Shown: positions 1 through 61,071, counted from the whole stretch's first letter. The stretch: 61,071 nt of DNA, filler included, from Sphacelaria rigidula (GCA_964200075.2; 7 parts of 7 records of this genome joined end to end with filler, not necessarily neighbours in it), one strand, 5' to 3'. Numbers and translations are program-made. Notes: generated by a model from the letters alone, not told the origin.

Positions 1-1294
1 GTGACCATTGACCACGCATCCCTTTCGAGACGGAGGAGGGAGGGGGGGGGGGGGGGGGACTCATTTGTTTTTGCCTTAGTCGTTTGGCCATTGACGATGC
101 ATCCTTTTTGAGACGAAGCACCGTTCCTACTCCTAATAGAGACACCTTCAACATTTAGGTGCTCATTACGTTTCTTCCATATACTACAGTACAAAAACCT
201 TTGAATATCTCATCCCCGTCCTGTCTGGTGTGGGGGGAGATAAATGTAGGGCTCGACTCCATCTCTTCATTTCTTACATATCATGACTGTGGACATGTGC
301 TTCTTATTGTCCAACGAAGTATGGTACCCTCGTGTCCCATCCAACGCATGTACCCCCCCCCGCCCCCCACATACACACACTGATCACTCCGTATGACAGT
401 AGATGTAACAGAAGTGTGTGAAACCGATTCACGTCAAAACTCGAAACGTAGGGTCAGTGGAGAAGAAATTAAAAAAAAAACATGAAGACAAAAAAAGACA
501 AGAAAAAAACTCCATAATAATTGTATTCATCCTTTCTATCTCACTTGACGCTCGAGACGGGAGACGAGTGGAACACATCCAAACCGGTTTCCAAGCCGTG
601 ATGTGCCCTTGCGGCAGGAATCCTGGCTGAAGAAATCCATCAGACCTCAGACCTCAAGAACGGTGCGCCAACTACACCAGAATAACAAACAGCCACCGCA
701 GATTTTTGGGAACTGGCTATGTGCGGATTGCCGCACCAAAAAACTTGGGCCATACGTTTTCAGCCGGAGCAGAGGTGCCCCCCCCGAAAAACAAATCATG
801 ACCCGCACACTTTTCCCCCCCTCATTTTCGGCCCTCCAGGGTGGGGGGTGTACTCATGGTTCTGCATGCCCTAGCCGTGGAATCATTGACCTCGCATCCC
901 TACGAAGCCGGAACGGCACACGCCAGTTTTTCGGGGGATCAGACTCGCAATCAATCACCAAGCGCGAAGGGCCGTGATGTGTTCGGCGAGTGGCTTGAGG
1001 GGTGAGCTACACCCTGCTGAGATTGTTCGGCCCAAGGCGTACTGATTATCTTAAATGTGTGACAGCCTCGAATGATTTACTTCATCTTCTGGTCAGCCAC
1101 GGGAATACACTGCCTCATGGGTGTCTCACCATAAAAACACGACGTAGTACACTCAGTCCCTTTGCGCGGAGTTGAGGTTCTCTCACCCCACACACTTTAG
1201 TATGACATGAGTCGACCACCGTCGTGGGTACCTCAGAAAAAAAAGCAAGTTCGGTTCCTGGAGGGGGGGGGGGGGGGGCATACTAACTCCTCTA

Positions 1295-1730
1295 TATTCT
1301 AGCTGGGGCAGGTTACTTCATTCAAAAGTAGGTGAACCAAGTCACTTGATCGTAGAATAGCTTAGTCACTTGGAACTACGTATGGGTGAACCAAGTCACT
1401 TGATCGTAGAATAGCTTAGTCACTTGGAACTACGTATGGGTGAACCAAGTCACTTGATATTAGACTAGCTGGGGCAGGTTACGTTACTCAAGCCTAGGAA
1501 GGCAAGTTACTTAAACTGAGTATGGGTGAAACAAGTCACTTGATATTAGACTAGCTGGGTGCAGGTTACTTTATTCAAGATTAGGGAGACAAGGTACTTA
1601 AACTAAGTATAGATTAATCGAGTCACTTGCTGCTCTCGAAGTAGCTGACGCAAGTTGCTTGAACTGAGCATAGATGAACTTAACGATCCTACGGTTGGTG
1701 CTTGGTTAGTGAGGCAAGTTACTAGAGCTG
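1295..1730. repeat. Minisatellite, ~27/54-bp period
   Basis: GGTGAACCAAGTCACTTGAT recurs at 1331, 1385 and 1439 (54-bp spacing). Degenerate AGTCACTT/AAGTTACTT half-units continue to ~1730. Confidence 0.85.
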
Positions 1731-1732
1731 AT

Positions 1733-1925
1733 GGCCGTGTCTTGAAAAAAAAAAAGTGGTGTCGCACTCGTGCGGTGGAATCGAATTCCCTCGTATCTGA
1801 TCAGTCCACGGCATTCATATTTTTCACATGGCTGAGAACATATAAGCCGTGAACGTCTCAGGTACGAGCGAATTCGATTCGACCGCACATTTTCGACACC
1901 GCTTTTTTTTTGGCAAGACACGGCC
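1733..1925. mobile_element. MITE with ~65-bp TIRs, PIF/Harbinger-like, inserted in the minisatellite
   Basis: GGCCGTGTCTTG...GAATCGAATTC at the left end mirrors GAATTCGATTC...CAAGACACGGCC at the right end. TGA flanks both sides (one extra T on the left), and removing the element restores the satellite unit GAGCTGAGTA. Confidence 0.75.
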
Positions 1926-2307
1926 TGAGTACGGCTGCTGCAGCGAAAGAGGCTGAAATTCGGCACTTGCGATTGTGGTGATGAGCTACATCAAGCGATG
2001 TGATTGATTGACTGTCGCACATTAACCGATCCCCGAGAGACCCTGGCATGGTCATTATCCACAATATAAATGTACCCAGGGTGAACAAAACGGAAACGCT
2101 CCCTACAAGGAAAAAAAAAGTGGGGAAAACATCACGTGCAGAGAACGGCGAAACAAGGATTTTTTCGGCCTGGTTCCCTCTGAATTCATGCCCGCAAACG
2201 AGTACAACACAGATGGCCTTGTAGCACTCCATCGTAGATGCCGTAGTGCAAATGGGATACATCACAACCGAACGACCACGACGTGTTTCACCTTCTCGCG
2301 ATATATA

Positions 2308-2907
2308 CGAGCTGGGCCAGCAGTAAATCCCACATTCGCTTTTCACACCACAAGTTCTCAAGTTTCCCAAATCAGCGCGACTTGAGCATATCACTATGAA
2401 CTGCAGACCAACCTGATAACACACGGCACCGCCGCTGAATGAAGATAAAAAAGAAAAAAAGTACTACATGATATATGACCCTGACGACGGAAGGGAAAAA
2501 AACGAGAACCTGTGGGGATTCGAACTCATGACCTCCATGATTGTAGTCTCTAGATCATTTGGATTTAAGGGATACGGCCGTGTCACACTAAAAGTGCGAC
2601 GCAAAGCCCAATTTGAGGTATTTTTGGCCGAAACTTCACCAGGATGTCGTTGACGCGGGTGCCCGTATGTGTTGGAGCGTTGTCGTCGTTTTTATTATTT
2701 TCAAGGAAGTCATAGCATTTTTCCTGTTTTTGCTGAAACTTCAAGTCGCTCTGACTTTCTGCTATTTTTTTCTCCCTCTGCACCACTCAGAGGGTTGTGC
2801 GGGTTGATGATCAAAATATCGTGTCAAAATTTCAGCGCCCAACTCTTCGAATTACCGATGACATCTCCACTCTTCGTTCAAAAATCACTGTCGGCTGGCC
2901 CAGCTCG
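2308..2907. mobile_element. Non-autonomous TIR element (TA|CGAGCTGGGCCAGC family; Tc1/mariner-like TA target)
   Basis: 14-bp TIR CGAGCTGGGCCAGC / GCTGGCCCAGCTCG, with TA on the left and TG on the right. The body aligns by eye with 40346-41497. Confidence 0.8.
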
Positions 2908-3792
2908 TGCGCCACGAAAAGAAGCTATCAACTCGTCCAACTCGCACATCAACAAAAAATATCAGAAAAAAACATCTTCCGGCCCGCCAAGGAGGAGGGG
3001 GGGGGGGAACCGTACTCATTTCTTGCTTGCCCTAGTTATTTGATCATTGACCGCGCATTCCTCGCGAGACGTGGCACCGTTCCTACTCCTAACAGAGACA
3101 CCTCCAAAATTAGGGCGCTCATAAAGTTTTTTTACATACGTTGCAGGATAAACTTTTCCATATCTTATCCCCTTCCTGTTTCGCCGTCTGTGGCCACCAT
3201 ACATCTCCTAGTATAGTCTAGTGATTGTTTCCTTGCTGCTGACTGATGTATCTGATTCACTGAACGATTTTCATGTCACATTCGTTTACTTCCCTCTTCT
3301 CTTTAACACGTCCCGTTCCTCCTTGTATACTTTACATTCTCTCATTATATGCATGATTTCTACTTTGTTGCTTTGCCACATGGGCAATTCTGTGCCCTCA
3401 CTCCCTCTTCCACCCGACTAATGCTATACCCCTTGGGGTTGGCGGGTGGGGGGGGGAGAACAAGAGCCTATTGTGGGGACACCCCTCGCCGAAATCGAAG
3501 ACAAATTGCGCGGCTGCGTTTTCGCCGAAGAAGAAATTTTCATGTAGGCAACCCAACTTTTACAAGTTTTTTTTTGCGCATCTTACAGGTTATATTGAGC
3601 TGAAACCTTCGTATTTTTTTCTTCCCGCAGCCCCTACGAGGGCGGCACCCTCCGGGGCGCGCGTATCGCCTGCTGCTCTTTTCTGCGCTAGCGCCCCGGG
3701 ACGTTTGCAACTCTGCTGTGTGGCACTAGAGTACTGTACTGTACGTTGGTACTACTTGTATAATGTAGGATGCGGTACGGGGGGACGACAGG

Positions 3793-4020
3793 TTACAGGG
3801 TATGACACCCCCTCTCCCCGTGATGATGTTTTTTTCGGGAGTCGACATTCTCCAAATCTGCTGCTGCCGCTGCCGCCACGCTGTCCTCAGTTGCATCGTT
3901 TGCCAAGATGTCGTCAATATCATATCGGTAAGCGGGGCATCCGTTGAGTGCGGGTTCTGCTTTATCAGGCAAGATGGACGTTGAATAATTTTCCAGCCAG
4001 GTGTGCTGATATTCCGTCAC
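3793..4020 (-). CDS. Probable exon of an unidentified minus-strand gene (VTEYQHTWLENYSTSILPDK...)
   Basis: Pyrimidine-rich acceptor ...ctctacttgccgtgtAG precedes an open, non-repetitive frame. The 3' boundary is uncertain and no family is recognised. Confidence 0.45.
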   Translation of the reverse strand: MTEYQHTWLENYSTSILPDKAEPALNGCPAYRYDIDDILANDATEDSVAAAAAADLENVDSRKKHHHGERGCHTL

Positions 4021-5052
4021 CTACACGGCAAGTAGAGCACAGTGCGGTCATTTTATTTTCTCTGCGCTTAGTCGAGAACTACCGTCCTCGCCGCGGGGAC
4101 AACAGTAAGTAGAACTGTCTGTACCATGCTGTACTGTACTGTATATTGTATTGTGGTATCTCAACGGAAGCTAGAAAGACGGTTCGCGGTGCGTTTGTCC
4201 TGCGCGTCTGTCCGTGTTCCGCACGGCAGTTATAAACAGCTGACAGCTGGACACAATAAGGTATACGCTTGCCGCGAAGATCTGCTTCCTCTGTGAGGAG
4301 ACGGTTATGAAGGATGCATGGTACTGGACGTTACTACTGACTTCCAGCATGTGTGTAACTGATGTCTGCTCTCCCGACGCTGACTGTTGTTACTGTCCGG
4401 ATCAGTACAGTATTGGTATTACAGCACAGCGCAGCTCAGCATAGTACACGCTTCCTATGAATACGACGCTGCGTACACCTTTCCTGGGTAAAAAATGTGC
4501 ATCAGCCCCAGTAGAACGGTACATGATGCATCACGAAGACCGCGATTCTGAGCGCGGTTGAGTTTAAAACAACCATCCGTGCATTGACTTCGAGTTCAAC
4601 CTCCCACGGTTGTTTTTGGGTGCATCTTGAGATGTACTATCGTATACTAGTACAGACAACAGCAGTGCAGTAACAACTGATAGTACACGTACACGTAACA
4701 CTATTAGTAAGATGTAGTCTTGAATTCTACCGTACTGTGCACTGACCTACGGGATACTGTCTTGTCTGTGCTCCGGCCAGCAAGCCTCCGTCTGATTTGA
4801 AACATCAACAAGCTTCCGGAGACATTAAAGAAAACCAGTCATGACGCACACTGTCAATTCAAGTAGGAGACTCCTTCACGTGACAGGGATGGTACTGTCT
4901 GTACTGCCTCTACTGCAAGATGATGCATGCTTCCATCGCATTACCTGATCTGGGGTATAGTGTTTGGTCCGTTCTTCTACAACAGTAGCTGACACTACGC
5001 TACCGTCTGGTTATGAAATATAAAAAATGCACCAAGCCACACCCACACTCAC

Positions 5053-5112
5053 CCGCTCATGAGCCTGCATATCTCGCAGCTCTGCCCACACGGGGTGCTC
5101 ATTTTCTTCCAT
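5053..5112 (-). CDS. Putative first coding exon (MEENEHPVWAELRDMQAHER) of the minus-strand gene
   Basis: ATG, 20 codons, then a strong phase-0 donor CGG|GTGAGT, in unique sequence. Confidence 0.4.
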
Positions 5113-5490
5113 ATGCTCGTCCTTTATCCCCCGTCTTCTGTACACCGTGCTGTCCCATAAAGACACGAGACGCGAGACGGCGGAACTAGGCTACTACAAC
5201 GACCACATCAAATATGCGGTGAAACTCGCGGCCAATAACATTACCCTATCAAGATACTATTCCGAAATGTGTTGTTGCGGAAGTTGTGATGTTGTGATGT
5301 GGTGATGCCGGGGACTACGCACTGAGTGTATCGTACTGTTCACTATATCAGCAGCGTATCGCCTATAAGCAAGGCGTATATCAGAGTATTCTCCTCTATA
5401 AGTCTACGTTCATCAAAGCAAGCCGTCTGCACTTTCAGGCAGGCGTTGTGTAACACAAGGTTGTAGTTGGTTTGACGTTTTTGATGTGTG

Positions 5491-5670
5491 ATGAGACTGC
5501 TGGTGACCGTCGGTTGTTGTAGTTATGTAGCAACATGCTGGTGCGTGTCCGGCGTGTCAGCGTTTGTAGCTACGGCCGGTAGCGGTGGCAGCAGCAGGAG
5601 GGGGACGATTTGTTCTTCGTTCAGGATCAAGCAGAACGTTCGCGCTGCCAAATCGCTGCCTATTTCCATG
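5491..5670 (+). CDS. First exon of a probable plastid-targeted protein (signal peptide + SA-F motif + transit peptide)
   Basis: MRLLVTVGCCSYVATCWCVSGVSA|FVATAGSGGSSRRGTICSSFRIKQNVRAAKSLPISM has a hydrophobic N-terminus, an ASAFAP-like cleavage site with Phe at +1, and a Ser/Arg-rich transit region with no acidic residues. It ends in donor ATG|GTGAGG. Downstream exons were not identified. Confidence 0.7.
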
Positions 5671-7220
5671 GTGAGGAATCCCGCACCAGCGAGTTGAACA
5701 TCCCGCAGCCTCTGTAGTACAGTACATGTACACGTACTGTACCCTAGTGCCCCCACACGGGAACAGACAGCTGTACGGTATCGTGGGCTCTCAACCACCT
5801 CTCCTCCAATGGTTTGACCATTTTTGTGCCTGCTACGCAGTGCTTCCTTCGTAGCTCGGAGCCGCTCCTTGTGCCGCCATTCTTGGGCCTCTCACATGTT
5901 ATATTTTTTTGCCATGAAGGGGGAAGCATACGGAGTGTAACACCCCATGACTAGGTGTTTCAACTCTCGATTTCGTACACCTTGCGGGGCCTATACCACC
6001 CCGCCAAAGAGGCTAGTATCGATAAATAAATCTTGCCAAGGTAATTCGATATAACATACAACCAGATTCTTGTGAGAGTCGACCATTTCTTACGGTTCGT
6101 ATTTTTTGGGGATATCTTTTTCCACTTTTTGGCCCCCGAATAAAGAATATCATAATCATACGTCTTGGACACTTTGCATCACCCCACCCAAGAGGAGCGT
6201 AGCCCACTTTTCCCGTTAGCTTGGTTCCAAAGTTTCAGGAAAGGCATCAGGACAAGAATACGGCTTAAAAATATGCGGTATCTACAGACACCGCATTGTC
6301 CATTCTAGCTGTATTTTTGTCCAGAGGCCGGTCTCGAAACCTCGGAACCAAGCGAACCGGAAACATGGGCTACACTCCTCTCGGTGGGCCGATACAAAGT
6401 GTCCAAAACGTGTGATGGCGATATCCCCTATTTGGGGGCCAAGAAGTGTGTCAAATGTCCCCAAAATGGAAAATACGACTCCCCAAAAAGCACGAAGCGT
6501 AAGAAACGGTCTTGTTATAGTGGTCCTGCTTGATATAAAATCGAAGCCACAAAAACCTTCTGCATGCTACCTCCCCTCACCTTTCTGGATACCGGTACAT
6601 CCATGTTGCAGAACTGTACCGTACTTTGTTTTCTGTTCTTACTGTTCTTACTTCTAAATCCTCCACTTATTCGGGACGAGTCCGTCATCTCAAGAGATCA
6701 ACCCATCCCTCCCCCGGTAGTGCTGTCTTGTGATATATGAAACCCCTTTAGCGCCCGCGGTAAATTGGTGGGTCTACACAGTCCCACCAATTCTTGGAGG
6801 ATGGCAATCATGTAGGCGTAGATGACCGCTAGCTGGCCGTCCGACCGCTTGACAGATGTTCTCTCGTGCGTTCTTTCCGACACATGAAATCGCGGCGTAA
6901 CATGACTGAAGGGGCGGGTCGGGATCTCTGTCAGCCGTCTACATCGAATCACCGCTCAACTACATTCTTCAGCTGTTCAATAATAAAGAGTTGTGTGTGT
7001 TGGCAAATATGTTTTCACTACTGCTGGTATTATCACAGCGTCTGTATTGGTCAGTTTACAATCAGACGGCAATGCCACTGGCCCCCGCGATTGTGTAATA
7101 ATTCTGAGAATTTCCGTCCCATCGATCTTTCAAAATGTTCTGACAGTCCCGTTTGAAAAGTGCACATCGACTGCCGCCCCTAAAAAGTGATTTTACTGTG
7201 ATATATACTTCGTATATATT

Positions 7221-7824
7221 CTTCCTCTGTCCCATAAGCAAAGTCCGTTATGGGGGATAAGCCGTACCTCGCCAACGGAGGTGCTTGCGATGTTGTGGCT
7301 AGGTTCGTTGAAAATATATAGCTGTGGAGATGGCCACTGGAAAAAACAAAAATAAAATAACCGATCCACAACCTTAGAATCATTGAGTCAAACATGATAA
7401 AATTTCAACCAATTTTCGCCAATCCGAACATTGTCGGCCGAATTTCGACCAATTTGGCTTGTTTAGAAGTAATCAAAAGCTGCCATGTTAACGAGTGGTT
7501 TCGGACCAGGCGTAGCTATCGTATGCCAGCGATGAATCGGAGAAAAAGAGCCGGTTATACTTTTTTTCGCGATTTTCGCCGTTTTTCGGGTTTCCAGGGT
7601 TCTTCCCTGTGTTACGGAAAAGGGTCGAAATATGGCCATTTTCGAGCCGACTGATCGTTTATCGGTCATTCGCACACGCTGGCTACTGCGCCAACAGAAA
7701 AAAAAAGGCGCGATTCAACTAAAAAAACACTGAATATTAAATATATATATCGCCTACGGCATTGGACACGGTTAAGGGTCCGTGTGATCATAACGGACTT
7801 AATATATATGTGGGACAGAGGAAG
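7221..7824. mobile_element. Stowaway/mariner-like MITE
   Basis: TIR CTTCCTCTGTCCCA / TGGGACAGAGGAAG followed by TA. It resembles the Stowaway terminus CTCCCTCCGTCCC. A related right end lies at ~15500-15567. Confidence 0.65.
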
Positions 7825-8640
7825 TATGCTGAATACTGAAACCAGTCGATCAAGCCGTTGAGAACATTCCATGGAAAAGCGACGAGTGGTACGCCTCCGC
7901 ACGTGCAAGAGCTATTTGCCCTGCAGGGTCGCTTCTGGTATACCTCACTTCTCGGAGAAATTCCACCGAGATTTTTTTTTTTCCCCTTCTCAACCCGCGT
8001 CTTCCGCGATTCCGGAAGTTGGCAAGAGCTGAGCAGTAGTACGGGTAGCCCTGGCTTTGTCCGACCCAGCAAGCTAAGCAGCACTAGAATCGGGTGCGTT
8101 TTTGAAGAGATACATCGGTTCTGCCATGGGGTTACCCAAGTGTACAAATTATTTATTTTGTCCTGAAACCGTCCGACCACACCTACAAATTCAAATATAG
8201 ACCGCCAAAACGATCGTCAGAAATGAAAGCGTTTGCGGTCACTTCCTGCTAGATCACACGGCGTAGCTCACACAATACTTTCACTATTTTGCAAACCGAT
8301 CGGAGCCACGAGTGGCCCCGCCAAGGATCGGAGATACGGATGAAAACAACACCGCAATCCGTGCAGTAGGCAACCAGATCGAATATTGTCGTCGTGACGG
8401 GTTTTGGGGGGGGGGACGCGACTGTGTTCATCCGGCAAATATGATGCACTGACCGGTTTTAAGGTGTACCATTTCCATGTAAAACACCGTGGCGCGGCGG
8501 CGCTACTGCTGTGCTTCTTTTGCCACCCCGAAAATCGATTTCCGCAATCGACACTTTCTACGATAGCCCCTGGTCCGGCGAGAACCCGGCGTGCTCCGTC
8601 CCGGCTTTGTAGGGGCGGACCCCCGATGGGGTTGGCGTCG

Positions 8641-8740
8641 NNNNNNNNNNNNNNNNNNNNNNNNNNNNNNNNNNNNNNNNNNNNTTAATTAATTAANNNN
8701 NNNNNNNNNNNNNNNNNNNNNNNNNNNNNNNNNNNNNNNN
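8641..8740. other. Artificial contig spacer (N44-TTAATTAATTAA-N44); same spacer at 17381, 26120, 34859, 43598 and 52335
   Basis: Identical 100-bp spacers with a six-frame stop linker separate blocks of 8640/8640/8639/8639/8639/8637/8637 bp. Confidence 0.97.
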
Positions 8741-10198
8741 CCAGAATCCACTGGCCTCACGCTCGATTAGAACTTCTCTTAGAGCATCCATACACGAAGT
8801 AAACAGCTGCGGCTTGTACCTTCAGGCATAGGCTACACAGCAAGGGTCATCATCCGCAGGATGCCCTTGTCCCCTGGCCATCATCCAGGATCCTACACAC
8901 ATGCTACATTTACTACGCCTTGGTGTATTTTGGCTACAGGACGGAAGTTCAAGGTTCCAGACTCGGGGGTCAGGAATGGAACGGTCGTCACTTGTACCTT
9001 GCCAGATGACCCAAGAAGTAACCAAGAAAATCACTCATCGAACACAAAAAAATCGAAGACAAAGCTCGACGCGAGAGGAAAAGAAAAGAAAAAGGGAAGG
9101 ACAAAAGAACAAAGACAAAAGCAAATCAAAACATAATGACGCAAAGGCAAAATAATCGAAACACAAAACCAGGGTCCAAAGCCCCCCAAAAAACACAAGA
9201 AAAAAAATACCAAATACCAAATACGAAAACAAAAGACGAAACAGAACATACAATCACTACAAGTACGGGGTAAATCAGTACGATAAAAAATGAATGGGGG
9301 GGGGAACATACGGGATGCCAACGACGCTACGGTGCAAGACAAGCGGCTCGAACGTGGTACACTACGCAAGGTGAAAGGGGAAGCAGACTCGGATGCGGCA
9401 TCATGAGTCATCTGCATCCCAAGCGGTGTCCGTGTTCCGTAGAACGGCTGTTTCGAGTTCGCCTTGGTCGTGTCGTTGGAGGCACCAGGATACCCTCCGA
9501 GCGGTCGGCTCCTCGGTGTAGTACGCACCATCCAAGCAAATCTTACCGGGACTCGGGTCATCGAGGAAACGGATAAAGTGGGAGTGGTCAGATGCAGGAT
9601 CGACCAAATGAATTTTACCCAACCACCACAGTGAATCCAAGGCCTTATACCAAAAGTAAGCCCTTTTCGGCAAGCATTTTCCGTGAAAAGACTGCATGTA
9701 TTGTGAACGCGAAATAAGGCTGCAGCCTGTTACAACAGACCGCGCTGAGTGTTCACGTGCCAGTTCCCGAGCGGCAGCTCCCTTGCGCATCGACCGATAT
9801 CTCGTATTCAACGAGCGGTGTTGGACGGTATCTGCTACCCGGTACAGCAACGTTTCCCGACGAAAATGACGCAAATCATCTTCACGCTCCCATGTAACGC
9901 GCGCGATACCCTTCCAATATGTTTGATACATTACCGCTATCTTACCTCCACGACCGCGAACCAGTTGATGGCCCGAAATCTTACCTACCTCAACGCGTTC
10001 CAGGGGTGCGTCCGCATCCTCGACCGTCGTATGATACGGCGGAGTTTTGATCGCATACTTGGTCAACACATACTGGCTAAGCCCTAGCAGCAGTTGTTTG
10101 GGTATGTCAGAGGAGCCAGGAGGGGGGATACACGGCTTTCATCGTAGCATCGAGACGCGATTTTTCGGTTTCAAACCAGGTTCACCCGTGGGAAAATC

Positions 10199-11818
10199 CT
10201 AATACAAAAGTTTCGCTCCCACTGGACTCTTTTCGGTCGCGGTAGTGCTTGGGCCAACAGCTAAAATTTCCCAAGGATCAGTCCAATTCAAGGATAGTTT
10301 CGCCTTCAACGCTTTGTCCAAAGATGATGATTTCGAGCTAGCCCCTTGATTGATGGTCTTCACATCGTTATACACCCATGCCCATTGGCCTACCTTCCAC
10401 ACCGGGCGGTTATGTACCACATCATCCAACATCGAGTTCGCCCCGGCCACCTTGGCCAAATTGATTTGGTTCTGTTCTCGTACCACTTCATATGCAAGAC
10501 GAAGACGATTGCTAACCGACAAATGATACTCTACAACATCACGATCCAGACTCTGATGCCCTCCTGTATTTTTGCGTTCGAATACCGTTAAAGGTAACCT
10601 AGGCGTGCGTCCAATATGAATTTCATTTGGCGACAAGCCCATAGCGGCATTGACTGAATTGTTATAGTTCATTTGGATAAGGGGCAGGTGTAGATCCCAG
10701 TCCATCTGTCTCTCATTTGCTACAGCAGCAAGCATCTGTGCCATCGTATGGTTCACTCGTTCCGTTCCACCATTGGTGGAAGGGTGATATGAACTGGTAA
10801 AAATGCGATGGGCACCCAAAAGGTCACTGACGGCGGCTGAAAGTTTGCCTGAAAAATGCGGGCCGTTGTCAGACAGTAAGCGTTTGAGCACACCCCACTG
10901 TTGGATGTACAAGTATACAAGAATGTTGGCGGTACCTTCCGCGTTATAACTACTGGCGGGGACAGCGTGCATCACCGCATGTCGACTAAATCTATCCGCA
11001 AACAACAAAATATACTTGTTCCCACTATCCGTCAGGGGCAAAGGACCAAAATAGTCCCACGAAACTACTTCACCAGGCCCGTTTAGGAGTGGCATGGAAA
11101 CTATCGGCCAACGAACTGTTTGACGAGAACTTTTTCGCGCCTGACACAAAAGACAACGCCTCACCCACCAATGACAACACTGATCCATACAAATCCACCA
11201 ATAAAAACGTTCCAAGATCTGGGAGGTCCTCATGGCGCTGAAACGAGTCGATGCCTGTGAATGGCATTCGTGTAGAACCCATGTGCGCAGGAGCATCGGG
11301 ACATAGATGCGGATGGGTTCATCACCTAGCAAGCGGGCATGTCGACTTGCAGGCTTTCCCCTGGTGAGGGCTGCTGTGGGCCGGCGAACAAACAGAACTA
11401 TACCATCATCATCCGTATGTAGCATACCTTTCCTTGAAAGTTCAGTAACTCCATCCTGGGTGGGCGCTTTGAGAGTCCCGACTGGCAAAGGGAATTCGGT
11501 TTCTGAGAATGGACATGGTTGACCTTTAGATCGATAATTGATAGCTGATTTACAAGCAGGTTCTGCCTGCTGTTTGCGGGCCCAATCGGCGTGGGAGAAG
11601 AGATACAAACATTCCTTGAGTACGCCATCTGTTGGAGCGTCTACTTCGTGTTGGGTCGGTTCGGGGTGCGGTTGGCACGATGCGGTGATTTCGGAATCAA
11701 GGGTGAGCCTACCAGTTGGTGTACTGTCAGACGGAACGTTAACGTCTACTCCTGCGTCGATTAGCGTGGATGGTGTTGTGGTGGTGTTTGCAATATCATC
11801 ACCGAGGGAGGGGGTCAT
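10199..11818 (-). pseudogene. Gypsy integrase segment (Zn finger, DDE core, GPY/F-like)
   Basis: HECH...CLLC; D(SWDYF), D(LSDNG), E(GTERV); NWTDPWEIL. Confidence 0.92.
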
Positions 11819-12902
11819 AGCCCTGCCGTGGTTTCGTCTATGGTTGGCAGGGGCGGCACGGTCGGGGTCGATTTTCTGGGGGCCTTGCGTCGTGGAGATT
11901 GAGGAGGCGCAAGGAAACTATCGGGGACCGGGGTGGGGGCAGGGAGGGGAAGGTCAGGACCAGATACGGCTAATTTGGTGGCCGTTTCGGCGGTTCGCCG
12001 TCCACGAGTCGTACTCGAAATCAAATCTCGAACTTGAACTGGTAAGGCGGAGTCAGCAAAGGACGGTTCTACACCTGCTGCGAAAACCATGCGCTGGCCA
12101 GTTGCACGAAAACGATCATAGCCAACAATATTCGTAGACAGTCCATTCCAAACTGAGTACAACGATTGAGGTTGCAAGCTGCCCAGAACGGATACGTGGG
12201 CTGTGGTCGTCAGCCCACCCATGCCTAAAGCCGGCGTTTCTCTCAGTGAAAGTGGTGTGTAGAGACCTTTATGTCCATTCCTGCCAATGAAATACACTAT
12301 CTTCGGTGGGATCGGTGATACGTCCCATGGGGGATTCATCGATAGGTTGAGCCGGTGTGGGCAAACGTGACAGAAAGTCGGCGTTTGCATTTTGTGGGCC
12401 TGTGCGATATTTCAACTCGAAGTTGTAAGACGACAGGATTTCGGACCAGCGTTTTACCCTAGCGTTGTGTTCCGCCATTTTGGCAAGGCTTTCCGAAGAC
12501 TTATGACCCGTATAAATCACAAACGGGATGTCATACAAATACTGACGCAGACGTCGCACGCCCGACACAACTGCGCCGGCCTCTTGTTCCATGACAGACC
12601 AATTCTGTGTATTCGGAAAAGTGGTGCGACTCAGATAGACAATGGGACGAACAGTAGCATCGACTTGGTCCTGTTCTAATGTGCAGCCAAACCGAATTTT
12701 GGAAGAATCTGTGTGGAGCCGAAAAGGGCGGGAACCCTGCTCCGCGGGCGACCAGTCGGGAAAGACGAGAATCGGCGGGCGCGAAAGGGTGTCAAGATGA
12801 CGGCGGACGTTTTTTTCCATTTCCAATGTGAACACAAATTTCACCCCTTTTTTTGAGGAGGGTGGTGAGGGGTTTCAGCGTTTGGGCAAGGTTTGGCAAG
12901 TA

Positions 12903-14187
12903 CACACGTGGACAAATAGCACCCTGTAGGACGAGCTGCACAGGGTTCTCCACAGTCGTTGTAAAAACCCCTGTGTAGCATTTTCAAACCCTAGTACCTG
13001 TAATGGCATTTTGGATAGCGTTTTTGTCGAAACCCTGCAAGCAACCCTGTGGAGAGGTCTTCCCAATTTGGAAAATTCCAAATTATTTTGGTAAAACAAT
13101 CTGTGAATTTATTTTTTTGGAATAGCTTCTCCTGCTGTCCGAGATAAATTCCTTCTCGCCCGATTTAATCGGGCGAAGAGGAATTTATCTCGGACAGCGG
13201 GAGAAGCTATTCAGAACAGATCCTTTTTCGTCCAAAATGAATGGGCAAAAAAAGGATATATTTCGAACAACTTCTTCTGCTGCGCAAATCCCATGCACAC
13301 TGGCTGATCAGGAATTTGAACAGCAGAAGAGGCTCGAAATAAATATTCACTTTGCGCTCCAATTCATCCGGAAATTGGGAAAAAAGAGATTTATTGCGAA
13401 CAGCGTCAGCTGGGCATATCTCGCATACTGCACCGTTATCAGCATATGGGATGCGACGAGCAGAAAAAAATGTTGAAAGTAATTCGTCCTTTTACCCCCG
13501 GTCCATGCACATGGGCTAAAGGATGAATAATTCTCAACAGCCTTTGCTGAATGGAGATCCGACACACTGATTACGATCAAGTGTGTGTCCACACGCCTAC
13601 GAGTTTAGATACGAGGCTTCCGCTCAAGACGTGGATATTCGGATGACGGTGTACACCTCGCATATGATTGCACATTGCGGTTGAAAACCCCGTGGTCCGC
13701 AGTCTACCAAAATCACTCAGGCGAATATGCTTTGGTTCAGAGAGATTTTTGTTTGATACTTATTACAAGCACAAAATAATTTCGCCGCAAATAACAGATC
13801 AGGTACCTCAGTAGGCAACCTGGCACACTATTAAGCACAAAATTGTGAGTTCGATGCTCACCACTGCCTCTTGACCGTTTTTCTCTGCCAGTACGATGCC
13901 CATGCTGCATGGAGTATATTTTTCGCATGCTATAAAGGCTGCACAGCATATTAACAGCGATGAATTCTACACGGAGTGACGAAATCCTATGAAGCGGTCT
14001 GCGTGGCACAAAATAATTACCCTACAGTCAAATCCCCGCGAGAAACCCTGCACAGTTTCCCTGAACCCTGTGAAGCGTTCTGTGGGGCGCAAAAAACAAA
14101 ACTACAGCCAGATCCCCGCGAGAAACACTCCACAGTTTCCCTGAACCCTGTAGACGTGCTCCACAGGGTGCTATTTGTCCACGTGTG
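12903..14187. mobile_element. 1285-bp non-autonomous TIR DNA transposon inserted in the gypsy RT/RH connection
   Basis: 25-bp perfect TIR CACACGTGGACAAATAGCACCCTGT with a TA duplication (GTAC is equally possible). Excision restores ...SYYRQY|LPNLAQTLKPLTTLLKKGVKF. Subterminal AACCCTG repeats. Confidence 0.92.
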
Positions 14188-14189
14188 TA

Positions 14190-15090
14190 CTGTCTGTAGT
14201 AGCTTAGACCTCCCAACAAGGAACGCAGTTGAGAAATGTCCCGTGGCATGGGCATATCGGAGAGTACGGCGACCTTGTCGAGGCTTGGTCTACGACCTTC
14301 GGGTGTCATGCAATGGCCCAAGAACTCAGTCTTCGTGGCGCCAATGCGGGATTTGGAGGGGGCGAGTTTCAAGTTGTGTGGTTCAAACCGATTAAAGAAT
14401 GATGCCAACTGTTCGACGTGTTCAGCCGGTGTGGAGTCGTGGCACACCGCATCATCAAGGTACATATGGCATTTGGGCAATCCATCAGTTACACGGAACA
14501 TTGCACGTTGAAACGCACCTGGAGCTCCGACGGCACCTTGTGGTGTAACCAGCCACTCGTACAAACTTGATGGCGTGCAAAACGCTGTCATTTCAATGGA
14601 ATTTGGATCCATCACGAGCTGGTGGTAGCCGAACTGCACGTCAAAGTTCGAAAATACTTTTCCCCCGCCAAGAGAGTCAATAATTTCATCAATCCGTGGA
14701 AGTGGCAGCCGGGCGATTTTGGTGACAGCGTTCAATCGTTGATAATTGACCGTCAGTCAGATTTTGCAATTATTCTTACGGACGACTGCTAAAGGCGAGG
14801 CCCACGGAGACGTCGAGTACCGAATTAAACCGGCGGACAAGTAACCATCGAAGATTAACTGGATCTTATCCGGTAAGAGGGGGTTCGTACGGTACGGGCT
14901 CATAGCGATAGGCGGAGTGCCATCAAGGATTTTGATCTTGAACGGTGTCGTGGTATATCGACCTCAATCCAAGGGTGCGGTAGAAAACCGTTCATAATAT
15001 ATAATCAAGATGGATCTCAATCTATCGATTGCAGTGGGTGTTCAACCATCGCCAGATAGATCAAAAACAATATGCCTAAGTGAGGGAGGA
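14190..15090 (-). pseudogene. Gypsy reverse transcriptase with in-frame stops
   Basis: PYRTNP...STSPWASPLAVVRK...NYQRLNAVT...LPRIDEIIDSL...GYHQL...TAFCTP...PQG...YLDD. Confidence 0.93.
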
Positions 15091-15092
15091 AA

Positions 15093-16383
15093 TAACCTCA
15101 CCGTAGAATGGAGGCGGAGTACTAGAAAAACACCGGAAAGAAAATGAAGAGAAAAAAAGCTACTGTGTTGACCTTCCCCGTGTGTGGACAAAGCTGATGC
15201 CACCACTTATACCAAAAGGTGTACGAGCTGAGCCAGCCGAGAAGCATATGTGTAGTCTGCGGGCTCATTGCACGGCCATTTTTTTAATCGCGTGGAACTC
15301 CCTGGCAGCAAGCCCCAGTGCAGGCGGGGGCGAGTAAACAAAAATCGACACTTTTTTTCCCTCGGAAGGGGGCAAAAAACGGCCATTTGGGGGCCGACTA
15401 CTTTTTTTGCAGCCGTTCGGCGGCATGGTTCAAGCACGAGCTGCAAATTTCAAACACATTTTTTTGACCCAGAAAACACCGTAAAGTTCATTTGAAAAAA
15501 AAACCCGATCGGACATCGTTAAGGGCCCGTACAAATTGAGGTGCCTTTACTTATGGGACAGAGGAAGTGACTGATTATTGCCCTGGACTCCTGGAAAACA
15601 AAAAAAACTTGTGTGCACTGGTATGTGCTTTTATTATGCCTTATTCATTGTACATACCAAATTTCAGCATCCAACTCTAAATATTGGCCGTACAATGGGT
15701 GGTTTAGTGACGGGGTCAGGAGAAATTCGGAATAGTATTTTGCAGGTCACTTACCGGCCCACGCTTGGTGTTCATGTCTTGAAATTCTGTATGGGCTGTG
15801 GCTAGGGCACAATTTAGGAAACAGAGGGGGTGAGGTCGTTTTGTATTTTATCCGTTGGTTTAGCGCGTTTCAGTCTGGTGAAAATCATTTTTTTACGAGA
15901 ACGCATGACGACCTCTACCAATATATATATATATATATATGAAGGCCCATTTTTACTATTTTTGCACACCTCTGTGGTTCTTTATCCTGAGTTTCACATC
16001 ACAATTATGAAAATGAAGCTGAAAAATTGGGATAGGGCCCAAGGGCAGTGTTCATTTCTCTTCAAAACTGCCCCAAAACTCGAAAACAAATAAAAAGAAC
16101 GAGAAAACGGACAAAACTGCTTTTTCAAGCTTTATTATGCACTAGCGGTTCTCTATACGAAATTTCATAGCATAACTCTCAAAAACTGAGTACCGGAGGA
16201 GAGATGGGTTGATCCCTTGAGACCACGGACTCATGCCGTGGAAGGGGAGGGGTTCAAAGTGTGAGAAAAAAAAACTCTCAAAAACTGAGACACGATATCC
16301 AAATTTAGTTCATCTAGTGCCTCTGATTGTAATGTACTGATTTTAGTATGGAAACATTATGCGCCCTATATTTCGAGATAATT
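15093..16383. mobile_element. Composite insertion of DNA-transposon fragments interrupting gypsy pol upstream of RT
   Basis: Pol reads ...FQTLWDD on one side and PPSLRHIVFDL on the other. The insert contains a TACGAGCTGAGCCAGC end and segments similar to 45360-45750 and 26480-27000. Boundaries are approximate. Confidence 0.75.
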
Positions 16384-18224
16384 AATCATCCCACAACGTT
16401 TGAAAACTGGCGCGTTATTCTGGGGAAAATCTATCCAGTAATGCAGTTGGGGGTTGAGGTTCAGGCGCATCTGGGGGATTTGTTACCACCAGGGGGTCAG
16501 GCATGTGTAGCGGAGGGGGGCCTGTGGATTTCGGGGGTTCGGTCGGCGAGTTGTTGCCCGCAGGGGGGCACACATCTGACAGAACTGTTCGTATGAGAGG
16601 CGCTTGAGCATAACCCAACAACTGACCGTTGAGCATATCGAAACATACAGGGGACGTGAGGTTAATGGCCTGTCTACCTTCGTGGACAAAGACCTCGGTC
16701 TGTTCAAACGGACCAACCTGTGCTTGGTCAGGTTTGAGCAATTCGACCAAATAATGTCCTGTGAGGGCGGGCGATCCATTGCGTCTCATGAGGTTTACTT
16801 GGATAAGTTGGGGTTCACGAGAAAGCGAGACTACAGGTTCACCAACATAGTACAGACGTAAAGCGTTACCTGTTTGGGTGGGGTCATCCTCATAAGCATG
16901 AGCTCCCGAATCAGTGTCGAAGTGACCCAGTGGCAGTTTGCCTGTGACTGGATGGTTCGGGACAAGTGTGTCCGTCGTATACGTGTGTGTGGAAAAACGA
17001 AGCCAACTATCTCGACCCAACAAAACATAAAAAAAAGCATGGAACCGTCGGGCACAATTAGTGCCCATACGGACAACCGAGCAGTGGGAGTAGTATCCTG
17101 GTAAAATTGTACACTTAGTCTCACCGATTGGTTGACCGTAAGAGATGTGGAGGATAAAAACCCACCAAAAACACGAGGGTGCACGGTGGACAGACAATGC
17201 TCGTCCCCCGCGCCTGAGTTGATCATCTGTTGCCAGCAGCTGGCTGTAACGAACGTTTGAGGCGAGCCAGAGTCTGTTAGTGCAAGAGCTATCAAATGAC
17301 AGTTTACACGCGCTCCATTTGTTGCTCGAAATTTCGAGTCAGATCGTCGTTGAAAGCAGCAACGGTTGTTCGAACAAGCTNNNNNNNNNNNNNNNNNNNN
17401 NNNNNNNNNNNNNNNNNNNNNNNNTTAATTAATTAANNNNNNNNNNNNNNNNNNNNNNNNNNNNNNNNNNNNNNNNNNNNTACGTTCCTTCCGTAGTTCA
17501 TTACGTTTCTTCCATACATTACACAAGAACCTCTTACATATCTTATCCCCGTTTATTGCTAAGGGGGGGGGGGGCTTTGAAGGGGATAACCTCCTCGCGT
17601 GAGAACCCGCCTGAAGTACTCATTATCATTGTGCCCGACGCCACATACGTGACTAGACCACAATCCGACTACAGAAGAAGCGAAGAAACGAAAAAGTCCC
17701 GCGAACATAGCTTCGCCCGCCAAATCTGCAACTGATAGTGAATGATGCAACTATGATACGGAGAGGACCGGTGCGTCCGACAATTATTTGACGTAATGCT
17801 ACTGCAGTGGAAACTCCCGCGGTAGTGGTATACGTTATCCTCAGGGAAAAGTCAAATAGATGCAATGCAGGTTCAACATTTTCGAGAAGAGTCAGGTCGC
17901 CGTACGACTCTGAACGGGAAAAGACTCTGGGCGAAAAAGACGGCGTACTACTTGCACCATAGGGGTATTAAGCATTGAGGCCTGCGTCTCACACCGCTTC
18001 CCTCAGCGAGAGAGATCTCAGCAGAGGCAATATCATTGTCAGTGGTGGTTTTTGGAAACGTGATAATAATGGTCCTTACGCCGCAGCGTTTAGCGAGAGT
18101 TATCTGAGCTGAGGCAACAGTGATATGATTTGACCGTTGAAAATCCCCCCGAAGAAGTATACATACATACGTGGGAACCACCACATGGACGGGACAATTT
18201 TCCACAAGTGTCTGTCAAGGAGTC

Positions 18225-19043
18225 TAAGGCTACTACCCCTAAGTACGGGAGTGGTAGTCTCGGGAGCCACGGACTTGGCCATGGGACGTGCCTAGACAGT
18301 CCGTTCTTGTGTGGAGGGAGACTACAGGATTGAGATAACATGTGCCTCGAGGAGGCACCGGGATCGGTGCCGTCTCGAGTTGAAGTATGACTATTACTCC
18401 TGGGACGGGATGACAATGACCCGGACGGAATAGACGTTGGCCCGGACGGAATAGACAATGATCCGGACGGGATAGACATTGACCCCGTCGGGACAGACTA
18501 GTGTCCCTGAGAACGTTCCCGGAACGATGCCGGAGATATGAACGTTCCTGAAACGGGGGGGCGGTTGTATAGACACGTGGAAGACTTGTAGACTACCCTG
18601 GTACTCACATCACCCCCCCAGATATGACGGAGTAACCGTGTCCTACCGTCGACGCCAGTAAGGCTACTACCCCTAAGTACGGGAGTGGTAGTCTCGGGAG
18701 CCACGGACTTGGCTGTGGGACGTGCCTAGACAGTCCGTTCTTGTGTGGAGGGAGACTACAGGATCGAGATAACATGTGCCTTGAGGAGGCACCGGGATCG
18801 GTGCCGTCTCGAGTTGGAGTATGACTGTTACTTCTAGGACGGGATGACAATGACCCGGACGGAATGGACATTGGCCCGGACAGAATAGACAATGATCCGG
18901 ACGGGATAGACATTGACCCCGTCGGGACAGACTAGTGTCCCTGAGAACGTTCCCGGAACGATGCCGGAGATATGAACGTTCCTGAAACGGAGGGGCGGTT
19001 GTATAGACACGTGGAAGACTTGTGGACAACCTTGGTACTCACA
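18225..19043 (-). mobile_element. TRIM: two 385-bp LTRs and a 49-bp internal region
   Basis: Direct repeats at 18225-18609 and 18659-19043. On the minus strand the core reads C-TGGCGTCGACGGTAGGA (PBS) ... GGGGGGG-TGA (PPT). 4-bp TSD AGTC/AATC. The empty site GTCAAGG-AATC-ACC is visible at 19634-19647. Confidence 0.9.
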
Positions 19044-19130
19044 AATCACCTTTCCACAATGGCGGCACCATGATATAGCTCGTACGCTTCACGAACAGAA
19101 GGTCCTGGATTTAAATCCCGGATCCCACCA

Positions 19131-19383
19131 GAGTGATGCTACGGTAGGGTTGCACTTTTTGAGCGAAAATGTTTCTCGGGGTGTTGCACGGATCATTTTG
19201 AGAAATGGCATCATTTTCTCTTGAAAAAGACTAAAAATGGTGCCGATTCACGAAAAGGCCCATGTGTGCACCTCCATGTCCTGTCCCCAGATATTTGGGT
19301 TTCACAGTAAGCCCCATACATTTGGGCTCCTACAAAAACGAGACCAAGAAACAAAAAGTGCAACCCCTATCGTAGCATTGCTC
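19131..19383. mobile_element. MITE with GAG..CTC ends and 4-bp TSD (Sola2-like)
   Basis: TIR GAGTGATGCTACGGTAGGG(G)TTGCACTTTTT / AAAAAGTGCAACCCCTATCGTAGCATTGCTC. TSD ACCA on both sides. Confidence 0.85.
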
Positions 19384-20145
19384 ACCAAAATGATGGGAGC
19401 CAAGAATATATACGGTGAACACCCTCTGAAGCAAAGTTCATAACTCACGAAAAATTACCTGCGGCGATTGTTGGTTGCCCCAACACACGTAGATAACATG
19501 TGAATCAAAAAGCAAGATTCCAACCGCTAGTCGGCACAAAACGTTACTCCTACAAATCTCCAAGAGGTTCATGATAGGGGGGGGTGATGTGGAAACCACC
19601 ACATAGAAGAGACTAATATTCCCACAAGTGTATGTCAAGGAATCACCCTTCACATGTGAGGAAATAAAGTGAGATCGACTGATTTCAAATGCAAAATTTC
19701 AGGGGGAAGTTAAATCGTATGGCCCCAACCGGATTACTTCTCACCATTATCGTGCGAAAAATGGCATACTTGCACCACACGGCCCGACAACATCGAGGCC
19801 AGTGGCTGACGCTGGTGGAGTGATGGAGCCACAGAGAGGGAGCGAGAGGAAGTAATTGAGAGGTGAATATGGTCAACAGAGAGAGAGGAGCTGTCGGCGA
19901 ATCGAAGAATCGGGGAGTTCCGACAATGAAAACGGAAGAAATACTGCCGTGTGGTTCATCGCAGAACGTAAAATGTTGCGCCGCCGTTCATCACATAGAT
20001 GTGAAGTTCCCGGGGGGAAAACTGATATATGGTTCACAACGCTCGAGCGATTTTGGAAAAGGAAGTGCAATAAGTCTGTACCATACGTGGACAACTTGTC
20101 TGCAGCAGACGGGCCTGTCCGACCATTCGCGACGAATAGATTAGT

Positions 20146-20351
20146 GCAACTCTTTTACTGCCAGGGTGGGCCATCTGTTGAATAGACATCATGCATGCTC
20201 GGAGAATGAATCCAAGACGATGGCCCGTCTTGGCGGTCACGGGATAATAAGCCTTTGATCGCCAGGGTGGGTCATCATCGTCATTTTCGTTGTTAGGGTG
20301 ATGGCGATGCCGATTCAACGGATGACCTGCTCTGGCAGGGAGAAAAGTTGC
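20146..20351. mobile_element. Short TIR element related to the piggyBac-like MITE at 25288
   Basis: CTGCCAGGGTGGGCCATCTGTTGAA mirrors TTCAACGGATGACCTGCTCTGGCAG. Shares GATGCCGATTCAAC with 25347-25360. Confidence 0.55.
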
Positions 20352-21247
20352 GCGAGGGTCATATAACGCGAATCATGAGTAGATTGTATGCGTGGTTGTG
20401 GGCACGAATGAAATAGTGGAATAGTGTGCTTCCTACGGGACCAGGATTTCGCTCTCGCTTCCCATCAGTGATTCACATACCATAGATCGAACGTACATAT
20501 TTCTCACTCTGCCGTTAGCTCGGCGTGAATCTTGCGTACATGCCTCCCACCTGTTATTCGTACGGCATGAATCACATGTGCATGTTCGCCATCTGCCATT
20601 CATACGGATTGACGCATGCGTGAATATTTCCCACTCGCAATTCGTGGGGAATGAGCCAAATTGATTTACTATCCTACCAGTGCTTCGTACGTGTTTTGTA
20701 CTCATCATTCGTATAATAGAACCTGGAGTGCGCACGATACCGTTCGTAAGTCGTGCGATACTACCTCGAAGGTATATTTTTCTCATCTGTGATTCTTACA
20801 TGACTCTCTGACACATGAATCACACCCGGCAGTGGCAATGAGCTAACTCATACGAGTCTTGATTCGTCCAACGTGTGAAATAGAGGGACTTATTTCGTGA
20901 AAGGAAGCTGCACCCGTTGCTGAGCGAACAAATCCCCACAAAAACGGTTTCTGGTCAGCATTGCAAAAGTAGGAGAGTTGCTGGGTCTTCGGCAGTGCAA
21001 TCTCGTAACGAAATATGTTTCTGTTCTCGAAGATGGATCGTACATCAGTTGTTGAAAACCTAAGTCGTGCAAAAATAAGAGCGAAACGAAAGCCCGTCCC
21101 CGCCCCGGACAGTACCAAAGCACAAACGACGGGGACCAAATGGCACCCTCTAATTGTCATCCAAAAGGAATAATTTGTACTTGTCGGGAAACCTGCCAAG
21201 ACTGCCAAGACTGATCCTATTTCCACGCTGGGTGGTTTGTCGCCTCT

Positions 21248-21399
21248 TCAGTGGCTGCAAGTCGGCGAGTGGAACGCCTTGTGTGCGTGGAGCGATGGTC
21301 CTCGCCTATCATCGATATCATCCATGTCGTCGAGAAGCCGCGTGGCCCTCGATATAAGCCACTGCATGTGACGTGGCGACCGATTGATCATGCTCATGC
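21248..21399 (-). CDS. Choline/ecdysteroid-kinase-like phosphotransferase, terminal exon
   Basis: Acceptor caagcAG, phase 1 matching the previous exon. Reads (G)MSMINRSPRHMQWLISRATRLLDDM...* with TGA at 21248-21250. Confidence 0.75.
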
Positions 21400-21969
21400 C
21401 TGCTTGAGGGTTGTGCGTGTTCAAGGCCAGAATGGAACGTGAAGCAAAACGCGACGTTATAGAACAGGATAGAGGGAAAAGGGCGGCAGTTTCACAGCAG
21501 GAAAAACAAAACATGAACGGAAATTGCAAGGCAGAGGTTTGGCCATAGTCGTGGGCGCTATTCCTGTATCGTACTGCAGGCGTGATCAAACGCCAACAAC
21601 ACGACGCGGACATACTGAACACTGCGCTTCCGATCCGCCCACGGATTGCGCATGACAAAGAATGAGACTACCGTCAGCGCCGTACACACAAATCAGGGGG
21701 TTTTGTCGCCCAACACAAATACAAGTTGACGCGAAAAACAGTGGTAGCAACAACTCAACACACTTTGCGTTCAAAACACTCAGCTAACCGCAACTAGCAA
21801 TAGCTTCCTCAGAGATTGGGTTACCGCCGTACAAAACACGCACGGACCAAAGGATGGTTGGGGACGCAAAACATACCAGTGCCATACAGCTATGGGGGCA
21901 TGGTGTTTTTGTCCAGCAGTACCACACCCTGGCTGAAGTCGACGGCAAGGAACAAAAACACAAGCTCAC

Positions 21970-22040
21970 CTGGCCCAGATTTTCGATTCCGCTCCATCTT
22001 CTCCGGAGTAAGACCCTTCCACAACGTTCCCACGACACAC
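21970..22040 (-). CDS. Kinase-like gene, internal exon
   Basis: Acceptor tgtcaAG and donor G|GTGAGC. Phase 2 in, phase 1 out, consistent with both neighbours. Reads (R)CVVGTLWKGLTPEKMERNRKSGP(G). Confidence 0.78.
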
Positions 22041-22960
22041 CTTGACATTCCGAGGGGGAAAGAGCGGGGAACAGATGAACAAAGCCTCCAAGAGCAAGCA
22101 GGGGATGTGGAGCACAGCCCGGGGCGCACGCGAGAAGCCAAGTGCAAGGCTTGGCGAGAGGCATCTCACGTGAACTTATAGTTCAGTACATATGCTGTAC
22201 AAGCACGGCGATGAAGTCAGGTAGGGATGGCCCCACAAAGTCCGGGCACCTTAGCCTGCTGTGGTCGAGAAGTGCTACATGTCAATACATATTTCGGAAT
22301 GGCTCGACCGCACGCTCATGTACGTACTTGAGAACATCGAACTGAAAAATGCCTCATACAGCCGAGGTGTAGAGGTTGCCTTCCACAACGCCCGCGAGTC
22401 ACCCGTCGTTCTTCAATCATCTCTGAACATAACATGAACCCCTCCCGATCCTCGGGACGAGTCCGCGGTCTCAAGGGCCCAACCCACGTCACCCCCGGTA
22501 CACCTCTCACACTTTAGTATCGTGGATTGGAACAACACCCCGTCGAATCTCGACATATACACTTTCTTGTTTACTCGCATCCTCACGGATTCAGTCGCGG
22601 AAATCAGATCCTCCGAGAAAAAAACAAAACTGAACCCACATCTACCGGGATCCAGATCAGAACTTCATCAACCCTAGGTAGTTTCAGTTGTACGAGCTAG
22701 ACCACCGGGATGCGGCGGATGTTGACCGGAATAGACACGGCACGCACGACGTAGTTTTGAGGAAGGTATTATTGCTCTACAATCGCTGGGACCATCATTA
22801 CCGCATCCGCGCTTTCTCTGTATGCATTCATCTTACCAGAGGGAGGAACTGATTAGTCTCACCACGTCGATGCTTAATTATGCTTTACAGTACCGACTAC
22901 ATGCTCTTGAGCGATCCCACTCGCGCGCACACCCCACCTCACCCCGAAACCGGGTGTCAC

Positions 22961-23178
22961 CTGGCATAATCCAGAAATGCCACGCGATAGTCCTCCATGA
23001 ATTCCTCGAAAGCGTACCCCGAAAATGCCGCGGAATCCCCGAAACGGGCCTCCAGTTCCGAAGTCAGCTGGGCGTGGTAAAAACGCAAGAGGTCTTCTTC
23101 ACAAGCCAAAGCGTTGGGCTCTAAACTGGTGCATATCATGTACGCGACATCTCCCGCAGCAAGCCCTTCTCCGCACCA
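22961..23178 (-). CDS. Kinase-like gene, internal exon
   Basis: Acceptor caacAG and donor AG|GTGAC. WCGEGLAAGDVAYMICTSL...EEDLLRFYHAQL...DYRVAFLDYA is typical of the region after DWQ in EcKL/CHK-like kinases. Confidence 0.88.
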
Positions 23179-24601
23179 CTGTTGCCGTAAGAGAAAATAG
23201 TGGGTTCACTTGGATTCAGCGTGGTGCCATCGATTGCTTGAATGCTAGTGCGGTTCCAAATTATTCATCTGATCAGGTATGATGGCGTCACCGCCTGGAC
23301 TCAGTGTGCTTGCTGCTTAATAGGCGGTGTCGTATGGGGGGTAAGACGCATACTGACAAGCCGTGATGCAGTTGGCTCCACTGCGCACGCACAGCGTGCG
23401 CGTCGCTGAAGAAGTGCTGCTACCGTGCTTCGGTTGATCAAACCGCTTGCACGAGGATGGTTGGCCCTTCCAACGAGAAGACCCAATGGGGTTTGCAGTA
23501 GTGGGCGGTCTAAATATTTAGGGGTGCTTTGGGGTTTTCCTCGCGTACTACTCTTCGATAGAACTAGAAATTGCTGGCGTCGGTAGATTTTGGTACAACG
23601 AAGCAGATCATGCTCGAAACACAGTGCCCAAGTCAATTTTAGTTGGTGTTATCGGGCGAAACGATCAAAACCCCGTTCATCAGGAAGGTGTTATTGACCA
23701 TGAAACACAGTTTTTCGGCCCTAGTGCAATGAGTAGGCAGAATTTCAAAAAAATCAAACCGTAAATTTCTTTACAAATATGATCGGGCGCGGGCTCGGTC
23801 GACCGAAAATACAGAAGAGTAAGAATCTGGGCTGAAACGTGGCAGGACCCCCGGTGACCGGTCAGCCCGTAAGTCACTCAATAGTGAGTACAGAGGATTT
23901 TTTCTTTTTGGAACGTGGAGCGGATAAAAACATCTTAACAAGATCCCCGATGTCATAGGCGGTGGCAAGCGAAAAGAACCCAAGAAAATCGCCAATTACG
24001 AAAAATCGCAAAATGCCACAAAATGAATAGTTAGACCGCCCACTACTATAGCGAAACCGATTGTAGCGATCTTCCGAGGAGAGCACGACATTACATCGAC
24101 GGGAGATGAGCTCACCAAAACCCCGTTTGCACCTCGCACGCCAGGGAAGCAGTAAACACGTGAGCGCTGAGGAAAGCCACCATTGCAGTGAGTAAACATG
24201 CCGAAAGCGCACACCTTCAGACGGGCATGCCATTACTACGGCATTCTAGATGAAAAAAAAGGAGGAGTACAAGAATTTCCACACAACATCATTTTTCAAT
24301 GGGTACCACAGTTGGCGGGCAGCGCATACATACGTCCTCCGTGACCTCCGAACAGCGCTAGAAGGATATATCCACCTTGCGGGTTCACGGGTATCAACCG
24401 TTGACCTTGTGGCATTCGGGGATGTCTTCCTCAGAATCGAGGACATCTACCGCAGAGTCATCCGTGTACGAACATCAAGCTAGACTACAACAAGACGGAC
24501 TCGACAGCTTTGCTGTCCGGAGCTTGAAAACACCTGCCCCTCCATTTAATTTTCAAGTACAATCAGTTTCCACTGCTAACCCTCCCAATGATGCAGCCCA
24601 C

Positions 24602-24856
24602 CTGCCAATCGATGAATTTTACCATGCCTCGGCCTCCATCTTCCCCATATGTGCCACATACACCGTTGTTGGAGGCATTGTCTGCGAAAAACACGTTCCA
24701 TGTCTTGAGGTCGCCATGCACAAGGGTCCTACCCCTCGCACCCTGTCCGCTGCCCCCGAAACCCCGTCCCCTCGCGCCACCATCGCCAGTCAGATCACCG
24801 TGTGCCGCTGCGTCTAGATCTAGAGCTATCGCGGCCAGGCGACGTCCCAGTGCCAC
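24602..24856 (-). CDS. Kinase-like gene, catalytic exon; upstream exons not found in this contig
   Basis: 255-nt phase 0-0 exon containing RTLVHGDLKTWNVFF (Brenner HGDxxxxN) and KFIDWQ. Acceptor acgcAG and donor CAG|GTGGG. Confidence 0.9.
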
Positions 24857-25287
24857 CTGCGTTGGGATTTGTTTTTTCAAGCGTTTCGTGGACACATTGG
24901 TCCATTCAGAGATTTGTTCAGCACAAGAAACCCACACATTTCGTTTTTGATTCGAGAGTTGTTGCCGACAGAGACGTTATTGTGGACAACGACGTTACTA
25001 TGGACAAATACGTTATTGTAAACAAAGACGAAGCAAACGTCAACCAAACGCATGACAGAGAAAAACCACGGTCTGATCTCAAATTTGAAACGGGAGATGG
25101 ATGGGAACCCAGTGGATACCGAATAGTGTACGGGTCTACCTCGGAAAAAACAGATATGTAGCCCGTAAGGAGCTCAAGAAACTTAGCGAGAAATAATACA
25201 AGGGCGCAAAAAAATGCTTCTCAAGTACCCGTAACGAGATTAGGAAGTCAGCGCCAAGGATGACAACATCCTCCGGGATGACTTTAA

Positions 25288-25386
25288 CCCTTAGACGGCG
25301 AGATTAGTCTTTCTGGATCATGCACACTTTCTTCCTCCTTGGAATTGATGCCGATTCAACAGAAGACTCACCTCGCGGTCAAAGGG
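25288..25386. mobile_element. 99-bp piggyBac-like MITE
   Basis: TTAA|CCCTTAGACGGCGAGATTAGTC ... GACTCACCTCGCGGTCAAAGGG|TTAA. Confidence 0.8.
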
Positions 25387-27061
25387 TTAAGTTGTCCACG
25401 AATCGGCCGATGTCCGAACCCGTGATATCGCGATCGCCTCCTACTACAGACTTTGTTTCGAGAAGCAAAGGGCAACACCCCAATAATTAGACCACTTCAC
25501 TCGAAATTCTGGGAAATGCGTCACCTTCTACCGTTGGGGATCGCGGATGAAGCCAGGCCAAGCATTCCCCCCTTCCCACCCCTCTATCCCCGTCCTGTGA
25601 CACGGTGTTTCGTATTTTTCTCGTTGTGCTCTCCACAGAAAAGCGTACTGGTTCGATTGACGCGAGTCCCTCAATATCATCGTTCAAATCCGACTGGGGG
25701 AAAAAAATGATCCTTCAATAAATTCGTCAGAGCTGGCATCACTGTTTTACAAAGGTGGACACTTTTCTCCAAGCAGAAGCAGACGTTACTCTTGTGCACG
25801 AGCCATGCTCTCGGCTCTCGAACGGTCTTTTTTATTGTCTACGGAAATGTACCACACCTTCGAAAAACACTACAGTAGTTTTCAGCCGAAAAAGGGGATT
25901 TTCATGATTTTTCCGTAGTCCGGGATATTCAAAAGTGTTTTCGCGTGCCACCGCTCATCCCAGGGCACGTTTGATCCCAAAGTTTGGCGATCAGGAGATT
26001 CTAGGCATCCCTTTCACATTCCGAAACCAGATCATATCTGCACTCCTTACGAGCTGGGCCAGCCTAAAAACGGATTTAAGCTCTAAAAGCAATATCTCAT
26101 CGACACAGACGAGTTGGGCNNNNNNNNNNNNNNNNNNNNNNNNNNNNNNNNNNNNNNNNNNNNTTAATTAATTAANNNNNNNNNNNNNNNNNNNNNNNNN
26201 NNNNNNNNNNNNNNNNNNNGTGATCTGCATCCTGCTAAGATTGTTCGGCCCGAAACCTACTGATTATCTTGGATTTGGATGACAGCCTACAGTGAGTTGC
26301 TTTATTTCGTGGCATCGCCACTTCCAGAGACAGCCACGTCTTATACACTGCCTCATAAATGTCCAGCTATGAGGTAGTGTAAAAGCCATGGCTGTCTCTG
26401 GAAGTGGCGGTACCACCGGGAGGGGGGGGGAGGGGGGGGTTGTGTCCTCTTCATTCTACGTACCAAATTTGAAAGTCCATCTTTCTCAAAATTGAGGTGA
26501 GGCAGGGCGATTTATAGACCGGACCGGTCGAAAATCGGAACAGTATTTTGCAGGCCACTCGCCGCCCCAGGTTTGGTACTTGTGCGTTGAAATTTTGTGT
26601 GTGGGAACTCGCTCGGGCATCGAAAAAATGGGACAGGGTGCTTCTTCCTTTTTTCATGAGATCTACGATGTTTTAGTATTATAGTAAAATACATATTTTT
26701 GTCGCGAGGATTCCCTTAGCTCTCGAATAAAAACAAAAAAGACAGGTTTACTTTATATCAATTCCAACTTGCCCTCGCGATTTTCCATGCTAACTTTCAA
26801 ATCACAAGGCTAAAATTTGAGCCGAAGAACTGAGATGTGGGCCAAGAACCATGTCCTTTTCCCCTCAAAACGCCCCTAAGAAACGAAGAATACATTTGAA
26901 AGAGATGAAAAAAAACGCAAGAAGACGAAGTTTTTTCTATCACGCACTAGCGATTCTCCATACGAAATTTCAAAGCACATCTCCCAAAAACTGAGACTTC
27001 AAATCCACATTCAATGCATTTTGTGCCTTTGCTTGTGATACATTGATTTCAGTATATGAAA

Positions 27062-27306
27062 CCGGTCGACCTGGTGGCTCAGTCTGTACCCTCGAAATCC
27101 TCTGCCGGTTGGGTCGTGGGTTCGAATCTCGGAGCGATCTGGCATTTTTCCTCACACAATGCCCAACAGTGGAAGGCGACCATGTCGTGGGTACACGAAA
27201 TTCAACATAATATTCAACGATAAAACGGGATTGCTAAACCCCTCTTGCGATGAAAAACAAAGGCAAGCGCCGCAGAAGGAAGGTGGAGAACTAAAAAAAA
27301 AAAAAC
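27062..27306 (+). mobile_element. tRNA-derived SINE (may extend to ~27685 across the MITE)
   Basis: A-box-like TGGCTCAGTCTG, B box GGTTCGAATCT, non-tRNA body, and an A-run at ~27293-27305. No complete cloverleaf. Confidence 0.7.
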
Positions 27307-27344
27307 TCCTGTGTTGGCCGTCCTCCTGTTCGACCCCGGCTGGT

Positions 27345-27604
27345 GAGTGATGCTACGGTAGGGGTTCACAAATACTTTCTGAGCTTAGAATTGTTAGGAG
27401 CCCTTGATCTCATGCAAAACACCACTTATGAAAATATGTCAAAGTACGCCAGGATTACTACTACTCCAATGTGCTGGGGATATCCCGAATGAATTTGCAA
27501 ACGAGGATGTCCTGACCCACATGCTGGTGCATATAGAATCTTTAGGAGCCCCTGAACTAGACAATATCTCGCGAAAAAAGTGTACCCCTACCGTAGCATT
27601 GCTC
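27345..27604. mobile_element. GAG-ended MITE, second copy (Sola2-like)
   Basis: GAGTGATGCTACGGTAGGGG ... CCCCTACCGTAGCATTGCTC. TSD TGGT on both sides. Confidence 0.85.
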
Positions 27605-29503
27605 TGGTGCGCCCACATACACCGAAAAGTGTAGACTGCCGTTCAGAATAGATATTGTAGGACGACGACACAACACACTCAGTATTTGATTTCATGTGCA
27701 CCATATCTCGAGATAGATAACGAATTAGGTGAAGGTAAGGGGATCGATCATTTTTGCGGGCTCCAGAGAATGCCCACTCCAAAAATAGTCATCATCCGCT
27801 GTGTATACCACCCGGGGTTCATGAAGACTCTAGTACGGACCCTATCTCCGTACGGCATAGGCATCACTGGACATTGCGTCTAAACATTGAGAAAAAATTG
27901 GCCCACGCTTAGTGAAAAGATGGGCATTATCCCCTTTATCGGACGACTAAAACGAGGTGCGTATCACGACCCAACTCGTCTTTGTCGATGAGATATTCCC
28001 TTGAGAGCCGTGACTAAACTGGACCAGCTCGCTCTCACACGGCTGATTTTCGGTTGAAGTGATTATTTCAGGTTTCCCGGTTACTATATCCCACTGTACT
28101 GTGGTGAACATCCACTGCTCAACTATGGGATGGAGTACCCTAATCCAGTTCCGGGAGGACAGGCATTTCTGCGATAATTTGGAACGGTCGACGTGCAAAA
28201 CGGTCGTGCGGGATCCTACGAGTATAGATGGAGCCCCGGGTTTTGTTTCATCAATGTCTTCGCTAATTAGAACCAATCCGAGCACTTCGAGTATAGACTG
28301 GCATGACTCCGGCAATTTTGCACGCTAAACTCACGTCGACGTGAAATGCAGAGTTTATTGGTGCGATAATTCGGCAAACAAACGGTATGTGCACAAGAAA
28401 ATACTGTACAACAGGGGATTCTGTGACTCTGCATTCATCGCAGTGGTGGTGCGGGGATGGTTTAGTGGAACGTTCTCCGTGTCACACACGATTCACCGCA
28501 CTGTTCAAGCCTGTGAGGTTTTGAGCCAAGGACCGCCCTGAAACGAATACCCGCGCTGCCACGCTTCACTGGAGTCGAAAGGTTACCACTCGATCCAGAT
28601 GAGCTTGTACGCGCCACCATCTTGCTCACCATTTTTTTTGTTTTTTTCAGTTTCCCTCTCCAGAAAAACTAGGACAAAAAACCCCTCACCGATACTTATA
28701 CGAACGAACAGTACAATCGCTCGCTTTCGTATGATGGTTACCATGATGGGAAGCATGCACGCTCTCATCACGGACCCATCCAGCGACAGACAAGACAGTC
28801 AGACGGACTCCGATCTCTCGCTCCGGCTTAGGCGCCAACGTCGGGAAACATCACCAGTACTATACATATATCTTGTACTGTGGTAGTCCCTATCGCAGGC
28901 AGTGTGAGACTCCAACTAACTAAAACACCTTCACAACCCACACACAGTCCCCCTCGGCCCCCTTCAGCGCTCCACCTGACACCTTGGTCAGCTGGAACGG
29001 AATACATCAAATACATCCTTTTCTTTTTTTCAGTTTTTTCTTCTTGTGTGCCATGCGCCTTGAAACCACACAACACCGCACCTCTTCGCCGTCGTCCACC
29101 CCACCACGATCACCTCAGACCCCACCCGCCGAAGCCCGTGCTTCCCAGTCCCGGAGTCGGCTCATCCCCGTCGACCAGACACCCCGCACCCATGTCCCGC
29201 CCACACGCTGTAGCTGCGGTCACCCTCTGCTCGCATTCCGTGACGGCCACGAACGCCGCCCGAAACCCCATACGGCCGACGTAGTGTGTGTGTAGACAAA
29301 GACTCAACGAATATTGCACAAGGACAGAGGTTCTCCATCCCTCGTATCGGTTTTCCCGAGGGACGCCTCTGCCACATTTGCAAGTCATACAAAAAGAAGA
29401 CAACAAAGAACACTTCTCTGCAGTATACACGGCATACTCCACTAAGCTCCTCCTCACCGAGTGTCAAGCCCCGCGACAACACGTATTCTTCGACGACTCT
29501 TCT

Positions 29504-30964
29504 TCAGTAGCACATCACGTATCCACGCATCTTCCCTGCCCCCATACCTTCACAGCCACCGACGGCGCGATGGTTGTGGAAATACCCGCAGTCCGGCGGT
29601 CCATGACGCCCACGGGGCCCACAGTGGACATACTCGTGCTCACCATCCCCGTTCTCCATGGGATGGCCGTGACCTCCGCGGCGACGGCCATGATGAGCAA
29701 GTCTGTGCGAATCCTCATCTCTCAGCGCCATGAGCATCACCCCGACGCGTCCGGGCCCGCCTTTATGTCCACCTAAGCGCCCGCCGTGACAGGGAGGCCC
29801 GTGCATGTGGCCATCATCGCTGGGACCGCGCATCGGTCCACCGCGGTGACCCGACCCGTGACGTGGTGCCGATGACGGACCATCGTCTCCCCGCCATGAT
29901 GTGCAAGGATGACCGCAAAACCGTCCACCGTGCTCGAACCCGCCGCGGCATTGAACGCCGCCGTGCATGTTGCGCTCGTCGTGCTCGTGCTTGCCGTGGG
30001 GCCGTTCTTGCGTCACGCTATGCGCCTTGCCGTAGCGACCAGAACCACGAGGGCCAGGAGGATCCCAGGAGGGACAGCACGCGACGCTCTGCCACAGCCC
30101 GCCGCGGCCTGCACGGGAAGGGTGGCCGTGTTCAAGCCTGCGGTGGCACGGGCCGTGACGCACATGACCGCCCTCGTCTCCGCTCACGTCGCGCTCGTGA
30201 CCACCACCGTGACCATATCCATGAGGACACGCAGGGGGGGGAGGGAAGGCGAGGTAGCCGAGCGAGTGACCGCCTCGGCGGTGCCCTCCTCGGACACCGT
30301 GACCGCGACGCCGCCCCCCGTTTCCGTGCATGACACCCAGGGCCTCGCGATCTACCAGTCTAAGTCGCACCAGACGACCAGGTCCCACGCCGAGGGCGTG
30401 AAGCAGGTGCTTGGTCTCGAAAGGGCGTATGTTGATGCCGCCCGCGATCAGGGCCGTGTAGATAGGGTGCTTCGCCTTCCTGTCTCCAAGGTGGTGTTGA
30501 GCTTGAGTGTCGTGCGCATCCGAGTCGGAGTGGCTGTCTCTTCCGGAAGGCTGTTGCCCACCATTTGAGCCGCTCTCTGACATGTCCTCTTGTAACTCTT
30601 TCTCATTGTGGTTGCCGCTATCGCTGCTGTCGCTGCTGTTGATATCCCTGCACTCCCACGTCGCGGCCGTGACATTGGTATCGTCGCCATCAGGCTCGGG
30701 CGTATCCTGTGGGCTCATTCCTCTCAGTAGCCGCCGAGGAGCCAAACCGTGCACCACGAGACGGCGAGGGCGAAGATCAAGCAGAGCAATGGTCTTCCTG
30801 GCGGGAGTCATGGACTGCACTTCGTAGTCGTGACGGAGGTTGCGAGCTGCCACCTTGTACAGTTTGTTGGTACCCTTGGCGGCACGCGCATATTCGTCTT
30901 GAGCCGAGGCAGACAGGTTGATGATGTCGTCACAGTGTTTGTCTTTGAGGCTACTCTGCACCAT
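29504..30964 (-). CDS. Intronless His/Gly/Arg-rich protein of unknown function (~486 aa from first ATG)
   Basis: Uninterrupted GC-rich ORF in unique sequence. Two ordered blocks are separated by an acidic Ser/Asp linker and followed by a long Gly/His-rich low-complexity tail. The start codon is uncertain (the frame opens at GTG 30991). Confidence 0.75.
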   Translation of the reverse strand: MVQSSLKDKHCDDIINLSASAQDEYARAAKGTNKLYKVAARNLRHDYEVQSMTPARKTIALLDLRPRRLVVHGLAPRRLLRGMSPQDTPEPDGDDTNVTAATWECRDINSSDSSDSGNHNEKELQEDMSESGSNGGQQPSGRDSHSDSDAHDTQAQHHLGDRKAKHPIYTALIAGGINIRPFETKHLLHALGVGPGRLVRLRLVDREALGVMHGNGGRRRGHGVRGGHRRGGHSLGYLAFPPPPACPHGYGHGGGHERDVSGDEGGHVRHGPCHRRLEHGHPSRAGRGGLWQSVACCPSWDPPGPRGSGRYGKAHSVTQERPHGKHEHDERNMHGGVQCRGGFEHGGRFCGHPCTSWRGDDGPSSAPRHGSGHRGGPMRGPSDDGHMHGPPCHGGRLGGHKGGPGRVGVMLMALRDEDSHRLAHHGRRRGGHGHPMENGDGEHEYVHCGPRGRHGPPDCGYFHNHRAVGGCEGMGAGKMRGYVMCY

Positions 30965-32940
30965 TGCCTTGTTGTCCGTGGCAGTGACCACTCCGGTGCT
31001 GCTACTGCTGCTGCTGCTGCTCTACTACTGTCACGATCGTTTTCGTTCCGAAATAGGTGTTGTTAATCGTTACTGCCAAAAATCAGCGCTGCTATGGTTT
31101 CATCCATTTGGGGGCACGCATACCACCGATACTGCACGCAGCCACGACTGGTCTGCATGTCGACACGTTTTTTAAGGCCCTTCACTTGACCGGTGCTATA
31201 CGCGTTGTTTGGACGCCTCCACGTCCCTAAGCTGTTCCAAAGACCACCGTCATGCGAGACTTTTGCGCGGCGGTTCGAATATGAGCACGTGATAATTTGT
31301 TGTCGACGCAGCCGATCATGTGTGTACTTCGTGTGATCACGCCCTTTTCCGTATCGAATGGGTTGGTCATTCCCAATTTTTACAATGTTTTGATACGTAC
31401 AGGCCGGGGTGACATTCGCTGTCGAGATACTTGCTCTCCTGCGACGGTGACAATCCTTGAGTTCGATCAATATTCTCGAGCCACAATGTGTGCTAAGCGT
31501 GCTGTTTGTGCCATGAGTAAAAACTACCCTAGAGAAACACTGCTATCCGCAGAGCCTTGGATTCTTACGAAAATGTACTAGTATTGGATTACAATTTTCA
31601 ATTTTCAGGCCACACGGGTTCACGCGCTCTGGCCAGTCCCTAAATTCGTTGGTTTCCCGTGCCGGGTCTTGTGAAACAACCCCGTTCAAACTGAGTGAGC
31701 GCACCGCAAACCACACGTGGCGAAAGGAGGTGGTTCTCGGAATGACAAGTGTGCAAGTCGCACGGTGCATTTTAGGGTGATTGAGCAGTATGACTTCTTG
31801 TCCGCTGCGTTACTCCTTCACTCCACATACAACATCATCGTCTCAACAATAATAGCTGAATCGTGTCAGACAAATGGACCACCTGGGAAGAGCATCCACC
31901 TGGACAAGGCCTACTATGTGGAGTAATAGTGTGTTCGGCGAGTCGAATGAAGGGTGAGCTGCATCCTGCTAAGAATCTCGCATTTGGATGACAGCCTACA
32001 GTGAGTTGCTTTATTTTGCGGTACCGCCACTTCCAGAGACAGCCACGTTTACACTGCCTCACGGGTGTCTAACCAAAGGGGGTGGGGGCGGGGGGGTGGG
32101 GTCTGAATCCCAATGGGTTCAAAAGCGAGAATGGTTGTCGATTCAACACGTGACCCACCCTGGTCGTGAAGGGGTTCACTCGTGGATTGATCGGTTGATC
32201 GTCGTACATTAATCGATCCCGCAGGGTCATTATCCATCCGGTCGTGTGGTCATTATCCACGTCATAAGGCGTACCCGATAAATAAAAAAACGGATTCGGG
32301 AACACTCGCAGCAAGTAAAGTAAAGAAAACAGAACAAAAAAGTAGAGCAGACACGAACAGAGTAGACTCAAACACGCACGCACACACACACGTACTCGAC
32401 ACGAAAGATAGCCAGCTACAGCGCGGCAAGGTTATCGAGCAAGGTTCTTCATTCATTTATGTCTTACCCGATAATAATCTAAAACCATAGTTTTCGTCGC
32501 TATTGAAAAGCAACACACTTCAGGGCGCGGGTACAGAGTATGACGAACAAAAGAAAAGGATAGTCGGCGACGAAATGAGTTGGCGGCAGTGGGTCGAGAG
32601 AAATTGTCTGGGTTCGAGGCCATTCTATCCTGGTTGTTGGTGTTATCACTTGGCTTGTTGGGTGTGAGCGTCAATATTCGACATTTTAGTGGGAATGACA
32701 GTCTCATCGGGCAATGCCTCCTTCTTACTGTACAGACAGCGTGCACACAACGCTTGTTTCGTCCAAATCGTCACGGCAGGCACGCCGATTAGAGGTCTTT
32801 GCCGACACACACTGCGCCCAGGACACTCTTCGCAGCCCACCCGTTCCCCTCCTTGCCCCAGGGTTGTCGGTATGCCTTGGGTTGAGATCAGGGGTTATAG
32901 GGTTAGGGCGAGGGCTAGCCCGACGGCGTGTCTTCGCAAA

Positions 32941-33197
32941 GAGCAATGCTACGGTAGGGGGGCACTTTTTGCGCGAAATCTTGTCTGGTTCAGGGACTCT
33001 CAAGGGTTCTAGACGCACAAGAATACGGGTCAGGACATCTCCGTTTGCAAATCCAGTCTGAATATCCTCAGCACATTGGAATCCTAATCGTGGCGTTTTC
33101 TGGCATATCTTCAGAAGTCGTGTTTAGGATAAGATCAAGGGCTTGTAACATCTCCGAACTCAGAGAATATTTGTGCATCCCTTCCGTAGCATCACTT
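32941..33197. mobile_element. GAG-ended MITE, third copy (inverted relative to 27345)
   Basis: The left end is the reverse complement of the right end of 27345-27604. The right end is CCGTAGCATCACTT. Degenerate TSD CAAA/CAGA. Confidence 0.7.
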
Positions 33198-33419
33198 CAG
33201 AGTATTATTTTTTTCGAAAATGTGCGGTGAAAAAAAAGAAGATGAGATCTGATATAGGTCGCCATGCAGTTCCAGCATGAATGACGGGGAGATGTGGACA
33301 TGAATAGTACCAACCCCGTCGTCAGTTAAGAATGTTTTTCTTCTGCCGCACTTTTTTCGATCGAAAGATAATTTGCCGTGACACGGTCTTATTGTGCTAC
33401 GTATCATGTGTTGAAAAAA

Positions 33420-34370
33420 TAAATGTTGTGACAAGTGCATTTTTGGCCCTCCTCCCCTGTTTCTCCCCCGAAACGAGAGCTAGGCGGATGTTGACACCTT
33501 GGAATGACCCGGTCTACTCGCTGAGACCATTCCGGAGAACCTTTGCGTTTTCCGTAGGTCACGGTTCCATTTTTGGCCAAATTTGCATTTTCAACAACAA
33601 ACGGTCAAGATATCAAAAAAAGAGGGAACTGCCATAATTTTGATAATATGACCATTTGTCACTGAGAAAGCAACAAGTTTGGCCAAAAACGAAGCTGTGA
33701 CGTACGAAGACCGCAAAGGTGCTCTGGAGCGGTCTCAGCGAGTAGACCAAGTCGTTCAAAGGTGTCGACAACCGCCCAGAGCCCTCTATTCGGGTGAAAA
33801 ATGATGGAGGAGAAGGATCAAAACTGCACTTTCAACGAGGTTTATTTTGTCATACATGATAAGTAGCTCATTCCAAGGTGTCAACATCTGCCTAGCCCTC
33901 TTTTCGGGTGAATAAAGATGGAGAAGGGTCAACTGTGCACGTTTCAGCATATTTTTATATGTACGAGAAGTAGCACTGCATGCAATTCAATAATAGAGGT
34001 ATCTCAACCTCGGCTTCCGGTGTCCTGGTTTGTTTTGTCCTACTTTTTCAAGTTAGAGTGATGGCGATTCATGGGATGATGAGGCCCTTTCACCGCCAGG
34101 TCACGTCCTCCGATGAATTGCGATCACTTTCACTGCTTGAAAAAAAAGCACACAACGCAGAGCCAGCGAATAAACCAGGATACCGGGAGCCGAGTTTGAG
34201 ATGCCTCTAATGAAAACATATATATTGTTGAAAAAAGGTACATTTTTGACCCTTCTCCATCATTTTTGCCCGACAGGAGGGCTAGGCGGATGTCGACACC
34301 TTGAAATGACTTTTTTTACTCACTGAGACCGTTCCAGAGCACGTTTGCGTTTTCCGTAGGTCACAACTTC
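33420..34370. repeat. Cluster of foldback/TIR repeat copies
   Basis: The module GGCTAGGCGGATGTTGACACCTTGGAATGA occurs in alternating orientations at ~33480, 33760, 33870 and 34285. It also occurs at 45890 and 46165. Confidence 0.7.
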
Positions 34371-35459
34371 ATTTGTTCATGAAACTCCGCACTTCGGGAG
34401 CCTCTCGATGGCAAACATGAACTTGTGGGCTGCTTTCCGTAGGCAAGCTTGGCTGTTGGGGCATGGCCGAAGGTATGTTGGGGCGATTGTTAGTAAAACC
34501 GGCCGAAGGTAGGTCCGTGCGTTTGGAAAATCGCAGGGAGGGAGCCCGATCAAACTGATTGGGAATTACATGATCCGATGTGGTCAGATTCAAATCAGCA
34601 ACACTTATGTCAGCTGAAGAAGGCTTACTGCTACCTGTGCGTGCGGTCGCTGAGGGAAGCCTGTGCCTCAGGGACTGGCGGTTGGTCTTCCCACACCTCA
34701 GACTTATACTCGGTACTGAAGGACCAAGTTCAGTGCCGGGTGTAGATCTGAGTCGCGGGGTGACACAACTGTTACGCGGTGTGTGGAGGGGTGGAGACGG
34801 GGGTCGATATGAACGGCCGTCAGTTGCACTCCTGCATAGTGCCGGGAGAGCCGGGCGGNNNNNNNNNNNNNNNNNNNNNNNNNNNNNNNNNNNNNNNNNN
34901 NNTTAATTAATTAANNNNNNNNNNNNNNNNNNNNNNNNNNNNNNNNNNNNNNNNNNNNCGCCTTTCTAGCCATTTTTCGTACCTTTCTTGGGCAAAAAAC
35001 GAGAAGGTATACCTTTTCTAGGCCATTGCCCAATAATTTAACTCATTTTCCGCACAGAGGTTGCAGTCATCGCACAGGGGTGCGATGACTCCGACATTGG
35101 TGCCACCTTCGAGCGTGAGGTTGCATGCTGCGGCGTGTGGCCCCAGGATTGAAAATCTGCCACAATCCCGGGCTCACCGCTGTTTGTAGCAGGTGTGCAA
35201 ACACATAAAACCTCTTTTTACTCTTGAGAGTTTAATTTTAAACGGCGACCGCACTAAAAAAAAAGGATCACACTACCGGACATTCACGATGCGATGCTAA
35301 CCTGCCGTACCTCTCCCTACAGGGCGACAGCCTACAACTCAATACCTACCTACACCAACCGCAGTTTTCTCCTCTCTTCGCACACAACACCACAAACAGG
35401 TTTCTCGTAGACTTACACACAGGTAGTGCAGTGCCTATCAGTGTCTCCGCTAGGGGTTT

Positions 35460-35745
35460 GTTCTGTATCGCACATGGTGGAGTTATCGCACAAGGATGAG
35501 GTTCAAAAGGTGCGCCACCAGTACAGCAGTGAGGGGTGTGGTTTGCTCCGTATCGCACATGTCGGAGTTACCGCACAGGGGGTGTGCGTTCACACCACAG
35601 CATGGCAGGGTGTTTGATTTTGTTAGAATCGCACATGTCGGAGTCACCGCACAGGGTTGTGCATTCACAACACAACATGGTAGGGTGTTTGATTTGTTCA
35701 GAATCGCACATGTCGGAATTATCATACAGGGGTGCGATGACTCGC
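35460..35745. repeat. Tandem repeat, ~75-bp unit, 4 copies
   Basis: ATCGCACATG at 35467, 35552, 35628 and 35703. Confidence 0.85.
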
Positions 35746-37269
35746 ACAATTACGGTGTACAAAGGCCAGAAGTTGTCGGACCAGGTATGTCTTGTTTTCA
35801 CAAGTGATATATACCCAGATTCCCCCTGATTTGCGTGTTTAAATCGATTTGAATGAACTCATTATTATCTAGTCTGAAGTGCGGTCGATTTTTTTTCTCG
35901 ATCTGATAGATCCACCACATTTCTGTTCTTAAAAGACTTCAACTCCAATTTGTAATTAGTGGCGCGCGGAGAAGAACAAAACAAAGGTGCTTTTTCGATC
36001 GAAAACATGCGGTCGAAAGGCACGAACAGCACTTAACTCCTATCTTACAGACCACCACGCCAGATAATACCTGTTCACCGAACCATGCTAACTCCATCCA
36101 ACTCATTCTCAGCCACCATGCAAACCCTGCAGCATCGAGTACGAGTTGAGCCCGCTCAATCAGGTATTTTCAAAACTCATACCTACGATACGTACGATAC
36201 CACGGTATTTCGAGATTTCAATACCTACCGTACCCGCTCAATCAGGTATTTTCTAAACTCATACCTACGATACCCACGCCTACCACGGTATGGGATACGC
36301 CGGTAAATACCGGGGGTACGCTCGGTACGGTACCTTACCTACGGTTCCTGTGCTAAGCAACTCGAAGAGTAAATCAATCAACTGGGCTATTTCGTTTCAT
36401 TCATCAGCCATTGTTCATTGTGATCTCTGTATCTAACGATATTTAAGGGGAGAGATCCATCCAGATATACATGGGCGTGATTTCGGCCTCAGGCGGGTGT
36501 AGCCTGTGCCACGGTACAATCCCGTGAATTCACGGCTACGTGTTTTACCGAAACCGCCCCGGTTTCGGGGAGAAGGGCCACGGGTCTATCTGAGTCTGTC
36601 GCCTGTTCTCTGAAACCTATACCTGAAAGTCATACTGTCTGTGGCTCCTGAACGTGCCGGGGATTGTACGTGCGTGTTTGTGGTGAATTCCAAAGGAGCT
36701 GCATAGTGCATGGTCATGTTTCTGCTCGTCCAACAGTGCCGAAACTACGATGGCCGTACACTTTGGACCTCTCCCCACAATGCACATTCAACATTACAGT
36801 TGCTCAAAAGTGCCACGAAATTATGTTCCGAGTTCCGAAGGGAGCCGGATTTGGCGTGCGGAGGTTGCGGCTGCCGAGTCTAAGCCTTGTTGACCTATTG
36901 GTAGGATAAAGAACTTTCTCGGGAATGTACCGAAAGTCACTATTCGGATGACTCCAACCCTAACCCTAATCCTCCCCCCTCACCCCAACGGAGGCATAAC
37001 GAGAACCCTCGGGCACGGGGGGTGCAAAGTGTTCCGTAGGTGAAGTGTGCGTTGCCAGATATCAAGTCGGCGCCTGCAGCGCCGATGTAGACAAAAACGT
37101 GTTCTGCGCACGCTACGGTAGGAGCACAGCCCCCACTTACGATCCGAATTTCGGTTTCAACACGAGAACCGAGCGGGCCAACTTCACCCTACCAAGTGGT
37201 GAACTGTGAACTGTACCGCCGAGTTTGCCCGCCACGGACAAGTTATGCACGGACGAGTAGAATTGGCCT

Positions 37270-37731
37270 CAACGAATGATAACAAGACGGAAGAGTTATG
37301 TATGCCAACGCCCTGAAAGAGTCGGGTTCGCGATAAAACCCTACGGCCGACAGTTGCACATGCAGGCGGGAAAGCAAGCGGCGGTTAAATAGCACTGCTA
37401 CAGTAGTGTCGGGATGGATGACGCAACCGGTAGAGCGGACAGTGCCGTACGGTGGGTGCACTATCACTGGTGTTCTACCGGTGCGGTACTCTCTCTACCT
37501 GCCTGGACGGCAATGTACCATGCTGTGTGCGGCACTGTCTGCACAATACACACATGCATACGTTCATTGTACGAGCGCTTTCCACCGACTGATGACACTG
37601 CTGTAGCAGTGCTATTTAACCGCCTGCTTCCCCGCCTCCGTGGGCTACTGTCGGCCGTAGGGTTCTTCGCGTATTCGACTCTTTTCAGGGTGTTGTCAGA
37701 CATGACTCTTTCTTCTTGTTGGCACTCGTTG
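37270..37731. repeat. Diverged long inverted repeat (foldback element)
   Basis: CCCTACGGCCGACAG...GCGGTTAAATAGCACTGCTACAG is mirrored by CTGTAGCAGTGCTATTTAACCGC...CTGTCGGCCGTAGGG. Confidence 0.8.
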
Positions 37732-38579
37732 CAACAGAGATGACCTAATGGTCGGAAATAATGGTTGTAACTTGATTTTAGTGCAAACACCGATTTTCGG
37801 ATCTTTAGCGCGGCTGACAGTCCCCAGTGCTCTTGGCTCGTCCAGAAGATATTTTTGTCCAAAATCAGTACCGTAGGCGCCGATTTGAGGTCTGCCGACG
37901 CAAACTTTGCCTTGGACACGCCGGCATCCTCCGTGCCCTAGGGTTCTGTCATGCCGTGGTCAGGGTTAGCGTTAGGGCTAGAGTTATTCGAAATCATCAA
38001 TTTCAGAGAAAGTTCCATGCCTACCAAGTGGTGAACTAACCTCGAGGGTTTCGTCCGTGCATGGTTTGTCTGCCACGGGCAAAGCTCGGTAGCCGAATTT
38101 TCCACACGCAAGAGTCGGGCTCCTTTCGGGACTCGGAATACAATATTGTGTGGCACTTTTGAATCAGTAAATTTTAAAGGGCTGGTGATCGAATGGTCGG
38201 AAATAATGGTTGGTATGATGGATAACGTGCTGCCAACCCTAACGCTATCCCTAACCCTAATCCCGACCAAGGCATAGGAAAACCCTCGGGCCGGAAGGAT
38301 GCAGAGGGTGTCTTGGGCAAAGTGTTCGTTGGAAGACCTCAAATCGGCGTCGATTTTGGATAGGAACGCGTTCTGGATGAGCTAGAAGCACTTTGGGACT
38401 GTCAACCCCTCTGAATATCCGAATATAGGTCTTCACACTAAAATCAATTTACAACCATTGTTTCCGACCATTTGATCATCTCTGTTGAAGTATTACCACT
38501 TGGTAGAATGACTCTTTGAATAATGGCTTTACTTGATTTGAGTGTGAACACCGATACATTGACTCTTTAGTGAGGCTTA

Positions 38580-39004
38580 GGCCGCTTCTTTTTGACTGAA
38601 AAAAATCTGCCTGAAAACTGCCCTTTTGAACCTTTCATCGCGGATTATTGGCGGAATACGGGCCTTGGCGGATTTGGCCTCCTAACAAAGATTTGCTCTA
38701 TTTTTCACGAGGATTCCAGTACGCTTGTCCGATATTTCGTACTCCCAGTTTTTCTCATGGCCGGATTACGGATTTCTTTATTCAAATGAAAAATATTTTG
38801 AATAGACAAATCCGTAATCCGGCCAAGAGAAAAACTGGGAGTACGAAATATCGGACAAGCGTACTGGAATCCTCGTGAAAAATAGAGTAAATCTTTCCTA
38901 GGAGGCCAAATCCGCCAAGGCCCGTATTCCGCCAATAATCCGCGATGAGAGATTCAAAAGGGCAGTTTTCAGGCAGATTTTTTTTCAGTCTATAAGAGGC
39001 GACC
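38580..39004. mobile_element. Near-palindromic PIF/Harbinger-like MITE
   Basis: ~205-bp arms with GGCCGCTTCTT termini and TTA duplicated. Inserted in a repeat whose empty form (TTTAG..GGCTGACAGTCCC) is seen at 37804 and 41555. Confidence 0.88.
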
Positions 39005-39501
39005 TTACAGTCCCAAGTGCTCCTAACGTGCGCAGAACGTGTGTTCGTCAAAATCGGCGCCTGCTGTCTGCCAACGCCACACTTTGCCTAGGGAACGAAC
39101 ACTCCGTACCCCCCTCGCCCAAGGGTTCTCGGTATGCGTCGTGTTCGGGCTCGGGGTAGGTTCAGTGCTACAGGCTGGTTCACGCTTGTCAACCTAGAAG
39201 CATTCATGCGCAAAACTTCACACCGCTTTCACGAGTAGGAGTTAGACCCTGCAATTTTGCACAATTTTGCTATGGTTCATTACACAACCTTCAAAAGTCG
39301 AGCTTTTTTTCACTTCTTCGCTTTTTTACCAATTTTGTGGGTGTCCAATTTTTTTATGGAAAACTTAGTTGCCATTGGACCCCTGAAACACGGTAAAAAA
39401 GTCATGAAGCAAGAAAAAGAACTCATTTATCAAAAGTTGCGTACTGATCCGTAGCATATTTGTGCAAAGTTTCGAGCTCTGACTCGTACGACCATTTTTT
39501 A

Positions 39502-39931
39502 TGTCAACCAGTCGCTATCCGTACAAATATCAGGATTTCAGGCCGTCTACAGGCGATTTTCTCCCCTGGATTGTTTTTTCGGATCCCAGTCCGGTAGCCA
39601 ATGTTTTTCGGCTAGCTCTGAGGAAACCAGACCAATTCTCCGATTCTCTGGACGTTGGCTTTTGGTTTATCACCGTTCTGCTCAGATCGGCAGACTCCCG
39701 CATCTCCCCATATTGGGCAAATCGGGGGAGGTGGGGGAGTCTCCCGATCTGAGCAAAAAGGTGATGAACCAAAAGTCAACGTCCAGAGAATCGGAGAATT
39801 GATCTGGTTTCCTCAGAGCTAGCCGAAAAACGTGGCCCAACGGACTGGGATCTGAAAAAACAACCCACGGGAGAAAATCGCCTGTAGACGGCCTGAAATC
39901 CTGATATTTGTACGAATACGGATTGGTTGCC
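39502..39931. repeat. Near-palindromic foldback element
   Basis: ~200-bp arms (GTACAAATATCAGGATTTCAGGCCGTCTACAGGCG... and its reverse complement) with a very short loop near 39715. Confidence 0.88.
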
Positions 39932-40190
39932 AAAAACAATTTGTCTAAAAAAGAGCGTGAAGTTTTTCGCGTTTGTGCGATGAGGGGAGGAATTTTTCTC
40001 AGACCAAGGAACGTTCCGCGAGAGGTGGCGTTGTTACGAGGAAATCGACCAGAAAAGTTTCCTTGAACTAATAATGATTTTTTTTGCTGTCGTCGCACAG
40101 GAAATGGCCTCACCATGTAGCTCTCGCGCCCTGCCCTGTTTTTTGTGCTGCTTTTGTTGTTGTTTTCCCCCGCTTCCTCCGCATCCGCAG

Positions 40191-40277
40191 TTGGGGATCG
40201 TGGTGGGACATCTGTTTTACTTTCTGGAGTTCGTGTACCCGGAGGTCGCGCAGATCCGAGGGTGGAGAATCAAACAG
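40191..40277 (+). CDS. Derlin (Der1 family) exon, last TM and C-terminal region
   Basis: LGIVVGHLFYFLEFVYPEVAQIRGWRIKQ matches the Derlin GxxxGHxYYFL...P signature. Long pyrimidine tract with CAG acceptor; donor CAG|GTGAAG. Confidence 0.85.
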
Positions 40278-40326
40278 GTGAAGATTTCTGGAGGGAAACA
40301 ACGATGTCACACCTCGATCCAGTAGA

Positions 40327-41793
40327 GTTTACCGGCGTTGGGCTACGAGCTGGGCCAGCAGTAAATCCCGTATTCGCTTTCCGTATCACAACTTCTCAAG
40401 TTTTCTAAATCAGCGCGACTTGATCATATCGCTGTGAACTGCAGACCAACCTGATAAAACACGGCACCGCCGCGAAAAGAAGGAAAAAAGAAAAAAATGT
40501 ACTGAATAATAAATGATTGATTTAAGTTGATTAGATAATATAAACCAATTAATCAGCGACGCGTTGATGTGGTTGTTGATAAAAAATGAAACATGAATGA
40601 TATATAAATCAATTAATTAATTAATCAAACGTTGATTGAGGATGGATGGTTGAATAGTTGGATGGATTTCATTTTTTGGACAAGGGAAGGACAATACGTT
40701 ATATAAACAATATTAATTAATTAATTAATTAATTAAATGATTAAAGATCGCTTAAACGTTGATTGAGGATGGATGGTTGAATAGTTGGATGGATTTTATT
40801 TTTTGGACAAGGGAAGGACGATACGATGTTATATATAAGTTGTAACAATATTAATTAATTGATTAAAGATCGCTTAAACGTTGATTGAGGGTGGATGATC
40901 GAATAGTTGGATGGATTTTATTTTTTGGACAAGGGAGGGACGATACGATGTTATATATAAGTTGTAACAATATTAATTAATTAACTAATTAATTAAAGAT
41001 TGTTTTAGGATGGATGGTTGAATGATTGGTTGGATTTCATTTTTTGGACAAGGGAAAGACAATCTATAACATGAACGACGGGTGAAAAAAGAAAATCTGT
41101 ATCGGGATTCGAACTAACGACCTCCATAATTGGAGTCTCCTCTATCACTTGAAGTAACCGGGCGCGGCCGTGTCACACGAAAAGTGCGATGCCGTGCCCA
41201 AATTGAGGTATTTTTGGCCGAAACTTTACCGAAATGTCGTTGACGCGAGTGTCCGTATATGTTGGAGCGTTGTCATCGTTTTTTCCAATTTATAAGGAAG
41301 TTACAGCACTTTTCCTGTTTTGCTCAAAATTCAACTCGCTCTAACTTCCTGTTTGTTTGTTTTTCCTCTGCACCCCCAAAAGGGTTGCGTGGGTTGATGA
41401 GAAAAATGTGTTGTCATGATTTTAGCGCCCAACTCTTCGAATTACCAATGGCATCTCCACTCTTCGTTCAAAAATCACTGTCAGCTGGCCCAGCTCGTAC
41501 AAATATTCATGGTTGATATTACTTGATTTGAGTGTGAACAATGGGAATCAGAATTTTAGTGGGGCTGACAGTCCCGTGTGCTCCTCGCGTGCGCAGAACG
41601 CGTTTTCGTCGAAATCGGCGCCACAGGCGCCGATTTGGGGTCTACCAAGGCCGCACTTTGCCTAGGGAATGAAAGTATGTACCGCCCTTGCTCGAGGATT
41701 CCCGGTATGCGTCGGATTGGGGTTAGGGTTGGGGGTAGCGATGCTTGTAGAACTGTGTCAACCATGGACATTTGTAGCCCAACGCCGGTAAAC
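40327..41793. mobile_element. TIR element whose left TIR is split by the 40346-41497 insertion
   Basis: GTTTACCGGCGTTGGGCTA|CAAAT.T.CATGGTTGA, rejoined, mirrors TCAACCATGGACATTTGTAGCCCAACGCCGGTAAAC. Confidence 0.78.
40346..41497. mobile_element. TA|CGAGCTGGGCCAGC-family element with internal AT-rich tandem array
   Basis: Perfect TIRs with TA TSD. Homologous to 2308-2907 except for a ~560-bp insert with ~125-bp units (AAACGTTGATTGAG at 40627, 40754, 40877). Confidence 0.88.
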
Positions 41794-44700
41794 GAGCCTC
41801 CCTCGATCACTACGAATCTGGTGCACCCGCAATAAACATGCACTTTATTTGTTTATGTCATACTCTACATTGGTATGGTTTATGCTGTGAGTGTATTACA
41901 CAGTTGTCAACTGTCGAGCAGCACTATATTCGCTTGATCGATTTTTTTTTTTTTTCAGGGTGACGTATCAGTTTAGCACAGAAGTTGTAAGATCGGTAGA
42001 TGTTGGTAACGGCAGCAGGTCGTTGACACGACACATTTTCCTCGAGAGCATCGTGTTGTTGGGGCATTTCCGGAGTAAAGACACCTTTTTCCCCGAAGGG
42101 TACATTGCTACCCGAAGTCTTCAGTTTCCATGTTCTTTGGGTAGCCTCGCTTTCGTTTTTTGTGTACCAGCTGTCTGCCATGTATGTGACGAATAGAAAA
42201 ACAATTGATAATTACAGACCCTTGAGATGGAAGTTGGCACCCATGTTTGTGAAATAAACTTTTGTGTTTTGACGCGAAAACATGATAATAAGAATGGGTT
42301 CAGTGCACAACGTTTTGGCATCCCTACACCCAGTAAACCCCCCTCCTCCCTCTAGGAGGCTTTGATTTGAACCCTGCACTATATCATTACTCTCTCGCCC
42401 AATCCCTTCCCGTGATCCGGGGTGAAGAGGGGAAGGGGTGTACTCATGATCTTGCATATCGTAGTATGGGGAGGGGGGGGGGGGGGGTCATTAACCATTA
42501 TATCGCCAGCTTCTTCTCGGAATACTTTTCCAGCTTCTAGTCCAGAGATATCCGAGAGTTTCCGGTGGCTAATATAGTTTTGGGGGGAGGCGTTGTGGGT
42601 TGCCAGGAGAAGCACTTGTTCCACCCCGTACGGGTTCACTCCTTTTGTTGCCGCACCCAAACGTTTTTGGAAATTTGACGGTGGCTTTCATGCCACCAAA
42701 AGCTTGGGTTTTGACAAAACAGGTGAAGGACTGGCGACATACGAGAACGGACTGTACTGTGTTGTTGCCATAGTGCGCTGTATTGTTTGTTGTGATGTCT
42801 GCCTCGCCCCTCTTTCTTCTGATCATCTCATGGACATTGTGAGGGTGTGCAGGGTTTGTCAAAACAGCGAAATGAGTCGTTCCATGATGCGAAGTAAACA
42901 GACGGATGGACATATCGCATGTACTGCATACGGCCCGGTCTTCCGCTCTCACCATATCATGCATTCAACCGACGCGTGTCACATGCAGAACGCACGCACA
43001 CCGTCTCTGTCTATACGGCACCATTGAACGACCCATCTCGCTGTATTTTGGCCGTGCTATCTATATTTCTCTTGGAAATGCAACAACGCTCATCGGATGA
43101 TCGGATGTGAGAGGGGTGAGGTATACATGAAATAGAACAAACAAAGCAACACATTGTGGCAATAGCACAGCACAGTAGGCACTACTGACTGTACTGTGGT
43201 ATGCCGTCAGCCCTTGAGCTGGTTTATCAAAGCCGGAGCTTCTCATGGCATAAGGGAATGTCCTCTTCCAGGAGTTCGGGGGTCGAGAAAAAAAGTGTTT
43301 CCGTTGGGATGTACTCCGTGATTCTGCCGTAATGATGGGGATCGGTTGAATCGAGCGAAATATGAACCCCTTGACCGCTAGGGTAGACGATCTGTTGAGG
43401 ATCCTCATGCACTGATTTCCATGCAAGTACTCAGCATTCACCTGTTCGGATGAATTGGCGTGTTGTGCCGCTTGAAAAGCAATAGATTCCAAGTCAAATT
43501 TGGCCATGGGCGATATTGAGTGATCTGGGGAGGGTGTAGTCATGATCATGCATGCCATAGTCATCAGACCATTGACCTCGCATCCCTACAATGCCAGNNN
43601 NNNNNNNNNNNNNNNNNNNNNNNNNNNNNNNNNNNNNNNNNTTAATTAATTAANNNNNNNNNNNNNNNNNNNNNNNNNNNNNNNNNNNNNNNNNNNNTGC
43701 GGACATTTGGGAGGGAAGATGGCTTTGCTAGGTCGCAAGTGTTTCACGTCTTCCCTGCAAAAGAGAAATGCCACTTCAACCCCATATTATGTATGAATCC
43801 CATTTTCTAGGATCCTCTGTTATATGACCATCACAACAAAATAAGCATGGCTGTACTGAACCGTTCAATACCGTGCAGGACAGTACCATATCGTGCTTAT
43901 ATACGTGCGGTGTGATATACTGCAGAGTTAGTGCGGCATATGCGCCACGTATGGCTAAACACTGTGGATGCCTGTCACTTTGGGTGCATGGGGGTGTTAT
44001 ATACCGTTAGATGCTGAATATACGTCACGACGCCCGTTCTTGCGCAGCATATTCACCGTTGCAGTCAGCAGAACGTGAAGGGGAAGCGGGCAAAGTACAG
44101 TACAGACAGCGCAGGACTATATGTATTTTTGCTGCTCACAGTGCGACGTGAAAAGGACTTGAACAGTGTGCGCTGCTTCGTCTGCCTGCACTGTCGATGA
44201 GCGTGTATGCAGTAAACCGCCGGTTAGTGCCCGCACCCTACCCCGCATATGGTTTCCGTACCGCGCGACTCCGCGACCGTGGAAGAAGATGCTCAAGTTT
44301 AAACCTTCACCAACAAGACATACATCATACCCAACTACTGCAGTGTGAATCTGTATCCCTGTGCCCAACTCGTGCTCTTTGCTACAGGGTTATTGTGGTG
44401 GTATTATAGCTGGGAATAAGTGTTGTCGGGTTTGCAACTCAATCTGTGAACGGCGGTTGATACATATATTGTATTTGGCGTGATGGTCCCAAAGGTGCCC
44501 TGGAAGCAGTTAGGACACAAGTGCACAAGTGGAAATGTACGCGCTGAAGAAAACTACACGGTTATGTCCTCCGGGGTCGCAACAAAAGCCTTAGAGGCCG
44601 TAGTCGGTCCCTCCTCCAAAGGAACGATGTTCACATTTCCTTCTGCTGTTCATATTTCCCTCTCAGGAACGTTCACGAAAACCACGTGCTCCAGAGCACC

Positions 44701-45022
44701 ATATTTTTGGTACTCTGAAGGGATTCAGATCTAAGAAGTCACTGGAACATCAGATGCCCTCCAGAGGATTCATTTCATGACCGGAACCGAGTATGAAATA
44801 CCCTCTAGAGGGTATTTTCATCCGCCTGGGGGTCACTTTACCCTCGAGAGTATGAAAATCGCGATAGAGGATTTTAAGGAGGTAGCCGAATGGCCGCGTG
44901 TGTTTGCTGTCGGCGGTTGATGGCGTGGGTCTCAAATGCAACGACAAGTGGTTGATCGTAGAGCACTCTCGTCCCAGTTGTAATGCGTGACTTCCTCACA
45001 TCGGAATGATTATGGAAAGCTA

Positions 45023-45789
45023 CGAGCTGGGCCAGCTATAAAACGGATTTAAGCTCTGAAAGCAATATCTCATTGACACAGACGAGCTTGGTCGTGATCC
45101 GCATATCGTACTAATCGTCTAACCAATGGGAAGGTGCCCATTTACTCAAACGTTTGGGCCCATATTTCCTCGTTGGTCAAACCCCATGTCTATTGATTAC
45201 TATAACTAACGAAGATGGCGTCCATACTAAAAGTGTGCCGAATGAAAAAAATGGGCATTCGTTTTTTTTCATCGAGGTTAGGACGTTCTCGTGAAGAAAT
45301 GGTCTTTACCATACTAGAACGTCCTAAACCAGTGAAAAAGTAATCAGAAAAAACTGATTCACTGAGTGTTGTTAATCATGCCTTAGAGAGCGTGCACACA
45401 AATTTCAATACACGAAAACCAAACGTGGGCCGGTGAGTGGCCTTCGAGATACTGTTCCAAATTTCTACCGATCCGGCTCTCGAAAGGCCCATGATCACCT
45501 CAATATTTAGAGTTGGAGCATCAAGTTTGTTAGTACAATGCATAGGGCATGAAAAAAACAAAAACATCGGTATATATATATATCTATTATTACTTGAGGG
45601 CAATTACCAGTTTTCAGGTATCAGTAAAATGACCTTAACTCATGAAAAAAATAGTAAATATTTTGGTACTGACGCCATTTTTTTCATGCACCATGCATTT
45701 TCCATACCAAATTTGAGGCTCCAACTCTAAATATTGGGCTGAGCATGGGCCTGCAAACTTCAAATCCACCTCTAGGCTGGCCCAGCTCG
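45023..45789. mobile_element. TA|CGAGCTGGGCCAGC-family element with a different internal sequence
   Basis: Same TIR and TA TSD. A truncated sister copy starts at 26050. Confidence 0.85.
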
Positions 45790-46205
45790 TACTCGTACAG
45801 TTAGACCGCTTCTTACAACAGACAAAAAAAAAGTCAGGAAAAGTGCCTTTTTGGCACTTTTACGTCGTTTAACGTCCCAAAAGAGAGTTAGGTGGAGTTT
45901 GACACCTTGAAATGAGCTCTACTAATTGAGGCGGTTCCAGGACATCTCCCCGTTTTCCGGTGATCGCAGTGTTCATTTGGCCAAACAAGAATTTTTGTGC
46001 AAGAACGGTAAAAACACTCAAATCTTGAAATTATCGCCACTTTTCTCTGGAGTTGATTGTTTTTTATCGTTCTTGGACAAAACTTCTTGTTTGGTCAAAA
46101 TGATAACTGCGGCCACTGGAAAACGGCAACATGTACCAGAACCGCCTCAACTAGTAGAGCAAGTCATTCCAAGGTGTCAAACATATCCTAGCCTTTTTAT
46201 GGGGC

Positions 46206-49200
46206 TGCGACGCCAGCCAGTGAAAGCACTGTTGGATCACCGCTGTTGAGGGACTCCCCAGTCTTACTGGCCTCAGTTTCAGTTGTCAGCCTTTACGACA
46301 TTCTTATTACTCAGGAGTGCCCTGGAAGCGCACCAACTTTCTAGACATGCAGATACCATCTCCGTGCCCCTAGTCAATTTCCATCTCATCACTACCGACT
46401 CAACGTACGGCGTATTTTCGTCACAGCACCCCCAAAGCGCGTTGGACGAAAATCGATCGACAAGCTTGAAACACAGAAAACGCCAACACGATGAGTAACT
46501 CAAGATTGAATACCAAACTCATTCATAATGCGAGCAGCAACGGCATGAGTCACGCGCAATTTACGCAACTCCTTGGTAAGAAATTCCGGAGCGGCCTCAA
46601 AAATATCCTTGAAAGGCTCCCACGTACGCTCCTCAACTTCGAAACCAACTCAGTCGACCAGCACGATCAATGAACGATTATCTGCTTCTGCCACTCGGAC
46701 GATACCAGCCATCTGAAATTGCCTCTGACTGAAAGCATGCTGGAACACGTCCTCAACCTCAGCCGTAACGTTAAGCTTCAAGTCTGCATAAAAACGCAAA
46801 CGAGCTACATGAGCGGTCTGAACACGACCCGAAACAATGTTCTGAATCTCAAACACGTGCGGGTGGTGAGCACCAACCACTCTCCATGGACCAGTCCAAG
46901 TCGCCATCAACTTGGGCGTAACACCCGGACGACGCACGCGTGCATACAAGACATAGTCGCCTACCTCAATATTCGGCAATTCCAGCCCCGACGAGGACCC
47001 CTCACGTCTACGCGCACGTCCAGCGGCAACACGTTCCTGCACTTGAACATGGAAATGTTCCTGCAAGTCCAAGACTCCTTGCAATGATCTCTTAATTTGA
47101 ACATCGTCCGAAACATCACAATTCCATTCCCCGCCGACGAAGACGCCAGCACCGAGGAAGACGTCCGAGGGGCACGACCAAACATCACGTGGCACGGCGT
47201 ACTATCGTAACGACGACGATACGCTGTATCAAGCGCCCATTGCACCGCCGGCAACACATCCACCCACTCGGAAACCGCTCTACGCTGCTCGAGAAGAATA
47301 GAGCGAAGAGCACGAACTACTTCCTTGACCATGCGTTTGCACGTGCCGTTATACCACGGAGAATACGCTACCGCAAAGTGGTGATCAACGCGCAAAGCCT
47401 CTCGCAATCGGGCCAAGATCGCATTCTTGAACTGCGTGGCGGCATCACTCACCCACACACACACGGCACCCCCAAAGTGTTGCACCAATTCAGCAAAGAT
47501 GCAGCGGTCGACTCAGCAGTACACCCTGCTGCTGGTTCCAGAGCCACAAAGTTGCTCAAACCATCCATGATTACCAAAATGTATCGAAACCCAGCATCCC
47601 CCGACAAACCTTGGGAAGCAAGCGGGCCACTATCGCCCACGTACAAGAAATCAAGATGAACGACTTTACTAGGCGTGGTCCCATGGACCGTTTCGCCGAG
47701 CGGGCGGGGAACAGCATCGCCCGCCCTCGAGTCAGCACAGAAAAGACACTGGCGGACAAATTCGCGCATATGAGTTTCTGTTCCCTACCAGACACAAACC
47801 TCTTGCAAGCGCATGAGCGCCACGGCCACACCACGATGCCCGGCGTCGCGCATGTGCGCGCAAATCATCAGACGTATCTGCGACTGCTCGTCAGAACTCG
47901 GAATCCACCAAACGTTTCGGCCATGCACATGCACACGAAACAGACCTTCAGTGTTCAAGATAGCAGTACCAACGTCCGACTCGAAAGATTGCACATCCGC
48001 ATCTTCGGCCCCAAGGTCTTTTCGTTGTGCACGGCGGACAACAGATTTGGGCGGCATCGAGTCATCAGGTTCACACGGATCATACACAGCCACAGTGCGA
48101 ACAAGCATTTCAATTTCAACTGTAGGCACCTGCATGACCAAACTACCCCAATGGCACTCAAATGCATCGGAAACATTGGGACCTGACAATCAGGACGAGG
48201 ATGGAGCAGCGTCACGGCATGAGCCACCAGATCCTTCGCTGCCGCCCACGCCTGCAGCCTGCCTTCCGTCCACGATGCAGCCATCTCCGGAAACGCCATC
48301 CCTGGGGTGGGCCACCCCGCCTGAAAATTCCGTACTACCAACCCAAGCGCCGAAAGAGCCGCCATGCACAACGCCGTCCAACTTGGTTTCACCGGATCGT
48401 ACCGCCGCGGCTTCGTCTCCGTCGCGGACGCCACAGGGTTTAGCTGAACACGCTCGGGCTCCACGCGCGCTGGGGAATCACCCCGCAGCGCGGGCCATAA
48501 CGCGTTGACGCGGCAATGCATTATGCCGCGCAGGCGCTCCGCTTTTGAGACGCTGAGGCCTGTCGCCCCAGCATCCGTCACGCTCTCAGCCAGAATGACC
48601 TTCCGAGCGGACTCCTCTTCCGCTGGAATCATTAACATCTCTGGGCCGCGCTTTACCTAGCATTCTACCTCCGCACCCCGCTCCTCGGCCACCTGCCCTC
48701 CAGCCTCCTTATACGCATCTTCCGAGAAGCTCACGCGAGGACTGCCCAAAACGGCGCGCATCTCCAAGCGCGGACCAGGCGGAGACATCCATACCTTCAT
48801 GGAGTCCCACAACCGCCGAGCGTTGACGCCAATATCCTCAAGCATCGGCGAACCCGAGAGAATAACGCCATCTGACCCCGGCATGATCGCAAACGAGATT
48901 GGAGGCAACTGCGCCGGCTCCAAGGAAGTCGTCAAAGTCAGCTGCAGCGGAATAGTACGCTCTGTGACGTAAAGATGCTGACCCGACGCGGTGACTGCCT
49001 GCCGCGCCCCGAGCGAAAACGCCTTACGCAGCGGCACACCCGGGAGAAGACGCTCCAACATCTTTACAATCTGTATCGACAGACTCACATGACCCGTCAA
49101 CTGGGCGCCTGAATCCCACTTAGCCCGAACCCCAACGGCGCCACGCTCCCATTGATTTGGGAGACACAGCTCCGCAGGAACGTATTTTCCCGCAAACTCC

Positions 49201-50602
49201 ACTGGCAATCTATTCGCCGACCGATGCGCCGCTAATCTCACTTGACGTCACGACCGCGCAAGCTGTACAGGCGAAGGCGCCCCGGCAGGTTCAAACGGCA
49301 CCGCCGGTGGGTATGACCCCTAGCCAGCAGACCAAGAATTTGTCGAACCTCCGACCAGCGCGTCAGCAGGCGTCGCGCCTGGCGCTGCTGCCGGTGTCGC
49401 CGCCGGCGCCACCACCGGCGCCGGTGTCTTCGACACTGTATAAGTCGGTCTCACCTGCACCGCCCGTTGCGGAGCAGCAGCATCTACAGCGGCACCGGGC
49501 CTAGAACCAAACCCATGCTGACACCGCTGCCCCTGCCCCCGCTTCTGCTGCTGCTACTGCTGCTGCTGAGGACTCGACTGCGACCTTCCATCGCCGGAGG
49601 ATCCGCCGCCGCCGCCGCCGCCACGGTTGCCTCGTCTTTTGCCCTTGTGCTGACGATGCTGATGGCGCGCGGCATGAGACTACCCAGATTCTCCACCGGA
49701 AGACGTTGGGCAATCGCGCGCATAATGGCCGACCTGGCCACAACAGTGGCAAGTGCCCGCCGCATGCCCAGCGTGCTTTCTGATCACCGCAACCACTTGC
49801 GGCGGGGTGATGATGACCTTTTCTATGCTCCAAACGAGCAAACACTCTCTGCACATAAGTTGGCACTTGTTGAGTCATTGACACCCTCCGATGCCGCACA
49901 GCGCCCTCTGCGTTTGCGGGCTTCACACGCTTCTTGTACTGAAAGTACTTTGTAATAAAAGTGCGAGATGCACTCGCTGAGTACCTATCCCCGTACTGAG
50001 GAGGTTGCAACTCTTCCGGCATGACCACGGGTGTCGCCAAAGCTGTAACCGACTATCTACGAACCTTTTGCAAGCCCGCGGACCTTTGCAAATTGCATTT
50101 TCCTTGCTTCGTCGCCGCACCACACAGTTGGGGGAGCCTCTAAACTCCCGCTGCACGCAGCCTCAGCAAGTCTCCAGTCTGGATCAATCACAGGCTAGCC
50201 GCATTTCTGCAGCCACCACCAGCTTTAACCCTCGTCACGCGTCCTTGATGTCAGGTTGTCCCCAGCTGCCAGATTCACTTCGCCGAAATCCTTTCCAGCA
50301 GGTCTCTAGCACTAACAATAGCACTAGCACTAGCACTAGCACTAATATCGATATTGTGACACTAGCCAGTGGAAGCACTGTTGGATCACTGCTGTTGAGG
50401 GACTCCTCAGTCCTACTGGCCTCAATTTCAGTTGTCAGCCTTTACAACATTCTCATTATTCAGGAGTGCCCTGATAAGGTCGGACCTGCAGATACCATCT
50501 CCGTGTCCCCGTTCATTATCCAGAACCCTCCAGAATCTCCGTGCCTGTAGTCATTATTTCTCTCATCACTACCAACTCAACGTACGGCGTATTTTCGTCA
50601 CA
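46206..50602 (-). mobile_element. Internally deleted Ty3/gypsy element with two LTRs
   Basis: LTRs at 46206-46425 and 50355-50602 (TGYGAC...GTCACA). Gag with CCHC knuckle CHCCGQVGHYARDC (~49710-49752), protease WDSGA, RT/RH stubs, integrase H..HRG..CLFC, LDFL, SDAA, GPWRV. Frameshifted, with no clear TSD. Confidence 0.9.
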
Positions 50603-50976
50603 GGCTGCACACACACACAACGGGGGTAAGGGTTTGTCCCACGCTTGGGGTTGTTTCGCCAGTAGCGCCCATGCGAGGCGCTTCATCCAGTCTGAACCAG
50701 CTATCACGCCTTGTATGGCCACTTCCGCCATGACTGTGTTGAGAACTGGTTTCGCGGTTGGGCTGTCGAAGGATACTACTGTAGTGCAACACACTTGCAA
50801 AACCCGAGCCTTCTTTTTAATTTAGAACCCGCACCAGCTGTAGTTTGAGTATCCCTCCTGACGGTCCCAAACGGGGTCTGAACTAGCGACGGAAAGTGCT
50901 GGCACCCTCTCCCTCAGATAGGATTTGTGACAACCTCAGGGTTAGGATTAGACCCCAGGGTAAGTCCTGAAATATC

Positions 50977-51395
50977 CAGGGATATACACCTTACACGTGC
51001 CATAGCACTACACGTTACGTTCACGTTGCGTTTTGACCGAAACGTAACGTGAACGTTAATTGTTTTTTACGTGATGAACGTAGTGTGAACGTAACTTTGA
51101 ACTTTCGAATGAAGCGTTAACGTAACGTTCATATTTTTTCACGTGGCATGCGTAACGTAAGGTGAGCCTTAAATTGCCCGAACGTTCAAACCACGTAATA
51201 TGAAACGTTCCATGTAACGTGTGACGTCTTCCATGTAGCGTGTGACGTCTTCCATGTAACGTGTGATGTCTATTACACGTGTTGACACGCTACATGGAAC
51301 GTTTCATGTTACGTGTAACGTGTAGCGTCTCATGCACGTGTAACGTGTAATAGAGGTTACATGTTATATGAAACGCTTCATATTACGCTACATGA
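50977..51395. mobile_element. ACGT-rich hAT-like MITE fragment
   Basis: The left end is homologous to 54122 onward. Dense AACGT/CACGT repeats. Right TIR not found. Confidence 0.6.
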
Positions 51396-52176
51396 AGCGG
51401 TGACACTTGAAGTTTGCGATGAATTTTAGAATCGTAGAGAATTGTGCTTCACAGTTATGGGTGCGCCTGACCCCCCAAAACTGGGCGGAAAAAGTTTCAC
51501 CGACCAAAATCACGAATAGATCGACTCTTGGGGCTTTTCCAGGCTGGTCGGGTGAAATGCGCCCTACGTAATCGGAAGAGAGCAACTTTGATCCTAAATA
51601 CAAATGGAGAAAAGGTCAACTGTGAACTGCATTTTAACATCAGAACCCTGTCGTTACTGCCGTTGTTATTCACCACATATTGTACGCCACTGCCTCGCTT
51701 TTCATCCGCGCTTGCTATGCGCTGGAATAAATGTCTGAAGGCTGGTTGGGTTGATCCAAGCCAACGCACACCTAGAACCCTCGGACAAGAGCGGTACACA
51801 CATTCCCTAAACAAAGGGAGGCCGTGGTAGACCCCAAATCGGCGCCTGTGGCGCCGATGTCAAAGAAGACATGTTTTGCGCACGCCAGGAGCACACGGCT
51901 CGGCTGTCAGCCCTACTTCAACTCCGATTCTCGCTGTACACACTCGAATCAAGTGATATCAACCATGAGCATTTGTAGCCAGACGACGGTAACTGAAACC
52001 AGAACGCTGAAGCATTCATTTTTGGGAACGCGGATCGAATTGGCGGACCAAATGTCCTCAACATCGACAGAGCCATATGAACAGATGAACTTCAACGAGG
52101 ACGGCCCTTACACAGACGAGTGGAGTACAGTCGCCGGGTGTATAATATGGGCTGGGCGGATGTTGACGAAAACACC

Positions 52177-52334
52177 CAGGATTGAAAAAATCGCCATAGG
52201 GCCTCGCATTTGTTTTTAGCACTCCTGTTCATACTAGAAATATATATGGGTGTGTATCACAAATTATTACGGGTATCCCAGCGAGTGCACTACCCATGTA
52301 TATGCGAGGCCCTATGGCGATTTTTTCAATCCTG
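52177..52334. mobile_element. Short TIR element at contig end
   Basis: CAGGATTGAAAAAATCGCCATAGGGCCTCGCAT and its exact reverse complement. Confidence 0.75.
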
Positions 52335-52944
52335 NNNNNNNNNNNNNNNNNNNNNNNNNNNNNNNNNNNNNNNNNNNNTTAATTAATTAANNNNNNNNNN
52401 NNNNNNNNNNNNNNNNNNNNNNNNNNNNNNNNNNGCTGGTCCAAGGGGTATCCACGCAACTTTTGCGCCATCCGCGTGTCTGGGCTGCGTGTACCTGGCT
52501 TGCAACGCTGAAAACAAAGCCTAGGGATTGATTCGTATGATTCGAATCAATTACACCAAAACCAAAAAAAATCCAGACGAATCATTGATTTGTCCAACCC
52601 TTGCATTGCTGTCCAGTGTATGCTCGCAGAAACGCCACGGCACAAAAAAAAAAAACGAAATCACGAACGAGTCACAAAGTAAAAATAAAAAACATGAGCG
52701 CACGGAACTAGCTCAACAACGACGAGCAAACTGAAAAAAAAAAGCAACACGCACCGCATCATCCACCGATTGTTTTGCGCACTATATTCCAACATATTAT
52801 TGCAAAGACAGCCTGTTGTTCCAAATTGAACGGTGTACTTCAAGCCCCGTCGTTAAAACGACAGCTTGATAAAATGATGTAGCTCTATCTCTTCAAGTAC
52901 ATTGAACACTTGGTACAAAAAGGACAGAACACAGATAGAACCAC

Positions 52945-53355
52945 CACTGAAGACCTTGTTGCGGGTTAAGAACCCGACCCTCATAGCTTTTGAAGTATAA
53001 AAACACGAGCGGCCTCAAGACCTTGGTAGTTAAAAACTTGAACCTCGCAGAGTTTTGAATGTGTGAAAGCATGAGCGGCCGAAGACCGTAGTAGTTAAAA
53101 ACTTGAACCTCAAAGCTTCAAAGTATGAGAACATGAGAGGCCTCAAGACCTTGGTAAGTAAGAACGTGAGCCTAAAAGCCTTCAAGGTATAATTACATGA
53201 GCGGCCTCAAGACCTCGGCAGTTACGAACTTCAGCGACCTCAGCAACTCGGCAGTCAAGAACCCGAGCCTCAAAGCTTCCAGAGTATAAGAACTTGAGTG
53301 GCCTTGACACCTTGGGGGTTGAGAACTTGACCCTCAAAGCTTTCAAAGTATGAGA
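52945..53355. repeat. Minisatellite, ~57-bp unit
   Basis: Repeated GAGCGGCCTCAAGACCTTGGTAGTTAA(G/A)AACTTGAACCTCAAAGCTT. Confidence 0.85.
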
Positions 53356-54121
53356 ATTTGAGCGGAAATTGTGATGCCTGAAAAATAATTCCACACTATG
53401 ATAAAACCTATACAGTGGCTGTTGGTTGCCCACAGTGGGGAAAAGAGCTCGAGCCTGACGCCAAATGAGACCTTTTGAAGTGGTGGCGCTACCTGGAGAC
53501 AACTAGCGTATGTGAAGTTGTCAGCATGAAAACGGAAACTGTTGGGTCAGAAGCATTTTCCCCCCAATTTTTCTTTCGATTACCGTGACTCATCACATTG
53601 AACATCTGATCTCGGAATTCGGGGACGGACAAATGTTAGTACCCGCAAAACATCCGAGAGGGAAATCATCTCCTACAATGAGTGTGAAAGAATTACGGGC
53701 GAACCCGTCGTTGGGGGTCCTACGATTACGATACCCGACCTTCCACCTCGCTGAATTTTTGCGGTCGATATCGAACCAATTCCAATCGTTCTCCTAACAG
53801 CCAACAACCATCTGGGCGTATTTTTTTATTGCTAGTTATTCGTCGCGCTACAGAAGATCGTGTTTTCGGACCAAAGTGCGGGCAATACCTGCCCCCTCCC
53901 CCCCCCCTCCCTTCCCGCACCGAACGGGGTTTTGCCGCGTATTACTCCGACAACAAAAAAATGGTCATCATTTTGCGCGAAGATCCTGCTTCTTCCTTTT
54001 TTTCTTTCTTCCCAACCTCTGCAGATTCTAAACCTTCCGAGTAAAAAGGGGGACTCCTCCGCGCAAAAATTCTCTAACAACGAAATTCTTTCGTTTGAAC
54101 GTTGAACACTACCATGAAGAA

Positions 54122-54375
54122 CAGGGGTCTACACGTTACATGTGCCACAAAACTACACGTTACGTTCACGTTCCGTTTTGGTCGAAACGTAACATGAACG
54201 TCAAAAACGTTTCACGTGATGAACGTAACGTGCAACGTCACGTTATAATTCCAAAAGAAACGGTAACGTAACGGTGAACGTTTTGAATGTGCCAAACGAA
54301 ACGTAGCGTGAACGTCAAATTTTACAAACGTGATGAATGTAACGTGGACGTGAATGTGTAACGTGTATACCCCTG
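54122..54375. mobile_element. hAT-like MITE
   Basis: TIR CAGGGGT(C/A)TACACGTTACA. 8-bp flanks ATGAAGAA/ATCAAGAC match at 6 of 8. ACGT-rich subterminal repeats. Confidence 0.78.
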
Positions 54376-55177
54376 ATCAAGACGGGTCAACTCCTTATAA
54401 GCGCCAAGATTGGTCACAAACCTTGCGTCAAAAAGGATAAAGTAGTTCAGTGACATCAGCACACAAGCAACAGCATGTATTTATTCGCCGCAGACGGTGC
54501 CACGCTTTGAGGCAACCCTCTGTACGTTAGTGATCACACGCACTTTTGCCTAGATTTGAGCGACATGAGAGACAATACATAAATATGTAATTACTGAGCA
54601 CAGGCATTTTGCGGCCGGCTTCATCTTCTTGTCTTCTACCATGATTACGTCATCAGTGAAATAATAAGAAAAACAAAATCGATTGATTTAAACGAATGTG
54701 ATCAATAACGGCGTAAAAAAGCTCCATGGAAAGACCATGATGGTTCAGTTAGTGTTTGGTTGTGTGGTTGTACCCTTGAGGTAAATGTGTTGACAGAGGT
54801 TTCGATGGGAAACAACACCACTGGTGATGAAGTACGAAAGACACTTCATCATTCATGTGAGAAAGTACAACACGGGCCTTGCAGGCTTGCTAAAGAGCCG
54901 CACTACAATATGTCGGGGATCCGCCCCCTCCCGTCCTGTGGTTCTGTTGAAGGAGGAACGGCAGGTGCTAAAGGAGGGAATGAGGAAACTACACGAATGT
55001 GACAGGAAAAAAAATGGTACACGAGACAGTAGTGAAAAAAACGATCGCGGTAAGAGATGACAGATGGTGGCCACAGGCTTTGAAACAGGAAGGGGATGAG
55101 ATATTCAAAAGATTCTTATGTTATGTTTGGGAAAAACGTAATGGGCACCCAAATATTGGAGCAAATCTCTGCTATCA

Positions 55178-55652
55178 GGCCGCTTCTTATAGACTGAAAA
55201 CAAACTGTCTGAGAACTGCCCTTTTGAACCTTTCACCTCGGAGTATCGGCAGAATACGGGCCTTGGCGGATTTGGGCCCCTCGGAACGATTTTCTCTATT
55301 CATCACGAGGATTCCAGCGCGCTTGTCCGATCTTTTGTACTCCTAGTTTTTCTCTTGGCCGGATCCTGGGTTTTTTCAGTCGCCGCGAGAATCGTCCAGT
55401 CGTCGGGAAAAATACCTACTTTTTGCCGACAACTCGAAGTTTTTTCAGGTGCCTGAAAAAATCCAGAATGCGGCCAAGAGTAAAAGTGGTACGAAATATC
55501 GGACAATCGTGCTGGAATCCTCGTGAAAAATAGAGCAGATCTTTCCGAGGAGGCCAAATCCGCCAAGGTCCGTATTCCGCCAATAATCCGTGATGAAAGG
55601 TTCGAAAGGGCAATTCTCAGAGAGATTTTTTTGCAGTCTACAAGAAGCGGCC
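55178..55652. mobile_element. PIF/Harbinger-like MITE, same family as 38580-39004
   Basis: GGCCGCTTCTT...AAGAAGCGGCC termini, TCA TSD, long inverted arms. Confidence 0.88.
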
Positions 55653-57610
55653 TCAGGAGTAGGAACAGTAGTCCGTCTCGAAAGAGATGCGTGGCCGATG
55701 GTGGAATGACTGAGGTAGGCAAAAAATTGATTGATCTGTTGAGACCACGGACTCGTCCCGAGGAGAGGGAGGAGGTTCAATGTGCGAAAAATACACGAGT
55801 TCATATTTCGAATACATAATAAAAATAACAAATATATAGTTAACACTTCCTGAAATCCCTACCTCCAGACGAGACCCCAATTGGCGTCTCCGAGAAAAGG
55901 GTCTTCCTTGAGTGCTTTTTGTTGCTTCTCCATTGAAACCTCGAGCGCGAAGCATGCGTTTCCGAAAACGCTCTCAGATGCCTCAGATGCCCTGGGTGAT
56001 CCATCGATTCATTACAACAGTCAGCATGCATCACAAATTACGAACCCGTGTGCCACCAGCGCAGAGCGTGTACGTGATCCTCAAGTACATGGGGGAAAAA
56101 GAAAAAAAACATACACACAATGCGAAAGAAGGTAGCACCTGGCTTGTGGAGCATTTACTGACAAACCTCAGTAATTAAAATAGTGGGAACAACAGCATAA
56201 ACAAAACAAAAGTAGGAATGGAAATAAAATGACTACGATAATACAACCGATATACCATTTATACTACTTGTACTAATGATACTGATGAAAATCTCCGTGG
56301 TTGAAAGGCAATTAATCGCAACATGTACAAGATCTGAATGGCAGGTCGAGAATCAGAAAACGGCATTGAACCCTCAGGAGAAGTGAGCTCGCAGAATACG
56401 GTACGCTCAACGTCCAACCATTCGTGAATGACGTTTTACTCTCCATCTTTACTTCTGAAGTGAACAACGATTTTCTCACAAGTTTTCTCTCACGAACACA
56501 GATTATGGCCATGATATGCTACAAATATCTTCACACCTTTTGAGTAGTACAGATTCTAGTTTTGGATGTAAAGGTTGCTGAGGGTCGAAGTGGCCGAAAA
56601 ATGTACTGACACCGTTGCGAAAATGAACATCACTTCATGAACAACCCTTTTGGAACTCGCGAAAAAGAGTCAAGTAGTAAACTCCGAATGCGATTTTTTG
56701 TCACTGGAAAAACGTCACTTAGAGTTCGGTGCACGAATCCGTCACATGAGAATACTTGAACTTAGAGTAGTGCACCATTTTGGTGGGCTGTATCATCAAC
56801 ACTGCAGAAAATCAACAACCACATCTTGCTCAAGAAACGTCGATTGTTAATTAAATCGTCACTTCTCCATCAACGGTTAACGCCGTTTTCGTGAGATCGA
56901 GAGTAGAGCGCTGATTTAGAGTAGCTTTGATCATTCGCTGACATAAATTTCGCCAATTTTCCATTCCGTGTGTGCTTTTTTTTTTGCCTCCATCACTGGC
57001 GTGTGCTTACAGCTTCACGTCGATATCCTACTCAGGGATATCAACGGTCTCGGTAGTGGCAAGCGACTACAAAAAGCATATCGGGCTTCATGGAGGGGCA
57101 TTCCCGAACTGAAATGATTCATTCACTAATTGATCGCTCTTCACTCTCAATTTCATCTTCTACTTTCAATATCACAAAAACATTGTTGGTTCCGAAGCGG
57201 TGAAGTCTATCATCAACACTACCATCATATTACTAATAAATAATATGGCTAAGTAAGATCACCTCCAACCTCGGAAAACGAAGCGGGGTAATTCACCCGA
57301 CTCTGAAAACAGTACACTTCGCAAACCCCTTCCGCTCCACGTCACCCTGCGACGTTTCTCGTTCCTGAAAGCTTGATGAGATAGCGCGATGTTTTTTTCC
57401 ATCACCGTTCACCTTCGACGAGGGCTAGATTCGACCTTCGACCCAAGCTGTCAGCGCCTCAAAGTATGCGCGTAATAGGCCATACGGGGAGTTATGATGG
57501 TGGCTCTGACACTTTGATTTTGAAGAACGGAAACTTTATTCTTCGTACGGATACTCGATGAACACTGGAGACACCAGAACTCAAAAAGAGCGTCACTGTT
57601 AGAGAGAGGG

Positions 57611-57957
57611 GACCTGACGAACTGTACGTAAACAATGGTTGGTACAATGGAGATGCCAATTCTAACGCTAACCCTAACCCTAACCCTAACCCTAACCCTA
57701 ACCCTAACCTCGACCAACGCATACCGAGAACCCTCGAGCAAGAGGGTGGAAAGCGTTCCCTAGGCAAAGTGTGCGTTGCCAGAGCTCAAATCGACGCCTT
57801 TGAGCCGATTTTGGACGAAAACACGTTTTGGACGAGCTGAGTCTACTGCTCACCACTGCTCACCTGCCCCAGCCCATGAATTTTCTCAGAACTTTGTTCA
57901 GTCTGAAATCGAGTAAAATCGAGTACCAACCATTGTCCACGTACAGTTCGTGAGGTC
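57611..57957. mobile_element. TIR element carrying (CCCTAA)n
   Basis: GACCT.ACGAACTGTACGT..ACAATGGTTGGTAC is mirrored at 57923-57957. About 7 TAACCC units at 57661-57708. Confidence 0.7.
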
Positions 57958-59935
57958 TACTGGTGAGAGACGCTAATCGGGGCGAAAATATATAGGAATT
58001 TCTTACAAGGAGTGTCTGTCTATCGGGGTCACCAAGGATGAGACTACACGAAACTCTCCGACACCATCCCTTCCTGCCTTCAGTTGCAAAAAACGTCCTT
58101 GGGCTGCGGTGGGGATTCATTTTTCAAATAAATAGTTCGCCCATACACTGTTTGTGTAAATAGAAATAGACAAAGCCGAAGTGCACCGTGCAACACAGTA
58201 CAATCAATACAGTACAGCGTAGAGCCCGCCGCATTCCTCCCTTCTTCTGTGGGTATCGTCGAGTATCGGATTACTCCTTTGGAGATCGTCACTGGAGATG
58301 GTCGCCTCTTTCTGCAAATAACCGGCTCTAAAGTTGAACTCTCTGAACCCTGGGGTGGTCGCCTCTTTCTACAAATAACCGGCTCCAAGGTTGAACTCTC
58401 TGAACCCCGTTCAGGTCATCTGGATTTTGCACTCATTTTTCAAGTGAAAAGTATGCCGATACGACACATGCCCGACCCTGGGTTGAGTGGAGGGTGAGAT
58501 GCATTTGTTCGTGTATTCCCAATGTACAAGCTCAAGTTGCAGTGGACGGGGGGCTGTACACGCGGTACGGCGAACATGGCGGTACTGATACAACCAACGC
58601 CACAGACGAAGAGGAGAGCACCATTCGGTCACCATGATGTTGTCTTCTCCAGTACATGCAATGCTTTTTACCTTGAACAGAAAATGTCTGAGGGTATCAT
58701 AATTCCACATGCGTATGCACCGACGTAAAGTGACACGAAGGGACCAGAGGCTACCTAGGTCTGGGTCTGCCCATTCATGACAGGTCCCGTGACTGGTGAA
58801 GGCCACGTGACTGATGAAGGCCACGAGAGTGTGGTCTACATCAGAGAAGCGAGTGTCTTTGACATCAACGAAGAATTCGGAGACGGGGCGGTCCGAATTG
58901 CTGTCGCTCAGACCCTTCCGAGATTCGACTGCTGCACGTCGCGTATAGGGTTCGAGAAATGTCAGTGAACGTTCAAAAACTATCTTCTAGGTGGACACGG
59001 CGACTGTTTTTCCATCGTTCACGCTCCAGAGCTGTCCTTTCGATAAATTGTTCGTCACATTTTGGGGAATCCTGTTTTTCGAATTTTCGAGATGGCTGTA
59101 TATGTGCAACACACTCATGTTGAGGCGGTAACCCGATCAGTTTTCCTTACAGTGTAGCCGTCCGATCAGTGAGAGCGTAAGCAAGAACAGAACAAATTGC
59201 AGCTTACCGCGCGGCGCTTTTTTCTTAGGCCTTTCTTCGTTTCTTAGGCCACCTCTTATGGGAGCGTTAAAAAAATTATTTCGCAACAACTTCAGAGGAG
59301 TTTTTTTTTCCTTCATCATCATGATGAATGGGCACAAAATACACAACTACGGCAAAGAAAAATTAAGTCGTTTTAAATTATTTAAAAAAAACTCTAAACG
59401 CTTTCATAAGATTTGGCCTTAGCTTCGATTTTTCGGAGTTCAATGAACTTTGAAGTCGCAGTTTTTTTCGTTTCTTTGCCTCTTTCTCGGTGAATTTAAC
59501 TGCTGCCGCGGTTCGGTGAATTCTGGGGCAAAATTTTATTGTCTCTGTCCTGGCCGTCTATTTTTGCGTCACAGTGTTCCGTTTGAAAGGGTAAAACAAA
59601 TGCGGAAAAGAACGGGTCAAACATTACGCCCTTGCCGGATCTTCCATCTTCTACTCATCACATATAACATAGTTTCATAACCGATACAGATATCCTATCT
59701 TCGGCTCAACCTCTTGGTAGTAGTCGTTGTCTTCACCATCTCCCACATTGAATTACTTCCTTTCCACGCCTATCGTGGAGGACGGGGCCGCCGATAGGCG
59801 GCCCCGTCCGATCCTTGTAGTAATCAAGTTTTAATTTCACCTCATTATTTCTAGCATTATTACTTCATGATACATGAGTTTGCATCTATGTATACGTGTA
59901 TGTGTCCACGATGGGAGGCTACGCTATGACTTCAC

Positions 59936-60068
59936 CTATCGAGCTTTAGGAAGCGAACAAGGGGTCCGGTAGTAGTACCGTTGAAAAGTAGAGACAGAAC
60001 CGCCACGCCGGCCACGTGGAACAATATCTTGTCGCGATCTGTCTGGGCAATGTACTCCTCGGGAACAT
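59936..60068 (-). CDS. Exon of a SOS1/NHX7- or SLC9C-type Na+/H+ antiporter (last TM helix)
   Basis: DRDKILFHVAGVAVLSLLFNGTTTGPLVRFLKLDR resembles the CPA1 final-helix pattern FxxxGIVxLTLxxNGxT..LxxLxxD. Pyrimidine-rich acceptor ccgtAG; donor AG|GTGAAG. Confidence 0.82.
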
Positions 60069-61071
60069 CTACGGAGCATGACACGCAAGAGAGCGTAGCG
60101 CACAAGAGCGGGACAAAGGAACATTTAGGGAAAGAGGACGGAGTGGGCGGGGAGGGGGGGGGGGGGGGGGGGAAATAAGATATGGTGAGGAGGAGGGGGA
60201 AGAAAAGCACACGCAGATTCATANNNNNNNNNNCATGATCTTGCATGCAGTAGTCATGAGACCATCGACTTCGCATCCCTACAAAGCCGGGACGGAGCAC
60301 GCTGGGTTTTCGCCAGACCAGGCTCGCGATGACCAAGCATGAAGCACCGTAATATGTTCGGCGAGTCGCAGGAAGGGTGAGCTGCATCCTGCCAAGATTG
60401 TTCGGCCCGAAGCGCGCAAATTATCCTGCATATGAACATCAGCCTCCAATGAGCTGCTTCATTTTCTGGTATCGCCGATTTCAGAGACAGCGATGGGCTA
60501 CACTGCTTCATGTAAAGGGAGGTGGGAACCACCCGTATGGTGGAATACGTATTACTTGGCACGAACGCATGAGAGAACGAAATCAAATCAGTACAGGACG
60601 TATTGTTATTCCTACACACACATACACGTCATTTTCGAACAAAATCACCCGTGACTTCACCAACTTCTCCCCCTCCCCGGCCTGATGACTATGGCATGCA
60701 TGCGAGAACGGTGCTCCGTCTCGAAAGGGATGCGTGGTCAATGGTCAAATGACTAAGGCAAGCAACAAATGAGTACGCCCCCCCCCCTCCCCGGCGAGAC
60801 ATGGCCCAATGGACGCGGCGAAAATATTGAAACTACGATTACGGGTGGGGGACCTGGACCTGCCAGAAAAATAAAAGAGATTTACCGGTAGTCGTGTGGA
60901 GGAGAAAGTAGATGCACAGAATTGCCCCTGTGGCAAAGCGATAGAGAGTAGAGTCATATCGTGGCAGAAAGTGAACTATACAAGGATGAAGGGGATGTGC
61001 TAGAGGGGGAAATGCGGGGCGTGAACGAAGGTGGCATGAAATGGTTTGATGCACTAGACAGTAGGGAGAAA

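Follow-up and report, generated by a model that had tools for sequence, protein, structure and literature searches.

TRIMs that carry sequence from small-RNA genes are known only with that piece in their LTRs. Helenus elements are TRIMs with tRNA-derived A and B boxes in the LTRs (Kojima 2024, PMC10886601); they were found by screening the LTRs of Repbase and, in the accessible text of that paper, are known from fungi, animals, and Selaginella and are not reported from algae. Cassandra, which is 5S-based (accessible text of PMC7215508), and Ajax likewise hold 5S-derived sequence (A/IE/C boxes) in their LTRs, and Cassandra is transcribed by Pol III. All cases cited in the accessible part of a sugar-beet survey from 2026 are LTR-borne (PMC13570524). 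In the main text of the paper on Ectocarpus TEs, tRNA is not mentioned and the LTR elements are 3.9–14.5 kb long (PMC12477816); the FASTA libraries of that paper may contain a relative. Here, we report a TRIM, i.e., a non-autonomous LTR retroelement, now decayed, from Sphacelaria rigidula (GCA_964200075.2), in which the tRNA-like piece is internal.

The window, i.e., the whole stretch of DNA that was analyzed, is 61,071 nt long, filler included, and all positions below are counted from its first letter. The earlier note described the element at 18170–19654 as a miniature LTR retroelement of ~0.4 kb interrupted by two nested insertions, and this anatomy is confirmed: a split 5′ LTR, PBS, tRNA-like segment, PPT, and 3′ LTR were all located, all on the plus strand, and the insert-free length from the coordinates is ~405 bp, the length of uninterrupted family copies. 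The left part of the 5′ LTR (18170–18224) aligns with the 3′ LTR and with family LTRs; its first base is mutated and it terminates in one copy of the 4-bp target duplication of the first insertion. This insertion is a second TRIM (18225–19043, minus strand), a direct repeat of two ~385-bp LTRs flanking a ~48-bp core. The right part of the 5′ LTR follows (19044–19058), with a CA end and a T-run close to it, then a PBS for host tRNA-Ser(GCU) in a 17-nt form (19060–19076; two mismatches in this copy) and the 54-nt tRNA-like segment (19077–19130; about tRNA positions 21–73). The segment reads, in order, as an unpaired anticodon region, a variable loop, a T-arm (19105–19121, including a B box at 19108–19118), a 6-nt acceptor-like strand, and CCA (19128–19130). 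The second insertion is a MITE with terminal inverted repeats (19131–19383, strand not assigned); it is missing from other copies, and its flanks are an exact 4-bp duplication, which takes in the CCA. The remaining ~200 bp of non-coding internal region (19384–19575) starts with a strand that, in the short subfamily only, pairs across the CCA as the second arm of a hairpin, and leads to the PPT, a G-run plus TGA (19576–19587), and to the 67-bp 3′ LTR (19588–19654), which has TG..CA ends and no B box. No intact TSD was found around the window copy. Related sequence and a MITE-free join are present in four contig sets, three of which may be RNA by guess only, and no RNA run was listed among the sequencing runs containing the stretch. 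Elsewhere in the window, at 29504–31021 on the minus strand, there is a 505-aa open frame rich in His, Gly, and Pro repeats.

In its own genome (244 Mb) the element is one of many. The 3′ part as query gave at least 40 matches among 181 candidates, and a relative from the longer subfamily gave at least 40 among 266. From 79 loci, 63 PBS-anchored copies were obtained, 41 of them with both LTRs; four of the 41 came via an exact PBS search and one via an exact T-arm search, which biases the sampling to that extent. The two-LTR copies are 378–582 bp overall and have no coding region, and their LTRs (mostly 63–70 bp, typically 66 bp) have TG..CA ends. A 4-bp TSD is exact in nine of the 41 and matches in at least three of four positions in 27, compared with 0.5 and 3.3 for shuffled pairs; an exact 5- or 6-bp TSD was found in none of the 41. 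The paired LTRs, the TSDs, and the low LTR–LTR identity (median 0.80) together identify a true, old TRIM family. The earlier note had also considered that the tRNA-like segment might be a chance fragment between two repeats; paired LTRs and TSDs recur in other copies and the segment is family-wide. There are two subfamilies, a short one of ~405 bp and a long one of ~460–500 bp. Comparisons between them use 37 of the 41 copies (23 short, 14 long), i.e., all except L018 and L183 (large insertions), L064 (a deletion), and L179 (a near-duplicate of L165). L193 is a divergent copy of the family.

The 4-bp TSD, by analogy with animal Helenus, which is mobilized by Gypsy (accessible text of PMC10886601), points to a helper that is probably a Gypsy element. 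Fragments in Gypsy order (RT-RH-INT) lie ~6 kb behind the same PBS at one of five loci; these are fragments only, and no autonomous partner was identified among these loci. The nested TRIM belongs to the same discussion. Its LTR copies are identical at 370 of 385 positions (96%), its 4-bp flanks have one mismatch, and its core consists of a PBS and a G-run PPT as in the host TRIM; one LTR end is without the canonical dinucleotide and there is no B box. We take its primer to resemble another tRNA-Ser. A further LTR family of ~367 bp, here family B, is young (95–99% identical; L061, L070, L098 (=L229, L236), L101 (=L230), L063, L085, L091, L100, L111, and L112), and no autonomous partner was found beside it at 30 loci. 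The PPT, the TGTG-type start, and the 4-bp duplications are common to the nested TRIM and family B, and the resemblance suggests that the TRIM, the nested TRIM, and family B are served by one helper clan. The window also holds, on the minus strand at 9031–17424 and 46650–50052, two decayed Gypsy-like elements, in which we take the recognizable frames to be RT, RNase H, integrase, and a chromodomain-like domain, judging by their motifs.

In the PBS, TGG is followed by 15 nt complementary to the 3′ end of a host tRNA-Ser(GCU) gene at L086, a gene whose flank has no CCA, and nine of 37 copies match this 18 of 18. The 18-nt and 17-nt PBS forms occur in 14 and nine short copies and in two and 12 long copies, respectively; both forms in both subfamilies would be expected if the primer overwrites an imperfect PBS. 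In three copies the duplex of PBS and host tRNA-Ser(GCU) over 17–18 nt reaches −26 to −35 kcal/mol, and there is hardly any reason to doubt that this tRNA primes reverse transcription. The earlier note had proposed that the CCA end inside the element might itself do the priming. Although 33 of 55 copies have a CCA, it is internal and without a free 3′ end, and the duplex of the PBS with the tRNA-like tail of the element is only −4 to −5 kcal/mol (three copies); Helenus likewise has no such complementarity in the accessible text (PMC10886601). Since the PBS matches the 3′ end of host tRNA-Ser(GCU), the internal CCA is not the primer, and the self-priming proposal can be set aside with near certainty. 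Self-priming on the LTR of the Tf1 type was also considered and rejected, the best duplex (−10 to −12 kcal/mol) being far weaker than that with tRNA-Ser.

Family B bears on the same primer. Behind several of its single LTRs stand TGG and a perfect PBS; at four of ten loci the sequence continues into antisense tRNA-Ser(GCU), from ~45 nt of it up to the whole, which shows directly that tRNA-Ser(GCU) is used as an LTR-element primer in this genome. Some of these LTR-plus-tRNA units are apparently flanked by 4–5-bp duplications. The units resemble reverse-transcription intermediates that integrated while still carrying their primer; on the opposite strand they have the order tRNA-CCA-LTR, the kind of chimera that figures in the strong-stop model of SINE origin. 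Family B normally has another PBS, which is imperfect (10 of 33 rows). Another repeat (L072, L087, L090, L095, L108, and L109) contains a 15-nt complement of the tRNA-Ser 3′ end with neither TGG nor an LTR end before it.

What is the tRNA-like piece, and where did it come from? The earlier note read it as the 3′ half of a tRNA-Val with an encoded CCA and, on that ground, as a mature tRNA captured by reverse transcription. A family-wide tRNA-like piece with a T-arm and B box is indeed present; the CCA as a retro-captured mature end does not hold up. An enzymatically added CCA stands 8 nt after the T-arm in tRNA numbering. Among the 55 copies with a findable T-arm, 33 have the CCA 6 nt after it, and eight of eight host tRNA-Ala genes among those listed end in CCA natively, with no addition. 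Nor is the identity tRNA-Val: the "anticodon" triplet is mostly CAC in the short subfamily (22 of 23 copies) and mostly CAT in the long one (10 of 14), the anticodon stem is unpaired while the T-arm is paired, and no tRNA was called. ARAGORN returned no tRNA gene in the window, and Rfam found no match to tRNA or 5S in the region and eight loci, its matches there being chance hairpins and one T-arm-sized tmRNA fragment only. A search for Val/Ala loops in the host gave seven matches, all Ala and none a nuclear Val.

We then compared the piece with 72 targets, i.e., 66 tRNA genes and six repeat heads. The best target is the A/B-box head of a repeat, here repeat P, with a mean score of 34.4 (shuffles, 14) and a gapless alignment over 41 columns; the best true tRNA is tRNA-Ala(CGC) at 30.9. 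With the T-arm left out, the repeat P head still leads, at 21.4 compared with 16.8 or less for any tRNA. Spacing, triplet switch, and closest match to a repeat head thus leave the captured mature tRNA-Val unsupported. Please note that the host tRNA set rests on the scoring of 63 among 16541 candidates and is without nuclear Val, Ala-AGC, Leu, Trp, Tyr, His, Gln, and Asp; this incompleteness leaves some probability to a direct tRNA source. One route from such a source would be template switching onto a mature tRNA that bore its added CCA, with a small acceptor-strand deletion afterwards. It would fit the finding that similarity between subfamilies stops at or just after the CCA, the rank of tRNA-Ala(CGC) as top-scoring true tRNA, and the copying of a primer tRNA into DNA in this genome by family B; it sits poorly with the 6-nt spacing, with the natively CCA-ended Ala genes, with the non-tRNA features common to the piece and repeat P, and with the antisense orientation of the known primer captures, unlike the sense orientation of the piece. 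We consider it possible but unlikely. Since repeat P diverges from the piece right after the T-arm, it is a cousin rather than the donor; the two probably share descent from one tRNA-derived, SINE-like head, and the alignments favor, with reasonable though not high confidence, a SINE-like source over a mature tRNA. A CCA near a T-arm, in any case, does not prove mature-tRNA capture.

Repeat P (L187:158-400; L194–L223) is a ~235-bp MITE-like element with ~50-bp terminal inverted repeats and a Pol III-type head: its left end is tRNA-like with A and B boxes, and it has inserted time and again into its own terminal palindrome (296 candidates). Also abundant in the genome is a tRNA-derived SINE whose A and B boxes are intact (L116–L142); unrelated to the TRIM, it dominated the matches to a broad A/B-box pattern (1320, of which 100 were listed). 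The genome further contains two other SINE-like heads (L188/L189 and L192), and organelle-type tRNA genes on short nuclear-sized contigs (L046, L047, L075, and L083), which are probably organelle DNA insertions.

The B box raises the question of a promoter. It scores 12 bits or more in 28 of the 41 copies, i.e., at tRNA strength (9.5–18.4 in 30 host tRNA genes); the window copy, unlike most copies, is decayed at 4.0 bits, where host tRNAs in the same comparison reach 9.8 or more, and the best B-box score among the 41 3′ LTRs is also 4.0. No A box reaches the tRNA level: the best site has ~1 bit compared with 5–17 in the 30 host tRNA genes, and for this reason there is little to support Pol III transcription from the B box. 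The PBS doubling as an A box was tried and rejected (−7 bits). A weak, permissive A-box-like motif, the only such motif in the window copy, spans the LTR/PBS junction (19052–19062, plus strand). From it one may build an internally promoted TRIM, a TRIMp3, in which the B box recruits TFIIIC and the degenerate junction A box sets the Pol III start 12–20 nt upstream, inside the 5′ LTR, with termination at the T4 of the 3′ LTR end; the genomic RNA would then have a ~15-nt terminal repeat, much like Cassandra, and the promoter would have moved out of the LTRs, with Pol III starting upstream of it, within the final ~25 nt of a 66-bp LTR. The spacing is agreeable, as the B box begins 48–50 nt after the PBS start in most copies and the permissive motif lies ~58 nt upstream of it in 27 of 37 (the accessible text of PMC5391098 quotes a range of 30–60 bp), and 28 of 41 copies have a T4 within the final 12 nt of their 3′ LTR. 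The slow divergence of the piece between subfamilies and the 18-bp terminal repeats that Cassandra makes by Pol III (accessible text of PMC10886601) point the same way. However, the same permissive motif turns up in 38% of shuffled windows, the matrix score of the junction candidate is about −3 bits compared with 5 or more for tRNA genes, an identical T4 sits in the 5′ LTR just past the proposed start, and internal T4 is not depleted (13 seen, 13.7 expected). We regard both this arrangement and the relocation of the promoter that it entails as improbable, and a Pol III promoter role for the piece is, from these scores, quite likely absent. Solo B boxes, according to the accessible text of PMC5391098, bind TFIIIC without TFIIIB or Pol III.

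The piece has nevertheless diverged less than the remaining interior, so that it may still have a role. Between subfamilies it differs in 4 of 54 columns compared with 38 of 165 in the 3′ core (Fisher p=0.01), and in 22 of 23 short copies the long subfamily is matched more closely by the piece than by the core. The sole T-arm change between subfamilies is at the purine-variable position of the B box. The LTRs differ in 5/66 and 4/66 and the PBS in 0/17. As a sign of promoter selection the low divergence is weakened by its extent, since it covers the piece as a whole; moreover, the piece adjoins LTR and PBS, and a single block exchanged by recombination would give the same pattern. In a more divergent copy the piece (0.67) shows little extra conservation over the core (0.65). 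One reading is that the piece is kept as an RNA structure (a packaging, dimerization, or primer-activation signal) or as a TFIIIC-only chromatin site. In LTR elements, signals of these kinds sit directly 3′ of the PBS, which is where the piece is; its conservation spans the entire 54 nt and not the B box alone, its T-stem is intact here and broken in repeat P, and the short subfamily has gained a foldback hairpin that includes the CCA (12 of 23 short copies reach −8 kcal/mol or better vs one of 14 long). Set against this, the LTR-PBS-piece unit folds no better than shuffles (z −0.7, −1.2, and −0.1), except when the young hairpin is included, and the block explanation would account for the conservation too. 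Selection for such a function is, to our judgment, doubtful.

The nearest precedent is Helenus, not Cassandra. Both Helenus and the present family are short non-coding LTR elements with a PBS, a PPT, a host tRNA primer, and a non-functional tRNA-derived sequence, and the proposed origin of Helenus by SINE2 insertion (accessible text of PMC10886601) is another likeness; by this analogy our TRIM may have arisen in the same way. The differences are also clear from that text: in Helenus each of the two LTRs carries the tRNA piece, complete with A and B boxes, whereas the present one is single, internal, 5′-truncated, and has a B box only. The tRNA-derived sequence thus lies 3′ of the PBS and not inside the LTRs, and there is no conserved pair of A and B boxes; as these are the two defining features, we do not file the family as Helenus. 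The Rfam scans gave no 5S rRNA-derived sequence of the Cassandra/Ajax kind, the common ground with these TRIMs being the possession of small-RNA-gene sequence. Neither a cloverleaf nor a CCA 8 nt after the T-arm is present, as a tRNA gene or captured tRNA would have. An ordinary TRIM/SMART agrees in size, TG..CA LTRs, PBS, PPT, TSD, and mobilization in trans, and differs from ours in the very short LTRs (66 bp) and the internal relic of the latter. With tRNA-derived SINE heads and solo B boxes (ETC sites) the piece shares a degenerate tRNA fold and a retained B box; here it stands inside an LTR element, without a SINE tail or A box. An internal tRNA-bearing TRIM, or any algal case, was not found in the literature searched, a scope outside which Repbase and most subscription papers lie, and the internal, B-box-only layout is, within that scope, a variant not found in print. 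The Helenus screen, as its accessible text describes it, was limited to the Repbase LTR dataset and would therefore have missed an internal form.

Taking the lines of evidence together, we favor, at a probability of roughly 0.55, the view that the piece is what is left of a truncated SINE-like head and that it travels in the PBS leader either as a passenger or as an RNA element acting in cis. A founder element would have acquired, just behind the PBS and in sense orientation, a 5′-truncated tRNA-derived SINE-like head minus its A box, and the piece would then have been inherited together with the PBS-proximal leader. The element RNA would be transcribed from the LTR, or by flanking read-through at a master copy, and, as the evidence strongly implies, primed for reverse transcription by host tRNA-Ser(GCU), with integration by an autonomous helper, probably Gypsy, that also serves two other non-coding LTR families of this genome. 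Most likely, the piece is not a working Pol III promoter. Were the TRIMp3 arrangement true, the LTRs could shrink to integration ends and solo LTRs would be promoterless, and the family would be the first TRIMp3 of such layout and, within the literature searched, the first algal one. Transcription driven by the internal B box would offer an LTR element a route to abandon its LTR promoter and would explain the minimal LTRs; with the piece a passenger, the family would simply be one more entry in the sparse record of algal repeats.
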